DNA of 63,143 nucleotides, filler included, from Bacteriovoracaceae bacterium (GTDB taxonomy: Bacteria > Bdellovibrionota > Bacteriovoracia > Bacteriovoracales > Bacteriovoracaceae): the NCBI GenBank assembly GCA_018649885.1. It is 4 parts of 4 records of this genome, joined end to end, with 100 filler letters (N's around TTAATTAATTAA, not from the genome) between each part and the next. Parts side by side here need not be neighbours in the genome. Positions count along the whole stretch, not along the records: positions 39,894 to 60,695 come from JABIHA010000009.1; 3 more parts are not named here. One strand, written 5' to 3'. Below the pieces are notes generated by a model, which saw only the letters and a list, made by a program, of their open reading frames with translations, made no database searches and was not told where the DNA came from. The position numbers were made by a program, and so were the translations under genes. Below are positions 1 through 63,143 of the stretch, piece after piece; within the stretch, counting starts at the first letter, position 1; the number at the start of each line of letters is the position of its first letter.

Positions 1-140
1 CGAAGGTAGTTTTAAAAATGCTACCTGAATGGTTCAAAGATTATAATTGTGTGGCCCCGCATTCTGGACTTGGAATGAAAAGTCCACTAGAGTATCAAAA
101 ATCAGCTAACAATCGGTAGCTTCAAATGGGGTCCAATCCA
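1..140 (+). mobile_element. IS3-family element, right end (transposase C-terminus 3..119 plus terminal IR ending ...GGGGTCCAATCCA)
   Basis: Frame from base 3 reads KVVLKMLPEWFKDYNCVAPHSGLGMKSPLEYQKSANNR*, the YN..(R/H)PHS.LG..SP motif of IS3 integrase cores; followed by a GGGG..CA terminus. Confidence 0.8.
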
Positions 141-142
141 CT

Positions 143-325
143 CTTAATTCCTATAAAACATATACACTGCTAAATGAGTGTCTTGATTTAATTACTGACA
201 ATTTTGAATTATACGATAAATTTCTTAAAGAAGTACTTGGAGATGAAGAACGGTTTCTTTTTAGAGAACAATTAAAGAGCATTTTATCTATGAAAAAGGA
301 AATGGTTAAGTCCACGGGAAGCTAA
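143..325 (+). pseudogene. 3' remnant of a gene interrupted by the IS3 element, directly upstream of cheA
   Basis: 60 open codons (LNSYKTYTLLNECLDLIT...STGS*) begin just after the IS end with no start or RBS and stop 2 nt before the cheA start. Confidence 0.6.
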
Positions 326-327
326 AC

Positions 328-2910
328 TTGAATTATAAACCTATTATTGTTGTTATTGATGATGAGCCGGACTTTATCTCAATCACTGTTGAGCAAGGTG
401 ATGAGCTTGGATATCAAGTCGAGGGATTTACAGATCCTTTTACGGCAGTGACATATTTAAAAGAAAGCGGAAGTAGAGTTTGTCTTGTAATTTCTGATTT
501 CAATATGCCAGCAATGAATGGAATAAAGGTAAAAGAGAAGTTAAACGAGCTTGGGAATAGCTCCCCACCATTCGTTATTTTGACTGGTTTTTGGGAGAAA
601 AAAATAGTCGAGAGCGCCCTAAGTGTTGGAATCAGAAATGTTTGGGAAAAGCCAATTGACTTTTCCCAGGTAATGGAAAAGTCCGAAATATTCTTCACCG
701 AAAGAAGAGATGAAATTATTTCTGATTTGGAGATGATAGAGGGGTTTCATGATGAATCTCTGCCTTTACTGGGTGAAATTGAAGCACTGATACTTGAGTT
801 AGAGCAGTCGTCTGATAAGGTAGGAGTGTTGACCCACTTTTTTAGAATTCTTCATACAATAAAAGGTACCGCCGCCTGTGTGGGACTTAAAAAACTATCA
901 GAGTTTTCGCATCGATATGAAGATTTCGTGACATTTGCGCAAAAAAACATAGGCGAAATCTCTCCCTCATCAGTCGATGTTCTATTATTTGGAAGTGATA
1001 TTTTAAATCAATTCTTTACTCTCATAGGTGAAACTCTTGGTGATGATAACTTTGATGTCTGCTCTGCTCTTGAGCTTTTTTCTGAGCTAGAAACAAAGTG
1101 TAAAAATGGTAACTCATCAATAGCTGAAGGTGGAGCGGGAAATTCTTCTGTCAGTTCAAATACAGACGACAGTTCATTTTCAAAGAAAAAAGAGGATGAA
1201 AAACTTCCAGTAAACCTGTCTACCCTCGATGAGTTCATGGAGCAAAGTGGTGAGCTGACGGTGCTTCGAAATTCTATTACAAAAACAATTATCAACTTGG
1301 AAAAGCGTTTATCAAGAGATAGTGATGTTATGATGCTCCAAGATCTAATTGGTGAAATGTATCAAGTGACCAATAAGATACAAGGTAAAATCACCGAAAT
1401 GAGAAAAGTACCTATTGGAGTAACGCTAAGGCCATTCAAGAGACTCGCAAGAGATCTTTCAAAAAGCCTTGGGAAAAAAGTCAATTTTGATATTGTTGGT
1501 GAAGATATCAAGCTTGATACAGTTATGGCCAGATTACTGAGTGGTGTGCTTATTCACTTAATTCGTAATTCTCTTGATCATGGTATTGAATCTCCTAAAA
1601 AAAGAATTGAGCTTGGAAAAAATGAGTATGCCGAATTAAAAATTGAAGTAAAAGAAGATATAGAAGGACTCTATCTGAGTTTAAGCGATGATGGATCTGG
1701 GATAAATCCCAAAATGATAAAAGGAAAAATTTTAGAAAAAGAACTTTTAACTTCAAGTGAAGTCGAGTCCCTAAACGATCATCAACTTGTAAATTTGATC
1801 TTTTTGCCAGGGTTTTCGACAAAAGAAAGCGTCTCAGATTTATCTGGCCGAGGGGTTGGCACTGATATGGTCAAATCTTCAATTGAAGAGTTTGGTGGAA
1901 GCATTGTCGTTGAATCTGCTGCCTTGAAGTATACTAGGTTTGAAATTTCTCTTCCTTTTCCTAAATCTGTTCAGATTATTAATAGTCTCTCTGTAATGAA
2001 TGGAGACCATGTTTACCTCTTTAATGTGGAAGATGTTATTCAAATTGTGGCAATTGATACAGACCATGTGAACAATAAAATTGAGACAATTCAAGATACT
2101 AAGTTTTTAATTTATCGAGATGAATTTTATGAATTGGTTGATCTTAGTAGCGTATTCAAGCTTGAAGAAACAGATTTCGATTTTCGTCGTGTGATTTTAG
2201 TTCAATCAGATGGAAAGAAATTTGGCGTACTAGTTGAGTCAGTTCTTGAATATGAAGAGGTTGTTTGTAAGGACATTTTTGCAGGAATTGATTCCATCAA
2301 TTTTTTCATGGGTGCAACCTTTTTGGGAACTGGTGAAGTGGCACTCATATTATCTGTCGAAGGATTGGCCGAAACAATCTCTGGTGGAGAAAAGAACTCA
2401 AGTAATGGTGCTCTTGTCAGCGAGACAATACCCCCATTTGATAACTGTATTTATCAGTTTATTACTTTTCAAAACAAAGCGGGTGAAACCTTTAGCGTAG
2501 ACCTCGAATTTATCTACCGTTTTGAAAGGATTGAATCCAGTATCATACAAAATGTTGGTGATAAAATAGCGATAAAATATGGGGCAGAACTTTTATACTT
2601 ATTGAACCCTCTTTCAATAATTGGCCTAGATGATCAAGATTTAATTAAAGGCAGTGACTTTCTTGATGTTATTGTCGTCTCCGTCAATTCTTACAAATTT
2701 GGTTTTTTAGTTTATGAGTTAGGAGAAATAATAAATCATTCAGGAGAAATTAATACTGACACATTTGATTGCCACGGGTTATCAGGTACTATATATGAAA
2801 ATGGTCGCACTGTGAGTGCTTTAGATATATTGTACTACTACCGACAATTTAGCTTAAAAGACGATAATTGTAAATTACTAGAATTCGAGAAAAATTTTAA
2901 AATAGCGTAA
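328..2910 (+). CDS. cheA: Chemotaxis histidine kinase CheA with N-terminal receiver domain and two CheW-like domains
   Basis: REC (IDDE, SDFNMP, EKP), Hpt ([11 protein letters not shown]), HATPase ([28 protein letters not shown]), CheW domain, then a second CheW-like C-terminal domain. Confidence 0.95.
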
Positions 2911-2962
2911 TACCCTAATAAAAAATTTAATAGAGATTTATCATTTTTGTGGAGAGAGAAAT

Positions 2963-4519
2963 ATGTCTGAAGTAAAAAAATTGCCTGTTCAAGAATCGTC
3001 AGTTATTCCATTTGAATCTTGTCTTGAAAGTGTAAGTACAAATGTATTTTATGCTGATTCTGACCTGACACTTACTTACTTAAATAAGAAGGCCAGAGAT
3101 ACAATTACTGAATTTAAAGATGTCATTGAGGCCAAATTTGGGACTAGTGATATTCTTGGCAAGAATCTTGATTTTTTTCACGGCGATAAAAAGAAGCAAA
3201 TTAGGGCGATACTCGCTAACAAAAAGAATTTTCCCTACAATGCTAAGATTGCCATTGGTCCACTAATTCTAGATCTTAATATTGATATCAATCTTACTAA
3301 GTCAGGTGAAATTGAAGGATATATTGTAAATTGGGAAGAGATTTCTGCAAAAGTTGAACTAGAAAGAAAAATGGCCATGGCCCAAATGATGGTTGACCTC
3401 TCACCAGTAAATACAATGATGACAGATGTTGATGGAAACCTCATTTATATGAACCACAATTCTCTCAAGACTCTAAAAACACTGGAGCACCTACTACCAG
3501 TAAAATCAGACGATCTAGTGGGAACGAATATTGATAGTTTTCATGGCGATCCTAAAAGAGTTAGAAAAATATTTGAAGATCCAAGAAACTTGCCTCACAA
3601 AGCTAAAATAAAGCTTGGAGATGACACACTGGATTTACTTGTCTCTGCAATTTACGATGACGATCAAAATTACCTAGGACCTATGGTTACTTGGGATGTC
3701 GTCACCAATCAAGTTGCTGCTGTCGATACACTTAATCAAACAGCAAAAGAGCTTACGGAATCTGCAGATTCATTACTTCAAATTTCTGGAAATATGGCCG
3801 CAGCTGCTGAAGAAACATCTGCACAGGTGGCCACTGCAAGTTCGGCCAGTGAAGAGGTGAATGCTGGTGTACAAAATGTGGCGACAAGTATGGAAGAGAT
3901 GACTTCTGCTATTAAAGAAATCACTAGATCTACCAATGAGTCATCACACCAGGCGAACGAGGCACTCAAAATTGCTACTGAGACAAATGATATAATTACT
4001 ACTCTTGGAGTGAGTAGTGATGAGATCGGAAACGTAATTAAAGTTATCTCATCAATTGCTCAGCAAACAAATCTGTTGGCACTCAATGCAACTATTGAAG
4101 CCGCAAGAGCTGGTGAAGCAGGTAAAGGATTTGCAGTAGTGGCTAATGAAGTGAAAGAGCTTGCCAAGCAAACTGCAAATGCGACAAATGATATCACTAA
4201 AAAAATTGAGACCATTCAATCTGATTCAAAAAGTGCAGTGGGGGCCATTGGACAAATTGGTGATACTGTTGAAAAACTTCACTCTTTTGCATCTACCATT
4301 GCAGCTTCTGTTGAAGAGCAGGCGGCGACAACTTCTGATGTGGCCAGGGTAGTGAAAGAATCTGCTCAAGGGGTAAACCAGATTAATGAAAATGTAGGAC
4401 AAGTATCAGAAGCCGCTAAACAAACAGGTAAAGAGGCCCAAGATGCTAAGAATGCAGCTGAGACTTTGAAAGGATTGGCCAGTCGGCTAACAGATTTGGT
4501 TTCGAAAGTTCAAGTATAA
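2963..4519 (+). CDS. Soluble methyl-accepting chemotaxis protein with two PAS domains (Aer2-like)
   Basis: Two PAS repeats (GKNLDFFH / GTNIDSFH), no TM helix, MCP hairpin [33 protein letters not shown]. Confidence 0.93.
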
Positions 4520-4543
4520 TAGACAGGTATAGACTTTGGTAAC

Positions 4544-4571
4544 AAGGCCGGCTTAAATTGCCGGCTTTTTT
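4544..4571 (+). terminator. Rho-independent terminator after cheA-mcp
   Basis: GGCCGGC-ttaaatt-GCCGGCT followed by T-tract. Confidence 0.85.
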
Positions 4572-4646
4572 GTAGCCAAACGTCATATTTTTGACAAATT
4601 CTGGCAATTTTTTTTCAATTCTACTTAATAAACTGAAAAATTTTCC

Positions 4647-4673
4647 TTAAGAAAAAATTTCCTCACCCGAGAA
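4647..4673 (+). promoter_or_regulatory. Putative sigma-28 (FliA) promoter of flagellin
   Basis: TTAA-N15-CCCGAGAA resembles TAAA-N15-GCCGATAA, ~130 nt upstream of the flagellin ATG. Confidence 0.5.
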
Positions 4674-4729
4674 GTTTCTTGAAACAACCCTGAATGTAAA
4701 TGGGGTTTAACAACTAATATAAATCCGCT

Positions 4730-4796
4730 TTAAGCAGGAAGCTTAACGATCTAAGGTTAGGATCGAGTCTAGTATGGATAGAGTAAACCAAGGAGG
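4730..4796 (+). promoter_or_regulatory. Putative CsrA-binding sites in flagellin leader
   Basis: Hairpin TTAAGC-AGGAA-GCTTAA (4730-4746) plus further GGA motifs (TAGGAT, ATGGAT, AAGGAGG RBS). Confidence 0.6.
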
Positions 4797-4801
4797 TGTA
4801 A

Positions 4802-5635
4802 ATGGGTTTACGTATCAACACGAACGTCCCCTCGCTTTCTGCACAACGGACGTTGCAGGTAAACAATCAGAACCAGGAAAGGACTTTGGAGAGGTTATCT
4901 TCAGGATCTAGAATCAACCGTTCTGCTGACGATGCTGCCGGGTTAGCGATTTCAGAGAAATTGAAGTCACAAATCAGGTCGGTGAATCAAGCTGAACGAA
5001 ATGCCAACGATGGTATTTCAATGATTCAAGTTGCTGAGGGTGGTTTGAATGAAATTTCAAACATCATGACCAGACTTAGAGAACTATCCATCCAGGCCGC
5101 TACTGATACAGTGGGCGACTCGGAAAGACAGTTTGTGAATCTCGAGTATCAAAACTTGAAGCAAGAGGTTCAAAGAATTTCTCAAGTGACAGAGTTTAAC
5201 GGCAGAAAATTGTTAGACGGCTCACAAGAGAAGTATCAGTTTCAAATTGGGATTAATAACAACGATTTTGAAGACAGAATCGATTATAAGGCCCAAGTCA
5301 CGAATTCAACCCTAGCTGGGTTAGGCGTAGATGAAATTTCTGTAGATAAAAAAGAAGGCGCTCAAATGTCTTTGGCCAAGTTAGACAGTGCTATCACGAA
5401 TATTTCGGGACAAAGAGCAGAACTTGGTGCCGTTCAAAACAGATTAGCATCGACTGTTACCAACTTACAGTTCTTGAGTGAAAACTTAAGCTCTGCGAAT
5501 TCGCGTATTAGAGACACTGATTACGCTAAGCAAACTGCAACCAATACTAAGCTAAACATCCTTACTAATGCTGGTACATCAGTGTTAGGTCAGGCCAACC
5601 AATCCGCAGGGTCGGCACTTAAGCTTCTTGGTTAA
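4802..5635 (+). CDS. fliC: Flagellin (short, 277 aa)
   Basis: MGLRINTN start, LSSGSRINRSADDAAGLAI, RIRDTDYA and SVLGQANQ C-terminal motifs. Confidence 0.98.
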   Translation: MGLRINTNVPSLSAQRTLQVNNQNQERTLERLSSGSRINRSADDAAGLAISEKLKSQIRSVNQAERNANDGISMIQVAEGGLNEISNIMTRLRELSIQAATDTVGDSERQFVNLEYQNLKQEVQRISQVTEFNGRKLLDGSQEKYQFQIGINNNDFEDRIDYKAQVTNSTLAGLGVDEISVDKKEGAQMSLAKLDSAITNISGQRAELGAVQNRLASTVTNLQFLSENLSSANSRIRDTDYAKQTATNTKLNILTNAGTSVLGQANQSAGSALKLLG

Positions 5636-5662
5636 GTTAAAGATTATCAAATGATATCCCAT

Positions 5663-5694
5663 AAAAAAGTCCTTTCGAATGAAAGGACTTTTTT
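5663..5694. terminator. Bidirectional Rho-independent terminator
   Basis: Perfect inverted repeat AAAAAAGTCCTTTC-gaat-GAAAGGACTTTTTT between convergent genes. Confidence 0.9.
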
Positions 5695-5705
5695 ATATAG
5701 ATTTG

Positions 5706-5963
5706 CTAATTGATAATTTCATTGACGTAGAGTCTGAAGGATTTGTCTTTAGCTCTACGAATTGAAAAATTACCTTCTTCTTTTTCTTGAAGAAGATATT
5801 TGTAAAAATCAGGTTCAGTATCTGAAACTTCAAGTACTGACTTACCTTCATGGTCACCAAAATCTATAACCACGTGTTCTTCTGCAATGATTCCTGTTAG
5901 GGGGCTTACTTCAGAAAAAACTTGAGACACGATTCCCTCCTTAGAATACGAGATGTCATCCAT
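5706..5963 (-). CDS. Small acidic hypothetical protein
   Basis: 85-aa ORF with AGGAAG upstream, ends at the bidirectional terminator. Confidence 0.7.
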   Translation of the reverse strand: MDDISYSKEGIVSQVFSEVSPLTGIIAEEHVVIDFGDHEGKSVLEVSDTEPDFYKYLLQEKEEGNFSIRRAKDKSFRLYVNEIIN

Positions 5964-6050
5964 AACTTCCTAATATTATTCTTTAATATAAAGAATGTGA
6001 TGTAAAGATTTTTTGTTTATTTATATGAGATTGATTTGGGTATAACTGAG

Positions 6051-7052
6051 TTACTTAGTTTTACTTCGATAAAACTTACTAATAAAGTGAACGAGAATTT
6101 TAAACTCTTGAGGGTATTCGCTTGAGACGAGCGTTTTAAGGTATTTAAGAGATTCAAATATATCCATACTCTTTCTATAAGGCCTAGTACTAGACATCGC
6201 TGTGAGCATGTCAGCGATTGCTAGGAACAGGGTTTCAATACCCATGATCTCCTTATCAGAAACTAGTTTAATATTGTCATCAATATGAGAGTGAATATGG
6301 TGGTTTGCAATGATGGTGTTGTAGTTTTGTCCAAGAGAGATTCTGCCTGACAAGATCTTTAATGAGTTTTGTCCATGACTTTTTATAGTTTTCTTCTCTT
6401 GGCTTGTGAGATTTTGCTTTAAATAGTTTTCTTGAGGCACTAAGGCCATACCTATATCTTTAAAATAACTGGTAATAAAGAGTAATTCGATCTCTCTATT
6501 ATTAAATATTTGGGTGTGGAGAAGAATCCCCATTAGCATTAAAGATGAAAGAAGTGGTTGAGAGTAAGTATAAAAATGACCAAATTCTTCTACACTTTTG
6601 TACAGCTCTGGTAAGTACTTTTTATTATCTAAAATAAAGCCTATAAGGGTTTTAATACTTTGATATTGCAGTGAAAGGGATTCATCATCAGTTGGGTCAC
6701 GATAAATCATTCCCAGATGAATTGTTAAGAGATTGGTCATTTTCTTTACATTACCTATAGAGTTACCCACAGAAAGTGATCTTGTGACCTTTCTGAGTTG
6801 CTCCCTGTAGTAGTTCTTGAAGATGATAAAGTCATCAAAGCTAATAAAGAGGATCCAACTTTTTCTAACAAGTAGCTCTCTCAAATCTTCTTTTGAAAGC
6901 TTATGACCTTGGTCTTTGTATAGTTGATAACCATTGTCGGAATAATAGTAGAGCGGACATGGTGCAAATCCAGTCGCAAAAACCTCTTTAACACCCACTG
7001 GTATTAGATTTAGAGAAAGATTATTTTGTTCCAATAGCTTAAACGCGCCCAT
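6051..7052 (-). CDS. HD-GYP-like domain protein, degenerate
   Basis: FKDIG (for HDIG), IKSH, IIANHH, IADMLTAMSSTRPYRK; GYP loop absent. Confidence 0.75.
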   Translation of the reverse strand: MGAFKLLEQNNLSLNLIPVGVKEVFATGFAPCPLYYYSDNGYQLYKDQGHKLSKEDLRELLVRKSWILFISFDDFIIFKNYYREQLRKVTRSLSVGNSIGNVKKMTNLLTIHLGMIYRDPTDDESLSLQYQSIKTLIGFILDNKKYLPELYKSVEEFGHFYTYSQPLLSSLMLMGILLHTQIFNNREIELLFITSYFKDIGMALVPQENYLKQNLTSQEKKTIKSHGQNSLKILSGRISLGQNYNTIIANHHIHSHIDDNIKLVSDKEIMGIETLFLAIADMLTAMSSTRPYRKSMDIFESLKYLKTLVSSEYPQEFKILVHFISKFYRSKTK

Positions 7053-7149
7053 GAGTACGTATCGGTTGGTCTAGAATAAAGTAAAATAGGGCCTACTAGG
7101 TTGGTTGGATTTTGTTTTTATTTCAATTCCCATAGGGTAAAATCCATTT

Positions 7150-7656
7150 ATGATAAAAATACTGCTTACAGTGATCTTATTTTGCACAAGTTTAGGGGCC
7201 TTCGCTAGAGGCTCCATATCAATAAAATTTGAGCTTAAACCTGCTGGCACCTTTAATATAAATATAGAAGACGTTCAAGGTTTTTTGGCGACAGATGGCA
7301 AGGTGGTGCAGACTTCAAAGATTGTGGCGGATCTGACCACTCTCACTACAGGTGTGGAGCTAAGAGATCAGCATACGAAGAGATATCTCAATGTAAAAAA
7401 ATTCCCTGTGGCAACCTTTCTCAAGGGAAGGGGGAAGAAGGGTCGAATTAAGGGAGTTTTAATTGTAAAGGGAATTGAAAGAGAGATAATGGCAACTTAT
7501 GAAATTAGGGGAGATCGGGCAGTGGCCAAGTTTAAAACTTTAATTTCAGATTATGGTTTAGAATATATTAAGTACAAAGAAATATTTGTAAAAGATGAGA
7601 TGTGGATAACTATCACACTACCAATTAAATATGTTAGAAAAAAGAAGAACTATTAA
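7150..7656 (+). CDS. YceI-family secreted lipid/isoprenoid-binding protein
   Basis: Signal peptide; TGVELRDQH motif. Confidence 0.85.
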   Translation: MIKILLTVILFCTSLGAFARGSISIKFELKPAGTFNINIEDVQGFLATDGKVVQTSKIVADLTTLTTGVELRDQHTKRYLNVKKFPVATFLKGRGKKGRIKGVLIVKGIEREIMATYEIRGDRAVAKFKTLISDYGLEYIKYKEIFVKDEMWITITLPIKYVRKKKNY

Positions 7657-8017
7657 TTTCATGTTGCCTCTACTTTTGTGTAGTTGTTTGAATTCTGATA
7701 ATTCAGCTGTTCTCGATTACAAAAAATATGAGGCCATAGGTGGTATCCAAAACACAGAAGCAGACCAGCGCTATAAAAGCGCTCTAACTGTTATCAAGAG
7801 GAAGTGTTTGGCCTGTCATCCATCATATGTTGATCTTAAATATGAAGCAGACTGGATTGATTCAGGTTATGTGCGAGCAGGCTCGCTCTCTCTCTCATCC
7901 ATATACGTTGTTTTAAAGGGCGCAGGTATTGATGCCAATCAAGAGGATATGCCAGAGGGATCAATGCTTGAGCTCAGTGAATTAAACTCTATAAAAGTGT
8001 GGATTGAAGGCCTATAA
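7631..8017 (+). CDS. Monoheme cytochrome c lipoprotein
   Basis: Lipobox-like LLCSC, CLACH heme motif, distal MP Met ligand, IKVWI end. Confidence 0.8.
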   Translation: MLEKRRTINFMLPLLLCSCLNSDNSAVLDYKKYEAIGGIQNTEADQRYKSALTVIKRKCLACHPSYVDLKYEADWIDSGYVRAGSLSLSSIYVVLKGAGIDANQEDMPEGSMLELSELNSIKVWIEGL

Positions 8018-8971
8018 ATTAAAGTGGTAGTGAAGAGACCAAACTTGTTTTCCTATTTTAGAGCTTAAAAATCCATTTTCTTCAAAGCTCCATCTTCCCT
8101 CTAGCTGAGGGTAAGTCAAAAAACCATTAGACAACTCTATATTGTAACCAGTGGGGGCTCCATAATCAGCTTTCCTGTAATCTGCTGCTAAGTGAAGCCC
8201 AAATGCTCCCCTCGATTCAATTGGGGAGTAAACAAGTGAGGCGCCAACACCACCACCCACGATGGAATTGTTTTTCTTATAGTAATTTTGATACCTTTCC
8301 TGGCTTCCTAGTTCGCCTATGCCATAGAAAAACTGTGCGTCTAGCCCGAGCCAAAAGTAGTACCAGAGGGGAAAATCGATTCCGATACCGGCGGAAGCAC
8401 CTTTATTAATTGAGGTAAATAATTTTGTGGCCCCTCCTGTTTGGGAAAAATTAACCTCTTCTTGCCAGGCCTTGAGACCAATTGAAAAATTGTATTCAAT
8501 ATCTCGAAGTAAGTGATCCTTACTTGTTTTTAGAACTTTCTCAGGCCTTTTTTTAAAGACTCTTTCGTCTGCTCCTGGAGGAAGAAAAAATATTGAGTCA
8601 TTGTAGGGATCTACATCTTTTTCAACATTTTCTTCCCAGTAGGTATCATCTTCTACAGGAACTTTTCCCGTATTAACATCTCCCAGCTCTTTAACATTGT
8701 AATTATTGTCTTTTTTTAGTACTGGCTCTTTTAAAAATTTGTTTTGAAGATCCTTTGAACCTTTTCTTCTTTCTTTTATTTTCCTGAGAACATTCTTTCT
8801 CTCTTCAAGAGGGAGACTTTTTAGGTATTTCAAAAGCCTAGCTTTTCGTGCAGACTTTGAAGTTCCGCTATAGTTCTTCTGGCCATAACAAGGAAGGCCT
8901 AGTGTAATTGTAAATGCTAGTGCAAATAATTTTTTCATATGTATATTGTTAAATAAGTAATCATATCCCAT
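8012..8971 (-). CDS. Secreted/outer-membrane beta-barrel protein (likely start at MKKLFALA)
   Basis: Signal peptide, charged N-terminal extension, amphipathic beta strands, aromatic-rich C-terminus (YHFNL). Confidence 0.65.
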   Translation of the reverse strand: MGYDYLFNNIHMKKLFALAFTITLGLPCYGQKNYSGTSKSARKARLLKYLKSLPLEERKNVLRKIKERRKGSKDLQNKFLKEPVLKKDNNYNVKELGDVNTGKVPVEDDTYWEENVEKDVDPYNDSIFFLPPGADERVFKKRPEKVLKTSKDHLLRDIEYNFSIGLKAWQEEVNFSQTGGATKLFTSINKGASAGIGIDFPLWYYFWLGLDAQFFYGIGELGSQERYQNYYKKNNSIVGGGVGASLVYSPIESRGAFGLHLAADYRKADYGAPTGYNIELSNGFLTYPQLEGRWSFEENGFLSSKIGKQVWSLHYHFNL

Positions 8972-10125
8972 GTGTCTTTGTATACAGCGTCCGGTATGGT
9001 TGCTCTTTGAGATCTCAGCTCGCCTTTTATGCTGAGTCTTTGTATGGGAGAAAATTGAATCCCAGGGGCCGCTCGGTAGAGTTTCTCTCCCTTTCTTCCT
9101 ATCTCTGGATTAAAAACTTCAAACGCAGTGTAAAAATTTAGGCCCCTTGTTATTTTGAGTTGTCCTTTGAGAAGGCCATAAAGACCAAACTCCTTTCTAG
9201 AAGACTCTGGATTGGTATCAATGACTCCAAACTCACTAATCAGTGAAACTCCATCATCGGGGGAAACCCTAAAGTGGAGTGCTCCCATCATTCTTGTTAG
9301 AGTCTCTGATTTAGAATAGGAACCTGAAAGACCAATTCGCCAAAATCTCGTTTCTCCAAATTCAAAGCTAAAATTGGCACCTTGTTCTCGGTATTTTTTT
9401 TCTTGGTAGAGGTTTCCAGCATGGATTTGAAAACCAGTATCCATATTTTGATCATGAAGTAGTAGTGCCACTGCGTGAACTTGATCATTAAAGGCGATCC
9501 CTGTTCTTTGTCTTGAAAAAGTACTTTTGTCACCAACCCTAAGGCCGTAGATTTTCTCCATTGCTCCCGCCATTAAGAAGGTGCCTGGTGTGAGTTTGAT
9601 TTGGCCGTAGTGGTTTCTTGAAATTAATTCGTGGTGAACTTTTTCTTGATATTTACTTGATCTTTTGCGGGCAGGAGTAACTCCTGCACTGGCAACGAAA
9701 GTGAGAGCGTCGTTTTTTAGGTGTTGGCTGACAACTGTTGCTTCAAGGAATTGATGAACATATTCAGATTCAGACTGGGGTCTGCCCATGGCGCGATTAA
9801 TATAGTGGCCTTGATAGTTAATTTCGGGCCTAAACCACCTGGGAAGTTTTGTTTTCCAAAGAAAACCTGAATAAGACTCAATATCACTTTCGCTAATTTC
9901 TTCAGAAAAGAGCATTTTAGTGGACAGGGAGCTTGCCGACATCGCCCTCCCATAATCAGAGAGCGCTCCTCCGCCAGCTGGATTGACGTGACAGCTGACA
10001 CAGCTTGGCTGTCCCTCCCCAATATAACTTGGGTGGCCGCTGGCATTGGGGATAAACCAAAGGCCTACAAGAATTAGATTACATAAATATTTCACTGCTT
10101 TTATTTTCCCAAATGTTGGAAGCAC
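8935..10125 (-). CDS. Outer-membrane beta-barrel with N-terminal CxxCH heme motif
   Basis: Signal peptide, CVSCHVNPAGGGALSDYGR, long beta-strand region, C-terminal YLTIYI. Confidence 0.75.
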   Translation of the reverse strand: MLPTFGKIKAVKYLCNLILVGLWFIPNASGHPSYIGEGQPSCVSCHVNPAGGGALSDYGRAMSASSLSTKMLFSEEISESDIESYSGFLWKTKLPRWFRPEINYQGHYINRAMGRPQSESEYVHQFLEATVVSQHLKNDALTFVASAGVTPARKRSSKYQEKVHHELISRNHYGQIKLTPGTFLMAGAMEKIYGLRVGDKSTFSRQRTGIAFNDQVHAVALLLHDQNMDTGFQIHAGNLYQEKKYREQGANFSFEFGETRFWRIGLSGSYSKSETLTRMMGALHFRVSPDDGVSLISEFGVIDTNPESSRKEFGLYGLLKGQLKITRGLNFYTAFEVFNPEIGRKGEKLYRAAPGIQFSPIQRLSIKGELRSQRATIPDAVYKDTWDMITYLTIYI

Positions 10126-10212
10126 AAGTCAAATTTGACAACTTTTTGTGGCATGGACAGTGGATTTAAGTGGTGAAAACTATTGAGAATATTGCTCGGG
10201 TACTAGTTTGGG

Positions 10213-12342
10213 ATGACAATAGAAGCACGAGAGAGAAACCAGTCAATGGGGATTGCAAAAATGGTTTATGGCATTCAGACCTTACGGAAATTACTCTTAG
10301 GGACACTCATTTTTCAAATGAGTGTCCTCTCTCCGCACTTATCAAATTGTAGCGCTAAGGATCAAGTAAGTACTCAGCAGCAGCTTGAGGGAGCTTTTGA
10401 TGACTCAGCAGTTACTGAGGAGTCCAGTGATGTCTCCACCACAAAAACCTATGAAATGGAGAGCACTCAGAATACGGCGAAGGCAGCCGATGTTCTTAGC
10501 TACATTAGTCTATTAGTTTCATCAGGTGTTGGAACGATGCTGCTTATTAAATGTCCTCAGTTAGTATTTCAAAATGCCTCATCTAGTGTTTATGTTATTG
10601 GCTCTCTTGCACATATTGCAGGCGAGATCGTCAATTTGGCCATTTACTACGATAAAATTCAAACTAGGGCGACTCTCTATCAAGAGAAAGTGACCATTAG
10701 CTCCGGCGGTGATTATAATTTGCAACTGGAAGGACTTGAGCAGGCGAGGGGTCTGCACGAGGACACTAAGAAGATGCTCATTTTCAAGCAAGTTTTGACG
10801 GCAGCTGTGAGTGCCACCTATACGGCCGCAGCGATTATAGCCACAGTTGAGGCCACTAAAGATAGCACTCCTGTTGCAGGTTGGGTTTCACAATTAGTGG
10901 ATAATATCAGAAACGGTGTCGCTGGTGCTGCTTGTGCTGCCACTTCCTTAAATCAAAAGCATGATGAAGATGAAATGCTTTTTTCGGCGTTAGCTTATAG
11001 CAATAGATCTCTCATTAAAAATGACCAAACACCAATTGAAAGCTATATGGCCTACAAAGAGTGGATGGGACTTTTAAAGGGGAAAAATAGCTCTCCATCT
11101 ATTGGTGAGTACAAATCGGCAAACAAAGTTTTTAAGAGTATGCCGGATCAGAGCATTTTTGGTCAATTCTCATCTTCTTTAAAAAGAGTTTCACAAATTT
11201 TTGAGGGAGTTTTAATTGCAAGAGCACATGCTGAAACCTACGAAGGAGCGGATGCCACGGTTCTCGAAGGGGCTTCTACAAATCAAAGCGAAGTGAAATC
11301 TTCAGGATGGCAAAAAATCGGAGGAATTTTCACTAAAATTCTTCTTCCTGTTGCTGGCATTACTGTACTTTTGATGTCTATGAAAAATGTAGTTGCTGGC
11401 ATTATGCAAATGTCTTATAGCCGGGCCGTTTATTTGTGGGTTGTGGCAGGACTTTCTATTCCCAGCAATATTGTCATTGCCGTTGAACAAGGAAAAATCA
11501 AAAAAAGAATTGAGCAGTATGATCGCTTGATTGCTGATTTAACAAAGTTACAGGGAAATAACCTTGATGAAGGTACTGAAAAAGAACAGCATCATAGAGT
11601 ACTGCCTGAAGGGGAGACAAGTAATTCTGTAATTGCTGATGGCTGTGTTGACTCTAGTCTTGTGGGCGATTCAGCTTGTGATTGTTTGAAAACCAATTCA
11701 TGTTACAGCTTAGAACAAGAAGGAGTGTCAAGGGTTAGTGCGGGGTTAAACTTTCCCTCGTGGGCGAATAAAACACTGGGAAGCACAACTGATTCTGTGG
11801 ACGCACTTTCTAGTGGCAATTTTAATGGCGCCCTTGGTTCTGCTACAAGTGCTGCCAAATTTGGCGCTAGAATGAGGCCCGCAAGAGATATAGCAGCTGG
11901 GCTTTTAAAGAACGGCTTGGGAAAAGGTATGACTTTAGATAAGGCGTCATCACTTTTGGGTGAAGGCCTTAGTGCTCATATTAAAAAATCTCTTGGTGGC
12001 GACGCTTCTTCAAAATTTAAAGGCCTGGCCTTCGGTGACTTACTTCCCAGTGATCAAAAAATTAGTAAAGACCAAACCATAAAGGATATGAAAGAGCTCA
12101 CTAAGAGTATTGTTGATACCAAAAATAGGACCCTGGGCGCTAAAGGGGCGAGTGACTTTCAGGGCTTTAATTTTGACAGTAAAACCGCTGCTGAAAGAAA
12201 AGTGAAAGTCAAAGATGAGGGGAGAGCACTTAAGGGATATAGGGCCGATTACGGAGAAATTCGAGATTCAGATGAAAGCCTTTTTAAAATTTTGCATTCT
12301 CGCTATATTCAATCCTATCCATTGCTACTTGAACGAAAGTAG
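10213..12342 (+). CDS. Large hypothetical membrane/secreted protein
   Basis: 709-aa ORF; several hydrophobic helices, coiled segments, Cys cluster CVD..ACDCLKTNSC. Confidence 0.8.
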   Translation: MTIEARERNQSMGIAKMVYGIQTLRKLLLGTLIFQMSVLSPHLSNCSAKDQVSTQQQLEGAFDDSAVTEESSDVSTTKTYEMESTQNTAKAADVLSYISLLVSSGVGTMLLIKCPQLVFQNASSSVYVIGSLAHIAGEIVNLAIYYDKIQTRATLYQEKVTISSGGDYNLQLEGLEQARGLHEDTKKMLIFKQVLTAAVSATYTAAAIIATVEATKDSTPVAGWVSQLVDNIRNGVAGAACAATSLNQKHDEDEMLFSALAYSNRSLIKNDQTPIESYMAYKEWMGLLKGKNSSPSIGEYKSANKVFKSMPDQSIFGQFSSSLKRVSQIFEGVLIARAHAETYEGADATVLEGASTNQSEVKSSGWQKIGGIFTKILLPVAGITVLLMSMKNVVAGIMQMSYSRAVYLWVVAGLSIPSNIVIAVEQGKIKKRIEQYDRLIADLTKLQGNNLDEGTEKEQHHRVLPEGETSNSVIADGCVDSSLVGDSACDCLKTNSCYSLEQEGVSRVSAGLNFPSWANKTLGSTTDSVDALSSGNFNGALGSATSAAKFGARMRPARDIAAGLLKNGLGKGMTLDKASSLLGEGLSAHIKKSLGGDASSKFKGLAFGDLLPSDQKISKDQTIKDMKELTKSIVDTKNRTLGAKGASDFQGFNFDSKTAAERKVKVKDEGRALKGYRADYGEIRDSDESLFKILHSRYIQSYPLLLERK

Positions 12343-12404
12343 TTGATAAAAAACCTATCAATTTCAATTTTTACCCATCTAATCCGAAAGAGTCGCAAGC
12401 GCAA

Positions 12405-12785
12405 TTGAAATTGGAGACAAGCATGGTAGAGCACATTACTGGTGAGCATATAAGGTCTGTGGTTAAAGATATTGTTATTACAATACTAACCTGTGGTCTT
12501 TTTAATATTTATATTCAATACGTTCAAATTGGTGCTGTTAACGATATTATTAATGAAGAGAAATACAGCTTTGTTCACTGGTTCTTATTTACCATTATCA
12601 CTTGTGGGCTCTACCATATTTACCATGAATACCGTATGACAGAGGATATTTGCAGAGGCCTTGAATTAAAAGATAGTAATGAGCCACTTGTTAATTTGAT
12701 GTTATCTGTGTTTGGGCTCTGTATTGTTGCCGATGCCATTCAACAAGGCCTAATCAATAAGTATTACGGCAGTGATGAATTATAA
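12405..12785 (+). CDS. DUF4234-like membrane protein
   Basis: Repeated (L/I)TCGL(F/Y) motifs, C-terminal IQQGLIN. Confidence 0.75.
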   Translation: MKLETSMVEHITGEHIRSVVKDIVITILTCGLFNIYIQYVQIGAVNDIINEEKYSFVHWFLFTIITCGLYHIYHEYRMTEDICRGLELKDSNEPLVNLMLSVFGLCIVADAIQQGLINKYYGSDEL

Positions 12786-13170
12786 ATTCATTTTTCCATT
12801 AGTTTTTTTTAGCACAATCATTTGTGTCAATGCTCTCAGCTTAGGTGATGGGCAGGCGTTAGAGTGGCTATCTATGATTCCACTCAAATGCCCACTTAGG
12901 TGGTTGACTGGCATTGTGTGTCCCACCTGTGGTCTTGGACATTCTCTTTTTTATAGCTTTAAATTCTCTTTTGTACAGGCAGCTACTCATCATCCCCTAG
13001 GACCTATCTTTTTTGGATTGGGACTACTATTTAATTTTGCTATTTTAATGGGAAGAGCAGAGGAGTTGATAGTAGGTACTCGTGCTTTAGGGCAACGTTT
13101 TGCAACCATGAACTCAGGAGCATTTGCCTTTATTATATACTGTATATGGGGTTTTTCTAGAAACTTCTGA
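12772..13170 (+). CDS. DUF2752-like membrane protein
   Basis: CPLRWLTGIVCPTCGL and HPLG motifs. Confidence 0.8.
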   Translation: MMNYKFIFPLVFFSTIICVNALSLGDGQALEWLSMIPLKCPLRWLTGIVCPTCGLGHSLFYSFKFSFVQAATHHPLGPIFFGLGLLFNFAILMGRAEELIVGTRALGQRFATMNSGAFAFIIYCIWGFSRNF

Positions 13171-13239
13171 TTGATCTAGTCAACTTAGCATCTCGACTAC
13201 TTACTTCCAATAATACCCATCCTATTTTATAATAGCAGT

Positions 13240-14172
13240 ATGAATACATATCAATCCGGTCATATGTCTGACATGAGCGAAACCCGTTGGGCCGAGGTCA
13301 CTGAAAATAAGACTTGCTCTTCAAAAGATGGTATTCAATTGTTTTACCAGACCATTGGAAGTGGTGATAAAGTCATGATCCTGGCAAATGGGTTAGGTGG
13401 ACGACTCTATTCGTGGGCACCATTTTTAGACTACCTAAGCTCTGACTATAAATTAATTTGTTGGGATTACCGCGGGCTATTTGATTCAGAGACACCTCAA
13501 AAAATTACCGATCTTTCTATTACCAGACACGCCCAGGATATTAAGGCGATACTCGACAATGAAGGCGTGGAGCGCGTGATCCTCGCTGGCTGGAGTATGG
13601 GGGTTCAAGTTTCACTAGAGTTTGCCAGTCATCACCAAGATATGGTGGATGGACTGATTTTATTAAATGGAACCCATGGCCACACTCTCGAGACCGCATT
13701 TCAGCCTCTTTTTAGACATCCTTATTCACATAAGTATTTCCATGAGGTGATCGATAAGGTGCTCGCTTCTAGTAAGTATATTGATCTTCTTTGCAAAATC
13801 AAAGACATCAAAAAAATAAGGGTAATGTTAGGCCGCTTTTTAAAATTTTGGTGGAAAAATGAAGACTTAGAAATCATCGCTGAGTGGTTTATAAATGATA
13901 TCTTTAATAAGGCCAATTTTCCTCTTATCTTAAAATTAGTACAAGAGCTAGATGCCCACTCCGTATATCATCACCTTAGAGACATCCATAAACCGGTTTT
14001 AATTCTTAGTGGTGGCTCAGACTTCCTGACCCCAAGCTATCAAAGTGTAGAGATAGCCCGAAAGTTAAAAAACTCAAAACACATCCATTTTCGAGTCGCC
14101 GGTCACTTCCTTTTACTTGAGAAATCTAATGAAATCATGGGGCATGTAAGGCTATTTCTTTCAAAGTTGTAA
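13240..14172 (+). CDS. Alpha/beta hydrolase
   Basis: WDYRG, GWSMG nucleophile elbow, GGSD acid, AGH catalytic His. Confidence 0.9.
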   Translation: MNTYQSGHMSDMSETRWAEVTENKTCSSKDGIQLFYQTIGSGDKVMILANGLGGRLYSWAPFLDYLSSDYKLICWDYRGLFDSETPQKITDLSITRHAQDIKAILDNEGVERVILAGWSMGVQVSLEFASHHQDMVDGLILLNGTHGHTLETAFQPLFRHPYSHKYFHEVIDKVLASSKYIDLLCKIKDIKKIRVMLGRFLKFWWKNEDLEIIAEWFINDIFNKANFPLILKLVQELDAHSVYHHLRDIHKPVLILSGGSDFLTPSYQSVEIARKLKNSKHIHFRVAGHFLLLEKSNEIMGHVRLFLSKL

Positions 14173-14424
14173 AAAGTTTAAACACATAAGTCATTTTCGG
14201 TGGTTAATTATCCACTATTTCGTAAACAATCTATAATTTTGTTGTCCAAGCTGAAGTTTACAAATTCCAAATTAAAAAAAACGCTATTATTACGTCAACT
14301 ACGATTTTTTGAATTGAGTATGAAAATTACTAACGATTCCAAGCTTCTGAAAGGCACAAACCAGCAGTATTGGACAATAACTTATTTTTCCCAAAGATTG
14401 GGATAAATTCTCGGAGGAATTACC

Positions 14425-15357
14425 ATGAAAAAGACTTTACTAGCATGTACGCTACTTGCCACTAGCCTGACTGGCTTTGCTCAGGATATCGATTTCACAT
14501 TTGTAATTAGATGGGATCATAATCACAGTAGTGGTCATGGGTCTGTTTGTAATAGAGCTGGTTTTAAAGCTGGAGCTGTTAATGCGACTTCATTTAAAAA
14601 TTTAACAGGAAAACTTGGGTCACAAACTGATCTACTAAGAAAGGTGCTTGCCAGAGAAGCTTATATATTTACACCTAATGGCAATATCATTGTGGCAGAA
14701 CTTGAAAAACGTGCATGTCGTGATGTTAGGTTTGAACTTGCTTGCAAGCGAGCAGTAAACTTTGAAGAAAAGGCTGATACAATAGGAAGAAAGTATGAAA
14801 AATATAGCTTAGCTCTTAGTGCATACAGAGCAGCTTCGGGTGGCTTCAATCACGCTGAAGATGCACGTTTGTCTGCATTAGCTGATACAGCTCATAGTGA
14901 AGCAACTCTTTTGGCCAATCGTTTGGATGAAAAAATTAGAGATCTTCGCGAACTAAAAATGAGCCTTCAAGCAGCAACAACTATGGAAAGCATAGAAATT
15001 AACAGATATAAAAGTGAATTGATTGCTCAAGTCGATTCAAGAATGGCGCAGGAACGCACACAAGTTACTCAGGCCCAAGCTAAAGCAACTAGACTTTTTA
15101 CTCAGGCACAAAATTATGCTCCAGTTTCAAATAGAGCAGTTAGGCTTGCTAAAAAAGAACTTGGGATTCAGGTTCAATTAACTGTAGATGAGTATCTACT
15201 ACTTAAAAAGATTGTTAAGAAAAACGAAAGATTATCAGAAAAGAGAATTTCGGTACCTGGCAATCATCCAAAAAATAGTTATGACAATGAAATGCGTTGT
15301 GTTTCAAATGTTTTTGACGAAATAGTTGAAGATGTAAGAGCTCTTCCAGTTCAGTAA
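14425..15357 (+). CDS. Secreted hypothetical protein with coiled-coil core
   Basis: GGAGG RBS, signal peptide MKKTLLAC..GFA, helical region, own terminator. Confidence 0.85.
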   Translation: MKKTLLACTLLATSLTGFAQDIDFTFVIRWDHNHSSGHGSVCNRAGFKAGAVNATSFKNLTGKLGSQTDLLRKVLAREAYIFTPNGNIIVAELEKRACRDVRFELACKRAVNFEEKADTIGRKYEKYSLALSAYRAASGGFNHAEDARLSALADTAHSEATLLANRLDEKIRDLRELKMSLQAATTMESIEINRYKSELIAQVDSRMAQERTQVTQAQAKATRLFTQAQNYAPVSNRAVRLAKKELGIQVQLTVDEYLLLKKIVKKNERLSEKRISVPGNHPKNSYDNEMRCVSNVFDEIVEDVRALPVQ

Positions 15358-15381
15358 AATAATTACTCCGTAAATACATAG

Positions 15382-15407
15382 AAGGGTCCAGCATTGGACC
15401 CTTTTTT
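15382..15407 (+). terminator. Rho-independent terminator
   Basis: AAGGGTCCA-gcat-TGGACCCTT followed by T-tract. Confidence 0.85.
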
Positions 15408-15449
15408 GGTTTTAGGAATGGAATTGTTTCAATTGTAAGGGAATTTATT

Positions 15450-15857
15450 TTTTTGTTTGTGGTGGTAGTTGCTTTGTAGTGAAAAAAATCCAGGATATTA
15501 AGAAAATTTCCAGTAGCTTAAGCGTAAAAATTAAAATGATTGAGGGTTTCTATCTATGCTGTGCTTTAGCTGGGCCTGATTAACGTGGTCGTTGCAAGGG
15601 GGTGTCATCAAGGCAATTTCTTGTGGAACTAATTCTCTCGGTATGTTGTTCACGGCGCTGGGGAATTTGGTGGAGTTTGCTAGGTTTTGCAGGCGCCTTC
15701 TATCGAGACGTAAAATTAAAAATGAGTGGGGTTTTTTATCGATGACGTGTTCTAGCGGAATTTGATTATTGTGGTAGTTGCTTTTATGGAATGTTCGATT
15801 CGTGGGGCCGGTGGTTTTTTGAAAAATTTGTGGAAATATTGGTCACGGTGCTAGGGG
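15450..15857 (+). repeat. Degenerate ~190-bp intergenic repeat (about 2 units); related copy inverted at ~40140-40292
   Basis: Recurring blocks TAAAA(A)TTAAAA(A)TGA, GTGGT(A/C)GTTGC and G(T/G)TCACGG(C/T)GCT. Confidence 0.55.
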
Positions 15858-15998
15858 TGTAATGCTCAGATAGAAGGGTTACACCGCTAACTTCTTCTTT
15901 TGCTTTAATCTCTCATATGGTGTCTGTCCGTCAAGTGCACCGTGTGGACGATCGAAGTTATAGTAGTCTTCCCACTGTTTGAGTTTATTATTAAATAG
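15858..15998 (-). mobile_element. IS481-family element, right end (transposase C-terminus 15879..15998)
   Basis: Minus strand LFNNKLKQWEDYYNFDRPHGALDGQTPYERLKQKKKLAV*; terminus ends ...CATTACA (TGT..ACA ends typical of IS481); lies at a contig end. Confidence 0.8.
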
Positions 15999-16098
15999 NN
16001 NNNNNNNNNNNNNNNNNNNNNNNNNNNNNNNNNNNNNNNNNNTTAATTAATTAANNNNNNNNNNNNNNNNNNNNNNNNNNNNNNNNNNNNNNNNNNNN
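15999..16098. other. Artificial contig linker (N-TTAATTAATTAA-N)
   Basis: Six-frame stop linker inside an N run. Confidence 0.97.
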
Positions 16099-16221
16099 CC
16101 CCCCCCCCCCCACTCACTGTTTATTAACCTACTATGTGATGAATCCATTAATAAGGAATTTAAATCTAGCTGCTCAGTTGATACTCATATCGGGGACACA
16201 AAAGAGAATTTTTCCAATGTT

Positions 16222-17232
16222 TTGATAAAGTTAAAGGGAAAAAAATCAGAGCCTCAAATTGGATACGGTCTATACTTTGAAGATAAGGTGAACTTATTTG
16301 ATATTGAAAGCTCAAAAACATGGAGACTTACACCGCTATTTCGAGATCTAAGCTTTCTAAGAGAAAAACTATCAAATGACTTATTTCAGCTTTTAAACCC
16401 AAAGCTGAAAATTCCAAAACTTAACTTTATAGAAGTATTTATTAACGGCAATTACAACGGACTATATCTTCTCCATAGAAAACTAACTAGAAAAGCACTT
16501 GGCATTAAAAAGAAATCCCAGTGGAATAAAAAGGGAATTATTTTTAAGGCCAAAAGTGGTAATCGAGATGAGCTACTGAGCTCTGCTGACAAAGATCTTC
16601 TTATGTCCCAATTCCAGCAAGTCTACCCCGACCTATATCGCTACCACTTTGATAGAATGGATTACTTGCTCAGTGTCAGGGAAGGTGTCAAGGCCTTAAG
16701 TGAAAATGATCCTGAAAAGATATTGTCTCTTTTTAATTTAGACAATTACTTTAGCTATTATCTATTTTCACTTTTATCGGGAAATAAGTTCAATGCTAGC
16801 TTTTACCTTTTCTATGTTCCAAGAGAATCTATCAGCTACATTATTCAAAACAATAATAGCAAATCTTTTGGTATCTCACACCACAGAGAGATGCACTACA
16901 TTAACGACATTGACGCCCATCCCCTCTACCTAAATATAGACAAAAACCCTCTTTATTGGAAAATGCTTCAAGTAAAATGGAAAGAGATTGAAGAGGACCA
17001 ACAAATACTAGATTTTTTAAATAAAAAAGTAGACCATTATACCAAATTAATTAGTGATAGTGCTGATCGAGATTTCGCCCATTGGCAAAAACCCCGTATC
17101 AGTGATGCAACTAGAACAATTCATACAAACTGGAAAAGGGAGATAGAGTATTTAAAAACCTGGATTGAAAGAAGAACAGTTTTTTTAAATAGTTATTTTA
17201 GCGAAAATGAACCTAGACACATTTCAAAATAG
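16222..17232 (+). CDS. CotH-family kinase-like protein (frame open back to the contig edge, so probably 5'-truncated)
   Basis: DLSFLREKLS, FIEVFINGNYNGLYLL, YLKTWIERR motifs; adjacent VTC gene is a usual CotH partner. Confidence 0.75.
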   Translation: MIKLKGKKSEPQIGYGLYFEDKVNLFDIESSKTWRLTPLFRDLSFLREKLSNDLFQLLNPKLKIPKLNFIEVFINGNYNGLYLLHRKLTRKALGIKKKSQWNKKGIIFKAKSGNRDELLSSADKDLLMSQFQQVYPDLYRYHFDRMDYLLSVREGVKALSENDPEKILSLFNLDNYFSYYLFSLLSGNKFNASFYLFYVPRESISYIIQNNNSKSFGISHHREMHYINDIDAHPLYLNIDKNPLYWKMLQVKWKEIEEDQQILDFLNKKVDHYTKLISDSADRDFAHWQKPRISDATRTIHTNWKREIEYLKTWIERRTVFLNSYFSENEPRHISK

Positions 17233-17926
17233 ATTTGAAATCAAATATGTTATTCCCGGAACTTTGGCGAATTCAATCGTTAAAGATTTAGCACCCTTTT
17301 GTATTCCAGATCCAAACTCAGTGGACCAGAAAGGGTTTTATGATATTTATAGTCTTTATTATGACTCCCCAAATCTTGCTTGGTACTTTGAAAAAATCGA
17401 TGGCAAGAAGAAGAGAAAAAAGCTTAGAGTAAGATACTACGGTAGCATCGATGTAAAAAAAGCATTCATAGAGATAAAAAGAAAAGATATCCTAACAGTT
17501 AGTAAGGAGAGAATTGAGATTGATGCAAAAGATATCAACCGTCGAATCTTTAACCCGACAACTGCGGAAATAGATGGCTCATTAACCCAGCAAAAAATTT
17601 ACAGCTATTCAAAATTTTACCAACTACAACCAAAAGTGCTTATCAAATATACAAGACAAGCTTTTATTGGAAGATCTGATCCAAGACTTAGAATAACATT
17701 TGATACCAATCTGAAGTGCTCAAAAATGTATCCAAATAGTGATATGATCGAGCCAACAAAGAAAATGATTTCACCACTTAACACTATACTCGAAATTAAA
17801 TTCAATACTGCTCACCCAAAATGGCTAAGGTCAATTTGTGAAAAGTATTCCCTTAACCCAACAAGAGTTTCAAAATACTGCCTTGCCATTGATAAAACAT
17901 ACCCTAAGACGTTAATTTATTATTGA
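17207..17926 (+). CDS. VTC-domain (polyphosphate polymerase/CYTH-like) protein
   Basis: RFEIKY, SLYYDS, RKKLRVRYY, EIKRK, RITFD, ILEIKF, SKYC. Confidence 0.92.
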   Translation: MNLDTFQNRFEIKYVIPGTLANSIVKDLAPFCIPDPNSVDQKGFYDIYSLYYDSPNLAWYFEKIDGKKKRKKLRVRYYGSIDVKKAFIEIKRKDILTVSKERIEIDAKDINRRIFNPTTAEIDGSLTQQKIYSYSKFYQLQPKVLIKYTRQAFIGRSDPRLRITFDTNLKCSKMYPNSDMIEPTKKMISPLNTILEIKFNTAHPKWLRSICEKYSLNPTRVSKYCLAIDKTYPKTLIYY

Positions 17927-19261
17927 TTTATTATTGATTTCTTTTTCATTTCCTAAGTCTTTTAGAAAAATCATGGTACCAACCCAAATAAAAACCAAAA
18001 CGGGCATAAGCGTACGATTGGCACTTGTATTAAGATGCCACCTGAGCGGTGCCATAGTTTGTAGATAAACTAAAAAAATAATGCCGAAATAATAAAGCCC
18101 GCAAACCCAAGCAAATAAGCTGATTTCATTTACCTTTAGTCTATTTTTTAACTTTAAAAAAGCGAGTGCTAACAAAGAAGCCACCCCACCGACAATTATA
18201 TAGGGAACAATATATTTAATAAAAATGAGCTCTTTCATTAAAAAAGGAATTTCATGTACTCGTGCAATCATTCTCTGAACCAATGCTAGATCGAAGGTAA
18301 TTTGAGTATCGGTAAAACCCCAGCTTTTTTTTGCCACAACCCAAATCACAAACGGTAAAAGCATCAGGACAATCTCTAGGAGATACTTCCTCACCCCCTT
18401 CACCAATTCAAATAAAACCTTGTGTCTTACTCCGTAAATCACTAGTAATGTTCCAAATACCAATGAGAAGACTATCCCTTCATTTTTTATATTTAAGAAA
18501 ATGGCAGCACAAAGAAAAATATTTTTTGATAATTTTTTGGTCTTGATCAAACTCCAACTCCAAAAACAAAATAATCCCCCATACAGCGACACATAGCCGT
18601 CCATATACCCATTCCAGGTAAAAGTTCCAAGAGAAAGAAAAATCACAAGGCTTGTTAATTGTGTGTACCACTTTTCTTTTGACCAAATAAAAAACCCAAG
18701 TGACGAATGGATAAAGATAGGGGCAAGAGAGAATTTTGGAAGAAACTCATTCCAAAACCCAACAACATTGGCTAGCTGTGCAGCCATAGCAGGTACCAAT
18801 TTAGGATAGTCAGGGTGATTACCAGCGTTTAATTTTAGTGCATCTCCCATTCCTAGGAAGTAGTCACTATGATAAATGACCTTTGCATAAAAAAACCAAA
18901 TTGATCTTGGGTCCCACTCGAATATTGGGACAACTAGAATCTGGTGCAGAAAAAATCCGCAAACGACAGTGATTAAAATGAAATTGAAAGGCTTTTTTAA
19001 AACTGTAGAAAGGATGTCTCTTAGAAAATCCCTACACACCAGCAGCCCAATTATAGAAAGAGGAATGCCTAATATTTCAGATATTGATAATTTTGGGGAA
19101 GCAACAATGAGCAGAAAGTTGAATAAAATCCCCAAACCGTATACCCAAAAAAGTTTCTCTAAAACACTTTGTTGATCACGGTTTTTAAATAGGTATTTAT
19201 CTAAGAATAAACCAAGGCCCAAAAAATAAAGTGGATAAAGACTAACGAGGGCAAATAGCAT
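17912..19261 (-). CDS. Polytopic membrane protein, GT-C-type glycosyltransferase-like
   Basis: Many TM helices; WD..SIW..YAK, HPDYP, GYMD, KNEG motifs. Confidence 0.7.
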   Translation of the reverse strand: MLFALVSLYPLYFLGLGLFLDKYLFKNRDQQSVLEKLFWVYGLGILFNFLLIVASPKLSISEILGIPLSIIGLLVCRDFLRDILSTVLKKPFNFILITVVCGFFLHQILVVPIFEWDPRSIWFFYAKVIYHSDYFLGMGDALKLNAGNHPDYPKLVPAMAAQLANVVGFWNEFLPKFSLAPIFIHSSLGFFIWSKEKWYTQLTSLVIFLSLGTFTWNGYMDGYVSLYGGLFCFWSWSLIKTKKLSKNIFLCAAIFLNIKNEGIVFSLVFGTLLVIYGVRHKVLFELVKGVRKYLLEIVLMLLPFVIWVVAKKSWGFTDTQITFDLALVQRMIARVHEIPFLMKELIFIKYIVPYIIVGGVASLLALAFLKLKNRLKVNEISLFAWVCGLYYFGIIFLVYLQTMAPLRWHLNTSANRTLMPVLVFIWVGTMIFLKDLGNEKEINNKSIIN

Positions 19262-19694
19262 AAATTAACTCTTCCTTGCCTTTTGGATCAACACGGTCAA
19301 AAACATGTCCTTCAACAACAGTACAGTTCTTCCTTAGACCTTTTCGCCCAAGTGATATGGTATGCTCACTTGAAGAGTCTAACTTAATAGGCCAAGCTGC
19401 CTCATGAAGTCTCTGACGATAAAGAATGTCATCGCTCCAACTTTGAGAATAACGATAGTCTGTCAATTGGTGTTTCCTTAAAACCAAAACAGCTTTTTCA
19501 ACAATTCTAGGAATCACATACAGACCATAACCGGGCGTGGTTAGGTTTTGATAATTCTTTAACCTCTGCTCCCAAGTCGTTTCAAGAATTTTGCTTTTCA
19601 ACTTCTTCAGAAAAGCTGATGGATGTGCTGACAATGGAAGCAGTAAGAATGAAAGTACTATACCTTTACAGAGAAAATCCCGCTTCTGTGGCAT
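19242..19694 (-). CDS. Hypothetical exported protein
   Basis: 150-aa ORF overlapping both neighbours, N-terminal hydrophobic segment. Confidence 0.6.
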   Translation of the reverse strand: MPQKRDFLCKGIVLSFLLLPLSAHPSAFLKKLKSKILETTWEQRLKNYQNLTTPGYGLYVIPRIVEKAVLVLRKHQLTDYRYSQSWSDDILYRQRLHEAAWPIKLDSSSEHTISLGRKGLRKNCTVVEGHVFDRVDPKGKEELIYAICPR

Positions 19695-20376
19695 CTTTAT
19701 AAAATCCTTTTACCGTATCGAGAGAATACTCTTCTAAGTCTTTCCCTATTCCACCCATCTTTTTCAGAATACTTGGAGGTACAGTAATAATATCACATCC
19801 AGTTTGGTCGGCTTCAAAAATATTGTAAACCTCTCTGGTAGATGCCCACAATAGCTCCATTTTAGGATCAACAGAGCAAATTTCACAAGACTTTGTCATT
19901 AACGGTTTGGGATCAACACCGGTATCAGCTATCCTTCCAGCAAAAATAGAAACCAGTGAGCCACTTGTTCCCTCAAGAGCTGTAACCGTTCTTCTGACCT
20001 GATCTTCTGTAAAAAGTGCAGTGACATTCAGCTTAACACCTTCTTTAGTAAGCTTTTCTATAAGCTCATAGGCGTATTGTCTCTTAGTATTCATTACTGG
20101 GATTTTGACATAAACATTTTCACCCCAAGTTTTGATATCGAGGGCCTGTCTGTACATTTCATCAAACTCATCTGCAAAAACTTCAAATGAAAGTGGCTTA
20201 TTTGGCACAATACTTAAAATTTCTTTGGAATAGGACTTGTAATCACTCGCCCCTGCTTGCTTCATCAAAGAAGGATTGGTGGTAAACCCAGCAATATTTG
20301 GATCATCTGCCAGAAGTTTAATATCTTCCATTTTAGCGCCATCTGAATAAAGCTTCACTTTCAATTGATTCATCAC
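19666..20376 (-). CDS. tal: Transaldolase (short type)
   Basis: GFTTNPSL, VYVKIP Schiff-base Lys, LNVTALF, FAGRIAD, LWASTRE. Confidence 0.93.
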   Translation of the reverse strand: MMNQLKVKLYSDGAKMEDIKLLADDPNIAGFTTNPSLMKQAGASDYKSYSKEILSIVPNKPLSFEVFADEFDEMYRQALDIKTWGENVYVKIPVMNTKRQYAYELIEKLTKEGVKLNVTALFTEDQVRRTVTALEGTSGSLVSIFAGRIADTGVDPKPLMTKSCEICSVDPKMELLWASTREVYNIFEADQTGCDIITVPPSILKKMGGIGKDLEEYSLDTVKGFYKDATEAGFSL

Positions 20377-20545
20377 TTTCCCCTGATTTTTGATTTGTCT
20401 AAAGTTATCAAAAGCGGGACCGCTTGTATATTAGGGCCATTTCCACTCTCCTGTAGCTGCTGGGCGTTTTTCATCGCTAACTACTTTTGATACAAATTCA
20501 TCTGACCTATTGCATTAGCCGTAAATACTCAGCCCTGGGAGGGCC

Positions 20546-21349
20546 ATGAAAAAAAATCAACTAGTAGTCATCACGGGAGCCAGCTCAGGACTGGGAAGAG
20601 AAATGGCGAAGTCATTTGCAAGAAGAGGTAAAAGCCTTGCTCTCATCGCCAGAAGAACTGGTCCACTTGAAAGCCTTGCAAGGGAGTGCGAAAAATTAAG
20701 CTCTCCTTCAGCCGATATATTTACCATCGATGTAAATTCGCACCAGCTCGTAAGAGAGACACTACAAAAACTAGAAAACGATTTTGGAATCGACTACTTT
20801 ATCGCCAATGCAGGCGTCAATGATACTTATCCAATAGACCAAGATTCCACAAAAATTGCTCAAAATACTTTTGCCGTAAACACCATTGCAGTAATCGATC
20901 AAATTGAATTCTTGAAAAGTATCTGGCTAAAAAAAGATCAGAAAAATAGAAATAAGGTAATCGTTGGAGTCACTAGTATCTCTGCCGTCAGGGGTTTACC
21001 TGAAAGCGGTATCTATAGCGCAAGTAAAGCGGCTACAGCAGTCTATCTTGAATCCATATCAATTGAGTGCAGACCAAAAGGTATACGTATCGTAAATTTT
21101 GCGCCGGGCTTTATGAAAACAGAGATGACTGAAGGGGCAACTTATTCAATGCCATTTATTCTTTCTGCCCAAAAAGCAGCTGAGCTTTGTGTAAGTGATG
21201 TTTTAAAGGGAAAAGATTTTATTATTTATGCATGGCCTTTTAAATTGATTGTTTATTTCCTACAGGTACTTCCCAATTGGGCCTATAGGTTATGGGCCAG
21301 TGTATTTATGAAACTCAGAGGTGGAAGAAGTTTTTCATCCGAAACTTAA
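20546..21349 (+). CDS. Short-chain dehydrogenase/reductase
   Basis: TGASSGLG, NAG, YSASK. Confidence 0.93.
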   Translation: MKKNQLVVITGASSGLGREMAKSFARRGKSLALIARRTGPLESLARECEKLSSPSADIFTIDVNSHQLVRETLQKLENDFGIDYFIANAGVNDTYPIDQDSTKIAQNTFAVNTIAVIDQIEFLKSIWLKKDQKNRNKVIVGVTSISAVRGLPESGIYSASKAATAVYLESISIECRPKGIRIVNFAPGFMKTEMTEGATYSMPFILSAQKAAELCVSDVLKGKDFIIYAWPFKLIVYFLQVLPNWAYRLWASVFMKLRGGRSFSSET

Positions 21350-21363
21350 AAGCTCAGTAGGAC

Positions 21364-23175
21364 CTAGCGAATAGTCTGAAGCTCACTTCCGTACAGATCG
21401 TGCTTCATTAACATATATTCATACCTCTTCTTAATCCCCAGTACACTTCCCTTGTCTTGAAGAGTTCGAGTAGTCCACGAGGATGGTTTAGTAGAAAATA
21501 CATTTTTAATATCTAGGCTCCATTCCAGGATTGGCCCGAGTGAGCTAAAAATAAAAAAGGTGGTTATAAGAACTGCCCGAAGTTGTACCTTTAAAAACTT
21601 TGTTTGAAGTAACAAAAAAACTACTCCGAGTATCCATCCAGTATAGAAGAAACGACTTAACTCCCAAACATACCCATACAATGCAATTGTACCCGTAATG
21701 ACACTGCCACCAATGAAAAGAGCGATAAAAGTAGGTCCTATTTTATATATCCCCACATCAATTTTCTTTCTTAGAAAAAAGAATAAAATCAAACTGATCA
21801 AAGGCCAAAAAATGACCCGAAGTGAAAGATAAGTATTCATAGGAATCACCTTGAGTGCTCCTGCAATTTTTTCCTTGGTACCACTTTGAAATGTTACACC
21901 TGCTGGTTTAGATAACCCTCTACAATCAAGAGTCAAAAAATTTAAGATCCTCGTATCCCCAGTGCATTTTGCATCATATGTGGAAATCATTTCATCACTA
22001 CTAAGACTTTGTTTCCACCTAGTTATTGTACTCGAAGAATAAAAGGAGATTCCTGGATTTCTAAAGCTAATGGCCTTCCTATCACTCCTTGAAACTTGCA
22101 TTAGCCCCGGTATTTTTACATTTGAGTGAAGCCCTTTTGGTGCAAGCATCCCACCATAGCCAGCGGAGACTACTGCAAAAAGTAAAAATGAGAAAATAGC
22201 ACCCCATTCATATTGGGTCTCATATTTCTCAAACTTAGTTTTCTTTAAAAGAAAATCTAATAGCAATACGCCAAACCATATTAAAATCAAATGAGAAGCT
22301 GTTAGTGACCATGACAGAATAAAGAGTCCTTGAATCAGAAAAAACATCAGTTTGTTTTTCCCCAATTCTAAATACATCAGAAATAGTGTGAAAAAACTAA
22401 ACACACCAATAAGACAATCACTGCTACTCATATTTAAAATTGACCCTCCAGTATCTCCAGTGCTTATTGCAGATAATGAAAAAGCCGATTGAGCACTAAA
22501 GGCCAAAAAGCTGAGTAGTAACGCTTGATATTTTCCAAAAGAAAGAGATTTAAATAGGCCCAACAAAAAAATGAAGGAAAAAACCTTGATTGATATCAAC
22601 CAAATATTCAAGTTCGCAAGTAATGACTTAACTCCTAAAAATGTGGGAATCGCTGCCAAAAGGCTCTGCCCAATGTGTTGTCCAAGCGTTGGGATATCGT
22701 CCATTTGAATAGTAAATAGTGAAATATTTGAGGCCCTGAATGTATGAACAACACTACCAAAGCTGGCAAAGGGATCAATAAGACCTGAATCACCAAAGAA
22801 AGTGTCAGTCAGAGGTGTTAAGCTTCTCAGTGTTTCCAGGTTTGTGAATATTAAAACTACGATAATTGAAATTGAAAAACTCAAAAATTTAAATTTAAGA
22901 TTTTTTCTAAAAATATCTTTAAAGAGCAGGGTAAAAATCACAAGCGACAAGAGTTGAAGCGCTACCAATGCCCTAAATTCAAAAAGTGTCAGGGTTTTCC
23001 AAAGCATTAAAAAAATTGATAGACCTGTAAAAAAAGAGGCTCCCAGTCTTAACTCAAATGCTTTATCCTCTAGAAATTTCCCGCTCTTTAATACCAGCCT
23101 TCCAAAGGAAACAACCCCACAGGAATATGCAAATATTAAAAAGTAAATTCCAAGTAGCTTCATTGATAAATTCAA
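21364..23175 (-). CDS. Polytopic membrane protein, possibly glycosyltransferase-like
   Basis: 603 aa, many TM helices with periplasmic loops, next to O-antigen ligase. Confidence 0.6.
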   Translation of the reverse strand: MNLSMKLLGIYFLIFAYSCGVVSFGRLVLKSGKFLEDKAFELRLGASFFTGLSIFLMLWKTLTLFEFRALVALQLLSLVIFTLLFKDIFRKNLKFKFLSFSISIIVVLIFTNLETLRSLTPLTDTFFGDSGLIDPFASFGSVVHTFRASNISLFTIQMDDIPTLGQHIGQSLLAAIPTFLGVKSLLANLNIWLISIKVFSFIFLLGLFKSLSFGKYQALLLSFLAFSAQSAFSLSAISTGDTGGSILNMSSSDCLIGVFSFFTLFLMYLELGKNKLMFFLIQGLFILSWSLTASHLILIWFGVLLLDFLLKKTKFEKYETQYEWGAIFSFLLFAVVSAGYGGMLAPKGLHSNVKIPGLMQVSRSDRKAISFRNPGISFYSSSTITRWKQSLSSDEMISTYDAKCTGDTRILNFLTLDCRGLSKPAGVTFQSGTKEKIAGALKVIPMNTYLSLRVIFWPLISLILFFFLRKKIDVGIYKIGPTFIALFIGGSVITGTIALYGYVWELSRFFYTGWILGVVFLLLQTKFLKVQLRAVLITTFFIFSSLGPILEWSLDIKNVFSTKPSSWTTRTLQDKGSVLGIKKRYEYMLMKHDLYGSELQTIR

Positions 23176-24365
23176 ACTTTAATCCTATCTAATTGTGAAA
23201 GAGAGTAGGCTCCCATAATAAAGAAAAGGTTCTCACCATCACCCATGGTGTACTGAAAAAGACCTGTAAAAATAAGGGCCAATACTATAGGAAAGCACAG
23301 CTCCCCAATCAGATCTCCCCTAGCGTACATTTCTCTAAGCCAATAAAACTTAAAGAGTATTAAAAATAACAGCCCAAAAATTCCAGTTGAGGCCAAATGC
23401 TCAAAATAGTTATTGTGGGCATGACCTGCAAACCATGGATATAAAATACCGTACTTCTCTTTAATTTTCCTTGAATTGGCCTCGAAGTTTTTATAGCCCC
23501 AACCCAGAAGAGGTTTCTCAGTAAAGGCCTTCCAAGCCGTTTCCACCATAGTCCCTCTCATCACTATAGAGAAAAGCCTTTGATTACTTGTAAAAGATTC
23601 TTTCAGCCGAGGGGATAGTTGAAGAGCCGCTAAAAACCCAAAACTTGTTACTATCAGCACAATTAAAAATAACTTCTTCGATTTTTTTAAAAATAAAAAG
23701 GGTGCACAAACGATCACACTTAAAAGCGCTCCCCTAGTGTAGGACAGATACATCCCCACAAAGTTAACGATCAAAGATATAGTTATGAGTTTTGAATTAA
23801 CAAGTGTTTCCAGCTTCCCTCTATTGGTCCAAAGACCCAGGATCAAAAGTGTAGCAAAGTGAATACCATAGCCGTAACTAATATAGTGCCCATACATCCC
23901 ACACGAGCGATTAACATGACATGCTTCTTTAAACCTAAGTGGATTAAAACCTGAATACAAACCAATCATCCCACTTACTGAAGCAATCATAGTCGTTATC
24001 AAAAATAAGTTTAATAGTAATGAGATTTTTTTTTGATCAAGGTGGTTTCTCACCATGTACTTAAGAGGATAGACGGCCATAATTGCTATTAAAAAATATT
24101 TAAGCTTAAAAATTTTCCTATAAGGGTTACCGACAATATCCCCCCAATTAAAAATCACAGAAAGGGCAGAAACTATAATTAAAAGAAAAAGGGCCAATGA
24201 GGATTTTGAATATTTAAAATCTGTGAGTTTTTTGGAGTAAAAAGACCAAATAATTGTAGGGACGATAAAGATGTGACTTAACGCTGTGAGGCTGAACGAG
24301 ATAAAGATTCCTCCGCTCAGAATGAATAATGACCCAAAGGTCAATTTTAACATTATATTTTCCAT
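23172..24365 (-). CDS. O-antigen ligase (Wzy_C) family protein
   Basis: SYTRGA, PLLGWG, HAHNNYFEHLASTG. Confidence 0.88.
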   Translation of the reverse strand: MENIMLKLTFGSLFILSGGIFISFSLTALSHIFIVPTIIWSFYSKKLTDFKYSKSSLALFLLIIVSALSVIFNWGDIVGNPYRKIFKLKYFLIAIMAVYPLKYMVRNHLDQKKISLLLNLFLITTMIASVSGMIGLYSGFNPLRFKEACHVNRSCGMYGHYISYGYGIHFATLLILGLWTNRGKLETLVNSKLITISLIVNFVGMYLSYTRGALLSVIVCAPFLFLKKSKKLFLIVLIVTSFGFLAALQLSPRLKESFTSNQRLFSIVMRGTMVETAWKAFTEKPLLGWGYKNFEANSRKIKEKYGILYPWFAGHAHNNYFEHLASTGIFGLLFLILFKFYWLREMYARGDLIGELCFPIVLALIFTGLFQYTMGDGENLFFIMGAYSLSQLDRIKV

Positions 24366-24437
24366 AACTACTGGATACCCCTGCTCGATTTCTTTTAGTA
24401 TACTGACAATAGTTTAGTTTTTAAATAAGAGAAGAAG

Positions 24438-25451
24438 ATGAAGGTAAATTTAGTTCACGTTGTCGTAAAGATCACCCGACCAGAACTTTCCCCCCAAGTG
24501 AAAAATTTTCTTGAGGAGTACTTTGCTCACTTTGGCTTCGATCAAGTCACTCTTTTGAAACCGGGTGAGTCGCATAATTTAAAAGAAGAGATTCAAAGAG
24601 ATTTTGTCTTATACTTTGAAAAAGAAACCGAACTTTTAGTGAATCCCAAAAATTTTGTTTTAGAATCAAACCATCAAGAAACAGTGGCCTTATGCCTTGC
24701 TACCAATAGCGCAGACACACAGGAAATTCTCAGCCTTGATGAAAACTCACAAATTCGACAAGCAAATCTAGAAGACACATCAGACTTTCATTATATATCA
24801 CCAGGTATTTGTTTATACAAAACTCAAAACTTTCACAATAGTGACACAGTGGTAAAAAAAGGAAGTGCACAAAGCATATTTCCAATAGGAGGTAATGATA
24901 AGTTCACTCCCCCAAGGTCATGCCTCTTTTTAGATCGCGATGGAATATTAATTGAAGACTCAAAATACCCCCACAAAAAAGAAGATTTGAAATTTATCTC
25001 CGAAATTGTGGACTTGATAAAATGGTGCAACCAAAATCAAATAATAGTCGTTGTCCTTACTAACCAAGCCGGTATCGCCAAAGAGTACTTTTCCCTTGAT
25101 GAGTACCACCAATTTACCACTCTACTATTAAATCAACTTGAAAAGATGGGAGGAGCAATTGAAAAAATTTACTTTTGTCCTTATCACCCAGAGGGAAAAA
25201 ATCAGTACAAAGCAAATAGCCTTTTGAGAAAACCAAATCCAGGTATGGCACTCATGGCTGCAAGTGAGTTCAATATTGATTTAACCAAAAGTATTATGAT
25301 TGGTGACAAAGAATCTGATGCTTTGGGCCTATTTGGACTCAAAACCATTTTAAAGCAAGGCAACTACCCAATTTCAGATAACTATCACCCTTTTTCATCC
25401 TTTACAGAACTGGCCTGCAAGGCCCGTGAACTACTGGCTCGAGCGAGGTAG
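24438..25451 (+). CDS. gmhB: Heptose-1,7-bisphosphate phosphatase with N-terminal extension
   Basis: LFLDRDG, TNQAGIA, CPYHP, RKPNPGM, MIGDKESD. Confidence 0.85.
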   Translation: MKVNLVHVVVKITRPELSPQVKNFLEEYFAHFGFDQVTLLKPGESHNLKEEIQRDFVLYFEKETELLVNPKNFVLESNHQETVALCLATNSADTQEILSLDENSQIRQANLEDTSDFHYISPGICLYKTQNFHNSDTVVKKGSAQSIFPIGGNDKFTPPRSCLFLDRDGILIEDSKYPHKKEDLKFISEIVDLIKWCNQNQIIVVVLTNQAGIAKEYFSLDEYHQFTTLLLNQLEKMGGAIEKIYFCPYHPEGKNQYKANSLLRKPNPGMALMAASEFNIDLTKSIMIGDKESDALGLFGLKTILKQGNYPISDNYHPFSSFTELACKARELLARAR

Positions 25452-25537
25452 TCCAACTAACGTTTTGATATCAATACACAAAGTTTGAAATCCAAACACT
25501 CATGGTCTTCAAGTCCCCTATATTTCATATATAAAAA

Positions 25538-25554
25538 CTGGCGACTCCATTGCT
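25538..25554 (+). promoter_or_regulatory. Putative sigma-54 promoter
   Basis: CTGGCGACTCCATTGCT has GG(-24)/GC(-12) at correct spacing, ~35 nt before the GGAG-preceded ATG at 25589. Confidence 0.55.
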
Positions 25555-25903
25555 TATAAGAAAGCAACACTCGAGCATGGAGCATTTAATGAATTTACAA
25601 GAAAAAACGATTTTTGATTTCAGACAAGTTTACCCAGATCTAACCTTAAAAGAAGTTTCCTCCATAACAGGACTTCAAGTCACCCGAGTGTTTCGACTCT
25701 TTCGTGGAGCCGAAATGAAACTCAGAGAATACGAAGCTTTGAGTGAGGCGACTACCAAAAAAGGTGAGAATCAAAACTCAGTTGAATCCAAATTCAAAAA
25801 AATTTCAAGCCAGTGCTGGAAGTCTCTTCCCTGTCAAACACTTGAAGAGCTAACTGAAGAGTTAAAAGATTTACTAAAAATAGAAAACCTAAAAACACCA
25901 TGA
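25550..25903 (+). CDS. Small XRE-like HTH protein (probable start 25589)
   Basis: TLKEVSSITGLQVTRVFRLFRG helix-turn-helix pattern. Confidence 0.65.
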   Translation: MLIRKQHSSMEHLMNLQEKTIFDFRQVYPDLTLKEVSSITGLQVTRVFRLFRGAEMKLREYEALSEATTKKGENQNSVESKFKKISSQCWKSLPCQTLEELTEELKDLLKIENLKTP

Positions 25904-26415
25904 TTAAGGAGAAAAAAATGAAAAGCATTACAACAATTGAAAGAATGGTAATTGAATCAATCTACTCTGCTAAAAGATCAATCTTTGAAATTTCCCAGGA
26001 CACTGACTTATCTCTTGGAATCATTAAAAACACTACCCAAGAGCTACTTAAAGAAAAAATCATTTCACAAAAACAGGGCAGCTTTTTTATCGAAAACGTA
26101 CAGTTAGAAAAATTGAATATTAAAAAAGAGGTAAAAGATATTGGAAGCTCCATGATAAAGCAGTATTTTTCAGATCGTGGTAATAAACAAAGTAAATCTG
26201 GACTCATTGTTCAAAAAATATGGATGAATACGCACCAAGAGAAAATCTTTAAGGCCCTAGTTGGCAACGTAGAAGAATATCTCAAAAATCTAAAAAATGA
26301 TCAAAAAAGCAAACCCCAAGGCAAGCTTTCAAAAAAGCAGGTAGTAATGATTGGATTCACCGAATACGGCAGCCTTTCAAACCAAATACTGGGAACACCT
26401 GCACTTTCCATGTAA
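25900..26415 (+). CDS. Winged-HTH hypothetical protein
   Basis: SIFEISQDTDLSLGIIKNTTQELLKEKII pattern; ATGA overlap with upstream gene. Confidence 0.65.
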   Translation: MIKEKKMKSITTIERMVIESIYSAKRSIFEISQDTDLSLGIIKNTTQELLKEKIISQKQGSFFIENVQLEKLNIKKEVKDIGSSMIKQYFSDRGNKQSKSGLIVQKIWMNTHQEKIFKALVGNVEEYLKNLKNDQKSKPQGKLSKKQVVMIGFTEYGSLSNQILGTPALSM

Positions 26416-26536
26416 CTTGCTTAAATTACAGAGGGGGTTTAAGTAAAATTTGGCCCTCTCTTTTGTAATCTCTACAATCGCCTAGACATTTTTCACCAAC
26501 CATGACAACACTATGCATTAAAAGGTGTAAGTACGT

Positions 26537-27475
26537 ATGTTTATTGATAATTTAAATTTAAATCACATTCGAATATTTGAGGGAGTCTTCAGAACAAAGT
26601 CCATGACAAAAGCGGCTGAAGAACTCCACATGACCCAATCAGGTGTTAGCCAACACATCAAACATCTTGAGGAAATTCTCGGTGTGGTCCTTTTCGATAG
26701 AATCAAACAAAGACTTATAGCCACAGAAAATGCTGCTGTTTTATACAAAACATGTAGCGAAAGTCTCTTCAACATAGAGAAGGCCCTAGCAGATATCAAA
26801 GGTGTTGAACAAAGACTCATAGGCACAATTACCTTAGGTGTTCCCATCGAATTTGGTAACTCTTTTGTCATTCCTCTACTATCTGAGTTTGGAAAACAAA
26901 ACCCAGGTGTGAAATTCAAAATCAAGTATGGTTTTGCCAGTGAAATGAATGATCTCATCCTCGATGGATCACTTGATTTTGCTTTCGTTGATTCCTATAG
27001 ACTAGATAAGCACATCACAACTTGTGAAGTATTTAGGGAAACACTCCACCTATGTGCTTCTGTCGAATTCGTAAAAAGCGAAGGCGGAATAATTAACGAG
27101 AAAAAATTTCTATCAGAAACTGAATACGTAGATTATATGGATGATGAACCGGTATTAAAGATGTGGTTCAAACATCATTTCAGACAAAAAAATATGAAGC
27201 TTAAAATGAGAGCTCACTTAATGGATGTTCAAGGTGTTGGTAATACCATTGCCTCTGGTCTTGCAGCGGGAATACTTCCTCTTCACCACATAAATAAACT
27301 TGAGGCCCTGGGCCACAAATTCTATATTTTCAGAGAAAACCATACTCCACTAAAAAATTCTATTTCCATGGCCTACCTTGAAAATAGAACAAAGACGCCT
27401 TCGGTTTTAAAAATAATGGATTATTTAAAAGACAATATTAAAGAGAAAGATTCCGAAACCGGCTTCCTACACTAA
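26537..27475 (+). CDS. LysR-family transcriptional regulator
   Basis: SMTKAAEELHMTQSGVSQHIKHLEEILGVVLFDR. Confidence 0.95.
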   Translation: MFIDNLNLNHIRIFEGVFRTKSMTKAAEELHMTQSGVSQHIKHLEEILGVVLFDRIKQRLIATENAAVLYKTCSESLFNIEKALADIKGVEQRLIGTITLGVPIEFGNSFVIPLLSEFGKQNPGVKFKIKYGFASEMNDLILDGSLDFAFVDSYRLDKHITTCEVFRETLHLCASVEFVKSEGGIINEKKFLSETEYVDYMDDEPVLKMWFKHHFRQKNMKLKMRAHLMDVQGVGNTIASGLAAGILPLHHINKLEALGHKFYIFRENHTPLKNSISMAYLENRTKTPSVLKIMDYLKDNIKEKDSETGFLH

Positions 27476-27478
27476 AAA

Positions 27479-28384
27479 TTAGTTGAATATTACTCTTCCA
27501 TTTTTGACGTGGATAATAGATTCTTTTTTGGAATCATTTTTTGTGTAAGCATCCACATTCCCCTCAACTTCACCACGATCAGCTGTGACATTAATTCGAA
27601 GAATACTTGGGTCTTTCATTGTGATACTAACATGACCCATGTCGAGCTCGATGGAATATTTTTGAGTTATATCTTGAAGATTCAAACTTCCCTGGTTTAC
27701 TTCAATTTTTAATTCTTTATGAGTTGGTACATCAATATCACATTCAGAAAACTGATTTAGGTGAAAATAAAGTCCTTGTTTTTGATCTACTTCAGGTCGC
27801 TCATCATTGTGAGTTTTGCAACTATAGTGAAAGAGAGCATCTTTTGATTTAGCTAGATTGAGAGCAGCTTGATTAAAGTCGAGATGAACAATAGCGCCTC
27901 CCACCGAGAGGTCCCCTGTCACTTTGTCGCCTAAGAATTTCTGAGAATTATAGCTAATATTGCTGTAGCTATAGTTTCCTTGTTCATCACCTTTAAGGAC
28001 AACTTTTCCACCAAAGAAACTAATGTGATTATCTTTTGAATCAATTTCTACTAATGGGAAAAAACTTTGTACAAAAAAATAAAGAAAAACCCCACCAATG
28101 ATAAATATTCCTAGAATCGAAAGTAAGATCACTTTCCCCACATTCCTGGTTTCGCGTGCTTTTGGAAGACCCCTTTTGACTAGCAGCCGATCGAGAATTG
28201 TTTTGGGTCCGCCTAGCATGGCAATGATTTGCTTAAAGGATTTATTTTGAGTTTGATGAATTTCGCTGATTTCTATTTTAACTTCTTCTAATATCTCACT
28301 TCGTGCAGCATAGGGAATATGCAATACGAATCGCTCAAGCTTTTTAAGCTGACTATCTAAACTTTTTTGGTCTTCAATATTCAT
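27479..28384 (-). CDS. Single-pass membrane protein (DUF1700-like N-terminus, adhesin/DUF4097-like beta C-terminus)
   Basis: Helical N-domain with LGGP, one TM, beta-rich repeats. Confidence 0.55.
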   Translation of the reverse strand: MNIEDQKSLDSQLKKLERFVLHIPYAARSEILEEVKIEISEIHQTQNKSFKQIIAMLGGPKTILDRLLVKRGLPKARETRNVGKVILLSILGIFIIGGVFLYFFVQSFFPLVEIDSKDNHISFFGGKVVLKGDEQGNYSYSNISYNSQKFLGDKVTGDLSVGGAIVHLDFNQAALNLAKSKDALFHYSCKTHNDERPEVDQKQGLYFHLNQFSECDIDVPTHKELKIEVNQGSLNLQDITQKYSIELDMGHVSITMKDPSILRINVTADRGEVEGNVDAYTKNDSKKESIIHVKNGRVIFN

Positions 28385-28463
28385 ATCAGTATTCTAAGAG
28401 AATTTAACTCAGAGGTAAAATTGGAATTATTCCCATCCTTGATATTAATGCTATACTACTTCT

Positions 28464-29237
28464 GTGAAAATGAAACTGATTACCAGCAATATTAGATTTG
28501 ATAACCCAGACGATGGATCTAACGGTTGGGATTCACGAAAGTCAATTTTGGCGGATACTCTTTTAAGTTATTCACCCACTATTATCGGAACTCAAGAGGG
28601 AAGACGGCCACAGCTTAAAGAGCTTGAAAATCTCTTAGGTAATCTTCAACTGGCCGATACCCACCGGGAGTGGATTGAGAGGCGGATGTACCCGGGGCAG
28701 TTTTTTTCACCGAGCAGTGTAGCTCTTCTTCGTGCCACAGATGTATGGCTTTCAGATACTCCTGAAATTGCTGGATCAAAATCATTTAACAGTGCCTTCC
28801 CGAGACTTTGTAATATAATTGAATACATAACTTTGGCCGATCAGAAAAAATTTCTAATCTGTGTTGTCCACCTAGATCACCAATTAGCGCAAACTAGGGC
28901 CGAGCAAGCAAGGGTTCTGGCAGAGCAATTGTCTAAATTTAATAGTGAAAATCTCCCCTTTGCAGTCATGGGTGATTTTAATGAAGGGCCTGATGATGAG
29001 GTTCACTCACTCTTACACAAGATGCTACCCGGTATAAGAGATCCTTGGATTGAAAAGAAGCTTGCGGAGCAAACAACTTATCATAAATTTAAAGGCAGCT
29101 ACCCCGAAGGAAAAAGAATTGATTGGATTTTATTGTCTAATCAATTTGATGTAAAATCCATTGAAATTGATAAGCACAAAAGTGGAGACACTTTCCCCTC
29201 TGATCATTTTCCTGTTAGATGTGAGATTGAGCTATAA
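28464..29237 (+). CDS. Endonuclease/exonuclease/phosphatase family protein
   Basis: SNIR, GTQE, HLDH, GDFN, IDWI, PSDHFPV. Confidence 0.92.
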   Translation: MKMKLITSNIRFDNPDDGSNGWDSRKSILADTLLSYSPTIIGTQEGRRPQLKELENLLGNLQLADTHREWIERRMYPGQFFSPSSVALLRATDVWLSDTPEIAGSKSFNSAFPRLCNIIEYITLADQKKFLICVVHLDHQLAQTRAEQARVLAEQLSKFNSENLPFAVMGDFNEGPDDEVHSLLHKMLPGIRDPWIEKKLAEQTTYHKFKGSYPEGKRIDWILLSNQFDVKSIEIDKHKSGDTFPSDHFPVRCEIEL

Positions 29238-29241
29238 GCGA

Positions 29242-29559
29242 CTAGTGCTCTTTCGAAAGTTTTTCTTCGAGCTCTTGCATATCTTTTATCCTATCTCTTA
29301 GCAGTCCCTTTAAGGCCTCTTTAAAATAGATTTCTAAATCCCCGTCATTTGAGCCGGTATTTGAAATTATCAAATCATAGAGTTTTCTAGTTTCCTCAGT
29401 AACACTTAGAGTGATTTTAAACTCGCTCAAATAATCATCGATTAAATCCCTGATCAATCCACTTAAATTTATCCCCTCTTCTGAGAGTTTATTGTACTGA
29501 TCTTCCCTAACCATCAGACTTATTCTTTTTAATGACTTATCCATACTACCTACTTTCAA
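29242..29559 (-). CDS. Small putative ribbon-helix-helix regulator
   Basis: RISLMVREDQY..INLSGLIRDLIDDYL beta-alpha-alpha pattern, then a second KITLSV strand; divergent from the psp-like operon. Confidence 0.6.
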   Translation of the reverse strand: MKVGSMDKSLKRISLMVREDQYNKLSEEGINLSGLIRDLIDDYLSEFKITLSVTEETRKLYDLIISNTGSNDGDLEIYFKEALKGLLRDRIKDMQELEEKLSKEH

Positions 29560-29620
29560 TGAGTTAAAGCGCGCACTATCATTACATTATACACCATAAA
29601 TTGTCGAAATTAATATAATT

Positions 29621-29660
29621 ATGAATTTTCATGAGTTTTTATGTATTTTTATGTTGAATT
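29621..29660. promoter_or_regulatory. Four 10-bp phased direct repeats (candidate operator)
   Basis: ATGAATTTTC ATGAGTTTTT ATGTATTTTT ATGTTGAATT. Confidence 0.45.
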
Positions 29661-29688
29661 GAATACTGATGCATACTACTATATATGA

Positions 29689-30108
29689 ATGCGAAACAAC
29701 AAGGAGCTACAATTGAACGCATTAACTAGCAGAAAAAATCGATGGGTTAGATCAAATGACGGAATCTTTGCAGGCGTCTGTGAAGGCCTTGGGGAATCTT
29801 TTGGAGTAGAGCCCTGGGCACTGAGATTAATGTGGGTACTATCCTTTTTCTTTTTTGGATCAGGCCTATTTATCTACATCTTAATGGCGTTAGCACTTCC
29901 CACTGAAGATGAAGTCTACCGCCCCGACAAAAAGAAACTACTTGGTGTGTGTCATCAAATAAGCCTGAAAAGCGAAGTTGACCTAGGCTTGGTTAGACTA
30001 GCAGCACTTGGACTTTTGATGGCGTCTTTCGGCACCGCGTCCCTTATCTATTTGGTTCTCTATTTTGTTTTAGACGAACAAGAAGAAGAGGGTGAGCTTT
30101 TTTATTAA
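29689..30108 (+). CDS. pspC: PspC-domain protein (two tandem PspC domains)
   Basis: RSNDGIFAGVCEGLGESFGV..LRL and KKLLGVC..DLGLVRL, each followed by TM and a YIL/YLV motif. Confidence 0.85.
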   Translation: MRNNKELQLNALTSRKNRWVRSNDGIFAGVCEGLGESFGVEPWALRLMWVLSFFFFGSGLFIYILMALALPTEDEVYRPDKKKLLGVCHQISLKSEVDLGLVRLAALGLLMASFGTASLIYLVLYFVLDEQEEEGELFY

Positions 30109-30135
30109 TCAAATCTAAATTTAGGAGAATAACTT

Positions 30136-30870
30136 ATGAAACTATTTAGCAGAATAAAGACACTTTGGGTTGGATTTTGGTCCAACCTCATAGGTGAAAC
30201 AGAAAATCAGGGAAGAAGGCATCTCATTGAGGGAACTTTCCACCAATATGAAAAGGATCTACATAAACTTAGAAATGCTATGACTGGCCTGATTTTCCAA
30301 AGAAAACGCCTGGATGACAAAATCGGAAAGGTGGAGGCCCAGTGTGCTGTCTACCAAGAAGATTTGGAACAAGCTGTAAGTGAAGGAAAAGATGATGTGT
30401 CGCTTTTAATCATTGAAAAGCTTGACACTGTTAAATCTGAGCACATATTTTTAGTCGGCGAACGTGATCTTGTTACAACTGAGATCACTAAGGCCAGAAA
30501 AATGGAAGGCGAGTTAACCCAAAAATATAGAGAAGTTAGGGAAAAACTCAGAACTCTTGGCTCAAAGCTAGTAGTGTTAGAGGTTAGAAAAGAGTTACAA
30601 GAAAAGTTTAATAGTCTTAGTTTTTCAGCAGATGGAAAAAATGCTGTGCAAAGATTAGAGGAACAAGTAATAAAGGTTGAGACCGGCCTTGAGGCTCATG
30701 AAAGCTGTGCTAGCGGCGATGAAGCTACTGAAAAAGAGCTACTTAGGATGAGACAAAAAAGAAGAGTCTCAAAGTATAAAAAGCAGCTTGATGAACTCAA
30801 GGGGAAAATGGCTGAAGGCCTTACAAACCAAACGAAGATGAACCCGGTGGGTGTCATCACAGTAAATTAG
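30136..30870 (+). CDS. pspA: PspA/IM30 (ESCRT-III-like) family protein
   Basis: MKLFSRIK amphipathic N-helix, long coiled coil, AVSEGKDDVS turn, C-terminal LDELK; follows pspC. Confidence 0.75.
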   Translation: MKLFSRIKTLWVGFWSNLIGETENQGRRHLIEGTFHQYEKDLHKLRNAMTGLIFQRKRLDDKIGKVEAQCAVYQEDLEQAVSEGKDDVSLLIIEKLDTVKSEHIFLVGERDLVTTEITKARKMEGELTQKYREVREKLRTLGSKLVVLEVRKELQEKFNSLSFSADGKNAVQRLEEQVIKVETGLEAHESCASGDEATEKELLRMRQKRRVSKYKKQLDELKGKMAEGLTNQTKMNPVGVITVN

Positions 30871-30879
30871 GAGATAGAG

Positions 30880-31356
30880 ATGAAAAAACAATTACTCTTT
30901 GTCTTCCTGGCCATAATGGCATTCAAAGTTTGGCATAGTGTAACTCTTGTTTGGGTTTTTCTTTTCCTGGCAGTTATGACTTTTATTAGCAGAAAGAGAA
31001 ATCCTGAAAAAGAATTGAGTGCGAGAATTGAAGAAGACGCTAAAAATCATCACTGCCATATTCCAAGGAATAAACTTGTGAGAAGGAAGCTTGTATTAAT
31101 TTATGCCAAATATTTGAGGACAACAAAAAAGTTTCCTGAAATGAGGCAAACTTATAGTGAATTAATGGATAGTCTTTGGGAGAAATTATCCAGTACATAT
31201 AGTTTGAGTGTGTGGAGAGAAACATTAGAAGACTTGCTTTCTTCTTGGCCAACTCCAGAGCCCATTACTGTGAGCTCTTATGAGGAAAGCCTGGAGAGAA
31301 CAAAGAAACTAAGTGCCTCTTGGAGAGAGTCACGAAATGAAGCTTTTGGAAATTAA
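30880..31356 (+). CDS. Two-TM membrane-anchored hypothetical protein
   Basis: GGAG RBS, N-terminal hydrophobic hairpin, helical cytoplasmic domain. Confidence 0.75.
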   Translation: MKKQLLFVFLAIMAFKVWHSVTLVWVFLFLAVMTFISRKRNPEKELSARIEEDAKNHHCHIPRNKLVRRKLVLIYAKYLRTTKKFPEMRQTYSELMDSLWEKLSSTYSLSVWRETLEDLLSSWPTPEPITVSSYEESLERTKKLSASWRESRNEAFGN

Positions 31357-31390
31357 ATGCCTTGGATTACCAACACAAGGAGTTAGCAAA

Positions 31391-32491
31391 ATGAAGACGA
31401 TTGCAGTTTTAGTGTTATTTTTAAGTTTTTACATCCCTCAGGTAGATGCCTTTTGGGGCGATGACAAAAAAGAAGAAAAAAATGTCAAAGCTCCGGTGAA
31501 AAAGCTAAACAGAGAGGATTTGCTTCAGGATGAGAAGAATACCATTAGCATCTATAAGCAAAATGTAAATTCTGTGGTGAATGTTACAAATATTCAACAC
31601 GCAAGATCATGGGCCTTCGGAAATGTTGAAGAAATTCCAAGGGGAACAGGATCAGGCTATGTCTGGAGTAAAGATGGCCACATTGTTACAAATTACCATG
31701 TAGTTGCCGGAGGACATGCCTTCGTCGTTAACTTCAAAGGTGACAAAAAACAATATTCCGCGGAGGTCGTAGGTATTGAGGCCAGAAAAGACATTGCTGT
31801 TTTAAAGTTAAAAGAGATGCCCAAAAAATTAAATCCAATTGATTTGGGCTCTTCGAAAAACCTCCAAGTTGGTCAAAAAGTACTCGCTATTGGAAATCCA
31901 TTTGGGCTGGATCACAGTATCTCCAAAGGAATTGTATCTGCCACAGGAAGAGTCATGGACGGAGTCGCTGGACTTAAAATTCACGATATGATCCAAACAG
32001 ATGCTGCTATTAATAGAGGAAACTCCGGAGGGCCACTACTTGACTCGAGCGGATCCCTTATAGGAATGAACACTCAAATAATTTCACCATCAGGTGGAAG
32101 CTCAGGTCTTGGATTTGCTGTCCCCGTGGACACAATCGCAAGAATTGTTCCTCAGTTAATTCAATACGGCGAGGTAATCAGGCCCGGACTGGGACTGAAT
32201 CCCTTAAGAGAAGATATAAAGCTAAGATTCTTTGGGAAAGGTGGAGTTGTTATTCAATCAATAGATGAAAGAGGTGCAGCTTACAAAGCCGGTCTTAGAG
32301 GAATGAGCTCGGATGGACGTGGTCGCTACCGCTTGGGTGATATCATTCTTGAGGTCAATGGCATTAAAGTAAATGACAAAGATGGGCTTGTTCACGAGCT
32401 AGACAAATACAAAGTCGGAGAGAAGGTAGAGTTAAAATACCTTCGAAACGAAAAACAAAAGAAAGTCAGAGTTACACTTAAGAAAATTTGA
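31391..32491 (+). CDS. htrA: HtrA/DegP-family serine protease with one PDZ domain
   Basis: TNYHVV, DIAVLK, IQTDAAINRGNSGGPL, PDZ; GGAG RBS and signal peptide support start 31391. Confidence 0.93.
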   Translation: MKTIAVLVLFLSFYIPQVDAFWGDDKKEEKNVKAPVKKLNREDLLQDEKNTISIYKQNVNSVVNVTNIQHARSWAFGNVEEIPRGTGSGYVWSKDGHIVTNYHVVAGGHAFVVNFKGDKKQYSAEVVGIEARKDIAVLKLKEMPKKLNPIDLGSSKNLQVGQKVLAIGNPFGLDHSISKGIVSATGRVMDGVAGLKIHDMIQTDAAINRGNSGGPLLDSSGSLIGMNTQIISPSGGSSGLGFAVPVDTIARIVPQLIQYGEVIRPGLGLNPLREDIKLRFFGKGGVVIQSIDERGAAYKAGLRGMSSDGRGRYRLGDIILEVNGIKVNDKDGLVHELDKYKVGEKVELKYLRNEKQKKVRVTLKKI

Positions 32492-32501
32492 AAGTAAGTG
32501 A

Positions 32502-32538
32502 AGTGAGAAAGCATGGATGACTTTTTCACTAATTTTTT
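32502..32538 (+). terminator. Probable terminator of the psp-htrA operon
   Basis: AGTGAGAAAG..CTTTTTCACT stem followed by T-rich tract. Confidence 0.6.
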
Positions 32539-32574
32539 AGTTACTGGAATTTATAGAAGTTAGCTATACTGATT

Positions 32575-33000
32575 TCAGTTTGGATTAAGAATTTCGTAGC
32601 GGTAGCGATCATGCCAAGCACCTTTAAATTCTTTATCTTTGAGAGAAGTTCCAACTTTTCTCATTCCTAATTTTTCCATGACTTTGTAGGAAGCAGAATT
32701 TTCACAATCACAATTTGCATAAATTAAGGCCAATCCAAGCTGCTCAAAACCAAATTTAAAAATGGTGGAAGCAGCTTCAGTGGCATACCCTAAGTCAGCA
32801 ATCATACTTAGTGCTGAAGTTCTTCTTATGCCTATTCCTCCAATAACTTTACCATCTTCAGGATGGAATACGGCCAAGTCAAATTTATAACGCACGCTTT
32901 CTATGCTTTGCTTAATCATAGCTTCAACAAACTCTTTTGAGTCTTTCCAATCAGAAACAATATGGTCTCTCAGTACTGGCCTTTTAGATTTTAGTTCCAT
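32575..33000 (-). pseudogene. RimJ/RimL-type GNAT acetyltransferase with apparent internal deletions
   Basis: GYATEAA, NSASYKVMEKLGM motifs present; acetyl-CoA loop between the two usual GY motifs missing. Confidence 0.55.
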
Positions 33001-33434
33001 TCTAAAAATATCCCATTATTTTTTGTATATTTTGATACGGGAAGTTTATTCTTTAACCATCCAGACATACCGCCTAAAACGTTTACCGATTTGAAACCAA
33101 ATTTTGTCATTAGCTCCTGAACCCTCAAACTCCGAACCCCTGAGTGGCAATAAATATAATAGGTTTTGGCCTTGTCTAATTTTTTTATCTTCATTTTTAA
33201 TTTTTTATCGTAGGCATTTATTGTGATCGCATTTTTAATGGTACCTGTTTCATTCCACTCAAAAGGTGTCCTTACATCGAGTATTTTCTCAGAAAAACCT
33301 GCAGATGAAGTTATTTCATAAAATTCCATTGAACCTATCTCACGAGCACTATTTGCCCATAACAAAGAGCAGTTAAAAACCATGATAAAAAATAAAACTG
33401 ATTTTTTAAAAAACATCAAGAGTCTCCCAAACAC
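32991..33434 (-). CDS. Exported rhodanese-domain protein
   Basis: LDVRTPFEW, YCHSGVRS, GGMSGW; signal peptide. Confidence 0.9.
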   Translation of the reverse strand: MFGRLLMFFKKSVLFFIMVFNCSLLWANSAREIGSMEFYEITSSAGFSEKILDVRTPFEWNETGTIKNAITINAYDKKLKMKIKKLDKAKTYYIYCHSGVRSLRVQELMTKFGFKSVNVLGGMSGWLKNKLPVSKYTKNNGIFLEWN

Positions 33435-33532
33435 TTAAATCTGATATATCAATAGCAGAGTTTCAAGTTTTTTAAAATGCTACCAGACAAATCACAAAAA
33501 CTGCAAGTCCAATTGAGTGGTGGGTTTTAAGT

Positions 33533-34387
33533 TTAAAGGCTCAATTGTTTTTCAAGAATAGTGGTAAACTTAGCAATTTCTCCGCCGTGAATTACCGATT
33601 TATTGCCGACAATGCTAATAGGCCTTTGTAATTCATATTTTTTTAAGTAGATGATTTTTTTCTCAGGAATTTTGTAGGCCTTTGCCACTCCCAAGGGGAC
33701 AAGACCGTGAGCAAAACCAGAGATAGCACTGGCCGCTACTGCAAAGAATGATTCCATTCCACCCGTAATATTTATTTTGGCTTTTGGTAATTTTCTGAAA
33801 ATTGTTCTCCAAGTTTCTGAATGGATTTCTATTGTGTACACTTCTTCTTTTCTTATGCGAGATAGGTTTGTCTCCACTAGTCCTTTAGGGATGATAACCA
33901 TTGGTTCATAAGCAATAGTTTGAACTTCAAGCTGAGGTGCATCTTCAGCAAGTCCTGAACAAAGTCCGATGTGATATTCACCTGAGTTTATTTTATCTAA
34001 AATAACAGGAGTTCTGTGGGTGTGAATTTCAAAATTTAGTTTAGGACTTTTTTTCCGGGCGAGAAATAAGCTTTTAGCACCCCAAGAGGAAAAAATTGAT
34101 TCTGAAACCCCCATTACTAAATTGTGTTGATATCCTTTTGTCTCAGATTCAAACAATACGCTTCGAAGCTGTGTTAAAAGAGGAGAAACTTGCTTGAGTA
34201 GGTTTTCTCCTTCAGTAGTCAAAACCACGTAGCGGCCTTTTTTGTGCACTAGTTTTTTACCTATTTGAGACTCTAAGCCCGCTAGCCTTTTGCTGATAGC
34301 TGATTGACTGACTCGCAGGTAAGTACCTGCTTTTCCCATGGTTTGATAGCGACTTATGGCCCACAAGGCTTCAATTTGATCGAACAT
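33533..34387 (-). CDS. LysR-family transcriptional regulator
   Basis: TMGKAGTYLRVSQSAISKRLAGLE HTH. Confidence 0.9.
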   Translation of the reverse strand: MFDQIEALWAISRYQTMGKAGTYLRVSQSAISKRLAGLESQIGKKLVHKKGRYVVLTTEGENLLKQVSPLLTQLRSVLFESETKGYQHNLVMGVSESIFSSWGAKSLFLARKKSPKLNFEIHTHRTPVILDKINSGEYHIGLCSGLAEDAPQLEVQTIAYEPMVIIPKGLVETNLSRIRKEEVYTIEIHSETWRTIFRKLPKAKINITGGMESFFAVAASAISGFAHGLVPLGVAKAYKIPEKKIIYLKKYELQRPISIVGNKSVIHGGEIAKFTTILEKQLSL

Positions 34388-34481
34388 AATATATTCCCTT
34401 TTGGAATATATTGTATTCTATCTATTCGTTTTTTTCCAGTGATAAAATAGCCGATAATCACACTAGAACAAGGAGACTACC

Positions 34482-35207
34482 ATGCCCTTTTTAGTGATAT
34501 CAGTTTTTTTTACAAGTGCTTTTTCTGGGACTTTCGGAATGGGAGGAGGCCTTATTCTAATGGGAATTTTGCCAATATTTTATAGTATTCCCCAGGCCAT
34601 GATCGCACATGGGATTATTCAGCTTTGTTCAAATGGCTATAGAGCGTATTTACTTAGATCATTTATTTCCACAAGGTATATTGGCATCTTCTTACTAGGT
34701 AGTTTGATTTCAGCAGTATTTATCTGGCTTCTCAATCCTGTTCCTTCAAAGGCCCAAGTGTATATTCTTTTAGGGATCATCCCCCTTCTTTCAATGAAGG
34801 TAAACTCCACTTCTATTTTTAAAAAGCACCAGCTAGCAGAAGGTGTTGTAATGGGATTTATTTCTACCTCTTGTAATATACTAGGTGGAGCATCTGGACC
34901 AATTATTGACACTAGCCTATACCAATCATCACTTAAACGAAGAGAAATTGTCGCCACGAAATCTTTGTTTTCTTCACTTATCCACATTATGAAAATAGTT
35001 TATTACGCCAAATTTACAACTTTTGATCAATTTGAAATTTCAGAAATTTCAGAAATTTTAATGGTTTTAGTGGCTGTAATTACAGGAACAAAGCTTGGAA
35101 GCTATATATTAAATAGAATAAAAGAAGATCAATTTAGATTGATTGGAGTTAACTTGGTGAGGCTCATGGCTTTGATTTTTGTGGCAAGGGGAGTTTTTTA
35201 TTGGTGA
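34482..35207 (+). CDS. TauE/SafE-family sulfite exporter
   Basis: SGTFGMGGG, GASGP, IVATK; polytopic membrane protein. Confidence 0.85.
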   Translation: MPFLVISVFFTSAFSGTFGMGGGLILMGILPIFYSIPQAMIAHGIIQLCSNGYRAYLLRSFISTRYIGIFLLGSLISAVFIWLLNPVPSKAQVYILLGIIPLLSMKVNSTSIFKKHQLAEGVVMGFISTSCNILGGASGPIIDTSLYQSSLKRREIVATKSLFSSLIHIMKIVYYAKFTTFDQFEISEISEILMVLVAVITGTKLGSYILNRIKEDQFRLIGVNLVRLMALIFVARGVFYW

Positions 35208-36276
35208 TTTTTTTATTCACAGAAAACTCGTTTATCACAGTTGTAAAATGTTCGAATTTTCCATCCATGAGCTTCTTACCCCTAATTCTCCAGTAATAAT
35301 ATCCTGCAGGAAGTGTAAGACTTTCACTTGTTTGGTCAGTAATCTGTCTAACTTTTCTGATATAGGTAAACTCTTTGGTCAAACCTATCTCAAGGTAGAG
35401 ATCTTTTTTCTCTTCTTTTTTTCCTTCAAGCTCCCACTTGAAAAGGTATTTTTTCCCTTTTTTATAATCAAAAACCTCACCATTTTCAGGCTCTAGTAAT
35501 TCGGAATCATTATCGGAGAAGAGATCAACCTGACCAAATGTAATTAATTTGACCACATTACCAGTTACAAATTTGGCGCCTGTAGCAACACCAGATACAA
35601 CCGTCTCAACTCCAACCACAACTCCCTTGGCAACATATCCAACACCTGTTGCAACAGTTTCAACACTCTTTAAAACACCAATGCCTACTATATCTAGGCC
35701 AGGAGGAAGAGCTTCTCCAACCATTTCAACAGGATCTTGTTTTTCCACAACCTTTTTTTCTATGTCTATTGTGGGTTCTTCCGTGGTAATAACTTGGTAT
35801 TGTTCACCGTCAGCTTTTTCAAGTTCTACCAACTTGTTTTTTACTTTGAGTACTAGCTTGCTATCTTTTTCTGCAAATTTAATTGATGCTTTTCCCTTTA
35901 GGATATTTAGCCCTGTCGTATCCTCTTCTTTTTCAACAACAAAGAGAGTGTTTTCTCCTATCAAGACCTCTTCGCCATTATTAAATTTGAGAAGTATTTC
36001 CGAATCAAAGTAGGTGTAAATTTTATCGTCTGCAAATATCTGATCATTTTTCTCAATTTCAACCCAACTTATACCCACTCCACCTTTTTTCTTGGCGGTA
36101 TTTTTTTTATTCATGATGTGTCCAATTTGATCAGATTTTTCACTATATTCAAATTGGTCTTCAATTCTCATATTAAAGAAGACGTGACTACAGTAGATGG
36201 CCACTACTAGCAGAAAAATGATGATGAAATTATCAGCACTAAATAGCTGAATTGAACTTATCTGTTTTTGGTCCAT
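35164..36276 (-). CDS. FecR-like domain membrane protein with C-terminal Fn3-like domain
   Basis: TM, DKIYT..SE..L.F..G..V.IGENTL, G/V-rich insert, YYWRIRG. Confidence 0.7.
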   Translation of the reverse strand: MDQKQISSIQLFSADNFIIIFLLVVAIYCSHVFFNMRIEDQFEYSEKSDQIGHIMNKKNTAKKKGGVGISWVEIEKNDQIFADDKIYTYFDSEILLKFNNGEEVLIGENTLFVVEKEEDTTGLNILKGKASIKFAEKDSKLVLKVKNKLVELEKADGEQYQVITTEEPTIDIEKKVVEKQDPVEMVGEALPPGLDIVGIGVLKSVETVATGVGYVAKGVVVGVETVVSGVATGAKFVTGNVVKLITFGQVDLFSDNDSELLEPENGEVFDYKKGKKYLFKWELEGKKEEKKDLYLEIGLTKEFTYIRKVRQITDQTSESLTLPAGYYYWRIRGKKLMDGKFEHFTTVINEFSVNKKITNKKLPLPQKSKP

Positions 36277-36312
36277 GAATAAATTTTACTGGATAATTGT
36301 TTCTTCATAAAC

Positions 36313-38541
36313 ATGGTAAAATGGTTAAATCTTGATCAAAACTGTTTGGGGCCAGCTATAGAAAAAGTATTTTTTCCTATCAAATTTAAGATCGTCTTTT
36401 TCACTTCATTTATTTTAATAAGTGCTTTCGCCACATATTTAATTTTTGCACTTAATGTATTTAAAGAAGATAAATCGGCCTATATCTTTGAAAATGGACT
36501 CTCTCACGTAAAAAACACTACAGGCAAAATCGATGAAACCATTCAAAGTTCTATCAAAACGATCACTGTGCTTAGTAATGCCTATAATAGGGAACGCCCC
36601 GACCGTGATTTAATTAGGAAAATTTTTGAATTAGATAAAAATCTTGCTTATTTTTCAATATATAGTGGCTCTGAGGAAAAGAAACTCTTAATTGGCATGA
36701 CAAATCGAAATATTCTCAACCTTTTCGAAATCGATTCAGAAGAACTGGACTCTGTAGATTTTCCATTCGATAGTGTCAAGGCAGACAGACCATTTATAAA
36801 ATTTCTAAACCTCAAAGACAATAGTGTTCCACTCGTTTTAATTGGTGGAAAAGACGAACTTCGAAATCATTACTACTTCTCTCTTTTAATGATGGACCCC
36901 ATTGCAAATATTCTAAACAGCAATCGAACATATACTAATTATCTGATTGATAGCCAGGGTCTTAATATTCAATCCGGAGAACCTGCTGCTAATTATATCC
37001 AACAAATTATTAAATCTAAAAAAATTGAAGGTGTTGAGAAAGTTGAAGTAGGTGAAAAGAATCAAATTTTAGTAATCTATCACTATCTTAAAGACTATGG
37101 TCTTTATCAATTCTCTGAGATCTCAGAAAAAAAAGCATTCAGTGCTGCTAATTTTTTAATAAACAAATCGATCCTTTTTGTAATCATTGTTCTTTGTCTT
37201 TCTATAATTATAAGTATTCTCGTCTCAAAAACACTTACAAGACCTCTGGACAAATTGATTCATGGAATTAAAAAAGTCTCAAGTGGGGAGTACAATCTTG
37301 AGCTCCCAGTTTCCACTAGGGATGAGATAGGTCTTGTTTCTACTTCTTTTAATGGAATGTGTAAAAAAATCATAGACTCAATGGGTGAATTAAAAGGTGC
37401 TTATGAGCAAATGACTCAAATGGATAAACTAGCTACACTGGGTGAAATTTCAGCTGGAATAAGCCATGAAATCAATAATCCACTCTCCATTGCAAAGGGA
37501 AATGTTTCATTCACAAAATCAATGATTGAAAAAAGCGATTTAGATACAGGAAATAGAGAAGAGGCCATTCATTATTTACAAAAAGTCGATAAATCACTAT
37601 CAAGAATTAGAGACATTGTAGTGAATATGAAGAAATTCGTTCACAAAAGTGATCATGAAAGGGAGTATTGTAATTTAGCTGATGCAATCAATGAATCAGT
37701 TGAAACAATTATCTATCTCTTTAAAAAAAGTAATGTCAAAGTCACAAAAGAAATAAGCTCTAGTGATATTAAGGCTTTTGTAAATCCCATTAGTCTTGAC
37801 CAAGTTTTAGTAAATTTACTGAAAAATTCCAATGAAGCAATTATCGATGCAAATATAAAAGGTGGAGAAATAATCATCTCACTCGGCGCAAGTGATGATG
37901 GAAAATGGGCAGTGATAAAGATAAAAGACAACGGCCCTGGTATCCCAGAAGACATACAAGATAAAATTTTCGAATCATTTTATACAACCAAAGAGGTTGG
38001 CAAAGGAACAGGGCTTGGTCTTTCACTGGCCAAAAAAATTATCGAAGAAATGAACTTTGGAATTCTTGAGCTAAATAGCCAGTTCGGTGCCGGGACTGAA
38101 TTCACCATTAAACTTCCAACTGCACAAACCAAGACAGTCCCGCTAGACGAAGTGCAAATTACTACTTTCAACCAAAGTCAGGAGTATAAATTTGTATTAG
38201 TGGCCTCTGATATTAACTTAGTTGAAAATTTTGGTGAGTTTACAGAAAAATTCGAGGGAATTAGTCTTGTACTCAACTCATCTGAAGAAATCTTAAATAC
38301 CCTACCAAAGCTCAATTTAGATTTGATCATTGTCGAAAATGAAATAGAAGATGATGGAGTTGAGCTAAGTCGCAAAATTAGAGACTTAGATTACAAAAAG
38401 CATATTATACTATTAACTGACATTGAAAATATTAAAGCATTTAAGCAAGCGAAAGAAAGTGGTGTAGTTAATGACTTTTTGTTAAAGCCACTCAATAAGG
38501 ACCGACTTATAACAAAATTAGATGAGCTGAAAAATGAATAA
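36313..38541 (+). CDS. Hybrid sensor histidine kinase (periplasmic sensor, HAMP, HisKA, HATPase, atypical REC)
   Basis: TRDEIG, SHEINNPL, QVLVNLLKN, DNGPG, GKGTGLGL. Confidence 0.93.
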   Translation: MVKWLNLDQNCLGPAIEKVFFPIKFKIVFFTSFILISAFATYLIFALNVFKEDKSAYIFENGLSHVKNTTGKIDETIQSSIKTITVLSNAYNRERPDRDLIRKIFELDKNLAYFSIYSGSEEKKLLIGMTNRNILNLFEIDSEELDSVDFPFDSVKADRPFIKFLNLKDNSVPLVLIGGKDELRNHYYFSLLMMDPIANILNSNRTYTNYLIDSQGLNIQSGEPAANYIQQIIKSKKIEGVEKVEVGEKNQILVIYHYLKDYGLYQFSEISEKKAFSAANFLINKSILFVIIVLCLSIIISILVSKTLTRPLDKLIHGIKKVSSGEYNLELPVSTRDEIGLVSTSFNGMCKKIIDSMGELKGAYEQMTQMDKLATLGEISAGISHEINNPLSIAKGNVSFTKSMIEKSDLDTGNREEAIHYLQKVDKSLSRIRDIVVNMKKFVHKSDHEREYCNLADAINESVETIIYLFKKSNVKVTKEISSSDIKAFVNPISLDQVLVNLLKNSNEAIIDANIKGGEIIISLGASDDGKWAVIKIKDNGPGIPEDIQDKIFESFYTTKEVGKGTGLGLSLAKKIIEEMNFGILELNSQFGAGTEFTIKLPTAQTKTVPLDEVQITTFNQSQEYKFVLVASDINLVENFGEFTEKFEGISLVLNSSEEILNTLPKLNLDLIIVENEIEDDGVELSRKIRDLDYKKHIILLTDIENIKAFKQAKESGVVNDFLLKPLNKDRLITKLDELKNE

Positions 38542-38953
38542 TAAAAGCTTTAGAACTAGAAATAATTTTAGAATTTTGATTGTCGACGACGAAATAGATC
38601 ACGCCGAAATGATTAAGAAGTATATCGAGACCGGTTTTTCATTTGATGTTGTTCAGGTTGAAACAGACCCTCAAAAAGCTCTTCAACTTCTAATGAACAA
38701 GGTTCAATATGAATTGATCTTCATAGACAATATCATGCCCGAAATTCAAGGGCTCGAGATAATTAAATTCCTTAGAACCCAAGAAGAAAATGATAAACAC
38801 AAAACAAAAATTATCCTTCTGTCAGGATCTCTCGACCATGACATCGTCGAAGAGGCTATTTTATATAGTGTAACCGATATACTAGTCAAACCTGTTTCCG
38901 TTGATAAAATACTTAAAAAAGTCACAGAAACTCTAAAAGATTGGGAAGTTTAG
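38534..38953 (+). CDS. Single-domain response regulator
   Basis: IVDDE, IDNIMP, LSG, VKP. Confidence 0.9.
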   Translation: MNNKSFRTRNNFRILIVDDEIDHAEMIKKYIETGFSFDVVQVETDPQKALQLLMNKVQYELIFIDNIMPEIQGLEIIKFLRTQEENDKHKTKIILLSGSLDHDIVEEAILYSVTDILVKPVSVDKILKKVTETLKDWEV

Positions 38954-38963
38954 TATTACTAAA

Positions 38964-39554
38964 TTAAAAATTCGCCAGTTGTAGACTAAATAGTAGCAAC
39001 CATTGTTCGAGTTCTGAGTAAGTTCTTTTTCCTGAGATATCAAAGTAAAGAAAAGGCATTAGTTCAAATTTTCCACCTAATTCTATTTGAAACCCAATAT
39101 CGTTATCTCTACTAACAATTGAGTTTCCTTGAGTTAGAATAGAGCCTGAGTTGTGTCTAAAAGAGTTCTCAACACTCATTTTTAATCGGTCATACACTCC
39201 GCCAATTCCAAAATAAAATTCTGAGACATAGTAATATCGAATAGATAAATCAAAAGATTTTCCAATGGGTATGTAAGATTTTTCATTATGCCCAGTAGTG
39301 GTCGTACCACTTTCCACAACATTTGGTCGGTATCTAATTCTCTTGAAATTACTGGAAACACTAAAGCTATTATACTTTGCTTCAATGTTTGCATAAAGAC
39401 CAGTTCCATGAAACTCAGAAATAGCATAGGCTTCTTCTAAATTGGCCACATAGACTCCTGAGCCAAAAAAGAACTTTGCCTTTGAATGTGCAAGATTAGG
39501 ATGAGTGAACAATACTACCAGTAATGCTAGTAAAGAATAATAGCGAATTCTCAT
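38964..39554 (-). CDS. Small outer-membrane beta-barrel protein
   Basis: Signal peptide, about eight amphipathic strands, C-terminal Phe. Confidence 0.7.
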   Translation of the reverse strand: MRIRYYSLLALLVVLFTHPNLAHSKAKFFFGSGVYVANLEEAYAISEFHGTGLYANIEAKYNSFSVSSNFKRIRYRPNVVESGTTTTGHNEKSYIPIGKSFDLSIRYYYVSEFYFGIGGVYDRLKMSVENSFRHNSGSILTQGNSIVSRDNDIGFQIELGGKFELMPFLYFDISGKRTYSELEQWLLLFSLQLANF

Positions 39555-39655
39555 GAAAGTCAGTTTGCAATATTATAGATCATATGGACAGAGATTATTG
39601 AAATGGCTTCTAGTTAAAATAGGATTGATATATCAAACAAAGACAACTTAACATG

Positions 39656-39793
39656 CAGTAGTCACGACTTGCGTTTACAAAACGCCCTCAGTCAAAATAA
39701 AATTTCAGTGTCAATTGGTTGAAATTTCCTGCGACATTTCAACTCTATTTTTACTAGCTGCGGGCCATTTTGTTTGACCCTCTTCCTTCTGAG
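39656..39793 (-). mobile_element. End of a multicopy IS-like element (copy 1)
   Basis: 138 bp identical to 60558-60695, both at contig ends; starts CAGTAGTCACGACTT; minus strand carries an ORF tail LRRKRVKQNGPQ..EILF*. Confidence 0.7.
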
Positions 39794-39893
39794 NNNNNNN
39801 NNNNNNNNNNNNNNNNNNNNNNNNNNNNNNNNNNNNNTTAATTAATTAANNNNNNNNNNNNNNNNNNNNNNNNNNNNNNNNNNNNNNNNNNNN
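39794..39893. other. Artificial contig linker
   Basis: N-TTAATTAATTAA-N. Confidence 0.97.
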
Positions 39894-40139
39894 AGTATCT
39901 GCTAGTAACCTTGAATCTGATAAATTTTGTAGTGACAATACTACCTCCCAATTAGAGATAACATACCATTCTGCTCACTTTTATTAAATCAAAAAATCAA
40001 AATCATTCTCTTTTAACAAACTTGCATCCAGCTTCCTAGAAGTCGTCTTGAGCTTTTGCTAAACAAAATCGCCCTCCTTGAAACCAACAAAAAATCACAA
40101 AATCCCAACCACCCACCGACTCATAATCTTCCCCTTTTC

Positions 40140-40372
40140 CATACCAGCAACTACCACAAAAACCAAGATTAGCTATAGCGAGCTGATCAATACAAAACCA
40201 TGCTACTTAAAATCCTATGCCTTGCCTGGGCGGCCCCGATATAGGCGCTCTCCAAACCCCATAAGCTCACCAAACGATCCAGCACCGTGAACGGCCCAAA
40301 CTCCCCCCAGCTTCTACCTGCTAAAACAAACTCCCCTCAGTTTCTACTAGCTAATGCAATCCCCTCAAATTC
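40140..40372 (-). repeat. Inverted copy of the 15.5-kb intergenic repeat plus a 30-bp tandem repeat (40297-40356)
   Basis: GCAACTACCAC and CAGCACCGTGAAC are reverse complements of the 15.5-kb blocks; CAAACTCCCC(C/T)CAG(C/T)TTCTAC..GCTAA occurs twice. Confidence 0.55.
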
Positions 40373-40490
40373 CATCAACCAAAAAGACTCCAGTCAATTT
40401 GGCCTAACTACAACTTTACTAATATCGAGACAGAGAGCTGATCAAACACTAGGCACTATTTGCGTCAGCTAAATATGCTGGGTCTTCTAT

Positions 40491-41762
40491 TTAAGCTAAA
40501 AAATTTTGAATAGCATCACAGGCCAACTTTAGATTGGGAGCATTTTTCTCAATAAAGTCTTCTGTAAGGACCTTAGACTTGAGAGATTCTTGGTATATTT
40601 TGGCCCCATTGTAATCAACTGTGGCCACTCGGCAACAAAGCCAATCGCTCGGAAGGTAGAAATCCGTTGCTGGAAGTACCGCAACTTTTATTTCGGACAG
40701 AAGAGTCTTGCTCAAATCATCTGAAGTAAAAATTTGGTATTTCTTTTGTAGCTTCTTTCTGAAATTTTCAAAACTTGGCATTAGGTAAAAAGCTCCCCCT
40801 GGCTTTGGAAGAAGAAAACCCATGGAAATAAAGCGGTGATATAAGTAGTAGCCCGAAGCGCGATGGATTTTTGAACATTGCCCAATATATTCCATAATCT
40901 CGCTATCCCCAGAGTAGGCCATAACTCCGGCATTTTGAATGGGGGCACTAACTGCGCTGAATGTTTCGCTCACCAGGCTCGCTAAACATTTTATCAAAGA
41001 GCTCATTTCTTTAGAGCTAGCAAGAAAACCCAAGCGATAACCTCCTGCAGAATGGGATTTGCTCAGTCCTGCAGTTACAATTGTTCGCTCTGGATAATAA
41101 TGAAAAAAGCCTTTTTTCTTATTCCCGGTAAAATCAATTTGGGCATAAATTTCATCACTAATGACAATGACATTGTACTTTTTGCATACCTTGACGATAT
41201 CTTTTATTTCTCTATCGCTATAGACTGTGCCGGTTGGATTATTGGGACTATTGATGATTAGAATCTTTTGTTTTGAGGTCAATGTTTGGCACAAATTTTC
41301 GAGCTCAAACGGCCTAATTTTATAATTGTTTTCAAGTTTGGTTAAAATTCTAGAAATATGCTTGCCTCTGATATTAACCTGGGGGCCATAGCTCACCCAG
41401 CTAGGAGCTGGAATAATAACAGTTCCATCGAGTGCAAATAGTGCTTGGAAAAGAAGCTCCTTACTTCCAGGGCCAATGATAATATTATCTGGGTTGAATT
41501 TGTAATTAAACTGCTCTTTGTAAAACTCTGAGATCTTTTCTCTCAACTTGAGAAGTCCAAGTGTAGGAAGGTAATCCTTCTCATGGGAGGACTCTCTTAA
41601 GGCCTCCACAATCTTGGGATGAACCGGAAATGGTGATTGTCCAAATCCCAAATGATAAACACACTCCCCTTTTTGTCTCATTTCCTTAACTAAGGTATTG
41701 AGCCAAAGTGTAGAGGACTCCTTTAGTTCAATAATATCTTTGTTGAGTAGTAGTTCTTCCAT
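40491..41762 (-). CDS. PLP-dependent class I/II aminotransferase
   Basis: NSPNNPTG, SDEIY, LSKSHSAGGYRLG. Confidence 0.93.
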   Translation of the reverse strand: MEELLLNKDIIELKESSTLWLNTLVKEMRQKGECVYHLGFGQSPFPVHPKIVEALRESSHEKDYLPTLGLLKLREKISEFYKEQFNYKFNPDNIIIGPGSKELLFQALFALDGTVIIPAPSWVSYGPQVNIRGKHISRILTKLENNYKIRPFELENLCQTLTSKQKILIINSPNNPTGTVYSDREIKDIVKVCKKYNVIVISDEIYAQIDFTGNKKKGFFHYYPERTIVTAGLSKSHSAGGYRLGFLASSKEMSSLIKCLASLVSETFSAVSAPIQNAGVMAYSGDSEIMEYIGQCSKIHRASGYYLYHRFISMGFLLPKPGGAFYLMPSFENFRKKLQKKYQIFTSDDLSKTLLSEIKVAVLPATDFYLPSDWLCCRVATVDYNGAKIYQESLKSKVLTEDFIEKNAPNLKLACDAIQNFLA

Positions 41763-41902
41763 TGCACTATTATATAAGAGATCCTAGTTCTTACTAGATA
41801 TTCTTGATTTTAATATTTCCAGATGGATTCTGTCGGGTTTTAATAATAAGACTATGCCAATTGATCACAGACTAGTGGAGCTTCTTTTTCATTTTAGTCA
41901 GA

Positions 41903-43192
41903 TTAGATATGAGGGAATTCTTCCCCAAAAGCAGGACGAAGGTCATCTAGCCATTGTGCTGAGGGGTCATATTTAGCAAAAAATGATGTTTTAACTAATT
42001 CAGGGTTTCTGGCCTGAAGGAAACTAAGGACAAATATTTTTTCGTCATTTATTTTTGAGATGCTTTCAACGCAAACTTTTCCCACTGTGGTCGACATTGA
42101 TGGCCCCCGAACAGTCCTAGCGAGCCCACTTACATTTCTAATGGCCAATTGATAAATTTCCAGTGCGCGCTCTAGGGAAAGGCCGAAGTAGTGCTTGGGT
42201 CCAGTGTCTCTTTCAACAAACATATAATAGGGAATCATTCCCAGGCGAACCTGCTCACTCCACATTTTAATCCATACTTCAGGATCGTCATTGATATGTT
42301 TTAATACCGGAGACTGGGTTCTGATTTGAGCACCTGTTTGCCTAATATTTTCAATGGCCTGATGACAAACTTCGGTGTTGATCTCTTTCCAGTGATTAAC
42401 ATGGGCCATAAAGGCCAGGTGTTTTCCCGAATCCACTATCTTTTTAAAAAGCGCTAAAATATTTGGGGTGTCTGGTTCGTTAACGTACTTCCTAGGCCAA
42501 AAAGAAAGTGACTTGGAGCCAATTCTTATATTTTGGATATGACTCATTTCTTTTTCAAGGAGCGGTTCTACATAAAGGGCCAGGGTTTTGGCGTTCATAA
42601 ACATAGGATCGCCACCAGTGATAAGAACATCTGTGATCTCTTTATGTTCCCTAAGATAGGCCACGAAACTTTTTGCCTGGTCTGTTGCAAATTTAAGAGA
42701 AGGATCACCTACAAATTGGGCCCACCTAAAACAAAATGTGCAATAACTGTGACACTGCTGTCCTTGTGAGGGAAAAACGAGAGCCGTTTCTCGGTATTTG
42801 TGCTGCAGCCCTGGAATAGCAAAGTTATTGAGCGAGGGGACATTGGCCTCGAGCTGGTTTGCTGGGTGTGGATTGAGCTCGGCCCTAATCTCACTGGCGA
42901 TACCTTGAATATCAGATGGAGTATTGAGTTTATTTTCAATGGCCTCATTCATCTTTTCATAATGGTGCTCTGAAAGCATATCTTTTTGCATGAAGGTCAA
43001 TTTGAAGATGGGGTCATTTTCCAAATCTTGCCAATTAATTAATTTCTCAGCAACGTAGTTGTTAACTCTAAAGGGCAGCACGTGGCCCACAACTTGAATG
43101 GACTGCTTTGTTTCATCTGATAAAAGCTTATACTGAGGAAGCTGATCTATTGTTTTGATGGTGTAAAATTTAAACTTTTGGCAAAAGGTCAT
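41903..43192 (-). CDS. KamA-family radical SAM protein (lysine 2,3-aminomutase-like)
   Basis: HKYRET, CHSYCTFCFR, DVLITGGDP, QSPVLKHIND. Confidence 0.9.
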   Translation of the reverse strand: MTFCQKFKFYTIKTIDQLPQYKLLSDETKQSIQVVGHVLPFRVNNYVAEKLINWQDLENDPIFKLTFMQKDMLSEHHYEKMNEAIENKLNTPSDIQGIASEIRAELNPHPANQLEANVPSLNNFAIPGLQHKYRETALVFPSQGQQCHSYCTFCFRWAQFVGDPSLKFATDQAKSFVAYLREHKEITDVLITGGDPMFMNAKTLALYVEPLLEKEMSHIQNIRIGSKSLSFWPRKYVNEPDTPNILALFKKIVDSGKHLAFMAHVNHWKEINTEVCHQAIENIRQTGAQIRTQSPVLKHINDDPEVWIKMWSEQVRLGMIPYYMFVERDTGPKHYFGLSLERALEIYQLAIRNVSGLARTVRGPSMSTTVGKVCVESISKINDEKIFVLSFLQARNPELVKTSFFAKYDPSAQWLDDLRPAFGEEFPHI

Positions 43193-43576
43193 ACTCAGAG
43201 GGATCCTAACATTTCAACATCATAGAGTCGCCAAACCTAACATTAGAATGCCCTCATTTGAAGTACTACTTTCCTAATAAATGGAATTTTAAAGATGGAA
43301 AGCGCCACTTCCCTTGACGCGCAGCGCTGTTATTTTTTATTTTTGCCACTTACGGTGAGTATTCAAAGCGTTCCATTACCCGCAATTCTTTTACCTCATT
43401 ATCAATTCAATTACAGAATGCGAACAATTCAAATCAAAAAGCAGCTAAATTACAAGGGCGTCCTTTTAAAATAGGAAATAGGAAGCACTATAAATGCTGT
43501 TTAATGCACACTGTCTTTGTTGGAATTGGAAGGTTCTGTACTCAGGTAACTCTTAAATTTTTTCAAAGGGATAACA

Positions 43577-43900
43577 ATGAAAGGTTTTTTAATTTCTATT
43601 TTAATGATGGCCGGAGTAAACACCTATGCTGGTGAAAAGTATGTTTGCCAACAATTTGATTACCAGACAAAAACATTGAGCGGGCACACAATTGTATTAA
43701 CACAAACGGGCAAAGGAATTCTTCAAGAAGAAGTGGAAATGGAATTTACACTTGAGCTTTTTTGGCAAACCGAGTGGCGCCCAAAGCTTGAGGTGGAAGG
43801 AGTCGTCCTGACGGAAGATGTTATGGTTACGTTCAAATCAAATGATGGGGAAACCCCACGAGAGCTATATCTGTCGATAAGTATACTAATGTTGCCATAA
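43577..43900 (+). CDS. Small secreted hypothetical protein
   Basis: Signal peptide MKGFLIS..TYA, beta-rich body. Confidence 0.65.
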   Translation: MKGFLISILMMAGVNTYAGEKYVCQQFDYQTKTLSGHTIVLTQTGKGILQEEVEMEFTLELFWQTEWRPKLEVEGVVLTEDVMVTFKSNDGETPRELYLSISILMLP

Positions 43901-43933
43901 GACGGCACCCCAAATACGACTCATCTCATTCAA

Positions 43934-43950
43934 TTGGCACCTATATTGAA
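43934..43950 (+). promoter_or_regulatory. Possible sigma-54-like promoter
   Basis: TTGGCACCTATATTGAA (GA instead of GC at -12), ~50 nt before the ATG at 44002. Confidence 0.35.
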
Positions 43951-44001
43951 ACAGATAGTAGTAAATCATGGATGAGAAAATAAATTTTATTGGGGGAGTA
44001 G

Positions 44002-45372
44002 ATGGTAACTTACGGCAAATTCTTATACTTGCTAATTATTTCAATCACTTTCAGCGCTTCAATGAATGCCATGTCTGCATGTCGAAACTACCAGGTTTCT
44101 GGACATGTAAAATATTTTGACAGTGAAATGGGAAAACTCCTTCCAATCAAAGGAGCAAAGGTAAAAATTAGTGGAAAAATTGAACCTTGGTGGTGGGGCC
44201 CATGGGGAACTGTCACAACAAGTAGTAGCGGTTATTTTTCTATTAATACCGGTAAAAGTTGTGTAGCAAGAAAACTTAGAGTTCAGGTAAAACTAGACAG
44301 TTCAACTTTGCAGCTTAGAACAACTCAAAATACCGCTCAATTTTTTACAGTTTTTGAAACACCTTCTGCAACTAGTAGCAGTGATTTTAGATCCCTTAGG
44401 CTCTATTTTGGAGTCGACAGTTGGCACGGGGGTCTTTCAATACCTGGAAAAAGTACAACAACAAATTCTATTAACAATTTAAATTCAAACAACAATGAAG
44501 TTCACGCTGCTCTTTGGGCCTATACTAGATCTGCCATAGATTATATTGGTGCCTTTGAACAAAAGGTTTTTGTATACTACCCCTATGACTTTGATTATGA
44601 CTGTGAAGATAACACTGATAACTGCGAACCCAATGGTGCGGTTTTCTATAGCAGTAAACATAAAATTAGAGTCTCTCACAAATTTGATAATACTAAGATG
44701 AAGGCCTTTAGAGGAACTGTTTTACATGAACTAGGCCATGTTTACTATTTTGAACACGTAACCACTCAAAGCAATATTTGTGGCACTGATATAGACAGAC
44801 ACGCACAAGGAATATGTCCATCTATTTCATTTAATGAAGGTTTTGCGCAGTACTTTAGTGATAACCTTGTCAATATCCTCTACGGGAATGATTTGTATTA
44901 TGGGCCAGACCTAATTTTACCAAAAAATAGATACCGCCTCTACAATGATGGAAATATCAGCGATCTTTCGGATTTAGAAAGAGGTGACTTTGGAGTCAAG
45001 TCAACTCTAAAGCTCATAACTCTCGACAATTTATACGGATACACCTTTTCTACCTATGATGGCAGCTCATATTTCTATGCTGAGCCTTTCCATAGTAAAT
45101 TTTTAAGTTGTCCAACCATAGCAAAAGTCAGTTTTCGAGATATACTCGGTGCACTTGATCCCATTGCAAACTCATCATTTGACCATCAGTGGGATGAACG
45201 AGATAGCTCAAATGGACTTTTCAACTTCATTGATCGACTCAAGGCCATTAGATCTAGCTTTAATACAAATGATGTTAATTTTTACTTACAATTTCATGAT
45301 GTGAGTTTAAGCAGCGAACCTCATGACTACTGCTCAACAAATATAAAGGCAATATACAAATTAAGTAAATAA
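44002..45372 (+). CDS. Secreted gluzincin-type zinc metalloprotease-like protein
   Basis: Signal peptide, Ig/transthyretin-like N-domain, HELGH, downstream NEGFA. Confidence 0.75.
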   Translation: MVTYGKFLYLLIISITFSASMNAMSACRNYQVSGHVKYFDSEMGKLLPIKGAKVKISGKIEPWWWGPWGTVTTSSSGYFSINTGKSCVARKLRVQVKLDSSTLQLRTTQNTAQFFTVFETPSATSSSDFRSLRLYFGVDSWHGGLSIPGKSTTTNSINNLNSNNNEVHAALWAYTRSAIDYIGAFEQKVFVYYPYDFDYDCEDNTDNCEPNGAVFYSSKHKIRVSHKFDNTKMKAFRGTVLHELGHVYYFEHVTTQSNICGTDIDRHAQGICPSISFNEGFAQYFSDNLVNILYGNDLYYGPDLILPKNRYRLYNDGNISDLSDLERGDFGVKSTLKLITLDNLYGYTFSTYDGSSYFYAEPFHSKFLSCPTIAKVSFRDILGALDPIANSSFDHQWDERDSSNGLFNFIDRLKAIRSSFNTNDVNFYLQFHDVSLSSEPHDYCSTNIKAIYKLSK

Positions 45373-45407
45373 TTAAAAGGAGGCACCAAGTTAGGTTTTA
45401 TAACTTC

Positions 45408-46283
45408 CTAGCTGAGAAAAAACTTTCTCATTGTAGTCATTAAAGCAATTGGATCGTCTTCCATGGGAAAATGTCCAGCATTAGGTACTTTCTCGAAAGT
45501 AGCGTGAGAAAAAATCTCAGCTATATATTCTATATCTCGATTTGAAAAATATGGCTCAGGTATCCCCCAAAAAATGTGAACTCTCTTAGGATAAAAGCTT
45601 TTGTAGTTCTTAGACACTTTAGTCATGGTTTCATCGTACATGTCGAGGTTCTCAAGCCTCATTGCTGTTTTTCTTGTAGATCTATTTTTTAAAAATGATT
45701 GATAGACTCTTTTTGTTTCTCTATTTTTGAAGGCACTATGCATGAGAACAGGCAATCCCCAGGAAAACGAATTAAGCTCAACAACTGCAAGCCTAGAAAA
45801 GAAGCGGTATTGGAAAGGCCACCACCAGTGTGGCCGAAATTTTGGATCTATCCCGGTATTAATAAATAAAAGTTTTGAAATTCCCACTTTAAGTCCCTGT
45901 TCATTTAATAGAGCTAGTGCTCCTAAACATATGGGGCCTCCCCAGTCATGAAGCGCTAGAGAGACCTCGCTTCCATTGCTGACATGGTCTTTAAGGAAAC
46001 TTGCAAGGCTTTTACTTAAATCTAAAAAATCACAGCCGTTTTCTGGACCATGGCTTTTCCCAAAAGTTAATAAGTCTGGGGCAACAACATAGTATTTTTC
46101 ACAGAGTTGCTCCATATAGGCCCTAAACCCATGAGAAGAAATGGGACTGCCGTGGATGAGAAAAAGTAAAGGGTTGGATTTGTCTCCCATCACATTGGAA
46201 AAAAGCTGGTAAGACTCTATATTTTTTCTCTGATTTAAATTCATGGGAACTACTTTAGCACATAATTTGCAATGCTTGCCCAA
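45408..46283 (-). CDS. Alpha/beta hydrolase (haloalkane dehalogenase/OleB-like)
   Basis: HGSP, APDL..FGKS, HDWGG Asp nucleophile, AGHFPMED. Confidence 0.85.
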   Translation of the reverse strand: MGKHCKLCAKVVPMNLNQRKNIESYQLFSNVMGDKSNPLLFLIHGSPISSHGFRAYMEQLCEKYYVVAPDLLTFGKSHGPENGCDFLDLSKSLASFLKDHVSNGSEVSLALHDWGGPICLGALALLNEQGLKVGISKLLFINTGIDPKFRPHWWWPFQYRFFSRLAVVELNSFSWGLPVLMHSAFKNRETKRVYQSFLKNRSTRKTAMRLENLDMYDETMTKVSKNYKSFYPKRVHIFWGIPEPYFSNRDIEYIAEIFSHATFEKVPNAGHFPMEDDPIALMTTMRKFFLS

Positions 46284-46378
46284 ATTTTACTTTGATCTTG
46301 CTCATAACTTTAATTGATCTACTTATTTTTAAGTATCAGGTGACAGATGTAGCTTCAATAAACAAATGGGAGGTTGAA

Positions 46379-46861
46379 ATGAAAATAAAATTCTTATTAT
46401 TAATGCTGGTACTTACTAGCAGTGCTCACGCTAACCCCAATGCTTGTGATGACTACCTTAGCCGACATTATAAAAAAGACCTGGTCTTACAATCAGCGAA
46501 TTTTACAAATAGAACCTTGATGGGGGATTTTTACTTTCCTCATCAACGTGTTGTTTTATCTATTAAAAACAGCGGTGAGGTCAACCTAAATTCGCTCCCC
46601 ACTGATGATGGGGTGTACCGTAATATTTGGATAAAAATTAGAGGAGTAGAAAGAAAAGCACGAATTAAAATGCCCATTATCTCTGGTCAGATAGCCAAGG
46701 CCTACTTGACTCTTCCCGGGAGAGCTTTAAGGCCCTGTAGAAGAGAAACTATCACCATTGATACAAAACACACTGTTGGCCAGTGGGGATGCCAAGTCTG
46801 GAATAACGATATTAAAACAGTGGTAATGAGGACTGGAAGATTCCTCTGTAGAAGAATTTAA
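46379..46861 (+). CDS. Secreted Ig-like (CARDB-like) protein
   Basis: GGAGG RBS before MKIKFLLL, signal peptide, DL..IKNSG..ID..NND pattern. Confidence 0.6.
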   Translation: MKIKFLLLMLVLTSSAHANPNACDDYLSRHYKKDLVLQSANFTNRTLMGDFYFPHQRVVLSIKNSGEVNLNSLPTDDGVYRNIWIKIRGVERKARIKMPIISGQIAKAYLTLPGRALRPCRRETITIDTKHTVGQWGCQVWNNDIKTVVMRTGRFLCRRI

Positions 46862-46876
46862 GGGAACCAGGGGGTA

Positions 46877-47374
46877 GTGATGCGTATGGGAATCATTTTG
46901 TTTTTTTCTTTAATTGTAAATCACCTTTTTGCGAGTGATATTTTGCTTTCGAATATAGAGGCCAAAGGGATGAGTGATAATTCAAAACTACTAATTGAAA
47001 CAAATGAAAAAGGAGATATAAATAGGTTTAGGCTGGACTCTATTGAATATTTTTATATGTTAAAAAAAACAAACTATATATCAATTGAGCAGGTAAATAG
47101 CGGAGTAAGCTTGAGAGAACAAAGAGGTGTCTCTGTTATTAAGATTAAAAGTTCAAATCTCACCTCGACTGGCGGTGGCGATATCAAAATATATTTCTTA
47201 AAGTCTGCTTTGAATAAAAAATACGGCGGAAAAGATGTGGACCTCGTTCGAGAGGGAGATGACTGGAAACTTCTAGATTCAAAAAAGGTAGAATTCAATC
47301 AAATGGTTTTAATTCTAAGAAAATTCCTCGGAGCTCCTGTAGGAATAAAAAATATATTATTTAAAAAAAATTAA
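46877..47374 (+). CDS. Secreted hypothetical protein
   Basis: Signal peptide, beta-rich, ends GIKNILFK. Confidence 0.75.
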   Translation: MMRMGIILFFSLIVNHLFASDILLSNIEAKGMSDNSKLLIETNEKGDINRFRLDSIEYFYMLKKTNYISIEQVNSGVSLREQRGVSVIKIKSSNLTSTGGGDIKIYFLKSALNKKYGGKDVDLVREGDDWKLLDSKKVEFNQMVLILRKFLGAPVGIKNILFKKN

Positions 47375-47472
47375 AATAGAAGGCAGCACAATTGGGACGA
47401 ACGTTAATATGAAATAGTCCATTCCATCTATTTTTATTGAATAATAGTCGACAATAACAAAAGGAAAAAAAA

Positions 47473-48279
47473 ATGCAAAAAAATGCAGTAAAAAACCTGG
47501 TTGTTACTTTTGTTTTGGCCATCGGTCTAATCTCATCGCAAGATGGTTTTGCTAGGCATAGTTTTAGCAAAGGCAAAGTAAATGACAGTAAAATTGTTAA
47601 AACAACGGATCTGAGTGAAATCAGCACTGGAGCAGCAAGAGCTGATAACAGAAACTCAAGAACAAGAAGACCTAGAAACAGAAATCCAAGGGCCCGGCCT
47701 CGAAACAGAAACCCAAGAGCACGGCCTCGAAACAGAAATCCAAGAACAAGAAGAGCTAGAAACAGGAACCCAAGGACACGAAGAAATAGGAATAGGAACA
47801 GGACCCCAAGGACAAGAAGACCTAGAAACAGAAATCGTCACGTCCACAGAAGAAATGTGAGAGGCCGGTGGCGCACGCATAGACACACTGCTCCTGCTAG
47901 AAATCACGGGCGGTTTAATCGCATCTTCAACCATCATAATAGATGGAGTCGAGCTCACTACTTTTGGAGATCAATTCCTAGGGGCCACTGGTGGAAAGAC
48001 TGGATAATGTCACCAGCGCCAAGAGGGTTCATGGGCTACCGTGTTTTCAATGGCTACCCATACTTTGTATACAATGGTTTCAGACACCGTTACTCGTCAG
48101 TTGATCTATGTGACTACGATCTCATAGACAGCTACTCTGATACAGTCGAAAGCTCGTACTATGGGCTTCGCTGTTCTCAGGCATATGACCAATGTGCTTG
48201 GGATAGGGATATCTACAATGATGGCGAAAGAGATTTTCGTTATTTTTGTGCAGAAAAAATTGATAGGTATTTTTTGTAA
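47473..48279 (+). CDS. Secreted protein with RNRNPR repeats and Cys-containing C-terminal domain
   Basis: Signal peptide; repeated RNRNPR(A/T)R units; His/Trp-rich linker; four-Cys acidic C-domain. Confidence 0.85.
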   Translation: MQKNAVKNLVVTFVLAIGLISSQDGFARHSFSKGKVNDSKIVKTTDLSEISTGAARADNRNSRTRRPRNRNPRARPRNRNPRARPRNRNPRTRRARNRNPRTRRNRNRNRTPRTRRPRNRNRHVHRRNVRGRWRTHRHTAPARNHGRFNRIFNHHNRWSRAHYFWRSIPRGHWWKDWIMSPAPRGFMGYRVFNGYPYFVYNGFRHRYSSVDLCDYDLIDSYSDTVESSYYGLRCSQAYDQCAWDRDIYNDGERDFRYFCAEKIDRYFL

Positions 48280-48300
48280 GTTAAAAATCATATGTCTACA

Positions 48301-48340
48301 CCTTTGGGCCAAGTGCATTCAAAGCACTTGGTCCCAAAGG
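48301..48340. terminator. Long hairpin between convergent genes
   Basis: CCTTTGGG-CCAAGTGC..GCACTTGG-T-CCCAAAGG. Confidence 0.7.
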
Positions 48341-48351
48341 TGCGGACCATA

Positions 48352-49668
48352 CTATAAATTCTCAGAAAATTTCTCAACTTTTTCCCAGGCATTTAAAAAT
48401 CCTTCAGCAGAGCTCTGAAGGGAGAGGGAATTGCTTCTATTTCCAAGCTCCTTGATAAACCCCTTCATCATTCCGACATGTCTTAATCCAGAGGTGTTAA
48501 AATCGTCTATATTAACAACTCGACTTTTTTCAGAACACCCGTGTTTTCCATATTTGGGTTTGAAGTGATTTATCCCACCATTAAAGTCACTTCCAAATGC
48601 GATTGGCCGTGGTTCATTAGCGTAGAGTGAATTAATATGTTCATATTGAAACAAAAAAGAGTCGATGGTCTTGGGGCAATAATCAAGTGATTTTTTATAT
48701 TTTTTACTGACTTTACTTAATGATTTTATATCACCGCCAATTCCAAACAATCCTCCAAGGTCATAAATTTCATTAATTTCGTCGTTTGAAAAATTTCGAG
48801 GATCATCTAGAACTTCTTTAGTGTATCCATGGGTGACAATTGGTGGAATTTTATGGCGCTTTAATATTTTTAAAGTATCTGCTCTGGAATCTTCTCCCAT
48901 GTGAGATAAGTCCACCATCATTCCAGAATTAACCATAGCATTTACAACTTTCTTTCCAAAATCTTTTAATCCTCTATTCTTGCCCAGTAATTTCCTAATT
49001 CTCCCGTTAATGTTAAAAAATCGATAGACTCGATTTGAGAGGTAAGACCCACCAATTTTGTTATCCTTCATATGTATGGGGCCCATCATGCGGACACCTC
49101 TTTTTTTCCAATGGTAAATATCATCAACAGATTTTATGAGTTTTGTTGCGCCCTCAATTGCGTGAACAAATACAATTCTCCCACTAGAAATGGCCTCTCT
49201 TGCCTCCCCTGAACTCAATGCAATAGCATATTTCTGAGGAAACTTTGCCACAAATCCCTCTAAATATTTAATTTGTTTTTCGATATCTTTTTTTGGGTTG
49301 TAACCAGGAAAACCCATTTTAAATACATTTCCAAGGGCCGTGGCCACTATTATTTTTAAACCTGATTTTGCTAAATATGGTTCAAACATAGTCTGTTTGA
49401 ATCTATGTTTATGGGTTAGAGATGTAGGATTTTTAATTTTCTGAAGAGCTCCAGCGCCATAACCATAACCCAATTTATGGGCAGCGAAGTGAGCGTGTAA
49501 GTCGACCACACCAACAATTGGGATATGTGAAGAATTGGAATCTGCACCAACTCTAGTGCAAAATAAAAATAAAATGACAGCAAAAATACCATTCATAAGA
49601 CCTCCTATGGACCACTCATAAAATACCCGCCTACTGGTATATTCATTGGTTGAAAATTGGTATGACAA
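48352..49668 (-). CDS. Exported membrane dipeptidase (peptidase M19 / amidohydrolase fold); probable start at MNGIFAV
   Basis: DLHAH, IEG, VDLSH, IVTH, FGSDFNG. Confidence 0.85.
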   Translation of the reverse strand: MSYQFSTNEYTSRRVFYEWSIGGLMNGIFAVILFLFCTRVGADSNSSHIPIVGVVDLHAHFAAHKLGYGYGAGALQKIKNPTSLTHKHRFKQTMFEPYLAKSGLKIIVATALGNVFKMGFPGYNPKKDIEKQIKYLEGFVAKFPQKYAIALSSGEAREAISSGRIVFVHAIEGATKLIKSVDDIYHWKKRGVRMMGPIHMKDNKIGGSYLSNRVYRFFNINGRIRKLLGKNRGLKDFGKKVVNAMVNSGMMVDLSHMGEDSRADTLKILKRHKIPPIVTHGYTKEVLDDPRNFSNDEINEIYDLGGLFGIGGDIKSLSKVSKKYKKSLDYCPKTIDSFLFQYEHINSLYANEPRPIAFGSDFNGGINHFKPKYGKHGCSEKSRVVNIDDFNTSGLRHVGMMKGFIKELGNRSNSLSLQSSAEGFLNAWEKVEKFSENL

Positions 49669-49821
49669 ATCTCAATTAATGAGATGTCTGCGCTTATGAA
49701 TCTAAAGTGATGAACTTAATGATAAAAATCACCTTCAATATGGACCAGGATTGCTTTGGTTCCAGTTAAATTAAGTTAAAAAGGATTTAATAGACACCGT
49801 GGGTTGGATCTGTAGAATAAT

Positions 49822-51375
49822 GTGTTTACAAGGGAGGCTTGGGTGGTTGACTACTTAATATTGGGCAGCGGTCTGTCGGCGCTTTCTTTTGCCGCCTTAA
49901 TGGCCAAATCGGGAAAAAAAGTCAAGTTACTTGAGGCCCACCAGTACCCGGGAGGCTACGGGCACACTTTTTCTCAAGGAAAAAAATATCGATTCAACGC
50001 TCAACTACACTATGTATGGAACTGTGGACAAGGCCAACCAGTCTACCAGATATTAAAAAAACTAGGCCTCCACAAAGAGATCGAGTTTATAAAGCTCAAC
50101 CCCCTGGGATATGACCGCATGAGAATGCCAGGTTACGAGCTAGATATCCCATATGACTACGACCTTCTTGGACATAGGCTATGTGCTCTATTTCCAAGAG
50201 ATAAACAAAATATCCAAAACTTTCTCACTGAAATCCAGCTCATTGGCGAGGCCATTGTGAAATTTGACAGCTCCAAAGGGGCCTTGCACATGGTTAGTCA
50301 TCTAGGTACTTTTTCTCGCCTTTTAAAATATCATCGGGCCACACTACAACAGGTCTTCGATGCCTTTTCCCTCCCGCTCGAGGCCCAAACCCTTTTGGCA
50401 TTGCAGTGGGTGGATTTTTTGCTCCCACCCAATAAGCTATCTATTATTGCTTGGGTGGCCTTATTCACCGGCTATGGAAGAGGGGCCTATTACCCTGCAG
50501 GGCACTTTGAACAAGTCATTGGTGCCCTCGAAAAAATCATTTTGGACAACGGCGGTGAAATTTTCTATGAAAGTAAAGTCATAGATTTTTTGATGGAAGG
50601 CAAACGAGTAACAGGAGTAGTTTCTGAACAGATGAAAACTCCCTTTTCTCAGAATCAACATCACGGTAAAAATATTATTTGCAATTTTGATCCAAAAAAA
50701 GCTGCCGAGATGATTGGTATGAAAAAGTTTTCAAAAAGAGTGAGAAAGCTATTAAATTACGAATACTCCCCCTCAAACTTTATGGCCTATTGCGCTGTTG
50801 AAGGGCTTGATCTACGCCAGTTGGGATTTGGAGGATCAAATTTATTCCACAGCTCTGAAGTGGATTTGAATAAAAGTTTTCATCGCATGTATCAATTAGG
50901 AGATTATAGCGAGCCTAGCTTTGCCATAACAACGCCAAGCCTACACACTAAAACCCCCGGAAGTTGCCCTGAGGGCCAACAAATCATTGAGTTTCTCACC
51001 GTAGCAGATTATCACCGCTTCAAAGATTTGAGAATTAGTTCACGTCAGCTGTACAATCAGAAAAAAGAAGAGATCCTCGATCGAATTATTGATATCACAG
51101 AAAAAAACTATATTCCCAACTTGAGAAAGCACCTTGTTTATAAAATGACAGGGAGTCCAACCACCTCTGAGCGCTTTTGTGGAAGCCCCGTGGGTAATTC
51201 TTATGGATCAAACCTAACACCTGAGAATATGGGTTTTTCTCGTCTGGATCACAAAAGCTCACTTGATAACTTTTTCTTTTGTAATGCCTCATCAGGATAC
51301 GCCGGTTTTGCTGGAACATTTCGAACAGGGGCAAGGCTTTATGAAGTGCTGAGTGGAGACAGTGCTTTCGCATAG
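49822..51375 (+). CDS. Phytoene desaturase/retinol saturase-like FAD oxidoreductase
   Basis: GSGLSAL, EAH..PGG, SPTT..RF..GNSYG. Confidence 0.85.
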   Translation: MFTREAWVVDYLILGSGLSALSFAALMAKSGKKVKLLEAHQYPGGYGHTFSQGKKYRFNAQLHYVWNCGQGQPVYQILKKLGLHKEIEFIKLNPLGYDRMRMPGYELDIPYDYDLLGHRLCALFPRDKQNIQNFLTEIQLIGEAIVKFDSSKGALHMVSHLGTFSRLLKYHRATLQQVFDAFSLPLEAQTLLALQWVDFLLPPNKLSIIAWVALFTGYGRGAYYPAGHFEQVIGALEKIILDNGGEIFYESKVIDFLMEGKRVTGVVSEQMKTPFSQNQHHGKNIICNFDPKKAAEMIGMKKFSKRVRKLLNYEYSPSNFMAYCAVEGLDLRQLGFGGSNLFHSSEVDLNKSFHRMYQLGDYSEPSFAITTPSLHTKTPGSCPEGQQIIEFLTVADYHRFKDLRISSRQLYNQKKEEILDRIIDITEKNYIPNLRKHLVYKMTGSPTTSERFCGSPVGNSYGSNLTPENMGFSRLDHKSSLDNFFFCNASSGYAGFAGTFRTGARLYEVLSGDSAFA

Positions 51376-51383
51376 GAGAAACT

Positions 51384-52649
51384 ATGAAGATTGCCATTAT
51401 TGGAGGAGGAGCAGCAGGGATGGCATGCGCTCATTACCTTGGCCATGACCATCAGGTTACTATTTTTGAAAAATCACCCATTTTAGGTGGCAATATCCGG
51501 ACGCTAGGAAAAAACGTAAAACTTAAAGCTCACACTTTACCCAGTAATCTTTATATTGATAACGGAGTAATTGAATTTGATGAAAAAAATTTCTACGCTT
51601 TCCACTCATTGATGCGAGAGCTCAGTGTAAAAATGGAGTGCATCCCCTTAAACACAGCTTTTTTCTTTAGATCGGGGAAGTACCTACTAAGTCCTTCACG
51701 AATTTTTGCCAGTGTTCCCAGTTTTTGGGGAAAACTCGTGGAATTTAGTAAACTTTTTTTCACTATGCTCGATCTTCAATGGTTTATGCTTAGAACCCTT
51801 TTTAAAAGAAAAAAAGATTATGAAAACATTCCTATTGGTGTTTTTTTTAAAGAACATATTTTTCACTGGTGGTTGAAAATGCTCTTGATGTACTCCTATT
51901 CCATTTCATACAATAAAATTGACCAAGTCCCCGCAGCTCTCGGTGTCCCCATGTTAAGATCATGTATGGCCTTCACAAAGTGGAACCGGATAGTTGGAGG
52001 AGTCTACACATATATTGAAAAAATTCTGGAAGGATTTCCTGGTGAAATTCTTACAAGTGTTCAAATTACCAGTGTAACTAGAAATGCTGCAGGAGTAACG
52101 ATTACGATTCAAGACAGAGAAGAGGAAAGTTTTGATGCCGTTGTCTTCGCCACTCCTCCACATGTGGTTTTAGAGCTTCTAAAAGATCCAAATCAAGAAG
52201 AAAAGAAACGATTTGAGGGATGGAAAGAAAATATTGCCCACACCGTGATTCATACTGATACTTCTATCTATGGCCCATATGGAATAAAATATCTTTCGGC
52301 CTTTGACCTTTTCCAAAAAGAAAAAGGCGATGCAGGATATAATGCATTTTTAAATGGGCTGTTGGGTTTAGATCCCGATGCTATTGTAAAATACAACCTT
52401 TCATTTAATATGGAAGATCGAATCGACTCAAAAAAAATCATTCATACCCAAGAACATCACACCCCTCTCTATACCGTAGAAGGTCTTAAACACCGAGACC
52501 AGATCATCGCCTCTAATGGAGAAAACCATACCTTTCATGCGGGTGCCTACCTATATGACGGATTACATGAAGGCGCGATTCGTTCAGCACTCGCAGTGAA
52601 AGAAAAAATTGCTCAATTGAGTTCTAGCTATGGTAATTTGAAGTCGTAG
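51384..52649 (+). CDS. FAD-dependent oxidoreductase (COG2907-like)
   Basis: IIGGGAAG, LGGN.RT, IHTD, GAYLYDGLHEGA. Confidence 0.85.
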   Translation: MKIAIIGGGAAGMACAHYLGHDHQVTIFEKSPILGGNIRTLGKNVKLKAHTLPSNLYIDNGVIEFDEKNFYAFHSLMRELSVKMECIPLNTAFFFRSGKYLLSPSRIFASVPSFWGKLVEFSKLFFTMLDLQWFMLRTLFKRKKDYENIPIGVFFKEHIFHWWLKMLLMYSYSISYNKIDQVPAALGVPMLRSCMAFTKWNRIVGGVYTYIEKILEGFPGEILTSVQITSVTRNAAGVTITIQDREEESFDAVVFATPPHVVLELLKDPNQEEKKRFEGWKENIAHTVIHTDTSIYGPYGIKYLSAFDLFQKEKGDAGYNAFLNGLLGLDPDAIVKYNLSFNMEDRIDSKKIIHTQEHHTPLYTVEGLKHRDQIIASNGENHTFHAGAYLYDGLHEGAIRSALAVKEKIAQLSSSYGNLKS

Positions 52650-52705
52650 CTCAAGTTATTTTTGACAATTAGGCGTGTGTTAATTGCTGAACCTTACAAA
52701 GCTAA

Positions 52706-52981
52706 TTATGGCATAAATCGACACTTCATTGATTTCCGATTTACAGAAAAAAGACAATACAGAAATATAAAATAAGGGATAAGTATGATGAATGAGATCA
52801 CATATGGTGTGCCAAATAAATAGGTTATTCCAAATGGAAAGAGTAGCGCCGAAAAAAGTGCTATCAAAACCATGATGATTCTCTTAATTATAAGAAGCAA
52901 CTTGAGAATCCAGCTCAATTTAGTATCGAGAGAAACCCCAGGCTTCCTATCACCCCACAGTTTACGATGCTGCAGTTCCAT
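52706..52981 (-). CDS. Small two-TM hypothetical protein
   Basis: 91-aa hydrophobic ORF 9 nt downstream of the CRP/FNR gene. Confidence 0.55.
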   Translation of the reverse strand: MELQHRKLWGDRKPGVSLDTKLSWILKLLLIIKRIIMVLIALFSALLFPFGITYLFGTPYVISFIILIPYFIFLYCLFSVNRKSMKCRFMP

Positions 52982-52990
52982 ACTCTGCCC

Positions 52991-53848
52991 CTAGTTTTTG
53001 GAATACTCTAGCAATCGATCTAGGTCATTTATAATTATTCTCTTTTCTATTTGTGATATTATATTTTCATTTCGAAATTCCGTTAAAAAGCGGATGGCCG
53101 TTTCACAAGAAGTGCCAATTATTGAGCTCAAATTCTCCCTTGACAACCATAAATCAAAGCCTTTTTCGGCAAAGTTTTCTTCTGAAGATCTCTGTTCATC
53201 TTCAAAAAGTTCTATTAGCAGTGAAGCCATTCTTTGCCTTACATTTTTTTGATTTCTTGAAATATATTTCTCTCTTAGCTCTTGAGTCTCATTGATAAGC
53301 GATTTATAAATAAAGTTTGAAACTGCTTGGCTTTTATCCATCAAATTTTTCATGACACGATAATCTAAAAAAACTACTGTGGAGTTTTTTAAACAAGTTG
53401 CTGTTGTGGTGTGACAACCATAATCAAACAACCATTCATGGCCAATGATACTCCCCGTCCTCAGGAGCCGGATAATGCACTCATTCCCATTTTTACTTAA
53501 TTGAGAAATTTTAAATACACCACTTTCTAAATAAAAAACTCCAAAGGCTGGTCCACCCTGAACAAAAATGTTCTGTCCTTTACGGTAGTTATTCTTAACT
53601 CCCAATACTTCAATTTCCTTAATAAGCTCGTGGTCATCGATATCTAGAATATTTTTTCTAACTGGCATGCTCCTCGGTGGCAACATTGTAATATTCGACG
53701 TCTGCTCACTTTGATAGGGAAATTGGGGGTAGTCATTAAAACCTTTTTTTGCGGGTATTTTATTTGGCATAGTAATCCTTTTGAATTTTTGAGTTTCATA
53801 TGTGGCAATGTAACTCTTATTAAACCTATCCTTCACCACCAAGTTCAC
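52991..53848 (-). CDS. CRP/FNR-family transcriptional regulator (true start uncertain)
   Basis: cNMP-like domain (YRKGQNIFVQG, SGVFKI, GSIIG), VRQRMA, LSRENLSSIIGTSCETAIRFL HTH. Confidence 0.92.
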   Translation of the reverse strand: MNLVVKDRFNKSYIATYETQKFKRITMPNKIPAKKGFNDYPQFPYQSEQTSNITMLPPRSMPVRKNILDIDDHELIKEIEVLGVKNNYRKGQNIFVQGGPAFGVFYLESGVFKISQLSKNGNECIIRLLRTGSIIGHEWLFDYGCHTTTATCLKNSTVVFLDYRVMKNLMDKSQAVSNFIYKSLINETQELREKYISRNQKNVRQRMASLLIELFEDEQRSSEENFAEKGFDLWLSRENLSSIIGTSCETAIRFLTEFRNENIISQIEKRIIINDLDRLLEYSKN

Positions 53849-54011
53849 AATAATATAATTTATCTATCTCATCTTCAAAAACATAAGTCGATATCACCTG
53901 TTTTTCCTCGTGACATAAATCACATACTCCAATATGAGAAAAATCAAACTCTAAATCTTGAATGCAACATTCCTCACAAATCTCCATATTTCCCTCAACT
54001 TTGTACTGCAA
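53826..54011 (-). CDS. Tiny acidic Cys-rich (Zn-ribbon-like) protein
   Basis: CEEC..CDLC motif, in line with neighbouring minus-strand genes. Confidence 0.55.
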   Translation of the reverse strand: MQYKVEGNMEICEECCIQDLEFDFSHIGVCDLCHEEKQVISTYVFEDEIDKLYYCELGGEG

Positions 54012-54049
54012 AAGAGATAGGGGGAATATTTTGATCGCTTTTTAATCCA

Positions 54050-54460
54050 CTATATCCAAGCCCTATGTAAATCTCCTTGTGAAAAATCCTTTTTTATTTT
54101 CAATTCTTTTTCAAATGTTTTGCTTTCAATGGTATTGTCATGGTCAAGTTCGCTTATTTCGTGGCGATTTTCTTGGGCAATTTGCCATTCCACACTTCCC
54201 ATTATCTTTGAGAATAGGTTTTTTAAAGAAATATCTTTTGCAAAGGAAAAAATATTTTGTGGAATCACTTTTAAAACACCAGTGTAAATGTCATCTCTTT
54301 TTGAGAGTGAAAAATTTATCTTATCTCCAGGTGCTATTTTTCTTTGTATTTTCGTAAGAACTTTTTTTATATAGTCGCTTTCGTTATTTGTAAAAACCAT
54401 ATCATCATTTTTTAATCTAGAGTTGGTATTATAGTGGTTATCGTAATTCGACCTTTTCAT
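54050..54460 (-). CDS. Hypothetical protein, possibly HPF/RaiA (S30AE)-fold
   Basis: Helix, three strands, then LFSKIMGSVEWQI helix; coupled to the upstream ORF. Confidence 0.4.
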   Translation of the reverse strand: MKRSNYDNHYNTNSRLKNDDMVFTNNESDYIKKVLTKIQRKIAPGDKINFSLSKRDDIYTGVLKVIPQNIFSFAKDISLKNLFSKIMGSVEWQIAQENRHEISELDHDNTIESKTFEKELKIKKDFSQGDLHRAWI

Positions 54461-54675
54461 TTTCTTCTCCTATGACCATAATCGTTTTGGGGGTCGTACC
54501 AGTCATGAATGAAAGGATCTCCATAATAGGATGAATTACAAGAATCCTTCCGAGTGAAATCTTCCAGTATCTTGTCATGGTGTTTTTTGACTGGAGATTC
54601 CTTAATTGAAGTATTGATTTTATCGAATATCTTTCTTAACTTGATATAGATAATTAACATGCTAATTCCGAACAT
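54457..54675 (-). CDS. Small hypothetical protein
   Basis: AGGAA upstream; ATGA overlap with the next gene. Confidence 0.5.
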   Translation of the reverse strand: MFGISMLIIYIKLRKIFDKINTSIKESPVKKHHDKILEDFTRKDSCNSSYYGDPFIHDWYDPQNDYGHRRRK

Positions 54676-54701
54676 CTCATATTCCTTGCCCTCAATTTAT
54701 T

Positions 54702-54728
54702 AAAAGGGAGAGCAAAACCGCCCTCCCC
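54702..54728 (-). terminator. Probable terminator after the 80-aa ORF
   Basis: Minus strand GGGAGGGC-ggtttt-GCTCTCCC-TTTT. Confidence 0.6.
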
Positions 54729-54747
54729 CTTACTCTTTTTAAGACAA

Positions 54748-54990
54748 TCAAAAAAGACATAAACTTTGAGTGATCAATTTTAACAGGCCAATATCAGCAT
54801 CCGATCTGACAATCCTTCTCTTAGTTTCTTGGTTTTTTATTCTCTCATTTTTTGAACCACCGGCTTCCCTGTCATACTTTTCATACAAACTCCTGGCCGC
54901 ATCATACTCCCCAAATAACTCATGACATTCAATGGCCTCTAAGATAGAGCGATTGTAAAACGTTTCCATGTCCCCTCCTATTTTCTTCAA
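54748..54990 (-). CDS. Small hypothetical protein (probable start ATG at 54969)
   Basis: AGGAGG RBS before METFYN; lies directly behind the sigma-54 promoter. Confidence 0.65.
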   Translation of the reverse strand: MKKIGGDMETFYNRSILEAIECHELFGEYDAARSLYEKYDREAGGSKNERIKNQETKRRIVRSDADIGLLKLITQSLCLF

Positions 54991-55003
54991 TGCTCATAAG
55001 TAA

Positions 55004-55020
55004 AGCAATCGCCGTGCCAA
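55004..55020 (-). promoter_or_regulatory. Sigma-54 -24/-12 promoter
   Basis: Minus strand TTGGCACGGCGATTGCT matches YTGGCACGNNNNTTGCW exactly. Confidence 0.88.
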
Positions 55021-55453
55021 TCATAAGCTATGAGTAAGTTCAGTTACTTGTAAAAATTTAATTGCACTTGGTCAGTCAAATGTGTTCCTGATTTTCATCA
55101 TGCTGCTTAAATTTTCTCTTCACTAGGAAATGACTTCATCGTTCACTAAGTGTCATAAAGGATCATCTAATCGCTCAGACTCAACTAAAGTTGACATTTT
55201 TTAATAATAATCAAAGATAAATTCAACTTTCGAAGAAATAACTGCAAACAAAAAAAATGTTTTTCCTTATTTTTACATCGAAAATTTATTTATCTAAATT
55301 GTTAAAAAGATGAATATTAGATTATTAGTGACAATCATTTTAAAAGTAGATGACTAATGTCAAAAAATCGTATCATGGTCGATACAACTTGAATCAAATT
55401 TGTGTTTAGTTGTTAAATCGAGTATTGATAGCTATCTTACCGATTAACTTATT

Positions 55454-56491
55454 TTGGAGGCAATTCGAGCTGTGGTCGAACTTGAAATAGAAAATCACTT
55501 TGGAAATATATTATATTCAAAATCGAATGGAATGAAATCTGTTATTGAAAAAGTATTATCAGTTGCCCAAACAGATTCAACAGTATTATTAACTGGCGAA
55601 TCAGGGACTGGCAAAACGATGTTTGCCAAGAAGATACATGAACTTAGCAAAAGAAAAAAAAACGAATTTGTAAGTATTCATTGTGGAGCAATACCAGATA
55701 CTTTAGTCGAAAGTGAATTCTTCGGACATGAAAAAGGCTCATTTACAGGTGCTATTAAGAAAAAATTCGGAAAGTTTGAGTTAGCAAATGGAGGGACAAT
55801 ATTTCTAGATGAAATCGGGACGATTTCCAGAGCTACCCAAGTCCGGCTACTTCACGTACTACAAGAGCGATTTATTCAAAGGGTTGGAGGTGAGGTTAAT
55901 ATAGATTTAGATATTCGAATCATTGCTGCAACCAATAGTGATTTAAAACGCAGAGTTATCGATAAGACTTTTCGAGAAGACCTCTACTTTAGACTTAATG
56001 TCTTTGAAATTCATATTCCACCTCTGAGGGAGCGTATTGAGGATATTGAGGACCTATCACTTGCTATTTTAAAGCGTCTTGATGATGTATATGGAAAAGG
56101 GATTAGAGATACTTCAACTAATGTTAAAAAGGCTTTTAAGCACTACTCATGGCCAGGAAATATCAGGGAAATGGAAAACTTGATTGAGAGGGCATATATA
56201 CTTGAGAGCTCTCAAATTCTTAATTCGAAACATTTTCCTACGAGTATCTTCGAAACAAGGCCTTTTTCAAAATCTAGAATTGGGATATTTCCATCTTTGA
56301 ACCTAAGCAAAGCAAGAAAAAATGCTCTTGACTCATTTGAGGTTAGATATATTCGAGAACTTTTAGAAAAAACTGAGGGGAACTTACAAAAAGCTTCCAT
56401 AGAATCAGGGGTAAGTGTTCGACAGCTTCAAAAGTTAATATCAAAAAATAAAATTAACAGAAAAAATTATGTCGCTAACTCTAGTATCTAA
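55454..56491 (+). CDS. Sigma-54-dependent activator (AAA+ and Fis HTH) lacking an N-terminal sensory domain
   Basis: [36 protein letters not shown]-terminal HTH; AAA domain begins ~15 aa after the start. Confidence 0.93.
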
Positions 56492-56621
56492 AAATCTCAA
56501 CCAAAAAATTCAAATATTTTGATGATTTAGAGTGAGGAGAAGCTCAATTCTGACCACTATCAATTCTAATTTTGAGATCATTCATATTGCTTTTATGTTT
56601 TTAGTGTCTAGAATAGCACTT

Positions 56622-57365
56622 GTTTGAAGGTAGCGAAGCTAGCTGATCCTCCGTAGGTGTAAGTCCTACCGAAAAAGGGGTCTCATGATTTTCGCGACTT
56701 CCACCACAGGTTGAGAAGGCGACTTTTTAATTTGATGCTGGTGAGTGAGGGTCAAACCTCGGAAGTCAATCAACAGGTTGTAGCTAAAGCGAACCCGTTT
56801 ACCTTGATGAGTGCTGAGTCTTTTTCAAACGAGACGAAAGCTCATACTGCTTACTAAGCCATGAGACATGTGCAGTAGGTGGATTCTTCAAGGATAAGGG
56901 ATGACATGTTGAGAAGGATGATCAGTGAAAGCTCGGAACTGCTTAAAAGTTTGGGAAGAAGATCAATATTTTTCCCAATAGCAATGGAGATAAGGTTCTA
57001 TTTTTAGCGAAATGGAAGTTGAAACCTCTTTTTGTACGCTTTTAAGTAGGGCAGTTGAGATCGCCAAGTGTTGACGCTAAGAAAAACGAAAACTTAGTTG
57101 AGCGAGGATCTCATGAGTACGATTGGAGGATTCCTTCTTCCGATTCTAATGGCGGTACTTGAGCGTAAGCGATGGTACGAAGGGCGATGGTAAGGTGAAC
57201 GTTTTTTGGTGTATGTGTTGATCCACTTAAACTAAAAGGCTGAGTTGAAAGCTACGTCTGAAATGTCAACTCAACAGCCGTACTGGGGAAAACCTAATGT
57301 GCGGTAAAAAAGGAAAGGAGGCGGGGGATTTGTTTCGTTACAGTCCCCCACCATCTCTCCTTTCA
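56622..57365 (+). ncRNA. ORF-less group II intron (ribozyme), bacterial class E-like
   Basis: 5' GTTTG..GCGAAGCTAGCTGATCC pairs with GATCAGTGAAAGCT (56920-56933); domain V CAGCCGTACTGGGGAAAACCTAATGTGCGGTA (57275-57306) with AGC triad, GAAA loop and AT bulge; domain VI hairpin; no RT ORF. Confidence 0.83.
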
Positions 57366-57639
57366 AAAAAAAACAGACCTCTGCTTTGGATTCCATCTTT
57401 TGTATTTTCGAAAAAACCACTAGAGTTATTGATCATTTAAACTACGACTTTTTATACTCACCTGATCAAGGTTAACTTCAGACCACGAATATATTTCACA
57501 GCTGTCAATTGATTAATGGGCATAGTTTAAGAACTCTTGTTGAGTATAATCACAAATACATTTGATGGATTTTAGAGACAAGCCTTCCATCCCCCCTTAA
57601 AAGCTTCAAATACTTTTTAAACTTGGTAAAGGAGTTTTT

Positions 57640-58164
57640 ATGCCACTTGAAAATATTATCCGAAGGGATGTGATATCAATATCAGTCAACGGAACAATGA
57701 AAGAAGCAGCTAACCTCATGCATCAAAATCATGTAGGTATGATTGTTGTATTGGGCAAATCCCATGGAATTAGAAAAATACCTGTTGGAATTCTTACCGA
57801 TCGCGATATTGTTAAATCTATTGCACAAAGTGATAATTTCAATCCCAATTGTTTAGTAGCAGATATAATGAACCCAAACATCTTCATGTGCGGCCCAGAT
57901 GATGGGATTTACGATACCATAAGAAAAATGAATAAAAATGGCATAAGACGGATTCCAGTTGTAAACAAAAAGGAAAATTTGGTAGGAATAGTTGCATCAG
58001 ATGATTTAATTAAACTATTAAGCGAAGAACTGAGTGAACTTTCACAAATTATTCCAAATAATTCCGATATAAAAAGAGATGTTAGCAAAATAAGCGAAAC
58101 ACAAAAAAGAGTTGGTAAATCACATACAAGACCTGTTTCAAGCCGGTCAATACTATTTAAATAA
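57640..58164 (+). CDS. CBS-domain pair protein
   Basis: GILTDRDIV, IRRIPVV..LVGIV; AGGAG RBS. Confidence 0.93.
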   Translation: MPLENIIRRDVISISVNGTMKEAANLMHQNHVGMIVVLGKSHGIRKIPVGILTDRDIVKSIAQSDNFNPNCLVADIMNPNIFMCGPDDGIYDTIRKMNKNGIRRIPVVNKKENLVGIVASDDLIKLLSEELSELSQIIPNNSDIKRDVSKISETQKRVGKSHTRPVSSRSILFK

Positions 58165-58247
58165 CATATCGTGAAAAAAACTGAACGATATCAACTTAGA
58201 GTACTAAAACAACAAATTTAAAAATCAATAATAATGAGGGAGTAATT

Positions 58248-58481
58248 ATGTCCGTTTTAAATCAATTTAAAGTAAGATGGCCAAAAGAAATATGTCGTTT
58301 TGAAAAAAAACAGGTCTGTAAAACAAGGATAAAAAGAAAGTGCTGTTCTTGTGGTGCGTATTTCTCAGTCAAAAAAAGACAAAGTAAATACTGTTTTGAT
58401 TGTCAAAAAAACATTGGCAAACTAAAGCTGGTCCCAATAGATACGATGAATTTAAAAACAGCACAAGGAGTTTCAACGTAG
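58248..58481 (+). CDS. Small basic Zn-ribbon protein
   Basis: GGGAG RBS; CCSC..YCFDC. Confidence 0.6.
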   Translation: MSVLNQFKVRWPKEICRFEKKQVCKTRIKRKCCSCGAYFSVKKRQSKYCFDCQKNIGKLKLVPIDTMNLKTAQGVST

Positions 58482-59034
58482 ATTGAAAATAAAACATGGC
58501 AACAGATATTTTTTATTTCACTTACATATTAATTCTAAGAATAGTAACTTTTAACTCAATGGAGAGAGGAATGCAGAACAAAGGAATGTTCATTCATATT
58601 TTAATAAGTAACTTTTTGGGAGTTGGGGGGAAGCAGCTTTCCGTGGGAAATGGTATCAACGAATTGGTCAAAATACTGTCCCAGATCTTTTCTGGGAATT
58701 TGCAATCACAAAGTACCACCATAATCACCTCAAAGAAAAAAATTTTCGAGGCCCTGTCCTTCATTTGCTGGAGCTGTGAGAAAATTTCCGATAAAATGGA
58801 TTTACCTCTACTACTTCACAAACTCATCACCAACATTGCCATAACCCTCCCCTCAACTTACAAAACAAAGAATTATCAGAAGTTAAGGTTTTCTTATTTA
58901 AAATACATAGAAATCATTCGAGTTGGGTTCAAACAAATTACAAACAAAATACAAATTGAGAAAAGTCATTTCTTGTTAGTATTTAAAAAGATATTTTTCA
59001 CAGATAGGTTGAAGCATCTTAAAGGGAGTATTTA

Positions 59035-59256
59035 ATGGGAGCTAAAAACTATATTTTCAAAAAAAAACATCAAAATAATTTACAGCATGAAATTGCTTCG
59101 CAAGGAGAGGGTGCAAGATCTCATCTAAAAAAAGCAAAGAAAGCAAAACGGATAAGTTGTAACCTTTGCAATAAAAGATTTCAACCTGGTAGCCGATTTG
59201 AAAGATTTTGCAAAACCTGTAAAGATGAAAACGAGTACTATCTCGACAGCTACTAG
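59035..59256 (+). CDS. Small basic Zn-ribbon protein
   Basis: GGGAG RBS; CNLCNKRF..ERFCKTCK. Confidence 0.7.
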   Translation: MGAKNYIFKKKHQNNLQHEIASQGEGARSHLKKAKKAKRISCNLCNKRFQPGSRFERFCKTCKDENEYYLDSY

Positions 59257-59293
59257 TTGTAGGATGGTTATTGCGGCGAGAGTGGCTAGAACT

Positions 59294-59330
59294 GGGGCAA
59301 TGGTCATATTAAACCCATTCCCCTTTTTTT
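59294..59330 (+). terminator. Probable terminator
   Basis: GGGGCAATGG..CCATTCCCC followed by T-tract. Confidence 0.55.
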
Positions 59331-59603
59331 ATTTTCTTCCACGAAAATTTAGGTGATGGAAATGAATCATTTCATAAAGATATATCTGCAAAGGTACTAT
59401 TTCCATTTTTTTTCTTTCTGGATTTTTACTTTAAGGACAAACTCCCCACCCTCAAATTGATCAATATCATAATTCATTTGATTATTGTCATTTCTTTTTT
59501 AATTGATCTGCCTTCTACTATATCAGTAAAGAATGAGAGATGAATTTCTGAAATTGACTATTTGAAGGCCATGAGAAAACCGAAATGGATGTGGGGGTAG
59601 AAA

Positions 59604-59996
59604 ATGATTTCTCCGATCGAAGATCATGACTGGGTTGAAAAGAAACATAATCATTTGGGTCCGGACCAGGAAGAATCGGCTCCCAAATGTAACTCAAACT
59701 CGTCAAAATACTTTATGTTGCTAAAAAATGAGCTGGATGAACTTGAACACAACCAGGGTTTTATTGGCAAGTCGCTTACAAGTGCATGTTTTATTAGCAT
59801 CGGCATCGCATTTCCTTTGGCCATATTCGCTTTGCCAATATTCCCATCTGATTATTACAAGTCGTTCCTTCTAACTTTTTTTATAGTCTTTTTCTTGAAC
59901 TTTTCTATGCAGCAAGTAATTAAGAGGAAAATTAAAAATATTTCTCATAAAAAAGATCAGTTCTTAATAAACCAAAAGAGAAAGGCATTGCATTAA
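59604..59996 (+). CDS. Two-TM hypothetical protein
   Basis: 130-aa ORF with hydrophobic hairpin. Confidence 0.6.
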   Translation: MISPIEDHDWVEKKHNHLGPDQEESAPKCNSNSSKYFMLLKNELDELEHNQGFIGKSLTSACFISIGIAFPLAIFALPIFPSDYYKSFLLTFFIVFFLNFSMQQVIKRKIKNISHKKDQFLINQKRKALH

Positions 59997-60092
59997 TGGA
60001 GGAATGACCAAGGTGGGAAATATTCAATAAATGTAAATGGATTTTAATTTAATCATTATGAAAATTGAGCAACTCAATTTTTACTTAATAGC

Positions 60093-60392
60093 TTGGTGAG
60101 GGAAATTCAAATGACTGAGTTTGCTATTAAAACACAACGAAGGAATGGCGAGATGATGAACCTAATGGTAATTTTAGCATCGATGTTTACTATGATTTTT
60201 TTTATTCCTTGGATATTAATTGTAACAGCTCCCGTTGCTACTGCTGTTCTAGCATTTTTATTGATTGGTAAATATACTTTTCAATTTGCTAAAAGATTCT
60301 TTGCTTCTAAAGAAAAAAGCGCAGAGAAAAGCAGAGTAAAAGATTATGAGTATAGCAACTTAAAAAAAACAATTAGAAATTGGATGTTTTAA
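60093..60392 (+). CDS. Small membrane hypothetical protein
   Basis: 99-aa ORF with long hydrophobic stretch. Confidence 0.55.
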   Translation: MVREIQMTEFAIKTQRRNGEMMNLMVILASMFTMIFFIPWILIVTAPVATAVLAFLLIGKYTFQFAKRFFASKEKSAEKSRVKDYEYSNLKKTIRNWMF

Positions 60393-60557
60393 CCTAACAC
60401 AAGTAGCCAAATAAACGAAAGGAAGTCTGGTGATACTGTACTTTTGAAAATTCCAAGAGAGTTGGCGACGGGCCAAGATATTTTTATCAAAACTATATTA
60501 GCTTTGATGAGTGATGATAAAAGGAGCGTTGTTTACTAGATATAAGTAACTAATATG

Positions 60558-60695
60558 CAGTAGTCACGACTTGCGTTTACAAAACGCCCTCAGTCAAAAT
60601 AAAATTTCAGTGTCAATTGGTTGAAATTTCCTGCGACATTTCAACTCTATTTTTACTAGCTGCGGGCCATTTTGTTTGACCCTCTTCCTTCTGAG
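60558..60695 (-). mobile_element. End of a multicopy IS-like element (copy 2)
   Basis: Identical to 39656-39793, at a contig end. Confidence 0.7.
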
Positions 60696-60795
60696 NNNNN
60701 NNNNNNNNNNNNNNNNNNNNNNNNNNNNNNNNNNNNNNNTTAATTAATTAANNNNNNNNNNNNNNNNNNNNNNNNNNNNNNNNNNNNNNNNNNNN
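60696..60795. other. Artificial contig linker
   Basis: N-TTAATTAATTAA-N. Confidence 0.97.
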
Positions 60796-61107
60796 AAGGT
60801 ACATGAGGCCCAGGATGAAAAATCATCCACTTAGTATTCAGCAATTTGGCAATAAGGTAATATCACAGTTTTTGTGATAGATGATCACAAGGGACCGTGA
60901 ACTACTGAAGCCGAGGAATACGAGGGTGAAGCGGGTGTACTCAGCACCAACAGCAGCAAGCGTCGGGGGCATCGTAGTCAAGGATTCGACACGTATGATA
61001 ACGACCTCAGAGGTTTAAATGTGAAGCCCAGAAACCCTCTGCGCTCCACGCTGGACGGAAGGCCCTAATCAAACAGGTTGAGACTGTTTCTATAGGTATT
61101 CATAGGT
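60796..61107 (+). mobile_element. Probable non-coding right end of an IS110-type element (candidate bridge-RNA region)
   Basis: GC-richer, hairpin-rich non-coding block at a contig start, ending TTGA..CATAGGT; family assignment is from recalled resemblance only. Confidence 0.45.
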
Positions 61108-61278
61108 CAAACTTTTATTGGTGATCACTTGATATAGAGAAGGATTACTGACCTCGATACCGTTTTCAATTTGGCAATATTTTAAAAAGCTAGTTTGGGC
61201 AAGTAGCCCCCGTTGGGATCAAACTGGAGGGTAATAGATTTCTGGTCGCCATGAAATGGGTTTATGATATTGGGGTGA

Positions 61279-61355
61279 TTGTGTCGGGAATTTTGGAAAT
61301 GTGAAATTCTGTGCTGGAAGGGGTTTTGAGCGTTACTGCTGAAGATGGGGTTAAA
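61279..61355 (+). repeat. ~77-bp direct repeat, copy 1
   Basis: TTGTGTCGGGA..GTTTTGAGCGTTACTGCTGAAGA..TTAAA; matches 62825-62900. Confidence 0.8.
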
Positions 61356-61592
61356 GAAAACAATAGATAGAATTTTTCAATAAATTAAAAAACTATCAAA
61401 TTTGAATAAAAGTATCATGCACTAAGTCCTCTAGGTGTGGACGTACCCAAACCCTACCCAACCCCCCTATTTCAGCTAGTTAGGAATATTTTCATGTTAA
61501 AAATTCATTAAGGAGGGGCGCGTTTTTACAACAATGACGCGCCGCAAATGTCTCTGGGGTATATCTTTCTCACAGACAAAGGATGGCAGCAT

Positions 61593-62564
61593 ATGAAAAA
61601 GTTTATAACTCTTACTTTTTTAACTCTCATAATTACGACAAAGGTGAGCGCAAAAGATTCATCTGTTTTTGAGATGATTAACTTTCAAAAGCTTATTCAG
61701 TCAATCGATTTAGGTGTGGGTGTTCAAAGTTATAATTTTCCTCTCTATTTTAGTGAGTACAATGGTCGTGCCTATATAGGAGACGAAGAAGATAGTTTAA
61801 GTGGATGGACCCATGCTTTTCTTTTAGAAGTTGATACAGAAGTCAGAAATTCTGATTTGGATAAAACAACTAAAGTAGGCCTTCAAATTCTTCCTGCAAA
61901 CGTAAGGATACGAATTCTTCCTTATAAAGGAATGCCACTTGATGTGGATGTCGCCAGGCTAGCAATTGCTAAAATTTTACTACCTCATGGATTTTCTATA
62001 TTTGCACCTGGAGTTGATGTAAGGCCCAGAGGAAGTGATGAGTTGACTGCAAAAGCGTTGGACCGATTTGATAGAAATGGATCAGGCGAGAGTACAATAG
62101 TAGAGTTCAACCCTCTTGCCATAGAGATCGTTAGACTCTCATGGGAGAAAAATGTAGTTGATAATGAAATTCTTACTCTTAATATTGAAACCCATCTATC
62201 GGCCGGTGTTTTAATAGATCAAGAAATGTATGGTGACGGTCGATATATTGGTTATAAGTATGGATTTTTTAGCACTGGAATTACTGTAAGAGCTGATATT
62301 TTAGACATCTTTTTTCTAGAAGCAGGTCACCATCTAGAGGCCCACATAGATCAGAACGATGTAGAATACAATGAGATTTATACAGAATTTTCATTTGGTG
62401 TTGGAGTTCATTTAAATAAAAACCTTGATCTTAAAATGGAGTTTTCAAAAACTCCAAATATGGACACGAAATTTGGCCGCTTTATGTTTGTTCTTGAAGG
62501 CAATTTGGGTAGTTCAAAAATTATGAAACAAAGAAAGAAGGCCTTGAAAAGAGATCAAGACTAA
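61593..62564 (+). CDS. Secreted/outer-membrane beta-rich hypothetical protein
   Basis: Signal peptide MKKFITL..VSA; amphipathic strands in C-terminal half. Confidence 0.75.
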   Translation: MKKFITLTFLTLIITTKVSAKDSSVFEMINFQKLIQSIDLGVGVQSYNFPLYFSEYNGRAYIGDEEDSLSGWTHAFLLEVDTEVRNSDLDKTTKVGLQILPANVRIRILPYKGMPLDVDVARLAIAKILLPHGFSIFAPGVDVRPRGSDELTAKALDRFDRNGSGESTIVEFNPLAIEIVRLSWEKNVVDNEILTLNIETHLSAGVLIDQEMYGDGRYIGYKYGFFSTGITVRADILDIFFLEAGHHLEAHIDQNDVEYNEIYTEFSFGVGVHLNKNLDLKMEFSKTPNMDTKFGRFMFVLEGNLGSSKIMKQRKKALKRDQD

Positions 62565-62824
62565 GATGGACTAATACAAGGTCTTAGCTTGTAGTAATTC
62601 CATTTTTTTAAGGGCCCTGGTCGGGCACCCTAAGGCCCATAAATGGAGAACCGTTAAGGTTGTCGATAGAGTTAGGGGGCATTTGAGCTATGGGAGTAGG
62701 GGGGGGATGGTGCCAGTTCTGCCTTAACCCGATAGGTTTTTGATCTCAATTTGTGGAAATGCTGGCATAAATCATCCTGATTTAAATGAGAAAAGATGAT
62801 TATACTCCCTTGGTACCAGGGTAG

Positions 62825-62900
62825 TTGTGTCGGGAGTTTTGAAAATGTGAACCCTATGCTGGAAAGAGTTTTGAGCGTTACTGCTGAAGAACGGCTTAAA
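62825..62900 (+). repeat. ~77-bp direct repeat, copy 2
   Basis: Imperfect copy of 61279-61355. Confidence 0.8.
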
Positions 62901-63143
62901 CTCTAATTTATTTTTAACTAAAAAATTAATCTAGTTGCCTTCCTGTTATGTGACCGTAGCCAAAAATATCAATAGGATCTCTGCTTTTAATTTTAATTTT
63001 ATTTCCCACATTTCCTTCAAGTGGTTTTTGCAGTTGAAAAGTCATCCACTGTAACGGCCGAATTATCACCCACCCCGTGGTTAAATTAAATTCCTCTTTT
63101 CAATCATTTAGATTCTCTTCTTCTTAATTTTAAAGGAGCAGGG

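Follow-up and report, generated by a model that had tools for sequence, protein, structure and literature searches.

Between a sigma-54 activator gene and a CBS-domain gene of a Bacteriovoracaceae bacterium lies an unannotated stretch that a preliminary description had read as a group II intron lacking an ORF, with an intact domain V (DV) but no obvious branch-point A. The locus raises the question of what such an RNA is for, and whether it is still an intron, a selfish element, a relic or a gene in its own right. It was studied within a window (the whole stretch of DNA analyzed, 63,143 nucleotides) that consists of four contigs joined together. The element is carried by contig C39 and, as a search of its own genome revealed, is present there in a single copy.

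Identity and architecture of the RNA

A search of the whole window against Rfam gave no match at the gathering score. At a relaxed threshold, the group-II-D1D4-4 model matched positions 56651-56788 with 36.3 bits (E 3.5e-6; gathering score 49), and this model scored above 49 in the homologues L029 and L145. RF00029 gave no match to DV of this copy, even at the relaxed threshold. The element was more stable than 20 of 20 shuffled sequences (fold z = -7.4), and six domains with conserved pairing were traced in the normal order from DI to DVI, with DVI reduced to a hairpin. Together with the sub-threshold Rfam match, the fold and the conserved domains uphold the identification as a group II-like structured RNA; its intergenic position was also confirmed. 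The features of the locus are the following:

55454..56491, + strand, sigma-54 activator gene (PF00158), upstream and outside the unit
56628..57362 (3′ end approximate), + strand, RNA body, ORF-less and group II intron-derived; starts A-G-G-U-A, predicted last base U, 5′ register taken from canonical relatives with known junctions
56630..56631, + strand, epsilon (G3-U4), pairs with epsilon-prime GC at 56737-56738; 70 of 70 cells paired, 35 of 35 members
56633..56935, + strand, Domain I (Ia 56653-69, Ib 56670-94, Ic 56701-43, Id 56770-56912)
56680..56687, + strand, alpha (Ib loop), pairs with alpha-prime 56860-56867 in the DId3 hairpin loop; covarying, 82% of cells
56939..57052, + strand, Domain II; basal stem paired in 94% of cells in 35 homologues
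57053..57056, + strand, J2/3; gamma A, G and U at 57053-55, the third base being U versus A in canonical relatives
57057..57112, + strand, Domain III; basal stem paired in 99% of cells in 35 homologues
57114..57273, + strand, Domain IV; ORF-free, conserved multi-helix fold
57276..57305, + strand, Domain V; AGC triad, G-U wobble, AU bulge, GAAAA pentaloop
57312..57362, + strand, Domain VI remnant; hairpin without branch A, no U-tract in this copy
57640..58164, + strand, CBS-domain gene (PF00571), downstream, 278 nt after the predicted RNA end

The DI closing pairs (56633-56648 with 56920-56935) hold, as do DII and DIII, whose basal stems are conserved as listed. The "GA linker" that had been placed after DII (57057-58) belongs to the first strand of DIII, and J2/3 is A-G-U at 57053-55. 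In DV, the AGC triad and the AU bulge are as first described, but the loop is the five-nucleotide GAAAA and not GAAA; the triad A is unpaired in this copy. DIV is ORF-free, and its fold is conserved in homologues: two-sided changes were found in 30 of the 44 consensus pairs among 13 close members, the first four pairs of the basal stem (57114-18/57269-73) are kept in 13/13 of them, and its motifs are common to the family and to canonical ORF-less relatives. The letters of the DIV hairpin proposed earlier, TGAGTTGA/TCAACTCA, are present, but it is paired in only 38% of homologue cells and competes with the conserved basal stem. RNAalifold suggested that nt 5-9 pair with the strand preceding DV; this was rejected because the DIV basal stem explains those columns better (80% versus 70%). 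The lack of a bulged A in DVI can be seen in the sequence; the 8-bp basal-stem register GAAAGGAG/CTCCTTTC, however, is specific to this copy and is paired in 51% of homologue cells.

Both the 5-nt DV loop and the position of alpha-prime at the DId3 hairpin tip are features of class IIE/IIF as listed in the consulted part of PMC3753933. The boundaries are not the GUGYG 5′ and AY 3′ ends: the RNA starts AGGUA, keeping G3-Y4, and ends UU, and its relatives start NNGYA. A search for members that combine this DV with an IEP found none in 120 metagenome loci and 40 genome loci. These observations support a branchless, ORF-less group II RNA of IIE/IIF type.

The 5′ junction

The position of the 5′ end depends on how the first bases of the locus pair with DI. 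Two short elements are involved:

56622..56627, + strand, IBS1 (GUUUGA), nearly the whole predicted 5′ exon; 6/6 Watson-Crick pairs with EBS1 in 31/35 members
56825..56830, + strand, EBS1 (UCAAAC), in the loop of the DId3 hairpin 56816-56835

At least five of the six pairs form in 33 of the 35 members, against about 3/6 at distant offsets, and each of the six IBS1 types is best matched by its own EBS1 loop. Among held-out metagenome members, at least 5/6 pairs were found in 10 of the 10 that could be anchored (one may duplicate L043, and four further loci had no anchor). A cut after 56627 also puts bases 3-4 of the RNA on epsilon-prime, a pairing present in 35/35 members. The same 5′ register is found in canonical relatives, as a head-to-tail tandem in genome G542 and at L210, where a canonical intron lies inserted between DV and DVI of a host intron that carries an RT, and the EBS1 of the inserted intron matches the host bases before it. 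Judged by these pairings and registers, the true 5′ end of the intron is A56628 and GUUUGA is the 5′ exon, and the bases GUUUG that had been taken for an atypical intron start are part of IBS1.

Seven divergent loci that have the EBS1 hairpin (L135-138, L140, L141 and L145) showed no full EBS1-IBS1 match on visual inspection, and an additional 5′ hairpin is present in five divergent loci. Cleavage of a leader therefore cannot be the function of the whole family. Five loci, L136, L137, L138, L140 and L141, are of a divergent sigma54 type with an extra 5′ GAAA hairpin and no EBS1-IBS1, and DV is altered too in L136 and L140.

A family of ORF-less RNAs in Bdellovibrionota

When 61 related genomes were searched at the DNA level, two others proved to carry ORF-less homologues. 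A DV pattern run over GTDB contigs returned 40 loci: 24 full-length family members, 4 truncated ones and 12 canonical-type introns from other phyla, the last two groups being left out of the 35-member set used here. The pattern matched 27 of 401 genomes of the phylum and 21 of 237 of the host family (one match, with two mismatches, is probably due to chance), and three genera were positive in 4/4 genomes. A covariance model of the 5′ 130 nt, which does not include DV, matched in 23 of 151 genomes; its strong matches fell in 19 genomes, all of which also have DV. The four genomes with weak matches were set aside: their introns are ordinary ones of different types, with an RT wherever the locus extended to an ORF. 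In all these counts the genomes are related and not independent, and carriers are taken as Bdellovibrionota although some MAG labels differ. No match to the element was found in plasmid or phage collections, nor in viral contigs.

Family members are 48-72% identical to this copy, and two-sided changes occur in 75 of the 104 consensus pairs. In DIa-c, all 27 of 27 pairs show such changes, and 95% of cells are paired against 66% in shuffled and 37-48% in slid alignments. A tree of 55 RNAs places the 40 family rows on one side of a 100/99 branch and the 15 canonical rows on the other, the sister group being canonical ORF-less IIE/IIF-like introns, some of them nested in RT-bearing introns. By this comparative evidence, the element is a member of a conserved ORF-less RNA family of Bdellovibrionota and neither a lone mini-intron nor a relic. 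The family was not found as such in Rfam, and no description of it was found in the literature searched, which was largely without subscription papers and in which motif lists in supplements could hold it.

Promoter motifs and gene neighborhood

A promoter-like motif lies directly in front of the RNA in most members. In this copy it consists of two parts:

56587..56614, + strand, predicted sigma70-type promoter; -35 TTGCTT 56587-92, 16-nt spacer, -10 TAGAAT 56609-14
56572..56585, + strand, CRP/FNR-like box abutting the -35; TCA kept 2 nt before TTG in clade A

The predicted start site is 56620-56622. In clade A, 12 of 12 members share TTG, a 16-nt spacer and xAxxxT in the same register, ending 7 nt before IBS1. 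A matrix built without this copy ranked its promoter first of 10.9 million genome positions, and none of the 25 other genome sites scoring above 11 bits is followed by GTTTGA. A scan with a generic promoter consensus did not list the conserved promoter of this copy, and a strict sigma70 pattern missed both of two held-out clade-A members, one of which scored 22 on the matrix. In clade B, a looser sigma70-like motif was found 8-11 nt before IBS1 in 11/12 members. Clade C has TGGCA-N7-TGC 16-17 nt before IBS1 in 9/9 members (background 2e-5 per position), a motif that we take to be of sigma54 type from its consensus; it is also present in 8/8 held-out clade-C-type loci, and GGCA-N7-TGC in 8/8 divergent loci. 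An earlier sigma54 pattern had the wrong spacer and was replaced by this corrected one. With the motif so close upstream, the predicted 5′ exon is only 6-8 nt long here and up to ~13 nt in clade C.

The arrangement of TCA and TTG in clade A resembles a class II CRP/FNR site, and a Crp/Fnr regulator gene is found in the window at 52991-53848. Genes found around the clade-A copies are CBS, Crp/Fnr, HSP20-like, HPF-like and archease-RtcB; the window genes and archease were named by Pfam and the others by resemblance. This neighborhood suggests that the clade-A copies may sit in a stress or low-oxygen regulon, and from the CRP/FNR-like box we infer that low oxygen or stress would induce the RNA. 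The gene upstream differs among homologues, and the order RNA-CBS recurs in L039, L052 and L092.

Other features of the window were recorded in passing. A 268-aa ORF at 47473-48279 has a signal-like start and an Arg/Asn/Pro repeat (RNRNPR), and a KamA-like ORF of radical SAM type at 41903-43192 lies beside an aminotransferase-like ORF, both named by resemblance. The contig ends (39645-39793, 60548-60695, 1-141 and 63020-63143) share repeats of 120-150 bp with many contigs and are probably collapsed IS ends.

Presence in RNA datasets

The stretch was found in 19 sequencing runs, four of which are RNA (seawater metatranscriptomes from three studies). Near-identical RNA contigs cover 56634-57314, 56658-57309, 56638-56897 plus 57153-57303, and 56710-56862; the small-share RNA run X17 covers 153 nt only. 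In the 1.3 kb upstream and the 1 kb downstream, no near-identical RNA cover was found, only short pieces running into unlike sequence, which does not prove the flanking genes silent. In the study that supplied two of the RNA runs, the DNA-run word shares were 0.79 and 0.64 against 0.56 for the element alone, so the DNA of those populations continues into the flanks. The element thus appears as a discrete RNA in metatranscriptomes. The RNA contigs carry no information on strand, start, end or level, and their ends (56634, 56638; 57303-57314) are a weak hint at the ends of the RNA.

A proposed leader-cleaving ribozyme gene

Group II introns of class IIE splice by hydrolysis, need EBS1-IBS1 and not EBS2-IBS2, and their DI and DV suffice for hydrolysis, according to the consulted part of PMC3753933. 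An exon of six nucleotides should therefore be enough. The reading that we put first, at an even chance of being right, is that the locus is a domesticated ribozyme gene whose RNA likely hydrolyzes its own leader and persists as a linear RNA. Transcription would begin at the promoter just in front of the RNA, with start site and strand as predicted from the motif. EBS1 would then bind the first six bases of its own transcript, as the covarying EBS1-IBS1 pairs suggest, and the leader of 6-8 bases would likely be cut off by hydrolysis at the predicted cleavage site 56627/56628. What is left, a stable linear RNA of ~735 bases, would be the likely selected product, rather than a spliced mRNA. As for a later role, the most probable, though weakly supported, is that of a stress-phase RNA whose freed EBS1 and active site could act on other RNAs with GUUUGA.

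Of the options offered in the preliminary description, a domesticated ribozyme came closest, although not in the form of processing the transcript of the island from upstream: the RNA has a promoter-like motif of its own, and the transcript predicted from it starts with the exon as its first 6-8 nt. Several features speak against a leader-cleaving gene, namely the AAC triad in 13/35 members, the U at the third base of J2/3, the unpaired triad A, the conserved terminal U and the absence of a U-tract terminator. Regarding the triad, a double change from AGC to AAU was inert in another intron in the part of PMC7641739 that was consulted.

The 3′ end and a possible second splicing step

None of 43 family members has the canonical branch and end motif, whereas 46 of 62 canonical relatives do; branch A has been lost throughout the family. 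By homology, the 3′ end is U57362, where 18 of 19 clade-A rows have U while neighboring positions vary. This terminal U may mean that a 3′ splice site is still used, and it opens the reading, unlikely in our view though well worth weighing, that the element is a 5′-UTR regulatory intron that still splices fully by hydrolysis, its 6-8-nt exon being ligated to the downstream leader (here that of CBS) and the excised linear intron being a stable by-product. The mostly A gamma of clade A would fit this, as would a candidate EBS3, A56896, that could pair with U57363. The RNA-CBS link recurs, the end of several members immediately precedes a ribosome-binding site, a U-tract terminator is absent from this copy, and in genome G133, where the RNA has been lost, the promoter leads directly into archease. 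Set against this, EBS3-IBS3 pairing was found in 11/16 cases, the mean of shuffles being 7.9 (p 0.056) and the EBS3 positions having been chosen by hand, and 10 of the 12 clade-B members end in a hairpin plus U-tract. The RNA-run contigs contained no joint across the element and gave no cover of the CBS gene, and the downstream start codon is usable without splicing. A tally of terminators over the family gave 20/43, a crude figure that probably includes false positives in AT-rich flanks and that missed L038 and L042.

Catalytic or structural RNA

The triad is AGC or CGC in 22 members and AAC in 13. A further reading is that of a large structured RNA without catalysis, a scaffold or RNP comparable in function to ROOL, GOLLD or OLE, that keeps the group II fold and in which EBS1-IBS1 is only a pseudoknot closing the 5′ end. 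We regard this as rather improbable for the element as such. The 13 AAC triads, the conserved ornate DIV and the discrete RNA seen in metatranscriptomes speak for it, and so do the divergent members that lost EBS1-IBS1 and gained a 5′ hairpin yet keep promoter and fold. In this copy, however, AGC, the G-U wobble, the bulge, epsilon and the G of J2/3 are all retained, every one of the 19 genomes with a strong DI-only match has DV, and the IBS1 register equals that of true splice junctions. For the 13 AAC-triad members and the divergent clade, the structural reading is the favored one. The AAC-triad loci (L017, L028, L040, L050, L053, L099-L101, L105, L109-L111 and L032) form a clade; they have mostly kept EBS1-IBS1 and have U-tract terminators, and several carry an inverted repeat (ATCTAAT-N6-ATTGGAT-like) over the -35 region, a possible regulator site.

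Mobility

A trans-mobilized mini-intron had also been proposed, and a genome search for further copies and a class E RT had been suggested. The search gave a single copy and no group II maturase in the 92%-complete assembly, none in cis. Of 17 carrier genomes, 11 yielded no RT, among them the near-closed G130 (3 contigs, 99%) and G009 (10 contigs), in assemblies that are incomplete. The other six carriers have an RT match; among those classified, all but that of G263, only the one of G035 resembles an intron RT. Two candidate partners in the own genome were rejected. The RT on contig C141 is 24-27% like intron RTs and has no intron RNA beside it; it is a stand-alone protein of 438 aa with a YADD motif, next to a CBS gene (L002 1273-2589). 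The DV/DVI on contig C18 (L001 622-705) is a separate canonical relic of 39.6 bits, beside an IS-like fragment.

The RNA loci are syntenic within genera. There are genomes in which 3-4 copies occupy unrelated sites, and in G035 two copies are identical, so the unit must move or become homogenized. In G035 and G119, the common unit of the multiplied copies starts ~50 bp upstream, coinciding with the edge of the promoter box, which points to duplication or conversion at the DNA level. A comparison with intron-less alleles had been proposed as well; in two empty alleles of a clade-C site, those of G057 and G378, RNA, promoter and IBS1 are absent together. In one further case, G133 (L286, C2 ~26165-26270), the promoter and ~20 nt of the RNA are left before archease, the body is lost and IBS1 has decayed.

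A selfish mini-intron mobilized in trans by an RT, preferring sites just after transcription starts, would account for the copies at unrelated sites, for the sharp 3′ boundary, for different promoter types at nearly the same register and for a sister group of branch-A ORF-less introns in RT-bearing introns and attC-like sites. It is nonetheless improbable, given the missing branch A, the carriers in which no RT was found, a duplicated unit that includes promoter sequence outside the predicted RNA, empty alleles without a waiting promoter or IBS1, other high-scoring promoter-like sites of the genome that lack GTTTGA, and synteny within genera. The last option of the preliminary description, a decaying relic of an old insertion, would agree with the sub-threshold Rfam scores, the missing RF00029 match, the patchy distribution (21/237 family genomes), one internally deleted copy (L142) and the lost copy of G133, but is very hard to reconcile with compensatory change in every domain at 48-72% identity, conserved promoter motifs and RNA contigs in three studies.

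The canonical ORF-less introns (L210, L160, L194, L022, L041, L149/L152, L037, L026) are themselves a widespread lineage, and the structure of their DIV is conserved. Part of them have inserted into other group II introns, behind DV or within DI, others occupy attC-like sites, and there is one head-to-tail tandem. Among 69 metagenome loci, none had an RT in DIV.

Comparison with known systems

Relative to the IIE/IIF introns of Nagy et al. 2013 (PMC3753933, consulted part), the element shares the 5-nt DV loop, alpha-prime at the DId3 tip and, as predicted here from sequence, reliance on EBS1-IBS1 and, with IIE, a hydrolytic first step. Unlike them, the family has neither IEP nor branch A, has a 5′ exon of 6-8 nt and a promoter-like motif of its own, often uses DVI as a terminator and conserves an ORF-free DIV. 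The element would thus work like a IIE hydrolytic ribozyme and yet differ from a mobile intron in branch A, boundaries, IEP and empty site. Its canonical ORF-less relatives (L210, L022, L041, L044, L160, L194) are alike in DV sequence, DIV motifs, EBS1 position and 5′ register, but have retained branch A and end in AC or GC, and their insertion sites are RT-bearing introns or attC-like sites.

The intron C.te.I1 of Clostridium tetani, as described in the consulted part of PMC4024640, is likewise ORF-less and domesticated in a genome without IEP, but it splices a protein-coding mRNA alternatively in one species, whereas the present family is phylum-wide and sits at the transcript start. HYERs, in the parts of PMC11754743 and PMC12990946 that were consulted, are ORF-less, hydrolytic and have a 6-nt recognition site, properties that are predicted here. 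They are of class IIC with DNA cleavage shown, while the family is IIE/IIF-like, promoter-coupled and of putative activity; instead of a IIC fold and a position after a terminator, it has IIE/IIF features and lies after a promoter-like motif. Circularly permuted group II RNAs (PMC8637638, consulted part) are also bacterial group II-derived RNAs with an unpaired triad A; here, in contrast, the order from DI to DVI is normal and the bulged A is absent. With ROOL, GOLLD and OLE (consulted parts of PMC5737381 and PMC12990946) the family has in common that they are large ornate bacterial ncRNAs. The element, however, has no Rfam match to them and its fold is plainly group II.

Implications

Because DV of this copy does not score, pipelines based on RF00029, such as that in the consulted part of PMC8919778, could miss the family. 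A branchless, ORF-less lineage extends across several families of one phylum, mostly where no RT was found and behind different promoter types, and would offer compact IIE-like scaffolds with a 6-nt guide. One bolder and doubtful extension of the leader-cleaving reading is a "pro-ribozyme" gene of predatory bacteria, in which the leader would block the substrate site and self-cleavage would free a protein-free endonuclease for GUUUGA-bearing RNA or ssDNA, sister clades having drifted into non-catalytic structural RNAs. If this were true, a bacterial group II intron would have turned into a trans-acting RNA gene, a step assumed for the origin of snRNAs. The domestication of an intron into a stand-alone RNA becomes testable here with simple in vitro assays, and the family and its relatives would provide a natural series that leads from a nested mobile intron to a promoter-driven ribozyme and on to a probably non-catalytic RNA.
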